Positions 1 through 61,820 of a stretch of 61,820 nucleotides of DNA are shown here, piece after piece; the stretch's first letter is position 1; each line of letters begins with the position of its first letter. Under the pieces are notes generated by a model, which saw only the letters and a program-made list of their open reading frames with translations, was not told where the DNA came from and searched no databases. This DNA comes from Octopus bimaculoides (taxonomy: Eukaryota): assembly GCF_001194135.2 (NCBI RefSeq), contig NC_068986.1:7806409-7868228 (forward strand), written 5' to 3'. A program made the translations under genes and the position numbers.

Positions 1-165
1 TATAATTTTGTTTAAAAGAGTTCCAACACTGTCTGTTTTTTATGTTTTATTTATATTCCTGCAAAACCAATGTGGGATATAGAATATAGAATATACAATA
101 TATAATATAATATACAATATATAATATAAAATAAAAATGGATGGTACTATGAAATAAAGTATTGA

Positions 166-232
166 ATGTCTTATTGAATATATGGAATATGTCTTATTGA
201 ATATATGGAATATGTCTTATTGAATAGATGAA
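166..232. repeat. 23-bp minisatellite, ~3 copies (ATGTCTTATTGAATATATGGAAT)
   Basis: Unit starts at 166, 189 and 212. Confidence 0.85.
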
Positions 233-279
233 ATATTGAGTGTTCAATATAAAGGATTAAATATATAAAGGCGAATATG

Positions 280-1097
280 TATTTTCTATACCTTGTGGTA
301 TTTCATCATGGCCAGTATGACAGACTTTAACATTCAATAAGGGGCTTATAACTTTAAACAGGTTTATCGCTAACAATAGACGTAATTTAAGAAAAACATT
401 CTTTGCTGAAGCCCCAAGATACATACTGGATATAAGGAGAGATAAACGATAACAAAATATAGATAAAAAAAAACTAAGAATAAAAAATAAGAAAAACATA
501 ACGATAAGAAATCAAATTAAACTAAAAAAATAGAAAAGTGAACCAATATTAGGTAAATAAAAAATAAGGATAGGTTGAGATATTCCCAAGAAAGTAAATT
601 AGGATGTAAATAAATTAAGATGAGGGTATCATTGGATGCGGTTTATAAAATAAAATATTACAGTCAATGTTGTATGTAGAACTATATAGCTCATAGGGAG
701 TGCAAGATTTGTCTAAGAGTGGCATATTATCTCATAACTCGCTACGAATAATCAGATTCTGATTGATAGAGCAGAAAGACAAGGAATTCCACTTCTGCCA
801 TTTCAAAATTGTAGTTGTTTCTCTCTAAGATTATTCTGCCACATTAGTAGCAGCATAGAATTCTTCCCTTCTCTAGCTCTGATGAAATATTTACTAAAAA
901 TTATAATAGAATATCTTGATTGTTGAAAAATTTGTATTTTGAAACTGAAGATGGCGCTGTATTTGAAACTAATGTAATGCTTGCATTATTCGATTAAATG
1001 TCCGCCGTATTGCATTAATACCTTGACATCCTTTAATACATCCTTTTGTTATTTACACCACCTGTCCTCGTCTGTTGTTGTTTTTTCGTACATTCTC

Positions 1098-1100
<3 letters not shown>
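280..1100 (+). mobile_element. Highly decayed Penelope-like element 3' remnant
   Basis: AVYKIKYYSQCCM*NYIA (~637-695) resembles a GIY-YIG motif. A degenerate CTGAAGA...GAAAC lies at 945-968. The tail 1035-1100 is the reverse complement of 8138-8200, which lies next to a clear HHR motif. Confidence 0.4.
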
Positions 1101-1172
<72 letters not shown>

Positions 1173-1230
1173 CATACATATGTATGTATTTATATATACA
1201 TACATACACATGCACACACACATATATATT
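1101..1230. repeat. (TA)n / (TACA)n microsatellite
   Basis: Directly visible. Confidence 0.95.
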
Positions 1231-1344
1231 AATATAAAAAATAGGAGAAATAATATTGTAGATATTTATTTTATCTGTATCACAATAAGAACAGAGCAAA
1301 TAGTTTAATACAAATAAAATTTAAATGAACATAAAATAACATAA

Positions 1345-2285
1345 AATAAGGTAACACCCCTTGTTATTCGAGCACCTTCCAGAGTATTCGAGCGGTTCCA
1401 AGCAGTGTTGTTTTCTCCAAGTGCGCCTCCCTTATTGCAGCCGCTATTTGTTCCATGTACTTCTCAAGATTCTTACTCATGTTCCCAAGCCTCCGACAAT
1501 TATTGGTACTACTGCCACCTGTTTCAGCGACCGCAACTGCTTAACTTCCTAAGCTAACCTGCTATATCTATCGACTTTTCTTTCTTCCTTATTGCAAACC
1601 TTGTTGTCAGCTGGGCATGCTATATCTATGATCTAGCGTCGTTTACTTTCTTTCTCAATTAACACTATATATCGTTTCTTATTCTCTATCTTATGGCTGC
1701 ACTGAATCATAAAGTCCTATTTTCGATTATGCCTTCGGGTTTGTGGTCGCACCACTTTTTGCTCTGCCAAGTCCGTACTTGTTGCAAAATTGTCCAATGG
1801 ACAATCCTTGCTATATTGTCATGACGTCTCTTATATTCTTTCTGGGCTAGTGGCATACATTGACTAGTAATATGCCATACGGTTTCACCATTTTGTCCAC
1901 AGATTCTGCACTTATCACTTTCTGATGTGTTATCTATTCTGTATATGATGTAATGGATTCTTAGTGCTTGCTCTTGGGCAGCACAGATTAGAGGCTTTGT
2001 TTCTGGTTTTAAATCACTTTTCGTCATCCATAGCCACCTTTTTTCACTGTCTGTCTTATCTTGAACATGCCTATGAAATTTTCCATACATTCTTTTCTTT
2101 ATCCACCTATTTTCAGTTTCATTCATTCTCAAGTACTTGTAAAATGCTTTATCTTTGCAATCTTCCATCCCACACAAACCTAATCCTCTTACGTCGAATA
2201 TTAGCGGTTCTGTGGCATTTTCACATACTATGTTGTTTTCTTCTGCTTTAATGTTGTGTTTGCATCCAATTAGTCTTCTTTCCCC
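1345..2285 (-). mobile_element. R4/Dong-like RLE non-LTR retrotransposon, 3' fragment (pseudogenised)
   Basis: ORF 1707-2177: LKPETKPLICAAQEQAL...KCRICGQNGETVWHITSQC..LAQKEYKRRHD (CCHC region). RLE remnant IIDIACPAD..KEERK..VPIIVGGLG downstream. Runs into the N-gap. Confidence 0.9.
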
Positions 2286-3281
2286 NNNNNNNNNNNNNNN
2301 NNNNNNNNNNNNNNNNNNNNNNNNNNNNNNNNNNNNNNNNNNNNNNNNNNNNNNNNNNNNNNNNNNNNNNNNNNNNNNNNNNNNNNNNNNNNNNNNNNNN
2401 NNNNNNNNNNNNNNNNNNNNNNNNNNNNNNNNNNNNNNNNNNNNNNNNNNNNNNNNNNNNNNNNNNNNNNNNNNNNNNNNNNNNNNNNNNNNNNNNNNNN
2501 NNNNNNNNNNNNNNNNNNNNNNNNNNNNNNNNNNNNNNNNNNNNNNNNNNNNNNNNNNNNNNNNNNNNNNNNNNNNNNNNNNNNNNNNNNNNNNNNNNNN
2601 NNNNNNNNNNNNNNNNNNNNNNNNNNNNNNNNNNNNNNNNNNNNNNNNNNNNNNNNNNNNNNNNNNNNNNNNNNNNNNNNNNNNNNNNNNNNNNNNNNNN
2701 NNNNNNNNNNNNNNNNNNNNNNNNNNNNNNNNNNNNNNNNNNNNNNNNNNNNNNNNNNNNNNNNNNNNNNNNNNNNNNNNNNNNNNNNNNNNNNNNNNNN
2801 NNNNNNNNNNNNNNNNNNNNNNNNNNNNNNNNNNNNNNNNNNNNNNNNNNNNNNNNNNNNNNNNNNNNNNNNNNNNNNNNNNNNNNNNNNNNNNNNNNNN
2901 NNNNNNNNNNNNNNNNNNNNNNNNNNNNNNNNNNNNNNNNNNNNNNNNNNNNNNNNNNNNNNNNNNNNNNNNNNNNNNNNNNNNNNNNNNNNNNNNNNNN
3001 NNNNNNNNNNNNNNNNNNNNNNNNNNNNNNNNNNNNNNNNNNNNNNNNNNNNNNNNNNNNNNNNNNNNNNNNNNNNNNNNNNNNNNNNNNNNNNNNNNNN
3101 NNNNNNNNNNNNNNNNNNNNNNNNNNNNNNNNNNNNNNNNNNNNNNNNNNNNNNNNNNNNNNNNNNNNNNNNNNNNNNNNNNNNNNNNNNNNNNNNNNNN
3201 NNNNNNNNNNNNNNNNNNNNNNNNNNNNNNNNNNNNNNNNNNNNNNNNNNNNNNNNNNNNNNNNNNNNNNNNNNNNNNNNN

Positions 3282-3290
3282 ATTATTATA

Positions 3291-3359
<69 letters not shown>

Positions 3360-3367
3360 ATTATAAT

Positions 3368-3432
<65 letters not shown>
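3282..3432. repeat. (ATT)n-(AAT)n-(ATT)n compound microsatellite
   Basis: Directly visible. Confidence 0.95.
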
Positions 3433-3433
<1 letters not shown>

Positions 3434-3584
3434 GCTACGTTCTGAGTTCAAATTCCGACGAGGTCGACAGTGCCTTTCATCCTTTCAGGGTTCATAGATT
3501 AAGTACCATTGAAACACTGGGGTAGATGCAATCGACTGGTCCCCGCCCCCAAAATTTCAAGGCCTTGTGCCTTCAGTACAAATG
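3434..3584 (+). mobile_element. tRNA-derived SINE type A, 5'-truncated, followed by (ATT)n tail (to ~3690)
   Basis: B-box-like GAGTTCAAATTCC. Body matches the copies at 6110 and 18565. Confidence 0.9.
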
Positions 3585-3664
<80 letters not shown>

Positions 3665-4904
3665 CGTCATCATCATCGTTATTATTAATTGTATTTACTC
3701 AAGATCGGTTATCTAAAATATTCTGAACCCTTGCATGTTATAAATGTTTTACAAATTTTAATGTATTTTTCGCATGAATCCTCGTTTTTTATTTAAAATT
3801 TTCCTAATGTATTAAAAATTTCCCTCAAAGGAAGTCTAACATGTCTTCTCATTAAGCACCTATGCTGAATTATTTCTCATTTTTTAAAACTAATCTGATC
3901 TGCCCATTCATTTATTCCATTCTATACATCTTCCTGTTGGCATGCATCTTTCTCATGCAGATCTTTCTTTTGTATTACACCGTAAATTAGAGTGATGGAT
4001 TTGAGTTCAATTTTAATTTACTAGACCTGTTAAAACCCTATTTTGATTTACTAATACCGCTGTTGTATAACTGCGTAAATGATAATTCACTCGTTTCTTC
4101 TTACATGAGATTCCATTGTGAACAACATTTTATTTCCTATAACCTGTACAGTTCTTCTTCGTTTTATACTTCAAACGAACAATACAGGACTATAACAGCC
4201 ACCTCTACATTTCCTCAGTAACTATCATAAGCTACGAAATAAAACAAATGTTTAATCCACTCAATAACTTGTAGGGTAAATCGTTGACAATATTCATGTA
4301 CAACTGATCTTCAATTATTTGGCTTTGTTTATTTTAAATGGAATAATTAGGATGCACTTTTAGTTGATATAAATTTTAGTTTAACTCAATTTATGCTATT
4401 TGATACCAAAAAAATGTCTGGACTCTAAACAGTTAGAGAGATAAATACTATCAGTTCTCTTATGTTTGTCGACTGCTTCATAGTAAAACTTTCAGTACAA
4501 ATAATGAAATATTTATAAGATTTCAAAATACTTATGTCTAGATTAATTTTATCTCTAAATTCTGTTTGCTCGTTTAGCTCGTAATTATTATCATTTTGTG
4601 AAATAAAATGAATTTATTTTTTTATAGTGATGTACATTTCTATTAATTTTATACACCCTGCTGTTAATTTAATTTTTATTTCAATCTAGGAATATTCATG
4701 TACAGAAAATTCTAGACAAATTTTTACCAATAGCAGCTTCAAGAATATCACAAGTGCAATACAAAGAATTGTTTACAGACATTTAATATTTGGAAAAAAA
4801 ATAAAAACGTTAAACAAATTTTTTAATGTAGTTTTTTTTCTTTGCTTTCCTAGTTATTTATTATATTCCGGAAAAAATCACTTCCGAAGTTTCAAAATTT
4901 GAGA

Positions 4905-4906
<2 letters not shown>

Positions 4907-4981
<75 letters not shown>
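4907..4981. repeat. (ATT)n microsatellite (3' tail/target of adjacent R4-like element)
   Basis: Directly visible. Confidence 0.95.
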
Positions 4982-4982
<1 letters not shown>

Positions 4983-4984
4983 TT

Positions 4985-6047
4985 GTTTTCATCACAGTTT
5001 TTGTTGAAGCTCCTGGAGTCTTGCATGCATAGCGGGTTTACTACCTGCAGTCTAAGGTAACATGCTGTTAGTTCTTTTCAGCTATCTAATATTTTCCAGA
5101 TTATCCTGGCCGTGCCTAGGAGGCAAAACATGTCTTCACCTTCTTCATTTTCCGTAGCCGAGCCATTTCGTACTTCAGAGGGTTGTATCTATCTATATAT
5201 GTTCGCCTTCCTTCTTGACTATTCGTGGGTGAAAGGAGTATGCAACATCGACTATATAACATATGTGGTGCACCCTAGCCACAATCTCTAGGTCCAGTAT
5301 GTTATGCTATACTACCTGATTTGTTTGGATTGGGAAATCCTAGAGGATTTTGCTAGTCTCCGACTCTGCCACTCATTGCAGTTTGTGTTCATACCACGTC
5401 TTGCCTCTCTCTAGACCCCACTTTTCGCATAGTTTCCAGTGTAGCACTTTCCCTACCTGGTCGTGTCGCCACAACTTGTAGTAGCTTTGGGTAAGTCTAG
5501 GGCATTTGTTTATGATATGGGCAATGGTTTCATCCACTCTGTTACAGATGCGGCACAGCGGAGACACGTGCTCATTTCTAAGATTGACCCTCCATTTGGT
5601 GGTCAGAGCTCGGTCCTGCGCTGCCAGTATTATTTTCTCGGTCTCTCTTTTCAGGATTCCTTTCACCAGCCATTCCCACCTATTTTTCCATCACCTTCTG
5701 TTGTGTCTATATAGAATTGATTGTGTAGTCCCTTCTTGAGTACTGCTTCTTCCTGTCCTTTTTGTAATTCTTCCTTTGTTTTCCCATTTTTTTATTTCTA
5801 CCCAATTCTCCCGCTTTTCTGTCAGTAACAATATTTCCTTACTTTGTGTTAGGTATCTCATTAGGCTCTCGAGTTCGATATGCACGCAGTCTTCCACACT
5901 TATCAGTCCCCTTCCTCCATTTGCTCTTCTCATGTATTGGCGATCAGAGCTTACGCGTGGATGATGGGCTGATGCATCGTTAGGAGCTTTCCTGACTTCC
6001 TGTCCACCTGTATCTCTTCCTCTGTCCACTTCAGGATTCCAGCGTCA
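4985..6047 (-). mobile_element. R4/Dong-like RLE LINE, 5'-truncated
   Basis: ORFs 5691-6029 (HHPRVSSDRQYMRRANGGRGL) and 5373-5666 (LKRETEKIILAAQDRAL..CRICNRVDETIAHIINKC..YYKLWRHDQV). Confidence 0.9.
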
Positions 6048-6048
6048 T

Positions 6049-6105
<57 letters not shown>
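6049..6105. repeat. (CTA)n microsatellite
   Basis: Directly visible. Confidence 0.95.
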
Positions 6106-6107
<2 letters not shown>

Positions 6108-6109
6108 AA

Positions 6110-6318
6110 GCGGCGAGCTGGCAGAATGTTTAGCATGCCACACGAAATGCTTAGCGGTATTTTGCCTGCCGCTACGTGCTGAGTTCAAATTCCGCCGAGG
6201 TCGGCTATGCCTTTCATTCTTTCGGGGTCGATAAATTAAGTACCAGTGAAACACTGGAGTCAATGTAATCGACTAGCCCCCTCCCCAAATTTGCAGGCCT
6301 TGTGCCTATAGTAGAAGG
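6110..6318 (+). mobile_element. tRNA-derived SINE type A, near full length
   Basis: Head GCGGCGAGCTGGCAGAA, B-box GAGTTCAAATTCC, (ATT)n tail. Confidence 0.92.
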
Positions 6319-6539
<221 letters not shown>

Positions 6540-6540
<1 letters not shown>

Positions 6541-7090
6541 TGTCTTACTTCGCAGAACGTTTGGTCTTGTTTGTTCTGGTAGATTCTGTGAGAGCGGACA
6601 GCAGCTTGCTGCCAGAGGTCTCACAGTATCTCTTTGCGCACATTATAAGCTTTGATACTTGGTTGTTAATTATCGTGGGAGACATTCAGCATCCAAGTAT
6701 CAATCTCAAAATCTTAACTGTTCCCAGAAGATTAGTCTCCTGGGCTCGTTCTGCTCTTATGTCAATTCTGATTACTTTGACATATTTCTCGAACTTGTTG
6801 TTAGAACTTCCAGGGCCCCTACAACTACTGGAATGACAAAAACTCTCCTCAATGTCCACATTCGTTTAGTAGTTCTCTACATTTGAACCATTCCTACTTT
6901 TTTGTCACGCATGCGTGCATCCCCAAGTATTGCAATATCTATGATCTTGGTTTATTTTTACTTTTATCTACTACAACAATATCTGGTCTCCGAGCCTCGA
7001 TCAAGGAGTTACATTAGATTGTAAAATCCCACAGTATCTTATGTTCCTTGTTATCGGTGATTCCTTCTGGTTCATGTTCGTAACATTTCT
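6540..7090 (-). mobile_element. R4/Dong-like LINE 3' end (RLE domain remnant)
   Basis: Minus strand reads YEHEPEGITDNKEHKILWDF...RRPDIVVVDK..KIIDIAILGD. Confidence 0.85.
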
Positions 7091-7461
7091 GTACACACAC
7101 TCATAGACACACACATAAATATATATGTGTGTGTGTGCGTGTGTGTATGTGTGTGTATGTGTGTATGTGTGTACATGTGTGTGTGTGTGTGTATTTGTGT
7201 GTGTGTGTGTATGTGTGTGTGCGTGTATCTAAAGTTAAAATCCAATACAAGGATAACAGGCTCCTCAGGAAGGATGGAAACGTTCAAGTTTTCACTGGTT
7301 CGGCGGTTTAATACCCAATATGGCAAAGAAAAACTTTTCCCCGTTTCAAAGGCGTATATGTTCAATATACAAAAATGAAAAGAAAATGGAGATTTTCGAC
7401 TGTCATAGTTTGATTTATTAACATAATATTATATTACTATTATAATAGAAATATATTATGA

Positions 7462-7538
7462 TCCTACAATTGTTTTGATTCAGACCCAATAATAAATTTA
7501 TAAAAATTCATGTTTATAGGTAAGAATCTCATCAGGAA
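7462..7538 (-). ncRNA. Type I minimal hammerhead ribozyme remnant (G12 changed to A)
   Basis: TTC-CTGATGA-GATTC...GAATC-AAAA-CAATTGT-A-GGA: long stem II, palindrome ACAATTGT, GUA triplet. Confidence 0.55.
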
Positions 7539-8097
7539 AACATTGGACAAAAATTGCATATAAGGATTTTTAGATCCTAAAACAGACTGACTTAATTATG
7601 TTTATGTTTGTAAGCCTGACTGTCAATAATTTCTAGAAAATATATAATAAAAGTATATAATAGAAACAAAAAATAATAAATAAATAAATAGGATCTAATA
7701 TCATGGTCATAAAATATATTTGCGTACTTTTAAAGATATAAATCTAAGTATATTTCTGCGCATTATTTATAAAAAAATGAAGAAAAAACAGAAATAATAG
7801 GCTAAGAATTTATGGCGGAACAAGAATTATTTCCTTTTTTTCGTCTATACTATTAGGAAAAATACATGTTATTGAGAAAAGTTATTGAGATAAATTCTTT
7901 ATTCTCACTAGTGTTATAAAACAAAGACAACACGCTATTAATCATGGCTAAATAGCAAAAAAAAAAAATTAAAAAAATTAAAATACCTTATCCTCACTAG
8001 GCCAATATATATTTATATATTTAGGAAAATGTATACTAACATATATATGATGTATGTCATGTGTATATATGTATATTCGTGCATGTGTGTGTCTGTG

Positions 8098-8140
<43 letters not shown>

Positions 8141-8228
8141 GAGAATATACAAAAAATAACAACAGACGAGGACAGGTGGTGTAAATAACAAAAGTATATA
8201 TTAGTATGACGCTCGGGAATACGGAAAG

Positions 8229-8265
8229 TCTTTGACGTTTCGAGCTACGCTCTTCAACAGAAAGA
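8229..8265 (-). ncRNA. Type I minimal hammerhead ribozyme motif (U6 variant, extra A after A9)
   Basis: TCTTT-CTGTTGA-A-GAGC gta GCTC-GAAA-CGTC/AAAGA: 5-bp stem I, 4-bp stem II, ACGT palindrome, GUC triplet. Confidence 0.7.
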
Positions 8266-8464
8266 ATACGGAGACAAGGAGAAAAACACGGATATATACA
8301 CGCTTTTATGTACATATATGTATATGTGTGTATATCTATATGTATTTGAATTCATATACGTGTTACTTAATAGATCATTACTTCATTAAGGAATATAAAT
8401 AACTAAATAAATTGGTACGAAATTAAATAAATTAATAGTTACATAATGTTTTGGTAAAATTCTA

Positions 8465-8572
8465 ACGTTATTGACGATAAATTAAGTATCAGTTGCGTAC
8501 TGGGTTTAATATTATTAACTGGCTCTCTCGCAAAAAAATTTGGGCCTTGAGCTTAGAGTAGAAAATAATATT
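8465..8572 (+). mobile_element. Degenerate SINE type A 3' half
   Basis: GATAAATTAAGTA.CAGTT..GTACTGGG..T resembles the type A body. Confidence 0.45.
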
Positions 8573-8639
8573 TATTCTCCTTTATCACGTGTTCCACATT
8601 TTGATGTAATTGAATTTTGAAAAAATATTTAATTGGGGC

Positions 8640-9490
8640 TGACTGATTCATAAGTTTAAATTAGTATTTTAATAGGGATATTTATAATAATTCAGTGTAT
8701 TACTGACTAAAGTTAGTATTATATTTCATATAATATAATTGTCTAATATAAGATTATATACAAATACTGTAATGTATTCATCTTAAGTATATAACTATAT
8801 TGGTACACGAATAAAAGTTATAAATTTAAGATTATATTATTTTATTTTATCTTGAATAATTATAAGCATTTAAATTAAATTTGATAACGTACAAATAACT
8901 TTATAGTTGACCCTATGGTAATTAAAAACATTTCTATTGTCATATGAATTTCCAGCTATTCTGTTTTTTTCGAAAGTACGTTTATAATAATTCTTAAATA
9001 TGATTTAACATAAATTGTAGATAATAATACATATATGAATATTTATCGTAGACCCTATCATACTTAGTAAATTTCGATTGTGAAATTATGTATCTCCTGT
9101 TCTTCCGTGGTTTCGAAAGTATGAATCCACAAAAATTATAGACATTGATTTGCAGCAAGTTATTTTCCTCTGAAAAACTAAATAACTTTTGGATCGTTTA
9201 TTTATTTATTTTAAATTAGTATAGGTAATCATAATTTATATAAATTGTATAACATCGGCGTATTTAGAATAAACAAACTTTTGACTATAGAGATAATTAG
9301 GGGAATTTTTAAATGACTTTAGTAAATTTCTATTATGATAAAATAATTATGCTATTATGATATGTATTTATGGTTTTATTTTTAATCAAAGGTCATTTTC
9401 TTAACAAAACGACGTACTTTTTAATTTTGATTGCATTTTTCGTATGGGTGATTATAAATAATGAATACAGTGTAATTTATAATATTATTT
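8640..9490 (-). pseudogene. Decayed PLE linker + GIY-YIG endonuclease
   Basis: FSFSEENN..ILSKPRKNRRYII (~9080-9190) and CTNIVIYLR*..CI*SYIRQ (~8742-8812), resembling NVIYxIxCxxCxxxYIGQT. Confidence 0.55.
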
Positions 9491-9944
9491 AGTATTAGCC
9501 AAGTGAGGATAAAGTATTTAAACTTTTTTTTCACTGTTTTACAATGATTAATAGTGGGTTATTTTTGTTTTATAATACTAGTGAGAATAAGGAATTTTCT
9601 GAATAAATTGTCTGAATAACATGTAATTTTCCTAATAGTATGGAAGAAGAAAAGAGATATTTTCTATTTTGCCATAAATTCTTAGCATATTATTTCTTTA
9701 TTATTTTCTTTTAAACTAATGCGCAGAAATATATTTAGATTAATATTCTTAAAAGTACACAAACATATTTTACGACTGTTATATTAGATTTTATTTATTT
9801 TTTATCTGTTTTAGATTTTTAAATTATATATTTTTATTATACATTTTAGAAAATTATTGACGCTCACGCTTACAAACGTAAGCATATTTAATTCATTTTG
9901 TTTTCGGATCTAAAAATCCTCATATGTAATTTTTGTCAAATATT

Positions 9945-10022
9945 TCCCTGATGAGATTCTTACCCATGAAAAATGAATTCTTATAAATTTATTATTGGGT
10001 CTGAATCAATACAATTGTAGGA
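9945..10022 (+). ncRNA. Type I minimal hammerhead remnant in right inverted arm (GAAA changed to AATA)
   Basis: TCC-CTGATGA-GATTC..ACCCA...TGGGT..GAATC-AATA-CAATTGT-A-GGA. Confidence 0.45.
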
Positions 10023-10041
10023 TTATGATATTTATATTATC

Positions 10042-10094
<53 letters not shown>

Positions 10095-10155
10095 TAATAT
10101 TAAGTTAATAAATTAAAATATGTCAGTCGTAAATCTCCATTTTCTTTTCATTTAA

Positions 10156-10197
<42 letters not shown>

Positions 10198-10689
10198 CTT
10201 TGACAAGAATGGTAGTAACAGTGTCTTTGAAGTTTTAACTTGTTAAACCTTCTTCAAACAGTTCGATGAATGCTTAGTAGGCTTAGCATATTGTTAGTAT
10301 AGTCGTGACTTGCCATGACGAGTCTCGTTATCAGTTACTGGAACTCAACATGTCCGGTATGTATAATCTGCGACTGCGAGGTCATGTAAACTAACATATA
10401 TTCTCTTTGCTATGAGAAAGCACACAGATTCTCACTCATTGGTGTCCTATTTTTTGTGGATGATAGTGTAAAATAAGGATCTTAGTAACGTAACTCTTCT
10501 TTTATCATTATTAAGTAACGTCTATGGATAGAACACATACGTACATATATGTATACGTATATATATGTTTGTACAACCGTACACATGTACCCATGTATGT
10601 GTGTGTGTTTGTGTGTGTTTGTTTGTGTGTGTGCGCCCGTCTGTGTGTGTATCACTATTTCGACTAGACTATTGGATATTAATTCTACA

Positions 10690-10920
10690 CCGCAGGTTAC
10701 AATAAACTTCGTGGCATTGTTGTAGGTTCCGAATGCTACCAGCCCAATTGCCAGGAAAGCAGACAAGCATGACTCCAGTCCATGGCAGTTGTGCCCATTC
10801 ACGGCGGAGTTATTTGCAGCAACGTGAAATGAAATGTTTTTGCTCAGAAGCACAATGTACCACCGTTCTACGAATCGAAACCCCCATCTTACGATCGTGA
10901 GTGTAACTCCCAAACAATAA
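10690..10920 (-). mobile_element. tRNA-derived SINE type C (head related to the 47710 copy)
   Basis: Reverse complement has CACGATCGTAAGAT.GGGGTTTCGATTC (B-box-like), followed by TTCTGAGCAAAAACATTTCATTTCACGTTGC. Confidence 0.7.
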
Positions 10921-11487
10921 TCTGCGCTCATCAAAATTTCTGATTATATCGGAAAACCACATTGTCATTTGCAAACTTAAATGCTCGAAGTTTCGGTACG
11001 CTTCCCTATCAATCTTCTTTCAACTCATTGCAGGCAGGATATAAAAGACAACGCTTGATTGCAACCGCAGAGCAGCAGTCAATGCGTGACTTGTGTCTGT
11101 TCCAGATATGTTTTAAATTTATAAGTATAAATATTTTTTTATTATAAAATGACTATTGAAATATAATAAATTTATATATATATGTTAGTCAGAAGGGAAA
11201 GTTGTTCCTCTGACAGTTTAAAGGATCTTAGAGAAATCTGAGGATAAGAGAGTAAGTTGTTCTCAACTGGAGACCTGGCAGTGAACCCCGCTAAAAGCAT
11301 CCTATATGCCAGGTGGGAGTGTTAATCTGTATAATTGATTAAGTATTTTCCTTAAGTGGACAATGATGGGGATTAAACATAGTGATGCCAAAAGAATGCA
11401 AATCAATTTGAATTCAGACTGCAGACAGTTGGAAAAAATATAGCACGTTAACTCACTAGAGTCGGCCGCTCAACAGAATAAATAAGC

Positions 11488-11702
11488 CTTTCTATCATAG
11501 ACACAAATCCTGAAGTTTTGGAGGAGGAGGAGGAAGCAAGTTGATTTCATCGACCCCAGTACTTGACTGGTCCTTATTGTATTGACCCTGAAATGAAGAA
11601 AGATAAAGTTTATTGCGGGGGAATTTGAACTCAAAGCGCAAGCAACGACGAAATGCCGGTAAGCATTTTGCCCTGCGTGCGAACGACTCAGCTCGTCGCC
11701 TT
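11488..11702 (-). mobile_element. SINE type A, diverged
   Basis: Reverse complement matches the 6110 and 18565 copies, including GAGTTCAAATTCC. Confidence 0.85.
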
Positions 11703-12002
11703 CTCAGCAAAATAAGTAATACCATATCGTTCGTAACAAGAAATACAACTCATTCTGAAACATGAAATAAACAAAGACATTTCTCTCAATACTTGAATTC
11801 TAAATTCTGTTAACCATAATTAAGATATTACTTTATCAATGAAAAGAAACATTGTACAGTACACTTAAGCTTGCTTCACTCGTAACTAATGGAAATTTGC
11901 CAACTTGAAAGACGCATTCACCGGCGAAAAACACATTTCAATATTTATATATATGTGTATGTTTGTTTGCCTGTATGTACGTGTATGCATATATAATCAT
12001 TA

Positions 12003-12085
<83 letters not shown>

Positions 12086-13149
12086 CGAGAGAGAAAGAGA
12101 AAGAGAGAGAGAGATGCACATACGTACGTATATATATATNNNNNNNNNNNNNNNNNNNNNNNNNNNNNNNNNNNNNNNNNNNNNNNNNNNNNNNNNNNNN
12201 NNNNNNNTGAAGGTAGGTATGTATATACGTATGTGCATAAGCATATATGTACGTATGTGCATAAGCATATATGTACGTATGTGCATATCTCTATCTAAAT
12301 ATACGCGTGTGAGGGGTTTGACCTTTATGTTATAAGAACAACTCAACTTAATTTCCATTAATTTTACTTCTTTACTCGGTGTTTTCATTTTAACCTTTCA
12401 AAGTTAAAAGTGAATTCTGAATTTTGTACTTTAAATCTGAATTTTATAACTTTATCTCGATTTCTGTGAAATGTTTGTTGTGAATTGGGAAAAAAGGAGT
12501 ACACAGGTGTTATTTCTATATTTGGTTAAATATCAAAGGAAATTTATTTTCTTCTAACTAAAAAAAAAATAAAGTTTAATAGCAAGAGTTCTGTTGTGGA
12601 AATTATAAAATGTACAAAGACGTGTTTGCCATCAAGATAATATTATAAATTACTTAGAAGCACTTGATGTATGTATGTCATAGCCCAATAGAGGTTATTA
12701 CCCGTTTTATATCTTATCACTTTTATAAATTTTTATCATATTCATGAATAGATTACAATAGAATTATTTAAATATTCAAGAAATCTGTTTTGTCTTTAGA
12801 AGATATAATTTTGTTTTTAGTTGTTATTTCATATCAGAGCACACTGATATGAAATAACGCATTCCTCCAGAGGCTCAATAAACCTGAATAAACCTATCTA
12901 TAACCGTATTTTTCTTATTGATTTGTTAACTTGATATTGATTTTGGAGCATGTTTTATAATATACTATCATGGTATCCACAAAACATGACGTATAAACAA
13001 ATTTTTCATAATAATTTTAAGTTAAATTTTTGTTGATTTAGTGGGCTGTCATTAATCGTGAAAAAGGGAGTGGATTAAAGCTATTTAGTATTTGTCATTC
13101 CAAACCTCTGGATATAACGATTCGGTCCAGTATGACTCCAGTAAACTAT

Positions 13150-13590
13150 CAGTAATGTTCTTATGTTCCTATTTCAACGGTGATGTATGCTTGTCAGCTA
13201 CGGAGAAGTATAACCAGTATATGCAACAAGCTAAATGTCTTTCGTGGTTATACATCTGCAATATCCTATCGAAAGAAAGATTTATCACCAACAAAGAGTG
13301 ATAAGGAGATCGATCCAAGAGGTCCTTGTGGACATCATCAGTAGCAGAAGATTTTAGGGAAAATTCAGTGTATGATGGTATAGACCAGGCTATATTGTCT
13401 GGGCTGAATTTTGAAGTGAGGAAGGAGAGTGGAAGGTGTACGACCTTCATGGAAGATTTTCAGAAAATGGGCGTCACATGGAATGGTAAAGAAAAACAGA
13501 AAATGACAGAAGTAAAGACAGACAATTTGTCGTTCGTTGTCCCACAAGTAACGGAAAGAAATAGGAAGATGAATAACATAGGAGATGTTT
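13150..13590 (+). mobile_element. RTE-clade LINE 3' remnant
   Basis: Across frames: ISTVMYACQ..SITSICNKLNVF, DIISSRR, QAILSGL..RKESG..TFMEDFQKMGVTW, the typical RTE C-terminus. Confidence 0.75.
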
Positions 13591-16259
13591 AAATACAAGT
13601 ATTTTTCCCTGCTGGTGTATTTATGTAAGCATTTGAAAAAATATATAGAAACGTGTTTACATAACCTCAGAATTGATTTCTATTATTAATTGTTAAGAGG
13701 TTAATATCCAATAAAATATGTAAACATACTTAGCAAAATTATTTCAAAAATGTTATTTCCTTATTATCTGAAAGCGAACTTGAAACATATAATAAAAATA
13801 TATAGTGTATAGTAATAAAAATATTTATATTCTCTTTCCGAAGATCACATAACCAACTTTATGAAATATATTCATGAAAATAAATAAATATATAAATAAA
13901 TAACAGCAACAAAAACAACAACAATAATAATTAACATAGTGCATATATATGTATGCGCATGAACATATCTCTGAGTGTCTCATCTCTGATATTTCCAAAA
14001 AAGTTCAATACTTCCTGCTTATAGCTTCAAAATCCGAAACAAATCTAAATTGAAAAACAACTTACATAAAATTGTAGAAATTAATTTCTGTATGTTATTT
14101 CTAAATTTTTATCAAATTTATCTCAGTTATTTTCTTAGTTATTTCTGTTGTTTTTTAACTAGTTTTTCCAATGTATGAATATGAAATATTTAATATGATT
14201 ACTAATTTATGAAGAATTTTAAAGACCTCTTTTATCATAATTACTTTCTATTTATGTATTAAAGCAAATAGTTGTATGTGAAACAAAGTCATTATATGAT
14301 CGGAGGTTTGAAATTATTCATTATTTAAAGCCATATTTTTTAACTACAAGAAAGTGAATACATCCGCTTATATGCTGTTTATATACAGATTCAAATTACA
14401 TAAATGGATATTTCAATGAAAAATTTTAATAAATGACAGCAAATTCACAACAATGTAACTTCATCTTAACCGCTATTATTGTATTTTTACCACGCAAGCG
14501 GGTTCTCGGTTACAGATTTCTAGTCGTGGGATTAGGGTGAAGCCTTGGCTAATCTTCAGAAATATAACTAGTTATGCGACGGGTAATATTATTGGACGAG
14601 CCACCACTAGTAACTGCTGCTATTGTTGTTAGTCCTGCTACCAGTCACCGTCCTCTCTACCTCGGATCAGAAACCTTCAACTGTGCCCTTGCGCAATCGG
14701 TTTAGATTTTAATTTTTATTACTCTCCTATCGGATGTCATTTCTAATCACCTCTGACCTCACTATCTATCCACATTGGAAAAGTAACAATGAGCCAGAGC
14801 TTAATGTCATTGACAAGGTCCATGATTGTGTACCTGGTATTCTGCATGGATACAGGTGTATCGTACTAACTCGGTGTGTTGCCTAAACGTCGGTTTGAAA
14901 TATCAGGTAGATTCTTTCGTAAATCCTTTTCTGTCATTTTAAGGGCACACAAAATGATCTCCTATATTTATGTTATTTTCCCCTTTGCTTACTATAACTG
15001 GACAAATTCCTCAGGCAAGGATTTGCATATTGTGACGCACCGTTGTCACCTCTATAGTCTGCATTCGTTCCATTTCCAATTCCGACCAGAGCGAGTGAAA
15101 TTGCTTCCATTGCCATCGACATCATTTGCATTAATTTCGTTCGCTAAGATATAGGTGTGAGAGTATTATTGCTGTCATCAAAAGTGCCACTCGAATTGCT
15201 CACTATGTTCAACAATGTCTTTTCCTCGAAGCACAAAAGCACAAAAAATTATTCTTCCATCCTTACACTTCAATTATGGTTCACAATAGTTTCGATTTCA
15301 TGCCACAATCCTGCTTATATCAGTTTATAAATCCTTGTTTTCCTCAAGGCCAATCGAGCAACCCTACGAAGCCATGTCACCTTCACTACCAATATCAAGT
15401 GACCTTTCCCATCTCTTGTACTCCGGTCGGCATATAACGTTTATATAAACCATAGGTAGCTGAACGATGTTTCAAAGATGTTTCGAGATCGTATGTTTCT
15501 AGTACAATCTTACTATATAAATACGATTCGATAGTAACAATAGCCAACTGCTTCGATCTTGCTAACACGCAACGTTGAGTATCTTCTACTTCTACACAAT
15601 TCACATTATTATACCGAAACTATTCTGTAGCAAAAGTGAAGGACCTTAAAGTCAGTTTAAATAGAGAATAGACCACGTCATCCCAGCAGCAAAATATGCT
15701 TGTTTATAGACAATACAATTATTATTCGCTTACATGTCACTCAGAGTCGGAATCCGTCCCTTTCTCAGTCAGTAAATCATATTTTCTTTCTTCTTTCTAT
15801 GGTTAGCTCAACTTGTTCTCAGTTCGTCTCGCAGTCGCAAAGGAAAATTTTCTGCTTATCGCATGAATTATTCGCTTTCCGCTTTGGTAAACTTTGATGG
15901 GATTACTTTCTTTTGTTTATTTATCACCAACAGTTTCCAATCGGTAACTTTCTGCCTGCTCTTGACGCTGTAAGGCGAAGATATAGTAATCCTCGCATTC
16001 AGAATCTTGTGATTTATTTTACTATCGTCGGACTTGCCAACTACAGTGTGGTTTGGTGACTGTTAAGATCAATTTGTGCGACCTACAGTTGTTGCTGTTT
16101 GTTGTGCTCTGGCTCTTTCTCTGGTTCTTTCCTCTGTGCAGCTCCGCCGGACAGAAAACCATCTAATTTCACACATATAACAGCTGAGCTTTTTCGTCTG
16201 CACCAAAAGTTTCGCTGGCTTTCTCACTCACTGTTTGTCTGTCTGCTTGTCTGTCGGTT

Positions 16260-16260
<1 letters not shown>

Positions 16261-16347
<87 letters not shown>
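16261..16347. repeat. (CT)n microsatellite
   Basis: Directly visible. Confidence 0.95.
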
Positions 16348-16350
<3 letters not shown>

Positions 16351-16460
16351 AAAACGGATATCAGCTTCAGGATCGTTTTGTATTCTTCGAGTAACATCAG
16401 CATCTGTATGTCTATGTAGACCCAACTTGTCCATACAAGTAGCTATGTTATTCATGTTAT

Positions 16461-17230
16461 CCTATTTTTGGGACTGCCATGTTGGCTTGGCGATAACTAT
16501 TAATTTCCAGTACCGCTGTCGTAGTCTCCTTTAGAGAGACTTAGAAATATTAATAACTCTATTTCTGAAAACCAGTGGATAGATTCCACTGAAATTAGAT
16601 AAATAACTTTCGAACAGATAGTCAGCAGCGCCGCCTGGCTAGGGCTTGGCTGCTCTGCATTGACAAGGGGCAACACCCTGAAACTAGTCTGCAGATGCCA
16701 AACCAGCAGGGGGACACTGCTGACCTCCCCTGTTCGGAGGTTATAAAGGACACAGGTTTCGTGTGTCACATAGCTAGCTAGAGGCGATGGCTTCTTGGAG
16801 CTAATTCAGGGCAGCTTTCGTCCTATTTTTGGGACTGCCATGTTGGCNNNNNNNNNNNNNNNNNNNNNNNNNNNNNNNNNNNNNNNNNNNNNNNNNNNNN
16901 NNNNNNNNNNNNNNNNNNNNNNNNNNNNNNNNNNNNNNNNNNNNNNNNNNNNNNNNNNNNNNNNNNNNNNNNNNNNNNNNNNNNNNNNNNNNNNNNNNNN
17001 NNNNNNNNNNNNNNNNNNNNNNNNNNNNNNNNNNNNNNNNNNNNNNNNNNNNNNNNNNNNNNNNNNNNNNNNNNNNNNNNNNNNNNNNNNNNNNNNNNNN
17101 NNNNNNNNNNNNNNNNNNNNNNNNNNNNATCCTATTTTTGGGACTGCCATGTTGGCTTGGCGATAACTATTAATTTCCAGTACCGCTGTCGTAGTCTCCT
17201 TTAGAGAGACTTAGAAATATTAATAACTCT
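16461..17230 (+). repeat. Head-to-tail ~361-bp repeat carrying a hammerhead (retrozyme/pLTR-like), interrupted by an N-gap
   Basis: CCTATTTTTGGGACTGCCATGTTGGC starts at 16461, 16822 and 17131. The third copy matches the first 100 bp, then ends in (TA)n. Confidence 0.7.
16634..16710 (+). ncRNA. Type I hammerhead ribozyme with U3-A8 covariant core
   Basis: TCTGCA-TTGACAA-GGGG caaca CCCT-GAAA-CTAGTC/TGCAGA. Stem I extends past an internal loop (TTGGC/GCCAA). Predicted cleavage after C16689. Confidence 0.8.
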
Positions 17231-18092
17231 ATATATATATATATATATATAGCTGAGGTCAGCAAATATAGATATCAGGCTAGCAAATCCCCAAAACGAA
17301 ATAGCAATGAACATTTTTTTTGCATTAGGGAGGAAAACTTCTTCCTTTGTTTGCATGACACCCCCTACCCAGTGTGCCACTCGTCCAACCGGGATAAACT
17401 TTGAACATCGATGTTCTGTACATTATACATTATATGAGCATCATGCATGACATATACTCTCATGAACTCATGCTGTACTCTTTTACTACACAGATATACG
17501 CGCATCGCATAGTCTCAAAACATCACATGATGTACAGAAAGAAAGACATGTCATCTTAACGAGCAACTTAATGAACCAAGTATGAAGTAAAAAATTTGTG
17601 AAATCCCATAATTAGGCACATTTACTCGAGCATGAACAAAATACGGATATGCATTTATATGCACATATGTGTATATTTCTATGTATGGGTGTGTGTGTGT
17701 ATATATATATATATTCTTTATGTGTGCGTATGTGCACATTTGTCTTTATATGTTTATACATTGATAATATGGACTAATACATTCGCTATTGCGTAAGATG
17801 ATGAAATCCAGGGCTAATGAAAGGGAAACAAAAATAAAGATATCCTTATAATTTACCTCTCTTTACATGTATATTTATTCATTTATTTCCAAATCTCCTA
17901 TAGTCTCGTGTAACTTCATGTATTTTGATCCAAAATAGATACGAGTTGTAACGTTTCATGCGGTACACTTGAACAATTGTAAAGAACCTCTATACATGAA
18001 ACCATTGGTAGCCTTGATAATTCACAATGTATGTATGTATGTATGTATGTATGTATGTATGAATGTGTATATATACATACACACAAACATAT

Positions 18093-18340
18093 AGAGGTTG
18101 GTCTTCAAGCGACAAGTGACCATTCCTAAGGTGTGAAAGCAACTCGTAAACTTGTGTTTTGCACATGGCAGCGTCCGTGTAAGCTGTTTGAAGTATGACA
18201 ACTGTTTCGGCCGCCGCATTCCCCAGCTGAAAAAAGAATTTCACGGATGCACAATGTTCCTTCATTTCAACCATCGCAAAAATCGACGAACAGGGGAAAA
18301 GCATTACAAAACAAAACTGCGCCACGTCGCAGTGCGACAT
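18093..18340 (-). mobile_element. Mariner transposase N-terminal HTH remnant
   Basis: MVEMKEHCASVKFFFQLGNAAAETVVILQTAYTDAAMCKTQVYELLSHLRNGHLSLEDQP, truncated by a microsatellite. Confidence 0.88.
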
Positions 18341-18564
18341 TACACGACGACGCTGGTTGGCAGACTGATGCCTGAGGGTTGCATCAAGTAGCTTCTAGCG
18401 GCGGAAGCCTCAGCTAAAACGGCTTTGTCCCACATAAAATGTTAGGGATAAGAGTATCCCTTCGAGTAAATATATATTGAATTGAAAAACTAAGAAAAAA
18501 AAATGCTTCGAGCACTTTATCATAGTAAACAGAGAGAAAATATAGCATGAAATATAGCATTTAA

Positions 18565-18800
18565 GGCTGCGAGCTGGCAGAAACGTTAGCACGCCGGGCG
18601 AAATGCTTGGCGGTATTTCGTCTGCCGCTACGTTCTGAGTTCAAATTCTGCCGAGGTCGACTTTGCCTTTCATCCTTTCGGGGTCGATGAAATAAGTACC
18701 AGTTACACATCGGGGTCGATATAATAGACTTAATCCGTTTGTCTGTCCTTGTTTGTCCCCTCTGTGTGTAGCCCCTTGTGGGCAGTAAAGAAATAAGAAA
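18565..18800 (+). mobile_element. SINE type A, well conserved (alternative 3' end)
   Basis: GGCTGCGAGCTGGCAGAAACGTTAGC...GAGTTCAAATTC...AGCCCCTTGTGGGCAGTAAAGAAATAAG. Confidence 0.92.
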
Positions 18801-19269
18801 ATATAGCAGGAAAAGGTAATTTAAAACTACCACTTCAATCCGGAACAAACTGGAAAGAAACATTGAAATATATGAAATTAAACTTCCTTAATAATCATTT
18901 CTGAGAATATGTATACCTATTTTTATTTTAGAAAGACTAAAATGTGCTGTATTTCGTGTCATTCTGATTGTTAGTTGTGAATAAGTCTGTTGGTGGTGGT
19001 GAGAGGAAGGACAGTAGCAGTAGCTATAGTAAATATTGGTGCTTACTGCTCTCTCCCTTGGTCGGTGGGTTTGTTGTTGGTGGGAGCGGCTACAGTAATA
19101 TTACCAGTAAAAGTCAGGGTTACCTGAGGCTTATAACGGTCTTTAATCTATTTAGTAGTAGTAGTAGTGCTGTTGACTTGTGTCAGTTTTCCATCTATAA
19201 CGTAACAGTACTTGTAGTGGTAGTTGCAGTATTGCTGATGGTGGTTGTTATTGCCTCCCTTTCTTTGGT

Positions 19270-19540
19270 ATAGAACTTTACAAGTTGGTTTGCATTTGAT
19301 AAGGAAGAATATCTCTTTGTTGATACGTTGGCATTGAGTTGCATTATGATCAAATTTGTAAAGACGAAAAATCGTAAATTTAGATTGTTTGTTACCTGCA
19401 CATGTATCTATATGTTCATTGAGTCCTATTTTTTCTGAATACCCGTATTTCAATTTGCGATCAATGTAGGGTAAATCGTTGACATAAAGGCGATTTTTAC
19501 TGGTCCACTCTAATCTTGCCCACGTTCCGAGCACGTTATT
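19270..19540 (-). mobile_element. PLE GIY-YIG C-terminal remnant
   Basis: KIGLNEHIDTCAGNKQSKFTIFRLYKF..QRINKEIFFLIKCKPT parallels KIPLSKHLEMCSNGKDKIFF..TEKHFTKKF at 60370-60500. Confidence 0.65.
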
Positions 19541-19659
19541 ACATTCATTAGATTTTTAGATGCACTAGTGAATTTATTTTTCTATTGTAAAGGATTATCC
19601 TTGTTTGAACTTGAACTCTTTCAGATTAAAACGATCCCTCTGTCAGATTAAAAGAATAT

Positions 19660-19951
19660 ATATATATATTGTGCGCATTTAAACTTACACTCACTTCCCA
19701 TTATGATGTTGGAGTTTAGCCGCAATTTCTCCAGTTACATGAGACGGTCTTTATACTTCAAGAATATAAATATTCCTCTTTGTATTTGTTTTGCCATGTC
19801 ATTTATGTAATCTAGAAACAAGCTTCTTAGAATTGTAGGTTTATAGCTGGAGGCGGTTTACTTATCTTCTGTTCAACTACATGTTAGAATTTCATGTGCA
19901 AGCTGTNNNNNNNNNNNNNNNNNNNNNNNNNNNNNNNNNNNNNNNNNNNNN

Positions 19952-19993
<42 letters not shown>

Positions 19994-20046
19994 GAGAGAT
20001 ACATACATACATTCAGGGATACATGCATATATGCATATGTATATAT

Positions 20047-20090
<44 letters not shown>

Positions 20091-20327
20091 TGTGCGCATT
20101 TAAACTTACACTCACTTCCCATTATGATGTTGGAGTTTAGCCGCAATTTCTCCAGTTACATGAGACGGTCTTTATACTTCAAGAATATAAATATTCCTCT
20201 TTGTATTTGTTTTGCCATGTCATTTATGTAATCTAGAAACAAGCTTCTTAGAATTGTAGGTTTATAGCTGGAGGCGGTTTACTTATCTTCTGTTCAACTA
20301 CATGTTAGAATTTCATGTGCAAGCTGT
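19660..20327. repeat. Identical ~247-bp duplication across an N-gap (19660-19906 = 20081-20327)
   Basis: Offset 421; no differences seen. Confidence 0.9.
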
Positions 20328-22364
20328 GATAATAAGCAAGCACGAATTAACCGCTGAAACGAATAACTATAAACATTGTTTACAAGGAAACATTATACTA
20401 ATAAATGATTTACTGTTCGTTTCGCTTGAAATATGACCTCATATGTTACACAGATGTTTCTGTAATCTTGAAAGGACCTAGATTAAGGCAGAGGTTTACA
20501 TCTACAGAAGGTGACAAATATCTTTTATAATCATTTACTGTAAGATGTTCCAGTTTACTAAAATTGCAGCAACTCCCTATACTTATCTATGCTTACTTCT
20601 ATATATCTAGATTATTTATGAATACTAAATTTCATGAATGTCTGCAGCTATTAATTTCATTTTCCGACACCAGACACCAAAACTGAATGCGTTTCTCATG
20701 ACAGCACTCCATAATTAGAAGTTAAGAAACGAGATGAAGTCTGTATTAATTATATTTTCCTCATACCAAACACCATCATTATTTTATTATTATTATTTTT
20801 ATAAGGTATATCGATACACAGAGACGATCAGGCACCAGGAGAACAATAGTGAACTATCGAATGCTAAAGTGTGATCCGTATAACTCAAGTATTCTTGCTA
20901 CGTCTTATCTCAAATTTCATATCGAGAATTATTTCATTCTTTCGATTAATGGTAATATATCTCGCCGTATTTGCTACTGATCATAATGGTCACATGATTT
21001 TTGTTTTGTGAGCTTAACGAATAACATTCAGAACCAATATTCCACTAACATCCACTCAAACTTTAGTGGCTTTAATATTATTAACATTTGAAAAATATCT
21101 ATTTGAGACATTGCGTTAAAAATTGTCATGAGGTTGGATGAGACATCACACACATATCACTTTACTTGTATGTATGCATTTATGCATATACTATATCTGT
21201 CTGTGACTAAAGATTTGCTCAGGCTATGTTTAACTTCACAGCACAACGTGATATATTTGTATATGTTTATATATATATATATATATATATATATNNNNNN
21301 NNNNNNNNNNNNNNNNNNNNNNNNNNNNNNNNNNNNNNNNNNNNNNNNNNNNNNNNNNNNNNNNNNNNNNNNNNNNNNNNNNNNNNNNNNNNNNNNNNNN
21401 NNNNNNNNNNNNNNNNNNNNNNNNNNNNNNNNNNNNNNNNNNNNNNNNNNNNNNNNNNNNNNNNNNNNNNNNNNNNNNNNNNNNNNNNNNNNNNNNNNNN
21501 NNNNNNNNNNNNNNNNNNNNNNNNNNNNNNNNNNNNNNNNNNNNNNNNNNNNNNNNNNNNNNNNNNNNNNNNNNNNNNNNNNNNNNNNNNNNNNNNNNNN
21601 NNNNNNNNNNNNNNNNNNNNNNNNNNNNNNNNNNNNNNNNNNNNNNNNNNNNNNNNNNNNNNNNNNNNNNNNNNNNNNNNNNNNNNNNNNNNNNNNNNNN
21701 ATATATATATATATATATAAATTATATTGGCTCAGGCGATGTTTAACTTAATATATAAATCCCAAAAGTTGAAGAACATAACAGACGACAATGAAACATC
21801 CGAGCAAATAGACGTTACAAAGATGGACAGGACCTTCTCTCTTCAGTCAAATTTTCCAGATTATCCTTACAGTTTCGGCCGGTTACACTTGAGGTTACAC
21901 TTGAGGGTGTTCAAATCTGGCTGGCCCCAAAAATATAAGCTAAGAGCATTAAATATTTGGGAGAAAGCAAGCGAATATGTACGACAACAAAGACAGAAAT
22001 AAACGAAAAAAAACCCAAACAAACGGAGAAAGCAAATGTTGCACAATTACAAACACAAGCAACAAGAAAATAACAACAGGTGTATTTCCACTAATTAAAG
22101 GTGAATCAAGTTGAGCTGGCATGTGTAGAGTGAAAGCCTTGAGGCAGGAACATAGGAAATGAACATAAGAGATGAAAGTCATGAGACAGGAATATAAGAC
22201 ATGCTTGGTGCCCGGCAGTCAAGGCATGAAAGGAAGATCATGCTTGGCCGAACAGGGTAAAAAGTTGTACAGAACTTAAATACTTACACACACACACACT
22301 CTCTCTCTCACACACTCTCTCTCTCACACACGCTCTCTCTCACACACTCTCTCTCTCACACACA

Positions 22365-22404
<40 letters not shown>

Positions 22405-22579
22405 TATATATACATATATATATATATATGCATATATNNNNNNNNNNNNNNNNNNNNNNNNNNNNNNNNNNNNNNNNNNNNNNNNNNNNNNNNNNNNNNN
22501 NNNNNNNNNNNNNNNNNNNNNNNNNNNNNNNNNNNNNNNNNNNNNNNNNNNNNNNATATATGTATATATATATACATAC

Positions 22580-22613
<34 letters not shown>

Positions 22614-23374
22614 GTATATATCAGGTTACATATTTTGTTTTTAGCAATCTTTTAGTTTTCCTCTACTAATAAATTATTGAAGGATATAGAAGAACATTTT
22701 TGAATATATAATATATTTGCAAGCGAGGTAGAAAATAATCAATGTTACGATGGGAAGCAATGTTCAGAGTCCACAGATAGGATCAAAAGGATTCAGAAGA
22801 GATGTAGTCAGTTGATGTTGCTTGGAAAATGCCGCGCTAAACATAGAAAGAGATTTCTGGATATGTACATTATTGCCAGAGGAATAATTTCGATGTAAGC
22901 AAAGTATTGGAAAAATCATGCATGCTTGGTCGTATACATTTATTTGGTCGATCAAATATGTTAATAGGAGGGGAAATAAATAAATTATTCTCTAACAAAA
23001 TGAAGAAGGGCGTATATTGCTAGAGGACGTATTTGTTGTATCAATAATCCGATTAAAAGTATATAATCAGGGAAGCTTAAACATCCCTAGACGCATTAAT
23101 CTGGTAGTAAGACGTAAAAATTTTGTTGAAAACCGACTTAAGAAAAGAAATCTTTAGTTGTGAAACATGAGGTAATTGACTGGTTCAATTTATATTGATA
23201 TATTCCTTGTCAGTTCACTAATTATCGAGTGAGGACGGTTTGATTATCTGTGGATGTAATTTAAAGTTTTACGTAGCATTTGTTATGGGTAGTATAACAC
23301 AGTAGAAATGTCCATGATAGCATCAAAGATATTTATAATTTTGGCATTCGAATCAAAATTCGCAGAAAGATGAA

Positions 23375-23412
<38 letters not shown>

Positions 23413-24299
23413 NNNNNNNNNNNNNNNNNNNNNNNNNNNNNNNNNNNNNNNNNNNNNNNNNNNNNNNNNNNNNNNNNNNNNNNNNNNNNNNNNNNNNNNN
23501 NNNNNNNNNNNNNNNNNNNNNNNNNNNNNNNNNNNNNNNNNNNNNNNNNNNNNNNNNNNNNNNNNNNNNNNNNNNNNNNNNNNNNNNNNNNNNNNNNNNN
23601 NNNNNNNNNNNNNNNNNNNNNNNNNNNNNNNNNNNNNNNNNNNNNNNNNNNNNNNNNNNNNNNNNNNNNNNNNNNNNNNNNNNNNNNNNNNNNNNNNNNN
23701 NNNNNNNNNNNNNNNNNNNNNNNNNNNNNNNNNNNNNNNNNNNNNNNNNNNNNNNNNNNNNNNNNNNNNNNNNNNNNNNNNNNNNNNNNNNNNNNNNNNN
23801 NNNNNNNNNNNNNNNNNNNNNNNNNNNNNNNNNNNNNNNNNNNNNNNNNNNNNNNNNNNNNNNNNNNNNNNNNNNNNNNNNNNNNNNNNNNNNNNNNNNN
23901 NNNNNNNNNNNNNNNNNNNNNNNNNNNNNNNNNNNNNNNNNNNNNNNNNNNNNNNNNNNNNNNNNNNNNNNNNNNNNNNNNNNNNNNNNNNNNNNNNNNN
24001 NNNNNNNNNNNNNNNNNNNNNNNNNNNNNNNNNNNNNNNNNNNNNNNNNNNNNNNNNNNNNNNNNNNNNNNNNNNNNNNNNNNNNNNNNNNNNNNNNNNN
24101 NNNNNNNNNNNNNNNNNNNNNNNNNNNNNNNNNNNNNNNNNNNNNNNNNNNNNNNNNNNNNNNNNNNNNNNNNNNNNNNNNNNNNNNNNNNNNNNNNNNN
24201 NNNNNNNNNNNNNNNNTATGTATGTATACATGTATATATACATGTGTGTATATGGCTTGACTTCATACTTTTGCTTGATGGACCTGGGGTTATTCCAAG

Positions 24300-24720
24300 T
24301 TACTGGTTCCAGAGGCTTCATCATGCATTGAGCCGGCCAGGTCCATCAGTGCTCTCCACCAATGGCGGTCCCGTGCCAGTTTCTCTGCATCTTCCAAGGT
24401 GACGTCGAGCCTTTGGAAATCTTCCCCAATCACATTCAACCATCTAGTAAGGGGCCAGCCATGAGGCGTCTTCCAGCCATGTAGTTGCTGAGTCTAATGA
24501 CAGTAAAGCCCTGGTAGAGTGATCTAGCGGATACGGAGGACTGCTCGTAGCAGCGCATGGTACGGATTGCAATGAAGTGAAAGACTGTGAGCTGATGCGT
24601 GCGCGCACGCAGCTCTTTTTTGGAAACATGATGTTCTCGATGGCTTTTTGAATTACAGGCACGACTCACTTTTGCCAGATGAGTGGACTGGAGCAACGTG
24701 AAGATAAAGTGCCTTGTACA
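24300..24720 (-). mobile_element. RTE-clade LINE 3' fragment
   Basis: HHVSKKELRARTHQ..IAIRTMRCY..GRRLMAGP and WLNVIGEDFQRLDVTLEDAEKLARDRHWW. Confidence 0.85.
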
Positions 24721-25821
24721 AGGACGCAGAGCACAATTTATATACCCACTGTAAAAGTTTCATACCCTACAACTCTGAACTTTTCGAATATAATCGCTAC
24801 AATTAAGTAAGAAACTTAATAATACTACTGATTAGTCAAACGGAAATACTGGTTTTTGAAATTCAACAGCACCAAAATATTTATGCAGGACACGGCGATT
24901 CCTGATATTTCGTCACTGCAGCATAACGTACATTGGTATTTCTTTGCTACCTGTTCATTGTAACTGCCTTCGTAATTGTAGAAATAAGGACAGATGAACT
25001 TTGGATAACAATTGTCTCCGATAGAAACATTGCCTATTACTGTACCGCCTGCATTCCTGATACAGTTTCACACTATATCTGTGCCACAGCAACAAAATTG
25101 TAGGTAAGATGGAGAAGCTGTCTTAGATTTTTTTAGTAATAAGAAATAAATACGTAGAACTTTATTGAATTGTTTGCCAAATGAAAGGTAATAATTTTTA
25201 TTCACTAATACGTTCTTGGGATTTCCCTATGACCTGGGTCACTTCTCTTCGATATTTTCGCCTCGATCTAACACTCTCTCTCCCATCGAATCTCATTACT
25301 CCTTATTCTGGATCTTTAGCTTGAGAGCTAAAAGCTTCTCGGAACCAACCCAACACAAGCACATCAAACCTAACTTATTACTGACTGTGCGATAGTAAAG
25401 AGACTTCACGTAACTTCGCCGTCGCAAACAGACAATTACCTGCATTTATAGACAGATAAATAAATGGAACCTATAGAATTATCTTGTCACGAGAAAGAAT
25501 TGTCAGTTTGCTTCTGCTTCTTTTGCACTTCTAACGCTAACTCTCCCTTCCTGAATTAACTAAACAACTTGCAACCAAATCATCCGTTTATCTATATGTA
25601 GGTGAATTCATCCAATTTGTATTTGTATTTGTTCACAAATGTTATGACTAAATGGCTATAGGTCTTTCATTAACCAATAACATATAATCGATATTACGGT
25701 ATCATTGCTCACTTCTATGTTTACAAAGATATGATTTGTCATCCATACGTTATTGAAGGAAAAACCGTGGAATAAATGAGACACCAACAATCCCATTCGT
25801 CACTTGTTCCATATATATACA

Positions 25822-25855
<34 letters not shown>

Positions 25856-26332
25856 NNNNNNNNNNNNNNNNNNNNNNNNNNNNNNNNNNNNNNNNNNNNN
25901 NNNNNNNNNNNNNNNNNNNNNNNNNNNNNNNNNNNNNNNNNNNNNNNNNNNNNNNNNNNNNNNNNNNNNNNNNNNNNNNNNNNNNNNNNNNNNNNNNNNN
26001 NNNNNNNNNNNNNNNNNNNNNNNNNNNNNNNNNNNNNNNNNNNNNNNNNNNNNNNNNNNNNNNNNNNNNNNNNNNNNNNNNNNNNNNNNNNNNNNNNNNN
26101 NNNNNNNNNNNNNNNNNNNNNNNNNNNNNNNNNNNNNNNNNNNNNNNNNNNNNNNNNNNNNNNNNNNNNNNNNNNNNNNNNNNNNNNNNNNNNNNNNNNN
26201 NNNNNNNNNNNNNNNNNNNNNNNNNNNNNNNNNNNGCATATATGTATATGTATATATATACACATATATACGTATATATAAATTTGTATATATACATATA
26301 CATACATATTTACATAATACATACAAGCATAC

Positions 26333-26376
<44 letters not shown>

Positions 26377-26425
26377 TGTGTGTGTGCGTGTGTGTGTGTG
26401 TGTGTAGAAAGAGCGCGTGCGTGCA

Positions 26426-26472
<47 letters not shown>

Positions 26473-26769
26473 GAGAGTATCTTAAAGTTCTGCTAGTTTC
26501 AGTCGTTAGTCTGAATGGGCTGCTGATCTGAAGGTCTTAGTACTTGCCTCTTATACTTTCAATCTCTTTCTGTCCAGCTGCTAGATTACATGACACAAAC
26601 AAAACTGCACCAGTTGTATTGCAGCGAGAAACACAAGCTTGCTTACGCACACATGCATACGCACGCAGACACACACACAAACACACACACTTACACATGC
26701 AGATATATGTACGCGCTTATGTTGGTATTCATAAATATGTGTGCGTATATATATATATATATTTTATTT

Positions 26770-27076
26770 ATTTATTTATTTATTTATGTGTTTCAGCCAA
26801 GTGGCTGCGGTCATGCTGGTGCACCACCGTGATTTTCACGTTCCTTGCATGGCTCTTCTCCCCCACCTGACATGGTCTAATCAAGAGTTTTGATGGCACA
26901 TCTGGTGTATAAGAGAATTTGACACAGCTGCCCTAAACTGCGTCTCATTACGAGCCATTGGTTCGTCTGGTATCGTGGAGAGGAAAGTGTCAAGTTTTGT
27001 CTTGAAGACCTCCGCATCCATGTCTTGCATGTCTCTCAAATGTTTTGGCAGGGCATTGAAGAGCTGAGGTCCTCTG
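26770..27076 (-). mobile_element. CR1-group LINE 3' end with 3' UTR and (TAAA)n tail
   Basis: RGPQLFNALPKHLRDM..VFKTKLDTFLSTIPDEP; homologous to 40015-40150. Confidence 0.88.
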
Positions 27077-27780
27077 NNNNNNNNNNNNNNNNNNNNNNNN
27101 NNNNNNNNNNNNNNNNNNNNNNNNNNNNNNNNNNNNNNNNNNNNNNNNNNNNNNNNNNNNNNNNNNNNNNNNNNNNNNNNNNNNNNNNNNNNNNNNNNNN
27201 NNNNNNNNNNNNNNNNNNNNNNNNNNNNNNNNNNNNNNNNNNNNNNNNNNNNNNNNNNNNNNNNNNNNNNNNNNNNNNNNNNNNNNNNNNNNNNNNNNNN
27301 NNNNNNNNNNNNNNNNNNNNNNNNNNNNNNNNNNNNNNNNNNNNNNNNNNNNNNNNNNNNNNNNNNNNNNNNNNNNNNNNNNNNNNNNNNNNNNNNNNNN
27401 NNNNNNNNNNNNNNNNNNNNNNNNNNNNNNNNNNNNNNNNNNNNNNNNNNNNNNNNNNNNNNNNNNNNNNNNNNNNNNNNNNNNNNNNNNNNNNNNNNNN
27501 NNNNNNNNNNNNNNNNNNNNNNNNNNNNNNNNNNNNNNNNNNNNNNNNNNNNNNNNNNNNNNNNNNNNNNNNNNNNNNNNNNNNNNNNNNNNNNNNNNNN
27601 NNNNNNNNNNNNNNNNNNNNNNNNNNNNNNNNNNNNNNNNNNNNNNNNNNNNNNNNNNNNNNNNNNNNNNNNNNNNNNNNNNNNNNNNNNNNNNNNNNNN
27701 NNNNNNNNNNNNNNNNNNNNNNNNNNNNNNNNNNNNNNNNNNNNNNNNNNNNNNNNNNNNNNNNNNNNNTATATATATAC

Positions 27781-27813
<33 letters not shown>

Positions 27814-28467
27814 CATACACACATACATACCTACGTACATACATACATACATACATGCATACGTATATACATACATACATACATGCCTATATACTTACAT
27901 ACATACATACATACATACATGCATACATACATGCATACATACATACATATCCAATTAAATTAAATACAGTATATGTATAATGCAGACGTTGAATGACTTT
28001 CATACTAACATTTATTTGCATATGGCTCATAATTTATTGATTACTGAAAATTATTAATACAACAGCAGAATAACCGCATTTACTACAACATGACATTTTT
28101 CTAAAAATTAATCATATATTTGTGCATTTATTGAACGTTTGCACAGGTTGTTCTGTGTGTTCACTAATTTGATTAATAATTCATATTAACTAGCGTTTTA
28201 ATAGTTACATGGGAATTGTTAGATATTTGCTTTGGCAAACACAACCATCCAATAATGATTATGGAATAGTATATAAGAATTACTTTTTATAAACGATTGA
28301 AAGCAAAAATATTTCTAATGCAATTTCCAATCATACTTTAATTGAACAAGACTGATCGATTAAATAAATCACTGACGATGTGAATTGGATGTCTGAGAGA
28401 ATAATACTAATCCATAACTTATCAACTGTGAATGGAAACGCTAGAAATACTATAGACATACGTGTGC

Positions 28468-28498
<31 letters not shown>

Positions 28499-28584
28499 TT
28501 TAAGGAAAAATGTAAAGATCGAGAAGGTGAATGACAAGGACCTTTTTGTGTGCACAGTCTGTGACAGACCATGTNNNNNNNNNN

Positions 28585-28720
28585 AAAGTTTTGCAGACTT
28601 TTACAGTTTCAGCGATGGCTTGGATCTGTAGCCTTCATGTATGTATGTATGTATGTATGTATGTATGTACGTGTGTGTATTTATGTATGTATGTATGTAT
28701 GTATGTATGTACCCACGTAC

Positions 28721-28751
<31 letters not shown>

Positions 28752-29176
28752 TGTATGTATGCATNNNNNNNNNNTGTGTAAGGAGTAGACAACCACCATG
28801 TATGTATGTATGTATGTATGTTATTATCCAGCTTTATTTCAAGACTTCTTGCCAGTAGTGAAAGAATCAGATTCTAACCGATATCCAAGGCTCCTTCACT
28901 GCAATTTCAACAACATCAATAGGGTATTTTTGAATATATGTATATATACAGATTTATATGTTTTGTTTTATGTTTGTATTCTCATCCATATCGTTGCATG
29001 TCTAGACATGTTCATATATACTTAAATAATAGACTTCTGAAAAGTTTTGCAGACTTTTACAGTTTCAGCGATGGCTTGGATCTGTAGCCTTCATGTATGT
29101 ATGTATGTATGTATGTATGTATGTACGTGTGTGTATTTATGTATGTATGTATGTATGTATGTATGTACCCACGTAC

Positions 29177-29207
<31 letters not shown>

Positions 29208-29220
29208 TGTATGTATGCAT
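28585..29220. repeat. Identical ~180-bp duplication bounded by 10-N gaps (28585-28764 = 29041-29220)
   Basis: Offset 456. Confidence 0.9.
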
Positions 29221-30067
29221 GTATGCATGTATGCATAGCTGCGTTGCCTGCTGCTTAACTCAAAAATATTAAGAATACCAGCAGAAACAAAGCTCCACGT
29301 CCTTGGCGGTTTTCTGCTAGTTTAGTTCATGCTTGCTTGTCTGAAACTGCCGTGATGTGAAACTAAATCCTGGGGCTCTGATTTTCCTGCAACCCAGAGA
29401 ATCCAGTGTCAAGGCCTTATTATGTGAACCTATATTTTTTCATGAAGCTGTTTCTTCTATGGGCAGTATCTAAATGCCAAGAATATTTGACGAAGGAGGG
29501 TGCAATTTATGCAGTTTTACTTCCCCTCAAATCGACTCGATTTTAATTCAGCTAGCAATCTGTCAGCTTTGTACTGTGAACAAATATTGTCGGGTAGATT
29601 CCGTGCATTATCTGAATGTATGACAAAGTGGACAGCCTGTTCTTGAAAGTCATAGAAATTATCATTCATTTCTATTCCTTTTCCCGACTTGTTCTTAGTT
29701 TGAATCTTTTTCCTTCGTTTATTATCCTGCTGTACATATTCAGTTTGGCCTCTCACCACCCTATTTGCACATGAGATACATCCCGACTATTTGAGGATGA
29801 TTATCAATTGGCGCCTGAATAGTCAGACAGTGAAAGCTGGTTCGAAGCATTGTTTTGAAGTAGATTATAATCTTTGTGAGTTGCCTTAGCCAGTCTTCCA
29901 TCGTATGTAACAGAAACAGAATGTGTTTCAGTTATTTCACTGATTCACTTCATCTTCCTTTACTGTTTTGCCATTGTTGCTAACGTTCTGTTTTAGTCGC
30001 ATATTTTAGCTTGGACAACCCTTGATGAATTCAAAAAGTTTAATGAGGAAACAAATAGCACGGTATA

Positions 30068-30871
30068 TACGACATGCATTCCAGACGGTTTGAAACGCTT
30101 TTAAGCAGAGGCAATTATAACTATCACAGAGTAATTTTATTACATCACTAATATATATGTAATAAGATGACTTGCCGACTTGTTTTCATTTCCATTTGAA
30201 GGAGACAGCTGTAACATCACTTTGAACACACACTACTAAACATTGTTTGTCACAATTGACTCGTTTGCAGAATGCAGTCAGGGCGTCAAGTAAAGGTTTT
30301 TGTGTTAAATTGGGTCAAAACGCGACAAACTGAAAAGCTCTAGACTGCTGATAGATTAACTGGTATGAACCGAGCATCTGTTTTTCACTGACAAGAAGCC
30401 AGTCAAAGTAAGTCCATCAAGAAGCACATAATGCTCCCCTTTATCGAAAACAAGGGCATCATCTACATCCACCGGGTTCCTGCTGATTATATGTTCAACA
30501 AACAGTACATTGTGAAGGTTTTGAGGCAGTTCAGATAGAGATTTTGTTGCAAAATCTAGAGCTCTTCCACGCGGCTCGGTGGGACCTGCACCAGTACAAT
30601 GCACCAATCCACAATTCCATCCTAGTAACCAACTATTTGATAGAGATGAGCATCAAGACAATCCAGACCTTGCTCTCTGTGACTTTAGGTGGTTCTCCAA
30701 ACCGAAGATTGGGGTTGTGACAAGGGTCCTAAATACTGCCCTTTTATGGGACTACAACGAGTGCACCGAAGTTAGAGGTTCCTAAGTTGAAGATTTGTGT
30801 TTTTTACTTCTTTAAAATTCATAAATGTCTCTCCTGTAAAAAATCTCAAAGCTTCTGGAATGCATCTTGGA
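30068..30871 (+). mobile_element. Internally deleted mariner element with residual TIRs and TA flanks
   Basis: ATGCATTCCAGA (30074-30085) is inverted at 30854-30865, with TA at 30066-67 and 30872-73. Coding remnants KGIIYIHRVP, LHQYNAP, PDLALCDF. Confidence 0.85.
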
Positions 30872-31182
30872 TATTGTACTATTGTATTGTAATAAATATG
30901 TTAAACGAAATCAATATATTACGTAGCAATAAACACAAATACTACATAGGCATAAAAATAAAAATTAAGACTTCCATTACTCAGTGGACCAAAGACTCCA
31001 CATTTGTGTAAAATGGAATGAGACTTGAAATGAACAATTTCTGTCTAATTTTGAAATGATAAATAGATATAATGTACAAATGTCACAACTATATTGAAAG
31101 TATCTTTAAAAAAAACTTCATAATCATCCATTATTAATGAAAACAATTGAATAATTGAATAGAGGCGTTATGGAAACGGAGA

Positions 31183-31249
<67 letters not shown>

Positions 31250-32449
31250 CGTTTCAAGGAAAGGAAGAGAAAGCAATAGAATGTGCGGAGAAAGACAAAA
31301 AGCATTAAATGACATAAGTAAAGACGTACAGATAAAGATTTATGAGCGTTCGTAGTTTCTGTGTATAATGGACCCGCATACTTTTGAATGTGCAAAGAAG
31401 AATGTATCAACCAACTTCGAATCATTGCACAGAGGAGTATAAATGAAGTTTTTTGATTTTACACCACCCCCATCCGTTCTCAATAGAATAATTCCTGTGT
31501 TATCCATTCGATTTGCTCTCGATCTATTTTCCATTCATCTAATCTCTTTTTCACGTTTTTCCTTCTCTTTCTTTCTCCTTCTCTCACCATGTTTCTCTGT
31601 CATATTATTTCTTCTCTCACATGTACTCACACGTTGTTTTGCGTTCAGTCGCTCTGATACGCCGGATGTAAAACGATTCCTTTTCCATTTTTGCCGTTTA
31701 ATCTGCACCCTACAAAAAACTCCTGGTCCAAAACGTAGGGAACTTCACTTACCAATGAATATATGCTAAAACCTTGTTACATATTCTTGGAGCAGACCAC
31801 CATCTCTCTCTTTAGATCTTGTTTTATCCTGCATGTGTAGGGGGATGGGGAGGGGTTGTGTGTGCATGCCTGAGCGTCTATGTTTGTGTGTATATGTATT
31901 AATATATATATCCAAATATAGATAAATATAACTCAATGCATTTAGATAAATAAAATATATGTATAAAAGTCTTCTTTTTCGAATGAATGTAAAGGGAAGA
32001 AAACAAGATGGACATTTACAAAAAAATATTACGAACTGAATTGTAGATCACAGTCCAAAACTACCAATTAGGAAAGGAGATAATGAAATAAATAAAACTG
32101 AATGTCAAGACCAAGATGCCACTCCTATTTGACTGGAGGTTCTCGTGATATCCAACATCTACCAGCTTCGAGTAATTTAACAGGCAAAGGATTAACACCA
32201 TTGAAATATATTACAAAATATTGGCCTGTCTTACAACTGCTGTAATTACTTCAAATGTATGTATTACGTCCAAAAGAATAATGGTGCTCTATAAGAGACA
32301 ACATAATACCACGATTTTCGTAAAAATTCTTCCTAAAACTTTATTGTTCACAGTCGATTTACATAACCCATTACCACCTTCATTTATTTTCACCGTCTTC
32401 TTTATTAGTTATGCCTTCAGAGAGGAACTTGTATAGAGTAGGCGCATAT

Positions 32450-33250
32450 AATGATGAAACCAGAAGTCGATTTGTAATGGTGTACTATTTTTCTTTTCAT
32501 TCCCAACAGCAAAATAGGTTGGTTCTATGATTAATTGAATGCTATGTCTATTTTTCACACCACAGTCTTTCAAAATATACAGATGCATAAACTTTTGTAC
32601 GCTTTCTTAGACACAAAATTTCACACACACCAATATGTCCCTAATATACAACTTTCTTGTAATGAAATTTTTTGAACTTGATTGTTTTCCTTCGATGTTC
32701 GTATTAATTTCCAAATATATTCTGGTTGAAATATTTTAGATTCCAAATATTAACCCGGAATCATTTTAAAATCTTTGCAAGAGAATTTTTTTTTCAGCTG
32801 TGATATGATTTTCTTCATTCATATATTTCTCCTACAAGTTGATGTCAAATGTATTGTCAATGAAACCGTTTTCTATGCGAGAGTTGATAAAAATCATTAA
32901 TTCGTTGTCATAATTATAAATTTCGAGCAAAGACTACTTGTATATTTGAAACAGTCTTCCCAGAAGATCTAGTTTGGTATACAGTGAACTGCTGGTTTTC
33001 CTTTTAGGTTATGAATCTTATAAAACTCATAATTATATGTTGCAAAGTACTGACAGTTTCTCATATTCCAGTTTCGTTATCTTTACCACTAGCAATTCCA
33101 TTATCTCCTAGGTATTGCACGAGATAAATATCTGCTGAATATATTCTTAATGCGTATTATCATTTATTTTCAATTAGTGTTTTGCGACGTGTTCGATACT
33201 TTCCAGGATGGCAACGGTTGCTATGTTCCCACTATCTTGAAATTTCGTCT
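32450..33250 (-). mobile_element. Possible very old PLE reverse transcriptase remnant
   Basis: Weak motif echoes only: DSGNIATVAI (DKGNxTV), FYKIHN (KIHK), TFDIN (FDI). Confidence 0.25.
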
Positions 33251-33479
33251 GCTCCCTAAAGAGTGTTTAAAGAATAATTGTATCTATTAGTATATGACAT
33301 TACACCTTATCTATGTACTGGATGTCATATGCCCTGCGAAAATACTGCTGCTCTGAGATATTTCTTTGATTATTGTTTGTTGAATGCAAACGAAATTTGT
33401 TACTCGAATAAAATAGGCTTGTTCAATATTCCAATGTGAAATTTCTGATTTCTGTAACTTTTTCGGTTACTTCAAACTG

Positions 33480-34480
33480 AAAAGTCTGGCGCTGAGAATT
33501 CTTTCAAATATTGCGTACCAGAACTTGCTCTTATGCTCAGCGAACTCTTTATATATTTTTTATACTTCCTGCAAGGAAATTCCCTCCTATTCGGATTCAA
33601 GCTGTAGTGCGCCGCATTCTCAAGAAGGACATTCCTTTTGACCTTTCTAACCATCGCCTTATTGCTCTCGCTTTCGGTATCTCTAAGGTAGTGCTGACAG
33701 TCGTTAACCACGATGTTCTACACCTTGGATTTCTCTAGTGTTCTCTCTCTCTCTCTTTCTCTCTCTTCCCCTCTCTTTCTCTCTGTCTCTCTTTTTCACT
33801 CACTCTCTCTCTCTCTTCCCCTAAATGACCACCAATACAATTTCCATATACAACTTTTCATTCTTCCCAACGTGCCCCAACTAAGCACTATTCACATATC
33901 AAACCACAAAGCCAACACTGTCATAATGAATGCAGAGCATGAAGGTATCCCCGAATATATCCACACCGTTCTTGTATCTTAAAGAAAACAAACTGAAGCT
34001 CTACTCGCAGCAAGAAAATACTGCCTCGCCCGCCGATTTAAACATGAACAGGGATGAACTACAGTCGTCACGCTCATTCTATATGATAAACCTCCCTGCC
34101 ACAAATGATTTCTCCTGGCAAAAGCATATCCTTGTCTTAGCTGGCATCGCCTCTCAAAGAATGAGAGCTAGAATAAAATTCTGCTTCCTACAATTATTGA
34201 CGGTCCACAAAGTCGAAGCGAGACCCACGTTGGAGTACTGCACCAGTGTCTGAGACAATGCTGAAGCTACAAAGACAAAGAGCCTAGATCGTATCCGGAC
34301 AAAGGCCACTTTTCTCGTCGCCATAAAACCACACACAATCTGTGGCCATACAAGTCTGATACATTTTCTCTCTTTCTGTCTCTCTTTTTCTACAGCAACT
34401 ATAATGGCCTCTGTTCCTTTGCATTGGCTGGTCTTTTACCTCCTATATTCATAACCTTCTGTTCCTCACAACTCACCACC
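33480..34480 (+). mobile_element. Degenerate CR1/Jockey-group LINE RT with internal deletion and (CT)n insert
   Basis: CVPELALMLSELF, LKK..DLSNHRLIAL..ISKV, WQKHI..ASQR, RPTLEYC..LDRI. Confidence 0.75.
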
Positions 34481-34729
34481 TCCTATCATTTGTTATTTTC
34501 TCTTCTCCAGGTACTTGTCTAACAATTATCTGTAGTCGTTCCATCTAGGTGTATGAAGTTAGTAAGCTCCGAGCGGTCTGTAGAATGTATAAAAAACAAC
34601 TTTCAGGTACAATAATGGTTTATTGACGTCGAAAGTTGTGAGTCTTTCCCATTGCGAAGTTCGATAAGCTGAAAAAAGTTATTCTCTAGTTCATGGTTAG
34701 CAACTAGGGTTGCTATGTATGCTAATAAA

Positions 34730-36180
34730 AATTTAAATTGAAGGAACAGAGCAGGTAAAATCCAAGCTACATATGTTTCCTAACAAGAACATCGGAAACA
34801 GTAATTACTCAACGCGGAACATTCCACTCATCAAGCCGAAGATACCTTAGTTAAATGAAGGTTACATTGTTGTCAAGGGGTTCCAACTGATCTCGCAAGA
34901 GATTCGATCGAAAATGAGAGGAAAGCACAGAGTGAGAGAACAAAAAGGAAAAAAAAAACATATGTATGAAGAAATAGGATATGGGAGTGGACAAATAAAG
35001 AAAACGAGAGGGAGAAGAGGGTGAAATTTTGGTTAGACTGAAGACGACTGCTGGAAGGACTTTGTGAGTATAAGGCTGGTGTCATTTACTATGTCAGTTG
35101 TAAATAGATAAATAGATAAATATACATTTAAAGGTAAAATTGAAAGAGAAAATTTAGGAGTTGTATTAAGGTGAATTTGTTAGGAGAGAGAGAGAGGGGG
35201 GAGGTGGGAGGTAAAGTTTCTGTTCAATAGGGAACACAGCAGTTATTGGTGGTTTACCACTTAACAATAAAACTATAGATACGCATATTCGCGCGCGCTA
35301 ACTTTCTCTGTGCGCGAGCAGTATTCCATAGGTGTGCACACGCGTGTGCGTGCCTGGATATTCTGATGTGCAGAGAAAAAACTGTAGGGAGATTACGAGG
35401 TTAAGAAAAATATAAAGGCAATCAAAACAGTTGTCTATAATAAATGCGTAGAAGAGCTGCAAGTGGAGGAATAGTTAGGGAATAATAGTGGGGGTGCTCG
35501 TTCCATTCATTCAAACGATTGGTGGATGGCATAACAGAAACGATTTCCATGATGCATAAATCGAATTTGTCGTTATAACCATTATACGGTTTGGCATTAG
35601 TAACCATTTTAAATTATATGAAATTGAGGTTTGTTTTGGGTTGTGAATTAGCGAGATAAAGAAATGCTATTAGTTCTTGCCTGGCATTTGAAGTTAGAAT
35701 AGTGTTTACCAAAATCTGGCTTTGAAGGTGGTGCTTCACGAGCCGATGTATATATAACTGGAATTCTCTGTTAGTACCGAGCATTTGTATACAATATTTT
35801 TTGTGAGGCATCTGTTATCTAATGGAAGTGGGGTGTCTACAGCTGCATACGATTCTAGAAGGTCTAAAGCGAAATTTACGGAGTTATGATTATCTAGGGT
35901 AAACCTAGTATTATATTCATTATCCGCGGCGGCGTTAGGACTGGTATTTTTTAGTGTAGTGAGGGAGTCGCTTGGGTGATGTAGCTTATAATAGTTCTCG
36001 TGTCTAATGATATTATTCCTATCATTGCCTAACCTTCATTTAACTAAGGTATCTTCAGCCTGATCTGTAGGTAGCTGAGTGTCCCTCGTTAAGTAGTTAT
36101 TACTTCCGATGTTCTCCTTGCTAGGAAACATTTGTAACACGGATTTTACTAGCTCTGTTCCCTCAATTTGGATTTTTTGT
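34730..36180 (-). mobile_element. Neptune-type PLE GIY-YIG remnant (35440-35900) between ~140-bp inverted arms (34730-34870, 36030-36180)
   Basis: CSCR..PLDNRCLTKNIVYKCSVLTENSSYIYIGS*STTFKARF, then AKPYNGYNDKFDLCIME..LNEWNE. Arms share GAAGATACCTTAGTTAAATGAAGGTTA. Confidence 0.8.
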
Positions 36181-36182
36181 AC

Positions 36183-36232
<50 letters not shown>

Positions 36233-36272
36233 ATATATATGCATACATATACATATACTTATACATACATAT

Positions 36273-36305
<33 letters not shown>

Positions 36306-38959
36306 GCATGTATCTGTGCAGCTACATTTATGTGTGAGGGCATGTGCAAACACACATACATACGTAATAAATATGTGATCACATGACTTGTGTGTCTCTC
36401 TCTCGAGGTTAATGCTGAAATTGAAAATAGTTCTAAAACGCAATTCAATGACTGAATAATTAGTCAATTATACTTGGAAGTTAAATGCATTTAAAAAAAA
36501 TGTTTACAAGATTATATAGTATGCATTCTATTGTTTCAAAGTATTGCAATATTCAGTATGTATGTGTATATATGTGAGTGCATATATGTGTGTGTATTTA
36601 TGTGTGTGTGTGTGTGTGTGTGCGTGTATGTGTGTTTGTGTGTACATAAGTTATCATTGCAATTCTAAACATCATCACATACACAAATGTATTACATACT
36701 TCTATATGTGTGAGTTAGACCTCTTGACTATCTTAATAATTCCAGCCGCTTTGAACGTTTATGAATTGGCATTAGAATAGCTTATGTAGTGAATGAGGAA
36801 AATTCCAGCCTTGCTGTGTCAATGTCTTATCCAATATATTGGAGATATTTTCATTTCTGTCTTAGATAACATGTCATTTCTATTCCCAGATTATTGTTTA
36901 TATTACTCAATGGAGCTAAATATATGTTACTGCCATTATTGCCATACATATGCACGAATAAACCTCTTTCCTATTACCTTTCTGCTATCTTAATAATTTG
37001 TCATTCACTTTCTTTGCCAAATAAATAAAGGTTTCCCAGATAAAAATGGTTTGGAGGAAAACTGCTTGGTTTATACTTACTGTGTTCTTTGATCTTTAAG
37101 TGAATATGTGAAATTATATCTTTATTCTCCAGATGCCGTCACTATGTCAACTGTAATATGTATGAAAACATTTTATGCTCTGCAAACATTTACAGTTCAA
37201 CGTGGGAGAGATTTAGATTCGTGTCACTCCTCATTACATTTACTTTTACGCTGATCATAGATTTTCTTTCAAACCACATTTATCGAATTCCATACTATAA
37301 ATGATTGATTTTTCTTCGAACTTTTTGCTGACCCTTTATAAATGAAGATTCTATGAACTTCTAAAATCAATATTCCTCATAACAACATTTTGAAACTCTG
37401 TAATATATATTTGCCATTTAGAATATTCAGTAAGAATAAATATAATTTTCTGTGTTATTTCCTGGAATTTATCCAAGCTCAAATAAACGCATTCTTGTTT
37501 CCAAACACATTTCTTCTAAAGACAGAAGGAAAAAAAAAAAACAGTAATATTTTGTGGTAAATTATTTTCATTATCATTTGACTTCAAATTCAATATCACA
37601 CACGAGATTTTTTTTTCCTAATTTCTGCAAGTATATCTCATCGTTTGAAACATAGAGTTTTGTATGACAAGACGTTTATCATTTCTATAGCTATCAAATT
37701 CAAGATGAATCATTCTAATAGTTTTGTATCACGTTTCAGAAAAGTCAAAGAAGAGTTTGCATAAATCTTATAAGCTATGCATTATGTTTATGACACCTCT
37801 ATTCCTAATAACACTTAGTCAAATGCATTTGAAATTCTCAAAGGATTATTAATAGACATTTTTTATTAGCGTCTTTTATTGATTAATAGTTGACATAAGG
37901 AAGGAAGTGCCACGATTTTACTTTGTAAAACCTTTTTAAAGGCAACCATATTTCATATATGCATTCACAAAATATAAAGTATAAACAAAAATAATGTCAT
38001 CAATATAATAGTTTTTTTCACATTCTTATGTAGGCAACAAAACAACAAATTATAGAAGCTGATTGTGAATGTTTGACGTTTAGAGCTTTCTCTCGAGGTT
38101 CATGTTGTAACTAAAAGTAGTGTCAAGCGTATTTCAATGTCAGATGATTTTTATTTGGAAGATAAATGTTGTGTTAAATGCATTTTGGGGAAAATTTTTT
38201 ATAGGATTAAATTATAAATTCTATTGTCTTAAATCTATATGCTTTCAACAGATCATATTTTTACATTCATATATGTTTACATGAATGAATACGGATTGTT
38301 TTCTTTTTATTTGTGAGAAATAACCAAGCTTTATTCAGAATAAGACATTCCGGAAATTCCTCAATCCTTAACAGTTTTTACCTGTGTCATTCCTCCAAAC
38401 AAACAAACAAGGAAACAAACAATCTAACAAACAAACGAGCAAACAAACAAAGTATCTTCTAGAATTTATAGCAAAAGTGTATAATATTCATGTTTTCTTA
38501 TTAAATTTAGCAGAGAACAGAAATGACAAAACAATATCAAGCGACAAATTTGATCAAATTAATAAAATATAATTCCTTTCTGCATAAATCAACATTCAAA
38601 TGAAACCAATCGATCGAACCAATTCAGAGCAGAATATGTTTATCGTATTTAGTTTTTAATTTAAAATTTACCTGAAGCGATTTAGCTTTGTTCGTTCATG
38701 TTAATGTTACATTAGTAATACTATTTCTACCCTAATAATGCTGTTCTTAAGACTCCTGCTTCAATACACAGCATTGTACCCACGAAGAATATACATATAT
38801 TACCTAACTAATGACTGCTTCTTTCTCGGCCAGCAAATACACACAGAATATCACATGGTAGAGGTCTAGTAAAATATTTTTTTCATTCACCATCGCAGAA
38901 TACCAATAAAGAGAAACAAATGGGTCATAGGATTATTACGACAGTCATAAATACAAAGT

Positions 38960-40300
38960 GAGGAAGAGTCTACAGACAGAGGGAAGCTATTTTGGAATAC
39001 ACGCATTCATATATCAGTAAAGTCATGGAGCGAATCATCAAAGAGTAATCGCTAACGTTCCTCACACAACTCCTACAGCACCGTAACTGGGTTTTGTAGC
39101 AGCTGCTTCACCATTCAGATGTCAGTGTGATATACCTTGACTTTCCAAAGGCATTTGATAAGGTAGATCACGGCATGATATATCATAAGTTACGAGACCT
39201 TGGCATTGCTGGTAAAACTGGGGGAGTGGCTGCATGACTTCCTTAAACACAGAAATCAGACAGTTGCAGCGAATGGTGAGAACTGTTCTGGGGCCATTAC
39301 TGTTCATAATAGTCTTCTTAGACATGCTCACGGTTACTCAGACATCCACTGTCATTAGCCGATGATACAAAATTGTCACAGGCAGTGATAATTAATGATG
39401 AGGTGGCAAGCTTAAAGCGGGACCTGAATTCGATATACAAGTGGGCCAAAATAAACAACATGCAGTTTAATACTGAAAAATTTCAAACGCTGCGCTATTA
39501 ACTCATTAATGTACTACAGCCTGCATATATAGGACCCGAAAGCACTACGATACCAGAGTCGCAATGATAGACTTGGAGGTCAGTATGTGCAATTGCGCAT
39601 CATTTTATATGCACATTACCAAGACGGCAGCAAAGTGCAGACAGGTGGCAGGATGGATACTGAGATCCTTCAAGTTAAGAGACGAATAAACTATGTTGAC
39701 CCTGTGGAGAACTTTTGTTCTCAGTCGCCTGGACTACTGCTCCCTGTTACGGTCACCACATAGTGCCAAACTAACAGCTGAGCTTGAAGAAGTCCAATGC
39801 CATTGCACAAAAACGATAGAAACAGTGCTGTGGATAAGCTGTAGGAAGAGGCTGAGAAAACTACAGCTTTACTCTCTGGAACATATGGAAAACTCTAGAA
39901 AGGCTAGTACCTAATTTCGGCATAGAGTGTTATACTGGCTGCCATTGTATTGTACCAAAGGAAACATCCACTCAATCTAAATTCAAAACCAGGTACTGTA
40001 ATAGTCTAGGGTTCAAAGGCCCACAGCTTTTCAATATCCTGCCACAAAAATTAAGAAATCTTCAAAAAGGAATTAGACATTCTCTTCTGCACAATATTGG
40101 ATGAACCAACAGCCCGACAAGAGGTACAGACGAGGGTAGCGGAATCAAACTCCGTTTTACATAAAATGGGCCAACAGCTGGGACAAAGGCACATGTGGGA
40201 GTAATAGTGCTAAATATCCCAGACTGAAGAAATCAGAAAGACCACTGTGATGCTCCACCATGACCGCAGCCGCATAGCTGAAATGAGTAAAGAATAAAAG
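38960..40300 (+). mobile_element. CR1-group LINE RT to 3' UTR, decayed
   Basis: IYLDFPKAFDKVDHG, TVLGPLLFII, ADDTK, DLNSIYKWA..NMQFN, LSRLDYCS, FKGPQLFNILP. Confidence 0.9.
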
Positions 40301-40309
40301 TATAAAATA

Positions 40310-40339
40310 ATAATGATAATAATAATAATAATATTAATA

Positions 40340-40397
<58 letters not shown>
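40310..40397. repeat. (AAT)n microsatellite
   Basis: Directly visible. Confidence 0.95.
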
Positions 40398-40398
<1 letters not shown>

Positions 40399-40700
40399 CG
40401 ATATTATTATAAAAGATCAGACAAAAAGGTGTGTTTATTAATAGACATGAGTATTCCTTGCGATCACAATATAGCGGCGAAAGAATTTGACAAGATCAGT
40501 AAATATAGAAACTTGCTAATAGAAATTGAAAAAATGTGGCATCTCAAGGCGACTACCGTACCTGTGATTGTAGGATCTCTAGGAATGATAAAAAAAAGGT
40601 ACTGAAACCTATTTGAAAATGATACCAGGCTTACCAGGAAGTGCAAAATATCGTGTTAACTGGAACGACTCATGTACTGAGAAGACCATTATCGCTGTGA
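40398..40700 (+). mobile_element. R4/Dong-like RLE 3' end, 5'-truncated
   Basis: LIDMSIPCDHNIAAKEFDKISKYRNLLIEIEKMWHLKATTVPVIVGSLG. Confidence 0.9.
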
Positions 40701-40909
40701 AAACAACATCCATTTATGAATTTATTTATTAATTAATTTTTTTTAATACATATTTTACCTGTGAATTTGTGTGTGTAAATCCATACAATGAGCTTCTCTA
40801 CCCTAGGTGTACAGAAAACACTCGGCGAGAAATAGAAGAAAATTTGAAGAAAGAAGAAAAAAATCATAATAATAATAATAATAATATTAATAATAATAAT
40901 AATAATAAT

Positions 40910-42225
40910 GCGTTTCTCTGCCTTAGGTGTCAGGAGGACATTCGGCAAGAAATGGAAACGGAATTGAAAGATGATTATGAAGTGCGACTTTAAGAAAGCT
41001 AAACAATGGAGACTAAATCAAGTGACGAATAAAGTCAATAATGTATTGAGACTCATTGAAACAAAGAACATCACGCAAACAGATAATGTTATCACGTCTG
41101 CTAATAGGATTGTGACGGAAAGGATGGAATTGAGAACTACTGAGAATAGAATAGAGACGGATAGAAGAGGAAATAAACAACCGTGGTGGAAAAGGAGAAT
41201 TTCTGAAGATATGAACTCCTTGAACAGTGTAGTGTCAATACTTCTCGGGAACAGAAATGGAGATTTTAAGAATGAATGGAAATTCGAAAAAGTTGGGAAG
41301 AAGTATGGTGTAGGTACAAGAGTCCTGAATATTGTAATTGAAGAACTGAAGCAACTCAAAAGAAGCAAAGCTAACCAGGTTTGAACAACGGATTAAGCAA
41401 TACCAGCAAAACGAATTGTTTAGAACCGAACCGATCCAAAACACATTTTACTCACAGATTAATGATGATCAAAACGTGAAAGATTAGTCCCTGATGCTGA
41501 TGAAAGTCAACCTTTTTAGGGATAAGATATGGATTAAGCAAGGACAATATAATACTACAGTTGAATGGTTCTGCAGCCTGAAACAAACAGCTTATCGCCA
41601 GCAAGAGACTATCCACGTCACAGAAGACAGTATCAGAAATATGAGTAAAAAGATAAGCAATTGGAAAGCAGCAGGACCTGATGGGGTACAGGGATTTGGG
41701 ATAAAAAAAGTTCAGTAGTTGCCATAAATTGACCGCAGAACAATTTAATGCATTGATCAATGGAGACGAAATCCCGGGTTGATTGTCAAAAGGACGAACG
41801 GTATTGTGCCTGAAGGATACAACAAAGGGAAATGCTGCTGACAATTACAGACCAATTTCTTGCCACCCGTTAATGTGGAAGTTATTTTCAGGAGGAATTT
41901 CAGAAGAACTGTATAAATTCCTGGATGAGGACGATATATTACCGCCGGAGATTCAGAGGTACCAAAGATCAATTATTGATGGACAAAACGGCAATACAAG
42001 ATTGTAAACGGAGAACAAATCTGGGAATGGCCTGGATTGACTATCGTAAAGCTTATTATATGATACAACATTCGTGGATCATCGAGTGTTTAGATATGGT
42101 TGGAATTGTGAGCAATGTAAGGTGTTTCCCGAAGAGAAGTATGGTGGGATGGAAAACTGAACTGACAGCATACGGAAAAGCTTGGGCAGCCTGGGTATCA
42201 GAAGAGGGATTTTCCAGGGTGACAG
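40910..42225 (+). mobile_element. R4/Dong-like LINE N-terminal half through RT, 3'-truncated
   Basis: [62 protein letters not shown]; preceded by (AAT)n at ~40865-40908. Confidence 0.92.
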
Positions 42226-42319
42226 ACTGCGTATAATGCTACTACTGCATAACACACGGTAAATCTGACGGTGGACGATCTTTATACTGTACTCTACTAC
42301 GTTCTTAACATAATATACC

Positions 42320-42365
<46 letters not shown>

Positions 42366-42933
42366 TAGACTTTCTTTGTTGCTATATTATTACCTGTTAA
42401 AATGTTCACGGATACATTATTCAATAAACACAATGACTCTGAACTCCTAGAAAGGGGGAAGGCTAACCTACATATATGTTATTCATTGTTGGCTGTCAGT
42501 CCGACATATTGATAAATAAATTATAGTTGCGTTAACCTTTCGTTGTTGTTGTTTTTCAATGCTGAATTGTACTGCAGAATATATCAATAAATGTTTTGTC
42601 AGGGACAAAATTAGGCAGACGATATCTAAAATAAATACAAGTGTTTCTGTGACAGAAGAGCAGATAACCACTCCAAAATGCTTGCATCTTACAGTCTGGG
42701 TAGATGGCACTGCAAGCTGGTTTTAGGTGTATCTACACCATTTGTCTACAGCGAGATATTTCCCCCATGACAAAAGAGTGAATGGCTTTCTTACTGGTTC
42801 GCCAAGTATATTTGAACTGGTAATAACATTATATTTTTAATCTCATCACTGATTGGCGCTGCCAATCCGTAATATGTCTAATAATTTCCCCCAAAATTAT
42901 ACATTGACAAACATATACACATTGTATATACAA

Positions 42934-42972
42934 TAGGCGCAGGTGTAGCTGTGTGGTAACAAGCTTGCTTCC
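42934..42972 (+). mobile_element. Orphan 5' head of CORE-type SINE
   Basis: GGCGCAGGTGTAGCTGTGTGGTAACAAGCTTGCTTCC matches the head of the 46300-46710 element. Confidence 0.65.
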
Positions 42973-43080
42973 GCGCATGCGTCGGTCTATTCGCTGTGTT
43001 GATTTTTTTAACAAGACGGACAGAATGTTTTGAGCTGCTTGGCAGTAGTTTGTCGGTGAGTGGTGTACCAGTGGAAAGGA

Positions 43081-44074
43081 ATGTATTCAGACCTTAGTGA
43101 GTGTGAGCTGTCCTCATCGGAAGAGGAGCTCGTCAAGGCGGTAAATTGAATGGATGAGCATTTGAAAAGAATAAAGAGTTTTGCTGAGGCTGCAGAGACG
43201 AAGAAAAAAGGAAGTGGACCTAACCGGACTGAAGGAGCTGTGTAAGATGACACAGAAGATGGGTGGTGATGTAAAGATATTACCCACGGAAAGGGTTATG
43301 GAAAAAAAGACCATCACCTACAAGGTGTATGCAGTGGAGAAAAGGAAGGTGGAGCGGATCGAGATGGAAAAAGTAGAAAAAGCTCTGAAGAGGCTTTCGA
43401 AGGAAGTGACGTATATAGCAAAAAGAAATGGACATGGGACGGTGGCTGTCCAGTTTAGGACAGCGGAGGAGGCAAAGAGGCTGGCGAGTACAACTGTTAA
43501 AACGGAGGAACTAGTACTTCTACCCACGTTACCTAGGAAGAAAGACTTATAAGGTGAGGGTAGAAGGAATTCCACCCGATATAGAAGTGGCTTGGGTAGC
43601 GGCAGCCGTCCTCGTTGGAAGTGAGGAGGCAGTGGCTGTCTTCTAAGCCACAGAGACGTAGGAAGTAGGATTTAAAGGGAAAAAATAGGAAATTACCATA
43701 CAAGCGGCAGCGAAACAGCTAGAAAATTTGGCGGAGACAGTGACGTTGGGAGAAATAGTATTGAAAGTATGGGTAGAGGGCAGAGCACCACGTTGTTTTA
43801 AATGTGGCCAAAAGGGCCACATTAGAGCATACTGCCCTCTACAAAGGACAATGGCTGAGGATGCAGTTGTGAAGACGGAGGAGAAGAGAGAGGAAGAAAA
43901 GACAGACGGAGGAAAGGAGAAAAAGGAGGAAGAATGGAAAGCTACAGAGAGCAGAAGGCGAAAGCGGGGAAAAAAAAGAAAAGACACTGAGTATGAGGTT
44001 GTGCCCCAGTCCAACTCCATCCCACCCAAGACCACTCAGACCTACCCTCCCTATACATGCACCAAACCCACCCA
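43081..44074 (+). pseudogene. L1/Tx1-type ORF1 (gag-like, CCHC zinc knuckle), frameshifted
   Basis: VRVEGIPPDI..WV and EGRAPRCFKCGQKGHIRAYC (knuckle 43794-43835), followed by a Lys/Glu-rich tail. Clade assignment is inferred. Confidence 0.7.
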
Positions 44075-45051
44075 NNNNNNNNNNNNNNNNNNNNNNNNNN
44101 NNNNNNNNNNNNNNNNNNNNNNNNNNNNNNNNNNNNNNNNNNNNNNNNNNNNNNNNNNNNNNNNNNNNNNNNNNNNNNNNNNNNNNNNNNNNNNNNNNNN
44201 NNNNNNNNNNNNNNNNNNNNNNNNNNNNNNNNNNNNNNNNNNNNNNNNNNNNNNNNNNNNNNNNNNNNNNNNNNNNNNNNNNNNNNNNNNNNNNNNNNNN
44301 NNNNNNNNNNNNNNNNNNNNNNNNNNNNNNNNNNNNNNNNNNNNNNNNNNNNNNNNNNNNNNNNNNNNNNNNNNNNNNNNNNNNNNNNNNNNNNNNNNNN
44401 NNNNNNNNNNNNNNNNNNNNNNNNNNNNNNNNNNNNNNNNNNNNNNNNNNNNNNNNNNNNNNNNNNNNNNNNNNNNNNNNNNNNNNNNNNNNNNNNNNNN
44501 NNNNNNNNNNNNNNNNNNNNNNNNNNNNNNNNNNNNNNNNNNNNNNNNNNNNNNNNNNNNNNNNNNNNNNNNNNNNNNNNNNNNNNNNNNNNNNNNNNNN
44601 NNNNNNNNNNNNNNNNNNNNNNNNNNNNNNNNNNNNNNNNNNNNNNNNNNNNNNNNNNNNNNNNNNNNNNNNNNNNNNNNNNNNNNNNNNNNNNNNNNNN
44701 NNNNNNNNNNNNNNNNNNNNNNNNNNNNNNNNNNNNNNNNNNNNNNNNNNNNNNNNNNNNNNNNNNNNNNNNNNNNNNNNNNNNNNNNNNNNNNNNNNNN
44801 NNNNNNNNNNNNNNNNNNNNNNNNNNNNNNNNNNNNNNNNNNNNNNNNNNNNNNNNNNNNNNNNNNNNNNNNNNNNNNNNNNNNNNNNNNNNNNNNNNNN
44901 NNNNNNNNNNNNNNNNNNNNNNNNNNNNNNNNNNNNNNNNNNNNNNNNNNNNNNNNNNNNNNNNNNNNNNNNNNNNNNNNNNNNNNNNNNNNNNCTATTT
45001 TTATTTGGACTATTTTGGTGAACTGTGTTGAACTGTTGTTTTTCTTTGGAC

Positions 45052-45585
45052 ATGGCAGAGAAGGACCTGAAAAAGAAGAACCCTGCCTTGGAGTGGGAGG
45101 TGGTCCCACCCAAGGAGTGGTTGAAAGACTTAGAAAAAAGAACGGTGGTGCTGAGGACCTATTCTAGGTCGCTCGGCACCATCGCTCAATTTAACAAAGA
45201 AAAATTTTAAAAAGAGTTGGCAGATTATTTGCCAACTGTCAAACATAGGGCGGGAGGGCAAATTTGCAACGGTGTGGTTGCTGTTCGGCACTCCCGAGGA
45301 AGCTTGCAAATTTGCAAGCGAGCCCCTTGAGGGCGAGGAAATTTTGTTCCTCCCCACATATTGTAAGAGGAAGAGCTGATAAGAGCCTGGGTGTGTGGCT
45401 GCCGCCCGGGATATATCCCCAGTGGATATAAGAGACTGTTCGCAGGGGTCTGGATGGCAGCAATTCCAGGCTCTTGAGTGTCAAGATGATGCCTGTAGCT
45501 AATTGGGTCAGGGCAAAAACTGTTTTGACCCTTTGGACCCAATCAGCTGAAGACCTTGTTTTCCCTGATTTTTTTGAGGATGGCC
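45052..45585 (+). pseudogene. Second, divergent ORF1-like N-terminal remnant
   Basis: FGTPEEACKFASEPLEGEEILFLPTY..IRAWV..PPGI..W aligns with FRTAEEAKRLASTTVKTEELVLLPT..VRVEGIPPDI..W. Confidence 0.6.
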
Positions 45586-45594
45586 GGAGCCAGG

Positions 45595-45972
45595 TACCCG
45601 GTGATTGCGGATGGTTAGGGCAGCAAACTCACAGTCGTAGGATCGCGGTTTCGATTCCCAGACCAGGTGTTGTGAGTGTTTACTGAGCAACACCACCCAA
45701 AACTTTACGTGCCTCCGGCAGGGCATGGAAGCGAACCCTGCTGTACTCTTTCACCACAACTTTCTCTCACTCTTTCTTCTTGTTTCTGTTGTAACTGTAT
45801 TTCAAAGGGCCAGCCTTGTCACACACTGTGTCACGCTGAATCACCCCGAGAACTATGTTAAGGGTACAAGTGTCTGTGGAGTGCTCAGCCAGTTGCACGT
45901 TAATTTCACGAGTAGGCTGTTCCGTTGATCGGATAAACTGGAACCCTCGTCGTCGTAACCGACGGAGGGCCA
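45595..45972 (+). mobile_element. tRNA-derived SINE with type C 3' domain
   Basis: TGGTTAGGGC..GGTTTCGATTCCC head; 3' TCACGCTGAAT..GTTGATCGGAT.AACTG shared with 47710-48033. Confidence 0.85.
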
Positions 45973-46299
45973 CGATTTAATATTTAAATGTTGCATTTTG
46001 TCATGGAGGCTTTTGCTATAAATCAACGATATGAAATATATTCAAAGATAATCACATATACAGATTATAATTTTAGAAACAAATGTTAATTATCATATTG
46101 GCACGAAATTTATTTTTCATCTTTGAAGTTCAGTTTTGTTGCATTAATGAAACAAAACTGAACTAACAAAACTGTTATATTTTAATTTGCCAAATAAAAT
46201 AATATATTTCCACTAATTATTGTCTTTGAACATTTTTCTGGTTTAATCATACTATTTTAGTCCGTTTTAATTGTTAAGAAGGAGTCGCTGCAACTATTC

Positions 46300-46510
46300 T
46301 TTTATTCTGTTTTTCCTGTAATTATTTCAGTCATTTGACAGTGGCCATGCTGAGGCACCGCCTTTAGTCGAACAAATCGACCTGAGGACTTATTCTTTGT
46401 AAACCTAGTACTTATTCTATCAGTCTCTTTTACCGAACTGCTAAATTATGTGGACATAAACATATCAACATCGGTTGTCAAGCGTTAGTGACTGGACGAA
46501 CACTGATACG

Positions 46511-46551
<41 letters not shown>

Positions 46552-46710
46552 CGGGCTTCTTTGAGTTACCCTCTACCAAATTCACTCACAAGGCTTTGGT
46601 CGGCCAGAGGCTACAGCAAAAGACACTTTCCCAAGTTTCCGCGCAGTGGGATTGAACCCAGAACCATGTGGTTGGGAAGCAAGCGTGTTATCATACAGTC
46701 ACGCCTGCTT
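46300..46710 (-). mobile_element. Full-length CORE-type tRNA-derived SINE (type B) with internal (TA)n
   Basis: GGGTTCAATCCC B-box, then CORE-like CTTGGGAAAGTGTCTT, then a CR1-like 3' tail. Confidence 0.88.
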
Positions 46711-47603
46711 CTATGTACACAAAATGCCACAAAAGTGTAAGAATTCCTATAAACTCGAACCTAAAGCAATGGTTATGTGGTCATTATAGGTAATAGAGAA
46801 AGCATAACGTAGCAATTAACAAAACAGTTATTTGATACACGTCTTAACAAACTTAGGGAGACACAAACTTAGGGACCATTACCAGGCATTAGTGAGCTTG
46901 TTGTTATGATTAAAGCAAGGTGTTTCTGTTGACGCATACTTTCTTTTTAGTCATTGCTTAATCCTCATATCCATTAATTAAATTATATTAATTAGTTCTA
47001 ACAGTATTGCGAATATTTATCTTTAAGCAAACTAAGTAAATTGAAGAATAATTCTTTTAGTATCAGTAAACAGAGATGTATTTTAGTATTAAAGGATGAG
47101 TAGGGCGTTGCATAATTCATGAATACCCCAAATTACGCTCAAGTAAACCAGTTGGCCTAAAGGAATGCAAATACAAACAATTGTACGGTTTCTAAATAGT
47201 ATTTCAGAATCCACATCATAGATTTGAATATTCATATCACCGAGGAGTAAACGTAGACGTGATTTGACTCTCATCGAATACGTTCCCTCTCAAATATAAT
47301 TTCCTTGTTTAAATTTCTACTTTTATTATAAAAACACATACACATCTTATGATGCGGATTAAACACCATTTAATGTTAACAAACTGTATTATTTTGATTG
47401 AGCAGTTGCGTTTATGTAATTGCATTATGACAATTCTATCGTCCAAATTTGGTAATGTTGAATGAATGTAATACTGAAGTCTAACTGAGTGTCTGCTATG
47501 CATACATACATACATATATACATACAAACATACACATATAGATACGTACAAATATATATTTATATATGAGCATTTGCGTGTGTATGTGCATCTATGTTTA
47601 TAT

Positions 47604-47649
<46 letters not shown>

Positions 47650-47654
47650 CACAC

Positions 47655-47707
<53 letters not shown>

Positions 47708-47709
47708 CA

Positions 47710-48033
47710 AAGGCACATGGCTTAGTAGTTAGGGTATTCGGCTAGCGATCGTGAACTCGTGATTTCGATTCACGATGGCAAGACACTTTATTTCATGTAG
47801 CGAGCAAGAGATTATTTCATATAGCTCGAGTCCAATCAGCCAGCAAAAATCTGGAGCACCATTATTTCAGAGTCATGATACATCGTATGTCACGCTGAAT
47901 ATCTCTGTGAACTGCTTTAAGGTTACGCATGTCTATGGAGTGCTCAGACACTTGTACGTTAACTTCATGAGCAAGCTATTCTGTTGATCGGATCAACTGA
48001 AACCCCCACATTGCCGTAAACGACAGAATGCCA
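47710..48033 (+). mobile_element. SINE type C, diverged
   Basis: GGCACATGGCTTAGTAGTTAGG head; 3' half homologous to 45825-45972. Confidence 0.8.
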
Positions 48034-48036
48034 GTG

Positions 48037-48307
48037 TCTATCTATCTATCTATCTATCTAATATAAATTGAAGTTGGCCGACCGTTGTATTCTTTCTTGT
48101 CTTGAGGTTCACGGCCAAACAGCTGGGTGGATTCGCATGAAAAATGGCACACATGTGGAGACGGGTGCATAGATTGGAACGCGCTTTCTAAATTTTTCCT
48201 AACCCCCATACTTACAGAGAAAATCGATTAAAAGAACCTGCGTGCGTGCGTGTATGTGAGTATGTATCCATCTAAACAGACCGGGTGAAACCGGGTTTAC
48301 CTGCTAG
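48037..48307 (+). mobile_element. Non-autonomous Helitron-like element
   Basis: Starts TC(TATC)nTAATATAAA; ends with CCGG gtgaaa CCGG hairpin, then CTAG (48304-48307) followed by T. Confidence 0.65.
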
Positions 48308-48595
48308 TATATATATATAACAAATAAAAGGGTAAAGGATTATTGATTTATTAATAAATTAATAATTAATCATTTTTACCAAGCACTTCGGTATGTAAAC
48401 ACCATTATCAGTAAAGAACGTATTTAAAAGTACTTTTAAATTTATAAACATAATTAAGAGATCAGCAACAGTTGGTTCACCACATACCGAAATTCAGAAA
48501 TAGCAGCAAAAGTGCTAAAACTCCAACAGATAGCAATACTTGTAACTCACAAAGGCAAAAAAGAAGAAAACAACGAAACTAACCAGTTTTAGTTA

Positions 48596-48654
48596 ATCAT
48601 AGACGCGTTTCTGGATCAGAATAGTAAAAACCTTCATTTCCTCATCAGTATGAT
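48596..48654 (-). ncRNA. Type I hammerhead motif (one extra A before GAAA)
   Basis: ATCATA-CTGATGA-GGA...TCC-A-GAAA-CGCGTC/TATGAT: 6-bp stem I, ACGCGT palindrome, GUC. Confidence 0.7.
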
Positions 48655-48879
48655 ATTCTAGTTTGCAAAATTTGAAGATGCTGGCAACCATGCATGCTCT
48701 ACCAAGCGACATCGTGCATCAACATAATATAAGCAGCAACTCCGAACTTACATAGGCTAGTCAGTCTTTATCCCTCCTCAAGAATTCCCATGTGCATCAC
48801 AAGCTATACCGCAGAAAATCTGATGAGGAAATGAACGTTTCCTCATAAACTAAATAATAGCAGAGACTTCAGCAAATAA

Positions 48880-48915
48880 GATCTGAAGAAGGAATTGAAA
48901 TTCCGAAATATCATC
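48880..48915 (+). ncRNA. Type I minimal hammerhead motif
   Basis: GAT-CTGAAGA-A-GGAAT tgaa ATTCC-GAAA-TATC/ATC: 5-bp stem II, ATAT palindrome, only 3-bp stem I. Confidence 0.55.
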
Positions 48916-49009
48916 GGACTATACATAACCAATTTACAACAGGTATATAGTCCAAATTTTTGTTCTATAGTGCTTTGTTATACCATTCTAAACTTTTTAT
49001 TCTTTATAT

Positions 49010-49044
<35 letters not shown>

Positions 49045-50476
49045 GCTATTCTGTTAATTTCTAACATAGTTACAATGTTTCAATATTTAACCGTACTAAG
49101 CGTTGTGTACTCTCTCCACATTTTCTGTGTTGCATGTCAGACACGATGCTTTTATTTGAAATGTTATTTTAAAATCACTGTATTTTGCAATCCATTTAAA
49201 TCAATCTGTTCTCTTGCGGAGATTTTCTTAATTTGTCAGTTGTTATTGATTACTTGCTTTGATTGATTAATTAATTTAGTAATTGAATTTGTATTGATTA
49301 CTTAAAATTGTAATTTCTCAAACGAATGTTAAATAGCTATCCCATAATTATTCATACCGGAATCCAATCAATTGCAATTTAAATATCGTCCATTTTAGCC
49401 TAATTTCCAATTGAAATATTAAGTCGGATAGTTTGAGACATCTTACAGCCAAACAGCGACTGTTCTCAGTAACTAAGTACATTCTAATGCAAGATACTCC
49501 CATTAGATATTATTAACAACCGTATTTAACATAATTGTATGTTTTCTAAAGGGGTGTATATCAATGAATTTTGCTTTGTGAGCTTTGAGTCATCTGCCCT
49601 TACCATAATGTTTCCCTCGTCCTTTGATTCAATATGCAATAAATCTTGTGATACGAATTTACGAAAATGCGGAAACCATATAATCGCATTAAATCATCAA
49701 ACGCTTGTCTTCGTCAGCCATACTTTTCAGTGCGACTCTTCTTAACATCAACACGGTGACATCCATCAAAATTATTTCATTGATGAGAATTTATATCCAT
49801 GAATGTAAAAAATTCTCAATTCGTTTTACCGCACTTCATAAAATATATTAAATAGTCGACTCTGAATAAATACTTTTCTTCAGTCATAGCTATGTTCAAT
49901 CGTATTTGCCGAAATTTTTTATTTTTTTCATTAGATATTCACTGTATTTTATTAGATTTCTATTGATCAATTTAAAAAAAAAAATATATTAAAATAGTTA
50001 TTGAAAATACACGAGATGGAAAAGAAATTTATTGATTAAAAAATATTTATTTGAGACTTGTTTTTATGAGGAATTTGTTTATGTTGAAAATGTTTACTAT
50101 TCAGAAATAAAATTAAAAAACAAAAAACAGACGTTGGTGTTGTTGTTGACATGAGATTCTTCGCGATATCTGGAAGATTTTATAGCACACAGCTGTTCAG
50201 AATGTAGTAAAAGGAAATTCGGTTTTAAATATACAGTTATTGGGTTACAATAAAAGAAAAAAAAAAATGAAATAAATCACTTTATTATAATACGTCTTTC
50301 TCGGTATATTCTGTGAATTTTCAAAATATACTTTTCTTGATTTTGAAGAATGCAGTTTTTATAGGGAAATGTATAGTTAATGAAATCGACATTAGTATCT
50401 CAGTTTATTCACATTGTCTCTCGAGAAATAGTGAACTAAATTTTTGACAGAAAGATATAAACACTAACATTCTTTC

Positions 50477-50680
50477 TACAATAGGCGCACGGCCTGAAAT
50501 TGTTTGGATCTAGTCGATTACATCTATACCAGTGCTTGACCGGTACTTATTTGATCGTTCACAAAAAGGATGAAAGGCAAAGAGGAACACGGTAGAATTT
50601 AAACTGAGAAAGTAAAGACGGATGAAATGGTGCTAAGCATTTTGTCCGGTATGCTAACGACCCTGCCAACTGACCGCTTC
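50477..50680 (-). mobile_element. SINE type A, old copy
   Basis: Reverse complement retains GGCAG..CGTTAGCAT.CCGGAC.AAATGCTTAGC and GCCTTTCATCCTTT. Confidence 0.75.
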
Positions 50681-51004
50681 AATCTTGTAGTGTTTAGTTT
50701 TGCTGTTTGCATCTTCTACTAATTCACTCCTCTTGAAAAACTGTTTTTCCCTTTTTGAAAGGAATGGAAAGAGATGTTTAATTAGCTAAAGTTGTACCGA
50801 ATTTCATACAAAATACCAAAATATTTTTAAACAAAATAATAGAAAGTAACATTAATAGATTATTGTCTAAATCAATAGTATTGAAGAGCATTGCCAAGCT
50901 TATGGTGAATAATTCGAAGTTTTTATTAGTTTTTATTTCTATAAAACTTACGGTGATGTAATTTTAAGATGCTGGAATGTAAATATTGTAGTAAATATAC
51001 GCCT

Positions 51005-51095
51005 CCTACAAATAAGTCCTGAGGTCAATTTGATCAAATAAATCCTTCAATATGGTGCCCCAGCATGGTCGCGATCCAGTGACTAAAACAAAGAT
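51005..51095 (+). mobile_element. CORE-type SINE 3' end fragment
   Basis: AATAAGTCCTGAGGTCAATTTG..GGTGCCCCAGCATGGTCGC..GACTAAAACA. Confidence 0.7.
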
Positions 51096-52629
51096 AAAAA
51101 TTATAGCGGAAGAGGTAAATAGATAGATAGACAAGCAAATATATAGTTAGGGAAAGAGAGAGAGAGAAATAATTGAAAATAGTTATAATAATTAAACCCC
51201 ACTCTCAACAGCATACAGAAGTGGCTCGGTGCTTATTGTTCGATACTTTATGCTGCCAACGACACACTCAACAGCTTCATATCTACACAGACTAAAACTC
51301 CAGGCTAAACTTGTTCGGTTATTAGTCGATGTCATCACCGAAATATCGAATTATAAGTTTAAAATGCAAATACTTATTCTCATGTTTCATTTTCTTTTCA
51401 TTGTTTATATCTGCTTTGCATTGCAGTGCATTTCTCACTCACTTTAATTAAAACATTGCTTTTAACTACTTTTTATAGTTATTGAACGGTACTCTTCTTC
51501 CTCAGGGGTGTAATTTACTGTATATGTCTCATCAAAACGTTTATTCACAGAGGTTAAATACATAACTTAATTCGTTTACTGTTATCTACAGAGATTTAAT
51601 CATTTTCGAATACAATTAATCATCCTTTCTAATTAGATTTTGTGTTATCCCGAATCGCCAAACTATCCCTCATAAGTAATAGCTTCTGTTGGGTATGAAC
51701 AGTTGTTTTTTATCGTCGGTAAGGTGCACTATTTTAGTCAATTTAATTTCTAAAGGTAGATGCCCAAATGATAAAAAAACTTAACGTTACATTCAGTGCA
51801 GGATTGTAAAGGATTATAAAGCTGTCGAATGCGTCGGGTTACTAATCAGAGATTTATTCCAATGACGGAAATATGTTCACTGCGATAGATTGTTGTGGTA
51901 CCAAGTAGGTAATTTGTTTGCCAAACTCTGATTATAATGGAATCCATAGATAACTGGTTCTTCTATTGACTGTGACAATTATCAAAATATATAAAAATGT
52001 AAATCTACCAGAAGACGCTAAAGTGCAATCAACACTCTTTCTATAGAATTATCTATTCAATAATTCAATACGACAAAACTATTGCTAAACCTAAGCAAAT
52101 ACAAAATGTTGTATATCTACAGATTGCATACAAATAACCGATATCTGGCTCTACTGGATATTGGCTGCTTGTATAGAAGAGAAATATACGAACAAACTAG
52201 ACCAAAATTTCGGCATTCTCCCTTCCATACCAACATAATTATTGTTAGAATTATACATACATACATACATACATACATACATGCATGCATGCATACATAC
52301 ATTCTTACATACATACGTACATGCATACATATATACATATATATGTGTGTGTGTGTGTGTGTGTGTATACAGATACATACATACGTACATACATACATAT
52401 ATACATATATATGTGTGTGCATATATATGAACGTCTGTCGATAAATGTGTATGTATTTCTATGGTATTCTTCATTGTCAAAGGCATATCACTAAAAGAAG
52501 AACCAACCACACATTTGATATATTCTAATAATTCTTTGCATTATGAAGATATTAGTAAAGATTTAACTGGTCATTTTTTTTTCCCTAATAATTGAACCAA
52601 TACTTTACCTGGTAAAAATTGTTGAAATT

Positions 52630-52727
52630 GCACACGAGGCCAGTAATTTTAGGATGAGTACATTAGTCGGATACATCGATCCCAGTGCATCGATCCCAGT
52701 GCTAACGATTCTACCAGCTCGCCGCTT
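52630..52727 (-). mobile_element. Internally deleted SINE type A
   Basis: Head GCGGCGAGCTGGTAGAATCGTTAGC joined directly to the 3' part, with a tandem CATCGATCCCAGTG duplication at the junction. Confidence 0.7.
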
Positions 52728-52736
52728 TATTATTAT

Positions 52737-54430
<1,694 letters not shown>

Positions 54431-55108
54431 TCTATGTAATCTCCAAAATATTTTAATCTGTAAACAGTGTCAAAATACTTTTAAATGGACGTAATAGCAA
54501 ACAGCTTCCATTGTCATCTTAACATCACACTATCGTCTTATAATCAAATTACTTTTAAAACAAACTTCTAATTTTCTGTTTTCAAAGATATATGCACTAC
54601 TATTCCAACAAGCAGCAAAGACTAACATGCTGGGTGTGTGCATGCAGGCTTATTTCGTTATACCAAGTAGTCTGCAATGATTAGAGCGGATTGTGTATTA
54701 GAAGTATTGTCCACAAACTTCAGATTAACATTAAGGTCTGTGTCCACACAAATGTCACACCCAAAATATCACGCTTACCTTCAATGCCACGTGACAGAGC
54801 TTTGAGAATGTCAGAATTAATGAGTCTCTCTACATTGATAAACTGAATCTGTCTATTAACAATAGATAAGAATCGCACGAAGTGTATTGTCTACTATAAC
54901 AATAGTAAAGACCATGCATGTCGTAAGCTGTCCTCCGACTTAACTGTAGAAGTTGCCAACTCTTTAGCAGCCTCCATTGTCTCTTTATAAAAAGTGGTTT
55001 AACTTTGAAATATCAAAATATAAATATAATGTCAAGTGCAAACTGTTGTTTTGTTTTCCTTACTTCTGGCGTTTCAAAAGAATTTAACAAATATCTGTGT
55101 ATGTGAGC

Positions 55109-55146
<38 letters not shown>

Positions 55147-56656
55147 AGGAGAAGGACGGACAGAGAGAGGGAGGAAGGGAGGAATAGAGAGAGAGAGACA
55201 GACAGACAGAGTATGTACGAGTGTATATTATCCAATTTGCATAAGATCTATATCAGTTCTTATCCGCCTATTTGTCGCTTGACTACAGAAATGCAATAAC
55301 ATTGTATTCGGTTACAACTGAATTTATTCTTTAAATATAAGTTATGTAATAAACAACTTGTATAATTATCATATTGCATGAAATGCATGATATCATATAA
55401 AGTATGTCTGTATGTATACATATATATGTGTGTGTTCGTGTAGTTATATGGGTGTTTGTGTATATATGTGTATGCCTTAGTTCGTGAATGTGTGTACGCG
55501 CGCGCGTAGGCGCCTAACCAATCTTTGAACAATTCTAGCTTTAATGGACAAGCCAATGCACTTGATACATAATACTCCGTTAAACAAATGTCAATTATAT
55601 AAAATTGTCAGAATCGCTTATAAGGTTGGAGTGGTTTATTTCTGCTGGTCTTCAATAAAGATAATATTTAATGAGATTATAACAACACAAATTTATTTCG
55701 GAAAGAAAATGCCTTTTAGCTTTTCATTCGTATACGACCCATTGGGTGACTAAAGTGTACTAACTTTGATACGCTTTGTTGAGCCTCTATTATTGATCGT
55801 TGATTCCGGCACAGAAACACAAGAAAGCCTAATATTCTCTCGATAGATGTATAAGCATTCATTTCCAGCTCATAACAATATTTGCTTTTGTCAAATAGAT
55901 TGAGAGCTGCCTTTGATCATCATGCTATATTTTCAGACCAGAAAGGAAGAGCTGAGGTAGCAAATTCATGTACGTCCATAGGTTTATTTGTTTGTTCATG
56001 TTCATAGAAATGCCCATTTGCGCGTGTTTATAGAAGATTCAAACATCTAACATACTGTTACTCTGAGTTCAATAATAGAACTTAGTGGCCATCTGATAAA
56101 TTCCTCGATTAAGCTTTATAATACTGCTTAATAAACATTCATAAACACATGAGCACACGTACGCATACATACACGAGTAAACAGGAACACATACATACAC
56201 GAACTTGCGTACACGCACACACACACACATACACACACACACACATACACACACACACATTGAAATATTTAACTTAGGTCAAAGAAAATAAAGAAATTTT
56301 CATATTACTGTGTATTGCGGCCGGCAATAAATTGCATGTATATAAGATAGTCCTATAATCATTAGGAAGATAGCCATACTAACTGGGATTAGCTCAAGGT
56401 GGTTGTGGTTGATAAGGAACCACAAATGAAACCCTTCCGTTGGCGAATACTGATTTAATCCTTGTCTCTCCAATCAGGTGAAGTGTACAAGCAAGATGAA
56501 ACGCATATGACCGTTAGATACCTGTTGAAGATAGCGGAAGAGTTCAAAGATTACCATAGATTTAGTTACCTGTCAGAAAACTGTTTGCAATGTAGTTAAG
56601 TAAAACCTGCTGTTTGTAATTGACGCAAAGCATGTTTGAAGTTTACTTTAACGATG

Positions 56657-56709
<53 letters not shown>

Positions 56710-57528
56710 GTCTGTCTGTCTCTCTACTTATGTGTATGTATGTATGCATGTATATGTGTATGTATTTATATTAACACATGTATATTACGCATTTACACAC
56801 ACACACACACACACACACATACATACATACATACATACATACATACATAAATGATAAATGCACACACGCACGCGCGAATACGTGTGTGTATGATGTATGT
56901 ATGTGTGTGTGGAAACGTTCGTGAGTCTTGCGGGAGCATGGATCTGCTACTGGAAGTTTTTGTTTCCATGATTTGGGTGGAACAGCATCTGCTGTGGCTG
57001 TAGTTAAACACATATCAGTAAAAGTCTTGGCTTCTGTGTCTCCCTTCAATGTGGTATCCGCCATTCTTAGCTCGGTCTTAACCCGTTTGCCTTCGGACTG
57101 TTGTTTTCTGTAGTGATTATCAGTCTATTTTGGCAATTTAAATCAGAGCTTTGACTGTTATTTCCAGCAGGTAGACAAATTTAGTATGCCCTTTGATTAA
57201 TTTTAATCCTTCAGCTGTATATATATTTTTGTATATATATATATATATAAATATATATGTATAAACAATATATGAGTATGTGCATATATATGTACATGTA
57301 TGTATATACGTTCATCCACATGTACATATAGATACATAACTGGGTACATGACGTGGCAAAAGAACAAGGACAAAAATGGTAAGCAAGGTGCAACAAACAA
57401 GCAGGCCACATAGAAACATCCCCTTCATCAGCTGCCACCATTAAAACTCCGGCGTTTCGAAGAATTAAGGCAGTACTCATCGTTAAAATGGTTATTCCCA
57501 CGAACACAAATTAAATTGTTTTCGTGGA

Positions 57529-57550
57529 GGGTTAGGGTTAGGGTTAGGGT

Positions 57551-57552
<2 letters not shown>
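57529..57552 (+). repeat. Short interstitial (TTAGGG)n
   Basis: GGGTTAGGGTTAGGGTTAGGGTTA. Confidence 0.8.
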
Positions 57553-57626
<74 letters not shown>

Positions 57627-57959
57627 TGTGTGTGTGTACCATCAATTTTAATTTCAATTAATTATAAAATTTATGGATTTGCCCATTATCGGCTTAAATG
57701 CTCGCTGGCCACTTATGTTACTATTAGTAATATTATTTATTTACTTAGAATAATCTAAAAATTCGAAATGATATTACACATGAGTATCTATTGGCTCATT
57801 CTGTGGCTGTCAGGCGCGATAGTAAGTTAGTTTCTTTGCTCGTTACCCGATTTCTGTCGACCTGTTGTATTTTCATTGAAATGATAGCTTATTAGATGAT
57901 TTTTCGAATCTTATTTTTAGCAATTCTGATACCTCGTGTACCCTCAATTATAATTATTA

Positions 57960-58129
<170 letters not shown>

Positions 58130-58538
58130 NNNNNNNNNNNNNNNNNNNNNNNNNNNNNNNNNNNNNNNNNNNNNNNNNNNNNNNNNNNNNNNNNNNNNNN
58201 NNNNNNNNNNNNNNNNNNNNNNNNNNNNNNNNNNNNNNNNNNNNNNNNNNNNNNNNNNNNNNNNNNNNNNNNNNNNNNNNNNNNNNNNNNNNNNNNNNNN
58301 NNNNNNNNNNNNNNNNNNNNNNNNNNNNNNNNNNNNNNNNNNNNNNNNNNNNNNNNNNNNNNNNNNNNNNNNNNNNNNNNNNNNNNNNNNNNNNNNNNNN
58401 NNNNNNNNNNNNNNNNNNNNNNNNNNNNNNNNNNNNNNNNNNNNNNNNNNNNNNNNNNNNNNNNNNNNNNNNNNNNNNNNNNNNNNNNNNNNNNNNNNNN
58501 NNNNNNNNNNNNNNNNNNNNNNNNNNNNNNNNNNNNNN

Positions 58539-58950
58539 AACGATCATGAAGAAAAAAAATGCTTTCTAATTGATGTATCAATACCAGCAGATGACAACGT
58601 TTCTCTACAAGAAAAGGAGAAACTTTCAAAATACAAAGACCTGGAAATAGAGGTAACTCGAATGTGAAATCTAAAATCAGAAAGAATTCCTATCATAGTA
58701 GGTGCCTTAGGTATAATAAAAAAATATTCAGACAAATACATAACAAAAACACCAGGACTTACAAATATATATAACATACAGAAAATTGCACTACTGGGCA
58801 CAGCACACATCCTACGCAAAACACTTTCAATACAGTAACCATAAGAGTACCACAGCAAACCACAGCACATACCCAAGGCGCACAGAGCTGCGCTCGGTAG
58901 TGAAGTGATAGCACGTTATAAAAAAAAAACTACTGAACAACAACAATAAT
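58539..58950 (+). mobile_element. R4/Dong-like RLE 3' end with 3' UTR, relatively young
   Basis: CFLIDVSIPADDNVSLQEKEKLSKYKDLEIEVTRM*NLK..IPIIVGALG..IQKIALLGTAHILRKTL. Confidence 0.92.
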
Positions 58951-59669
58951 AATAGCTTGACAAATATTTATTTGAATGTCTACTCATTCATGGAAAAGTA
59001 TATTTATATGTGTGTATGTGTATATATATATTGAGAAAAACAGTCGTCAGAATTTTGTAAAAAAATCTTTTTATTTCTCTTCATTATTATTAGTGCTTTC
59101 GTTACTTTCTCGAGCTTGTCAAATAAAATTTTGTGAATGTACAAACAACTTGTTCATTTATATAAAACAGATATTTTTGGTGGGGTTTTGCTTAGAAGAG
59201 AACATTGTTTTTGTTTTTTGGGGGTAAGGTTCCATCACAATGGAGATACATTTCTTTTATTAGCCACACAGGGCTCAACGAAGATGGGACAAATACAACG
59301 TAGAGCTTTTCTTTTTGGGAGGGGGAAGGAAAAAAAAGTGGTGGTGTCGATCAAAAGGGATCGTAGGAAGGGAAAAAGGGGGAGTTCGATCAAAAGGGAT
59401 CGAAAAAAAAAAAAGGAAAGGCCGATCAATAGGGATCGTGTATCACACAGTATCACAATGGAGATAGATAGGAATGTAGATAGGTAAATAGGCTGATGGA
59501 TAGATAGATAGATAGATAGGGAAAGAGAGAAGGGGGATCCCCTTCCTACTCACCGTTCATTCAGTCAGTTATTTATGTATTTAGTCTTTTACCATTGTTC
59601 CCACTTTCATTCTTTTTCTCCTCTTTGAGTTATGTTTAGAATGCAAAATGTGCTGTCACTCCTTCCAAA

Positions 59670-59781
59670 CCTTCATTTTTGGAGGGAATTTTTTGATGAA
59701 ATGTAGTCCTGCATGAAAAAACATATTCGTATGATATTTGCAAATTAACAATTTGAAAATCAATCAATAAATAAAATAAAA

Positions 59782-59840
<59 letters not shown>

Positions 59841-59975
59841 GCATACGTAAAGCTAGAACATCCCAATGCTACACATATATATTTGAACATTTGAATAGAT
59901 GTGCTACATTTGGAATAAGGAATTCAAATTCTCCACTTTACCTTCAAACATTCAATTTTAGGGAGGATTCCTTGA
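59670..59975 (-). mobile_element. Two further copies of the PLE endonuclease C-terminal end (pLTR-like tandem)
   Basis: HFIKKFPPKMK (~59672-59706) and HFIKESSLKLNV (~59945-59975), versus HFTKKFSLKLN at ~60365-60397. Confidence 0.6.
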
Positions 59976-59977
59976 TG

Positions 59978-60030
<53 letters not shown>

Positions 60031-60184
60031 GGAACACGCTCATGTTTATATTGTGTAACTTCGATCACGCCTCTTTCAATTTCATGATTTTGCGTTAGAG
60101 AACATTAGTATAACACAGAATGTACTTTAGAAATAACACATTTCTAAATCTTTCAGAGAGGTTTATGCAGTAGTGATACGAAGA

Positions 60185-60331
60185 AGTAGGTGTATGCTGT
60201 CAACTTAATGTGACAGTCCCTGAAGGGAATAATACTACTCTTGGTTAGCGGTGCAGCTTCTTAGGTCTAATCAACAGTAGTATTATTCCCTTCAGGGGAC
60301 TGTCACATTAAGTTGACAGCATACAGCTACT
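60185..60331. repeat. Near-perfect long hairpin
   Basis: 60191-60239 pairs with 60276-60325 (one indel); the stem extends imperfectly to an ~18-nt loop. Confidence 0.92.
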
Positions 60332-60361
60332 ACAAAATGTACTGTCTCTGCTTTTCTTTCA

Positions 60362-61300
60362 AACATTCAATTTTAGAGAGAATTTTTTGGTGAAATGTTT
60401 TTCGGTGTTGTTTTTCAGTATTACGGATCGGGACGTACACATTTGTAAAAGGAAAAAAATCTTGTCTTTTCCGTTGCTGCACATTTCCAGATGCTTACTT
60501 AATGGAATCTTGCGTTATTCCTCTGGTCGGATATGTTGCCTTTGGATTCTTGCACGTTGGCAGAGGGAATTATTTGTTTCGCCAATGTAATTTTCTTTGC
60601 AGTTTGGTCAGGTAATGCAGTATATGATGTTTTGCGTTTTGCAGTTCATATCTGCATTTATTTTGAAAAGGGATCCGCTCTTGAATTTTATGTGGGAACC
60701 GCTTTCACATCTCCTACCTCCACATTCTTTTACTAAGAATTCTGATTCATTCTATGATTTGAATTCTGCCCTTTCAAAATTTTTCGGTTGGCGTCTGCTA
60801 TTCCGTAAGGTGTTTTTTCAATCAGAGTTTTCATTTTGGGGGTTTGAAGGAGTATAGGTAATTTCCATTTTATGGCGTGAAAGATGTTGGTTATTCCAGG
60901 ACTGTGAGTGTTAACGAACAGAATTGTGTTTTCATTAATTTTTTCCTTAGGTGTCTGTAGTTGGGTGATGTTCAGTTTCATCGCCTTTTTAATTCCCTCA
61001 TTAATTAATCCTAAGGGATATTTCTGCATTGTGAGGAAGCCTTTGAGTTCGTTGAGTCGGATTTCATGTATTTTGGGGTCAGTCGCTATAGCACAGATGC
61101 ATTTGCCATGCTGTATGGGATGTTTCTTTTGATGTGTGAGGGATGGCAAGAGTAGAAATTTAAATATTGCTGTGACAGTTTTTTGTAAAATATGTCTGTT
61201 GCGACGGTGGAGTTCTGTATTTTTATGTGGATATCCAGAAATGGTAGTTCATTGCAACTGGATTCTGTCGTGAATTTGATGGATAGGTGAAGTGTGTTCA
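60362..61300 (-). mobile_element. Penelope-like element: RT thumb + GIY-YIG endonuclease (best-preserved PLE here)
   Basis: IKFTTE..LPFLD, TDIFYK, HP..RLNELKGFL..KYPLGLINEGIKKA, CKTQNIIYCIT*PNCKENYIGET, KHFTKKFSLKLN. Confidence 0.92.
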
Positions 61301-61309
61301 GTATATTAC

Positions 61310-61525
61310 TCTATTACTCTTTTACTTGTTTCAGTCATTTGACTGTGGTCATGCTGGAGCACCACCTTTAGTCGAGCAAATTGACCCCATTACTTATCCT
61401 TTGTAAGCCTAGTACTTATTCTATCAGACTCTTTTACCGAACTGCTAAGTTACGGGGACGTAAACACACCAGCATCGGTTGTCAAGCGATGTTGGGGGGA
61501 CAAACACAGCCACACAAACATATAC
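61310..61525 (-). mobile_element. CORE-type SINE 3' half, well conserved
   Basis: Homologous to 46300-46510; truncates the PLE 5' side. Confidence 0.9.
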
Positions 61526-61762
61526 ACACACGTACATATATATATGTTTTTCTTCCAAGTATCCCATAACTAAGTTCGCATATATGTATGTATGTATGGA
61601 TGTATGTATGTATGTATGTATGTATGTATATGTTAGAAGGTTTGGAAGTGATGTACAGGAAATATATATTAGAAAAAATAATCTCCAGAGATTCTACATG
61701 AATAGATGCAAGCGCTAATTTATAAAAACATGTGACATATTAATAAAAATCTGTAATATGTC

Positions 61763-61809
<47 letters not shown>

Positions 61810-61820
61810 ATATCTATATA

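What the first reader, a model, noticed from the sequence alone, without database searches (positions are those of the whole stretch)
16461..17230. Candidate retrozyme: ~361-bp head-to-tail unit with an intact U3-A8 variant type I hammerhead
Seen: stem I TCTGCA/TGCAGA, core TTGACAA, stem II GGGG/CCCT, GAAA, palindrome ACTAGT, GUC at 16687-16689. Stem I continues past an internal loop (TTGGC/GCCAA, then GG/CC and CCTG-GCT/AGC-AGG). The unit has further hairpins (GTCTC/GAGAC, CAGTGG/CCACTG, GACAC/GTGTC), no ORF, and restarts at 16822 and 17131. Known: C3-G8 is a Watson-Crick pair and U3-A8 is a compensated natural variant; a stem I bulge can dock with loop II; metazoan non-LTR retrozymes are small tandem HHR repeats that yield circular RNAs. 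Inference: tandem transcripts self-cleave into ~361-nt monomers or circles, possibly mobilised by the PLEs abundant here. A second HHR is predicted inside the gap. Caveat: the third copy may be an assembly or haplotype duplicate.
Basis: partly seen in the sequence, partly recalled or inferred. Interest (0 to 1): 0.85.

Follow-up and report, generated by a model that had tools for sequence, protein, structure and literature searches.

The report
Hammerhead-bearing 361-nt repeat, copy number unresolved
A 361-base non-coding unit carries one well-formed animal-type hammerhead ribozyme motif and restarts head-to-tail once before an assembly gap, so it is probably an ordinary member of the known retrozyme or Penelope-derived repeat class, but this window cannot show that it is a real tandem array or that it cleaves.

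Summary
The unit is 16460-16820 (361 nt). The type I hammerhead is at 16654-16695 (+). It has helix I of 6 bp, core UUGACAA (U3-A8), helix II of 4 bp with a G10.1·U11.1 wobble, GAAA, the palindrome ACUAGU, and C17 at 16689. This matches the published architecture of canonical metazoan type I hammerheads. It is the only hit in the window on either strand. Shuffles give 0.0005-0.04 hits per window depending on the descriptor. Rfam gives no hammerhead match even at E≤10, and no related sequence was found in any collection, so there is no covariation evidence.

The tandem claim is only partly supported. One unit-end to unit-start junction is read through (16820/16821). The left contig then stops exactly on the 27-mer that begins the unit. 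The post-gap copy (17129-17232) is 100% identical and starts with the upstream-flank base A, not the unit-end base G. The next gap (19907-19951) is also flanked by an exact 251-nt duplicate. Copy number is therefore 1.29 to ≥2.29, and the "second ribozyme in the gap" is unproven.

No reverse transcriptase or GIY-YIG gene lies within about 6 kb. The reverse-transcriptase remnants in the window look LINE-like, not Penelope-like.

Verdict: a plausible new member of a known kind, of modest interest.

The parts
16460..16820 (+). The one complete 361-nt repeat unit. It is non-coding, 46.8% GC and strongly self-paired.
   Evidence: The repeat family has a period of 361. blastn finds no other copy in the window. 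Linear fold z = -5.8 on the + strand and -6.8 on the - strand. Circular fold is -135.3 kcal/mol, z = -7.0, 64% paired.
16654..16695 (+). Type I hammerhead motif. Helix I 16654-16659/16690-16695. Core U3-A9 at 16660-16666 (UUGACAA). Helix II 16667-16670/16676-16679 with loop CAACA, where G10.1·U11.1 is a wobble. G12-A14 at 16680-16682. A15.1 to U16.1 is the palindrome ACUAGU at 16683-16688. C17 is at 16689, so predicted cleavage is at 16689/16690.
   Evidence: Read directly. It is the only descriptor hit in the window on both strands. Chance expectation is 0.0005-0.043 per window. There is no Rfam hit.
16603..16744 (+). Long imperfect hairpin (rod) with the hammerhead at its tip. Helix I continues past a 3-nt/1-nt internal loop (UGC/U) into UUGGC/GCCAA and further pairs, and is closed by a 15-bp stem (16603-16617/16730-16744).
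   Evidence: Minimum-energy folds. The 108-nt core region has z = -2.4.
16821..16847 (+). Restart of the unit (27 nt, 100% identical to 16460-16486). The left contig ends exactly here.
   Evidence: The junction 16820/16821 is read through within one contig.
16848..17128 (.). Assembly gap (281 N, estimated length). It would need to be 333 N to hold the rest of one unit, or -27 if the two contigs simply overlap.
17129..17232 (+). Partial copy, 104 nt, 100% identical to 16459-16562. It consists of the flank base A plus unit positions 1-103. It then leaves the unit and runs into (TA)11.
   Evidence: The first base A equals 16459 (flank), not 16820 (G).
17230..17251 (.). (TA)11 microsatellite directly abutting the end of the array.
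   Evidence: (TA)n is a reported preferred target of some PLE clades (PMC8557442). The link to this locus is inference only.

Best explanation
This is a genomic copy (1.3 to about 2.3 units) of a short non-autonomous, hammerhead-bearing repeat. It belongs to the class described as metazoan non-LTR retrozymes, which are related to the pseudo-LTRs of Penelope-like elements.

What is shown:
- A complete 361-nt non-coding unit carries one type I hammerhead of the canonical metazoan build: helix I 6 bp, helix II 4 bp, helix III one pair plus the palindromic loop CUAG.
- The core pair is switched from C3-G8 to U3-A8.
- There is one read-through head-to-tail junction.
- The predicted RNA is highly self-paired.

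What is inferred:
- A multimeric transcript would fold two neighbouring hammerheads into a double hammerhead, through the self-complementary ACUAGU (a 6-bp intermolecular helix III).
- It would cut after C17 (16689/16690) in each unit and release 361-nt monomers with 5'-OH and 2',3'-cyclic phosphate ends.
- A tRNA ligase (RtcB type) would circularise these monomers.
- A reverse transcriptase supplied in trans would copy them back as partial tandems.

At this locus that cycle needs a second hammerhead, which exists only if the gap really holds another unit. Otherwise this copy is a 1.29-unit insertion: a 103-nt partial copy followed by one full element, the layout typical of PLE-style integration. 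Such a copy could not excise itself.
For: - All invariant hammerhead positions are present, or changed in the compensated way, at 16654-16695.
- The architecture equals the published description of canonical metazoan type I hammerheads: helix I 6 bp, helix II 4 bp, helix III 1-2 bp with a 2-4-nt palindromic loop, acting as dimers (PMC4209133).
- U3-A8 is a known natural covariation that is active in vitro (PMC3088659; PMC4209133).
- A weakened base of helix II is tolerated in a working retrozyme hammerhead: axolotl Amex2 has a U·U mismatch there (PMC7229834).
- The candidate is the only hit in the window, and the reversed control has none. Shuffle expectation is 0.0005-0.043.
- The motif sits inside the only long-period repeat of the window.
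- Unit length, GC below 50%, lack of coding capacity and a rod-like or branched fold with z = -7 match the retrozyme descriptions.
- The layout of a partial copy plus a full copy next to (TA)n matches PLE-style insertions, which are also reported to break short-read assemblies (PMC8557442).
Against: - Rfam's hammerhead models do not match, at gathering score, at E≤10 in 1 kb, or at E≤10 in 71 nt.
- No second copy exists in the window.
- No relative was found in the metagenome, viral, prokaryote-genome or protein collections. There is therefore no covariation and no evidence that this is a multicopy family.
- Only one hammerhead is readable.
- The three copies of the shared segment are 100% identical, which a collapsed assembly graph would produce by construction.
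- G10.1·U11.1 deviates from the near-invariant G-C pair. It lies at a CpG of the consensus (CCCCG to CCCTG), so this copy may be a decayed one.
- No PLE reverse transcriptase or GIY-YIG is detectable in the window. The reverse-transcriptase remnants look LINE-type.
- Both strands fold equally well, so the fold does not select the hammerhead strand.
Confidence: 0.55

Rival explanations
1. Chance hammerhead look-alike inside a local duplication or an assembly artefact. A hairpin-rich 361-nt stretch was duplicated once, or two haplotype contigs were laid side by side across a gap. The motif at the hairpin tip has no catalytic role.
For: - A hit at 0.0005-0.04 per window is expected tens to hundreds of times in a gigabase genome.
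- Real DNA is richer in hairpins than shuffled DNA.
- Rfam is silent.
- There is no other copy and no relative.
- The post-gap copy starts with the flank base A. The neighbouring gap (19907-19951) is flanked by a 251-nt exact duplicate, so this assembly does duplicate sequence around gaps.
- The motif carries three deviations from the consensus.
Against: - The deviations at positions 3 and 8 are exactly the compensating pair.
- Helix lengths, the 3-nt/1-nt internal loop after 6 bp of helix I, and the palindromic helix III were not free parameters. They match a published architecture.
- The motif coincides with the only long-period repeat in 56.7 kb. That repeat covers about 1.4% of the readable bases, so the joint chance is of the order of 1e-5 to 1e-3.
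- The junction 16820/16821 lies inside a contig, so at least one head-to-tail join is real sequence.
Confidence: 0.3
2. Terminus (pseudo-LTR) of an autonomous Penelope-like element, or a fragment of one. The hammerhead would be the PLE's own ribozyme rather than part of a separate retrozyme.
For: - PLE pseudo-LTRs carry hammerheads, including U3-A8 variants.
- PLEs insert as partial tandems, prefer (TA)n in some clades, and disrupt short-read assemblies.
- Retrozyme consensus sequences are homologous to PLE pseudo-LTRs in Xenopus.
Against: - There is no RT, GIY-YIG or other Pfam domain in any stop-free segment of at least 70 aa between 10 and 23 kb.
- No GIY-YIG-like motif lies in an open, recognisable reading frame anywhere in the window: the motif search gave a single match, at 5180 (+), with stop codons inside it and in its context, and no YxDD match other than the LINE-like one at 52.9 kb.
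- The period is 361 nt, not about 3 kb.
- The motif has canonical dimensions (helix I 6 bp, helix II 4 bp). It does not have the PLE min-hammerhead build of helix II 6-8 bp with a 5' bulge and helix I 4-5 bp.
- No min-hammerhead occurs elsewhere in the window.
Confidence: 0.1

Closest known systems
Metazoan non-LTR retrozymes (Cervera & de la Peña 2020, PMC7229834), for example the Mytilus repeats of 350-390 bp
   Same: It is a short non-coding unit within the 170-400-nt range and has GC below 50%. It carries one type I hammerhead per unit, has a head-to-tail junction, and is predicted to form a highly self-paired circular RNA.
   Different: Only 1.07 contiguous units are seen here. Genome copy number and expression are unknown. 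The core is U3-A8 rather than C3-G8, with a G·U at 10.1/11.1. There is no sequence similarity to the mussel consensus text held in the paper's supplement.
Amphibian satellite 2 / axolotl HHR_Amex1 and HHR_Amex2 hammerheads (PMC7229834)
   Same: Helix III is a single pair capped by a palindromic tetraloop, so efficient cleavage is expected only as a double hammerhead. This is like Amex1. The base of helix II is weakened, like the U·U of Amex2. The unit is about 330-360 nt.
   Different: The host type differs: this is an AT-rich, microsatellite-rich genome whose taxon was not identified. The core pair is U3-A8. The loop 1 and loop 2 nucleotides are not the conserved amphibian ones, as far as can be judged without an alignment.
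Schistosoma mansoni PLE (Cercyon) minimal hammerheads with U3-A8 (PMC4209133)
   Same: It has the same compensated core variant and the same expected dependence on dimer formation.
   Different: Those motifs have no helix III, a long helix II (7-8 bp) with a 5' bulge and a short helix I. They sit in the pseudo-LTRs of a coding element. This one has canonical helix sizes and no coding partner nearby.
Cave-cricket pDo500 satellite hammerhead (PMC2837043, title and abstract only)
   Same: It is a hammerhead embedded in a tandem repeat of a few hundred bp in an invertebrate genome.
   Different: That family is a documented high-copy satellite. Copy number here is unknown, and the sequences were not compared.

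Membership tests
Hammerhead ribozyme, type I | Conserved core: C3 U4 G5 A6 N7 G8 A9, G12 A13 A14, A15.1-U16.1, H17 | tested here: met
   The sequence reads U3 U4 G5 A6 C7 A8 A9 / G12 A13 A14 / A15.1...U16.1 C17 at 16660-16689. Positions 3 and 8 are changed together to the documented compensated pair U-A.
Hammerhead ribozyme, type I | Three helices around the core, with helix I open | tested here: met
   Helix I is 6 bp and continues past an internal loop. Helix II is 4 bp (one G·U) with a 5-nt loop. Helix III is one pair plus the palindromic loop CUAG and is stable only as a dimer. This equals the published canonical metazoan build.
Hammerhead ribozyme, type I | Match to the curated covariance models (Rfam hammerhead families) | tested here: not met
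   There is no hammerhead hit at gathering score, at E≤10 in 1 kb, or at E≤10 in 71 nt. The cause is probably U3-A8, G·U and the minimal helix III, but this was not tested.
Hammerhead ribozyme, type I | Conservation and covariation across homologues | tested here: inconclusive
   No homologue was found in the window or in any collection. The collections hold little or no animal DNA.
Hammerhead ribozyme, type I | Site-specific self-cleavage | not testable with these tools
   This needs in vitro transcription of monomer and dimer constructs.
Non-LTR retrozyme | Head-to-tail tandem repeats of a unit of a few hundred bp | tested here: inconclusive
   One junction is read through (16820/16821). Only 27 nt of unit 2 come before the gap. 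The post-gap copy may be an assembly duplicate. The total is 1.29 to ≥2.29 units.
Non-LTR retrozyme | A type I hammerhead in each unit | tested here: inconclusive
   The motif is present in the only complete unit. A second one would lie in unread sequence.
Non-LTR retrozyme | Non-coding, no LTR/PBS/PPT, GC below 50%, highly self-paired monomer | tested here: met
   The unit's only ORF has no Pfam hit and no homologue. GC is 46.8%. The circular fold has z = -7.0.
Non-LTR retrozyme | Multicopy family in the genome, expressed as linear and circular RNA | not testable with these tools
   Only one 61.8-kb window is available. It holds no other copy, and there are no RNA data.
Non-LTR retrozyme | Co-occurrence with autonomous PLEs in the same genome | tested here: inconclusive
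   No PLE RT or GIY-YIG was detected in the window, and the reverse-transcriptase remnants look LINE-type. One window says little about the whole genome.
Penelope-like element pseudo-LTR | Flanks an RT plus GIY-YIG open reading frame | tested here: not met
   No domain was found in stop-free segments of at least 70 aa from 10 to 23 kb. The GIY-YIG motif search gave one match, at 5180 (+), broken by stop codons, and no PLE-type match elsewhere. Shorter or heavily decayed remnants are not excluded.
Penelope-like element pseudo-LTR | Minimal hammerhead build (long helix II with a 5' bulge, short helix I, no helix III) | tested here: not met
   The motif has helix I of 6 bp, helix II of 4 bp, no bulge, and a palindromic insert in helix III.

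The most novel reading that the evidence does not exclude
The scaffold records a presence/absence polymorphism of exactly one unit. One haplotype would be flank + 103 nt + (TA)n, represented by the right contig, which begins with the flank base A. The other would be flank + 361 nt + 103 nt + (TA)n. That would point to very recent gain or loss of a unit from a retrozyme family whose canonical-size hammerhead runs on a U3-A8 core with a G·U at 10.1/11.1. It would occur in a genome region where only LINE-type reverse transcriptases are visible.
Probability: 0.12. Interest if true: 0.5.

Novelty: new member of a known kind. Interest (0 to 1): 0.3.

Why it matters
If real, it adds one more species-specific retrozyme or PLE-derived hammerhead repeat. 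It would also be a natural example of a canonical-size metazoan hammerhead using the U3-A8 core pair. That is useful for hammerhead descriptors and covariance models, since Rfam misses it. It does not open a new question. Hammerhead-bearing short tandem repeats that give circular RNAs are already documented across animal phyla, and U3-A8 is a known covariation. The practical lesson concerns the assembly: this locus and the next gap show that the scaffold duplicates sequence around gaps, so copy numbers read from it are unreliable.

Tried and rejected
1. Rfam gave no hammerhead at gathering score on the whole window, at E≤10 on 1 kb, or at E≤10 on 71 nt. The weak hits (RT-8, mir-568, mir-297, FTX_1, Hsp83 UTR) fall on AT and CT microsatellites and were dismissed.
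2. Exact-pattern scans for the hammerhead found nothing in the metagenome, viral or prokaryote-genome collections.
3. I used the unit's spurious minus-strand ORF as a probe for other copies. It is not on record and has no homologues.
4. I tried to identify the host.
   - The DUF1676 hit of ORF 6214-6624 is an artefact of R/M/I homopolymer runs encoded by trinucleotide repeats.
   - A LINE ORF found only three relatives, at no more than 62% identity, in unnamed ENA metagenome assemblies.
   - The taxon was not determined.
5. A SINE or tRNA origin is not supported, because no tRNA-like gene lies in 15.5-18.5 kb.
6. A coding PLE terminus was rejected for lack of any RT or GIY-YIG nearby.
7. The supplement of PMC7229834 was searched for the motif. 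The only match is an unrelated ACTAGTC in the mussel consensus. No supplement text is held for PMC4209133.
8. I did not build my own covariance model from remembered hammerhead sequences. That would rest on recall and would not change the verdict.

Full report
**What is in the sequence**

The window is an AT-rich (about 30-40% GC) eukaryotic scaffold that is very rich in microsatellites and has 13 runs of N.

At 16460-16820 lies a 361-nt stretch. Its first 27 nt recur immediately after its end (16821-16847, 100%). The contig then stops at a 281-N gap. After the gap, 17129-17232 repeats 16459-16562 exactly (104 nt). It then leaves the unit and enters (TA)11 and unique sequence. blastn finds no other copy of the unit in the window. 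TRF finds no other long-period tandem repeat.

**The hammerhead motif**

The motif at 16654-16695 on the + strand reads as follows:
- Helix I: UCUGCA/UGCAGA (6 bp).
- Core: U3 U4 G5 A6 C7 A8 A9.
- Helix II: GGGG/CCCU (4 bp, with G10.1·U11.1 a wobble) and loop CAACA.
- G12 A13 A14.
- A15.1-CUAG-U16.1, which is the palindrome ACUAGU.
- C17 at 16689.

After 6 bp, helix I passes a 3-nt/1-nt internal loop and continues for about 40 more positions. It is closed by a 15-bp stem at 16603-16617/16730-16744. The hammerhead therefore sits at the tip of a 140-nt rod.

This is the build that Cervera and de la Peña describe for canonical metazoan type I hammerheads. Helix I is 6 bp and helix II is 4 bp. Helix III is 1-2 bp capped by a 2-4-nt palindromic loop. 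That helix III is too weak to work alone, and the ribozyme becomes active when two tandem copies form a double hammerhead (PMC4209133; PMC6155905).

U3-A8 is a documented natural covariation of the C3-G8 pair that is active in vitro (PMC3088659). It was found in about 1,300 Schistosoma PLE-type motifs.

A weakened base of helix II is tolerated in the axolotl Amex2 retrozyme hammerhead, which still cleaves well as a dimer (PMC7229834).

From the sequence alone, I note that U11.1 replaces the C of a consensus CpG (C11.1-G12). It could therefore be a private C-to-T decay of this copy. A8 likewise follows C7. This is inference only.

**Is it more than chance?**

- A generous descriptor accepted either core pair, any helix III and G·U pairs. 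It hits only this site in the window, on both strands. It gives 0.017-0.043 hits per dinucleotide-shuffled window.
- A descriptor taken from the literature architecture (palindromic helix III) gives 0.01 hits per shuffled window with helix I of at least 4 bp, and 0.0005 with at least 6 bp. It again hits only this site.
- A still looser descriptor finds nothing in the reversed window, which keeps hairpin content.

In a gigabase genome, such rates still allow tens to hundreds of accidental matches. The motif alone is therefore not proof.

The motif does coincide with the only long-period repeat of the window, with a 361-nt non-coding unit of 46.8% GC, and with a very stable predicted fold. The linear fold has z = -5.8. 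The circular monomer cut at C17 folds to -135.3 kcal/mol, z = -7.0, with 64% of bases paired. This coincidence makes an accident considerably less likely.

The minus strand folds equally well (z = -6.8), so the fold says nothing about which strand matters.

**Evidence against, and evidence missing**

- Rfam's hammerhead models do not match at any threshold tried.
- No relative could be found. The pattern scans of the metagenome, viral and prokaryote collections were empty.
- The unit's spurious 89/101-aa ORF has no counterpart among the predicted proteins.
- These collections hold little animal DNA. A LINE ORF from the window found only three relatives at no more than 62% identity, so the source organism is evidently not represented.
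- The negative results therefore say nothing about copy number in the source genome. The consequence is that no covariation test was possible.

**The gap**

The left contig ends exactly on the 27-mer that begins the unit. That is the point where the path "flank to unit" and the path "unit end to unit start" merge. This is what a short-read graph assembler does at an unresolved loop.

The right contig begins with A plus unit positions 1-103. That A equals the upstream flank base (16459), not the base that precedes the restart (16820, G).

Three layouts fit:
- (A) The gap hides the remaining 334 nt of unit 2, so there are at least 2.29 units and a second hammerhead. The gap would have to be 333 N, against the 281 written.
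- (B) The contigs overlap by 27 nt, so there are 1.29 units and one hammerhead.
- (C) The right contig is the other haplotype and lacks the unit-specific 258 nt, so the locus is polymorphic for one unit.

The single base A favours (C). The positive gap estimate favours (A). Neither is decisive.

The next gap (19907-19951) shows how little the scaffold can be trusted here. The 251 nt before it (19656-19906) recur at 100% identity after it (20077-20327).

The 100% identity of the three copies of the shared segment may simply reflect one collapsed graph edge written out more than once. What is certain is one read-through junction and one hammerhead.

**Surroundings**

- No Pfam domain occurs in any stop-free segment of at least 70 aa between 10 and 23 kb.
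- The GIY-YIG motif search gave one match in the window, at 5180 (+), with stop codons inside it and in its context, so it does not indicate a GIY-YIG gene.
- The reverse-transcriptase remnants carry zf-RVT or LINE-style motifs. They lie at 1707-2177(-), 5376-5690(-), about 41.5-42.2 kb(+) and 52.6-54.1 kb(+). The motifs include NWKAAGPDG, NYRPIS and FYIDDL.
- No PLE-type minimal hammerhead occurs elsewhere.
- The unit is therefore not the terminus of a recognisable coding PLE, and "PLEs abundant here" is not visible in this window.
- Read in the phase 16563 onwards, the array is a 103-nt 3' fragment followed by a full element ending next to (TA)11. PLE-type integrations are reported to give partial tandems of this kind, some clades prefer (TA)n, and such insertions break short-read assemblies (PMC8557442).
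- A 2026 preprint finds retrozyme consensus sequences homologous to PLE pseudo-LTRs, with family lengths of 51-972 bp and mostly seven units or fewer.

**Most likely mechanism**

I judge it most likely (about 0.55) that this is a copy of a non-autonomous hammerhead repeat of the retrozyme or PLE-derived kind.

Shown: the motif, the unit, one head-to-tail junction, and the fold.

Inferred from the family:
- Multimeric transcripts pair two ACUAGU segments into a 6-bp shared helix III.
- They cut after C17 in each unit and release 361-nt monomers.
- A tRNA ligase closes these into circles (PMC7229834).
- A reverse transcriptase supplied in trans copies them back into the genome.

At this locus that works only under layout (A). 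Under (B) or (C), the copy has a single dimer-dependent ribozyme and cannot excise itself.

Rivals:
- A chance motif in a local duplication or assembly artefact (about 0.3).
- A fragment of a coding PLE's pseudo-LTR (about 0.1).

**Comparison with what is known, and novelty**

It works like a metazoan non-LTR retrozyme. Its ribozyme is closest in build to the amphibian Amex1 and Amex2 type, and in core sequence to the U3-A8 PLE motifs of Schistosoma.

For membership, the core, the helix architecture, and the non-coding, low-GC, self-paired unit were tested and met. The tandem array is inconclusive. The Rfam model match is not met. Copy number, expression and cleavage cannot be tested here.

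If real, it is a new member of a known kind, and interest is modest (0.3).

Noticed in passing
window 19656-19906 and 20077-20327, around the gap 19907-19951: The 251 nt that end the contig before this gap recur at 100% identity 126 nt into the next contig, which then continues into unique sequence. This is either a false duplication from unmerged or haplotype contigs, or a real tandem duplication of about 420 bp separated by (GA)n/(AC)n repeats. It shows that gap sizes and copy numbers in this scaffold are unreliable.
   Followed up: partly
window 40968-43549 (+), 52567-54146 (+), 1707-2177 (-), 5376-5690 (-): These are decayed reverse-transcriptase remnants that look LINE-type: weak RVT_1 hits, zf-RVT hits, and the motifs NWKAAGPDG, NYRPIS and FYIDDL. 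No PLE-type RT or GIY-YIG endonuclease was detected in the window.
   Followed up: partly
window 6214-6624 (-): The ORF's Pfam hit to DUF1676, and to several membrane families, is an artefact. The ORF consists of runs of R, M and I encoded by adjacent trinucleotide microsatellites.
   Followed up: yes
whole window: Microsatellite density is extreme: 51 TRF rows, including (ATT)n, (AT)n, (TC)n, (ATAC)n and (ATGT)n. Most of the 13 N gaps are bordered by such repeats. This is typical of a short-read scaffold of a repeat-rich invertebrate-like genome. The taxon was not identified.
   Followed up: partly
window 17993-18394 (-): This 134-aa stop-free segment lies just downstream of the array. From memory, part of it (…VKFFFQLGNAAAETVVILQTAY…SLEDQP…) resembles the N-terminal helix-turn-helix of mariner-type transposases. 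Pfam gives no hit even at E≤1, so this is unverified.
   Followed up: partly
L001 3001-3543 and L002 3001-3543: Contigs of 0.74 and 2.18 Mb in two ENA 'metagenome' assemblies carry LINE-like ORFs 57-59% identical to the window's ORF at 53218-53625. This suggests that eukaryotic chromosomes are present in those assemblies.
   Followed up: no
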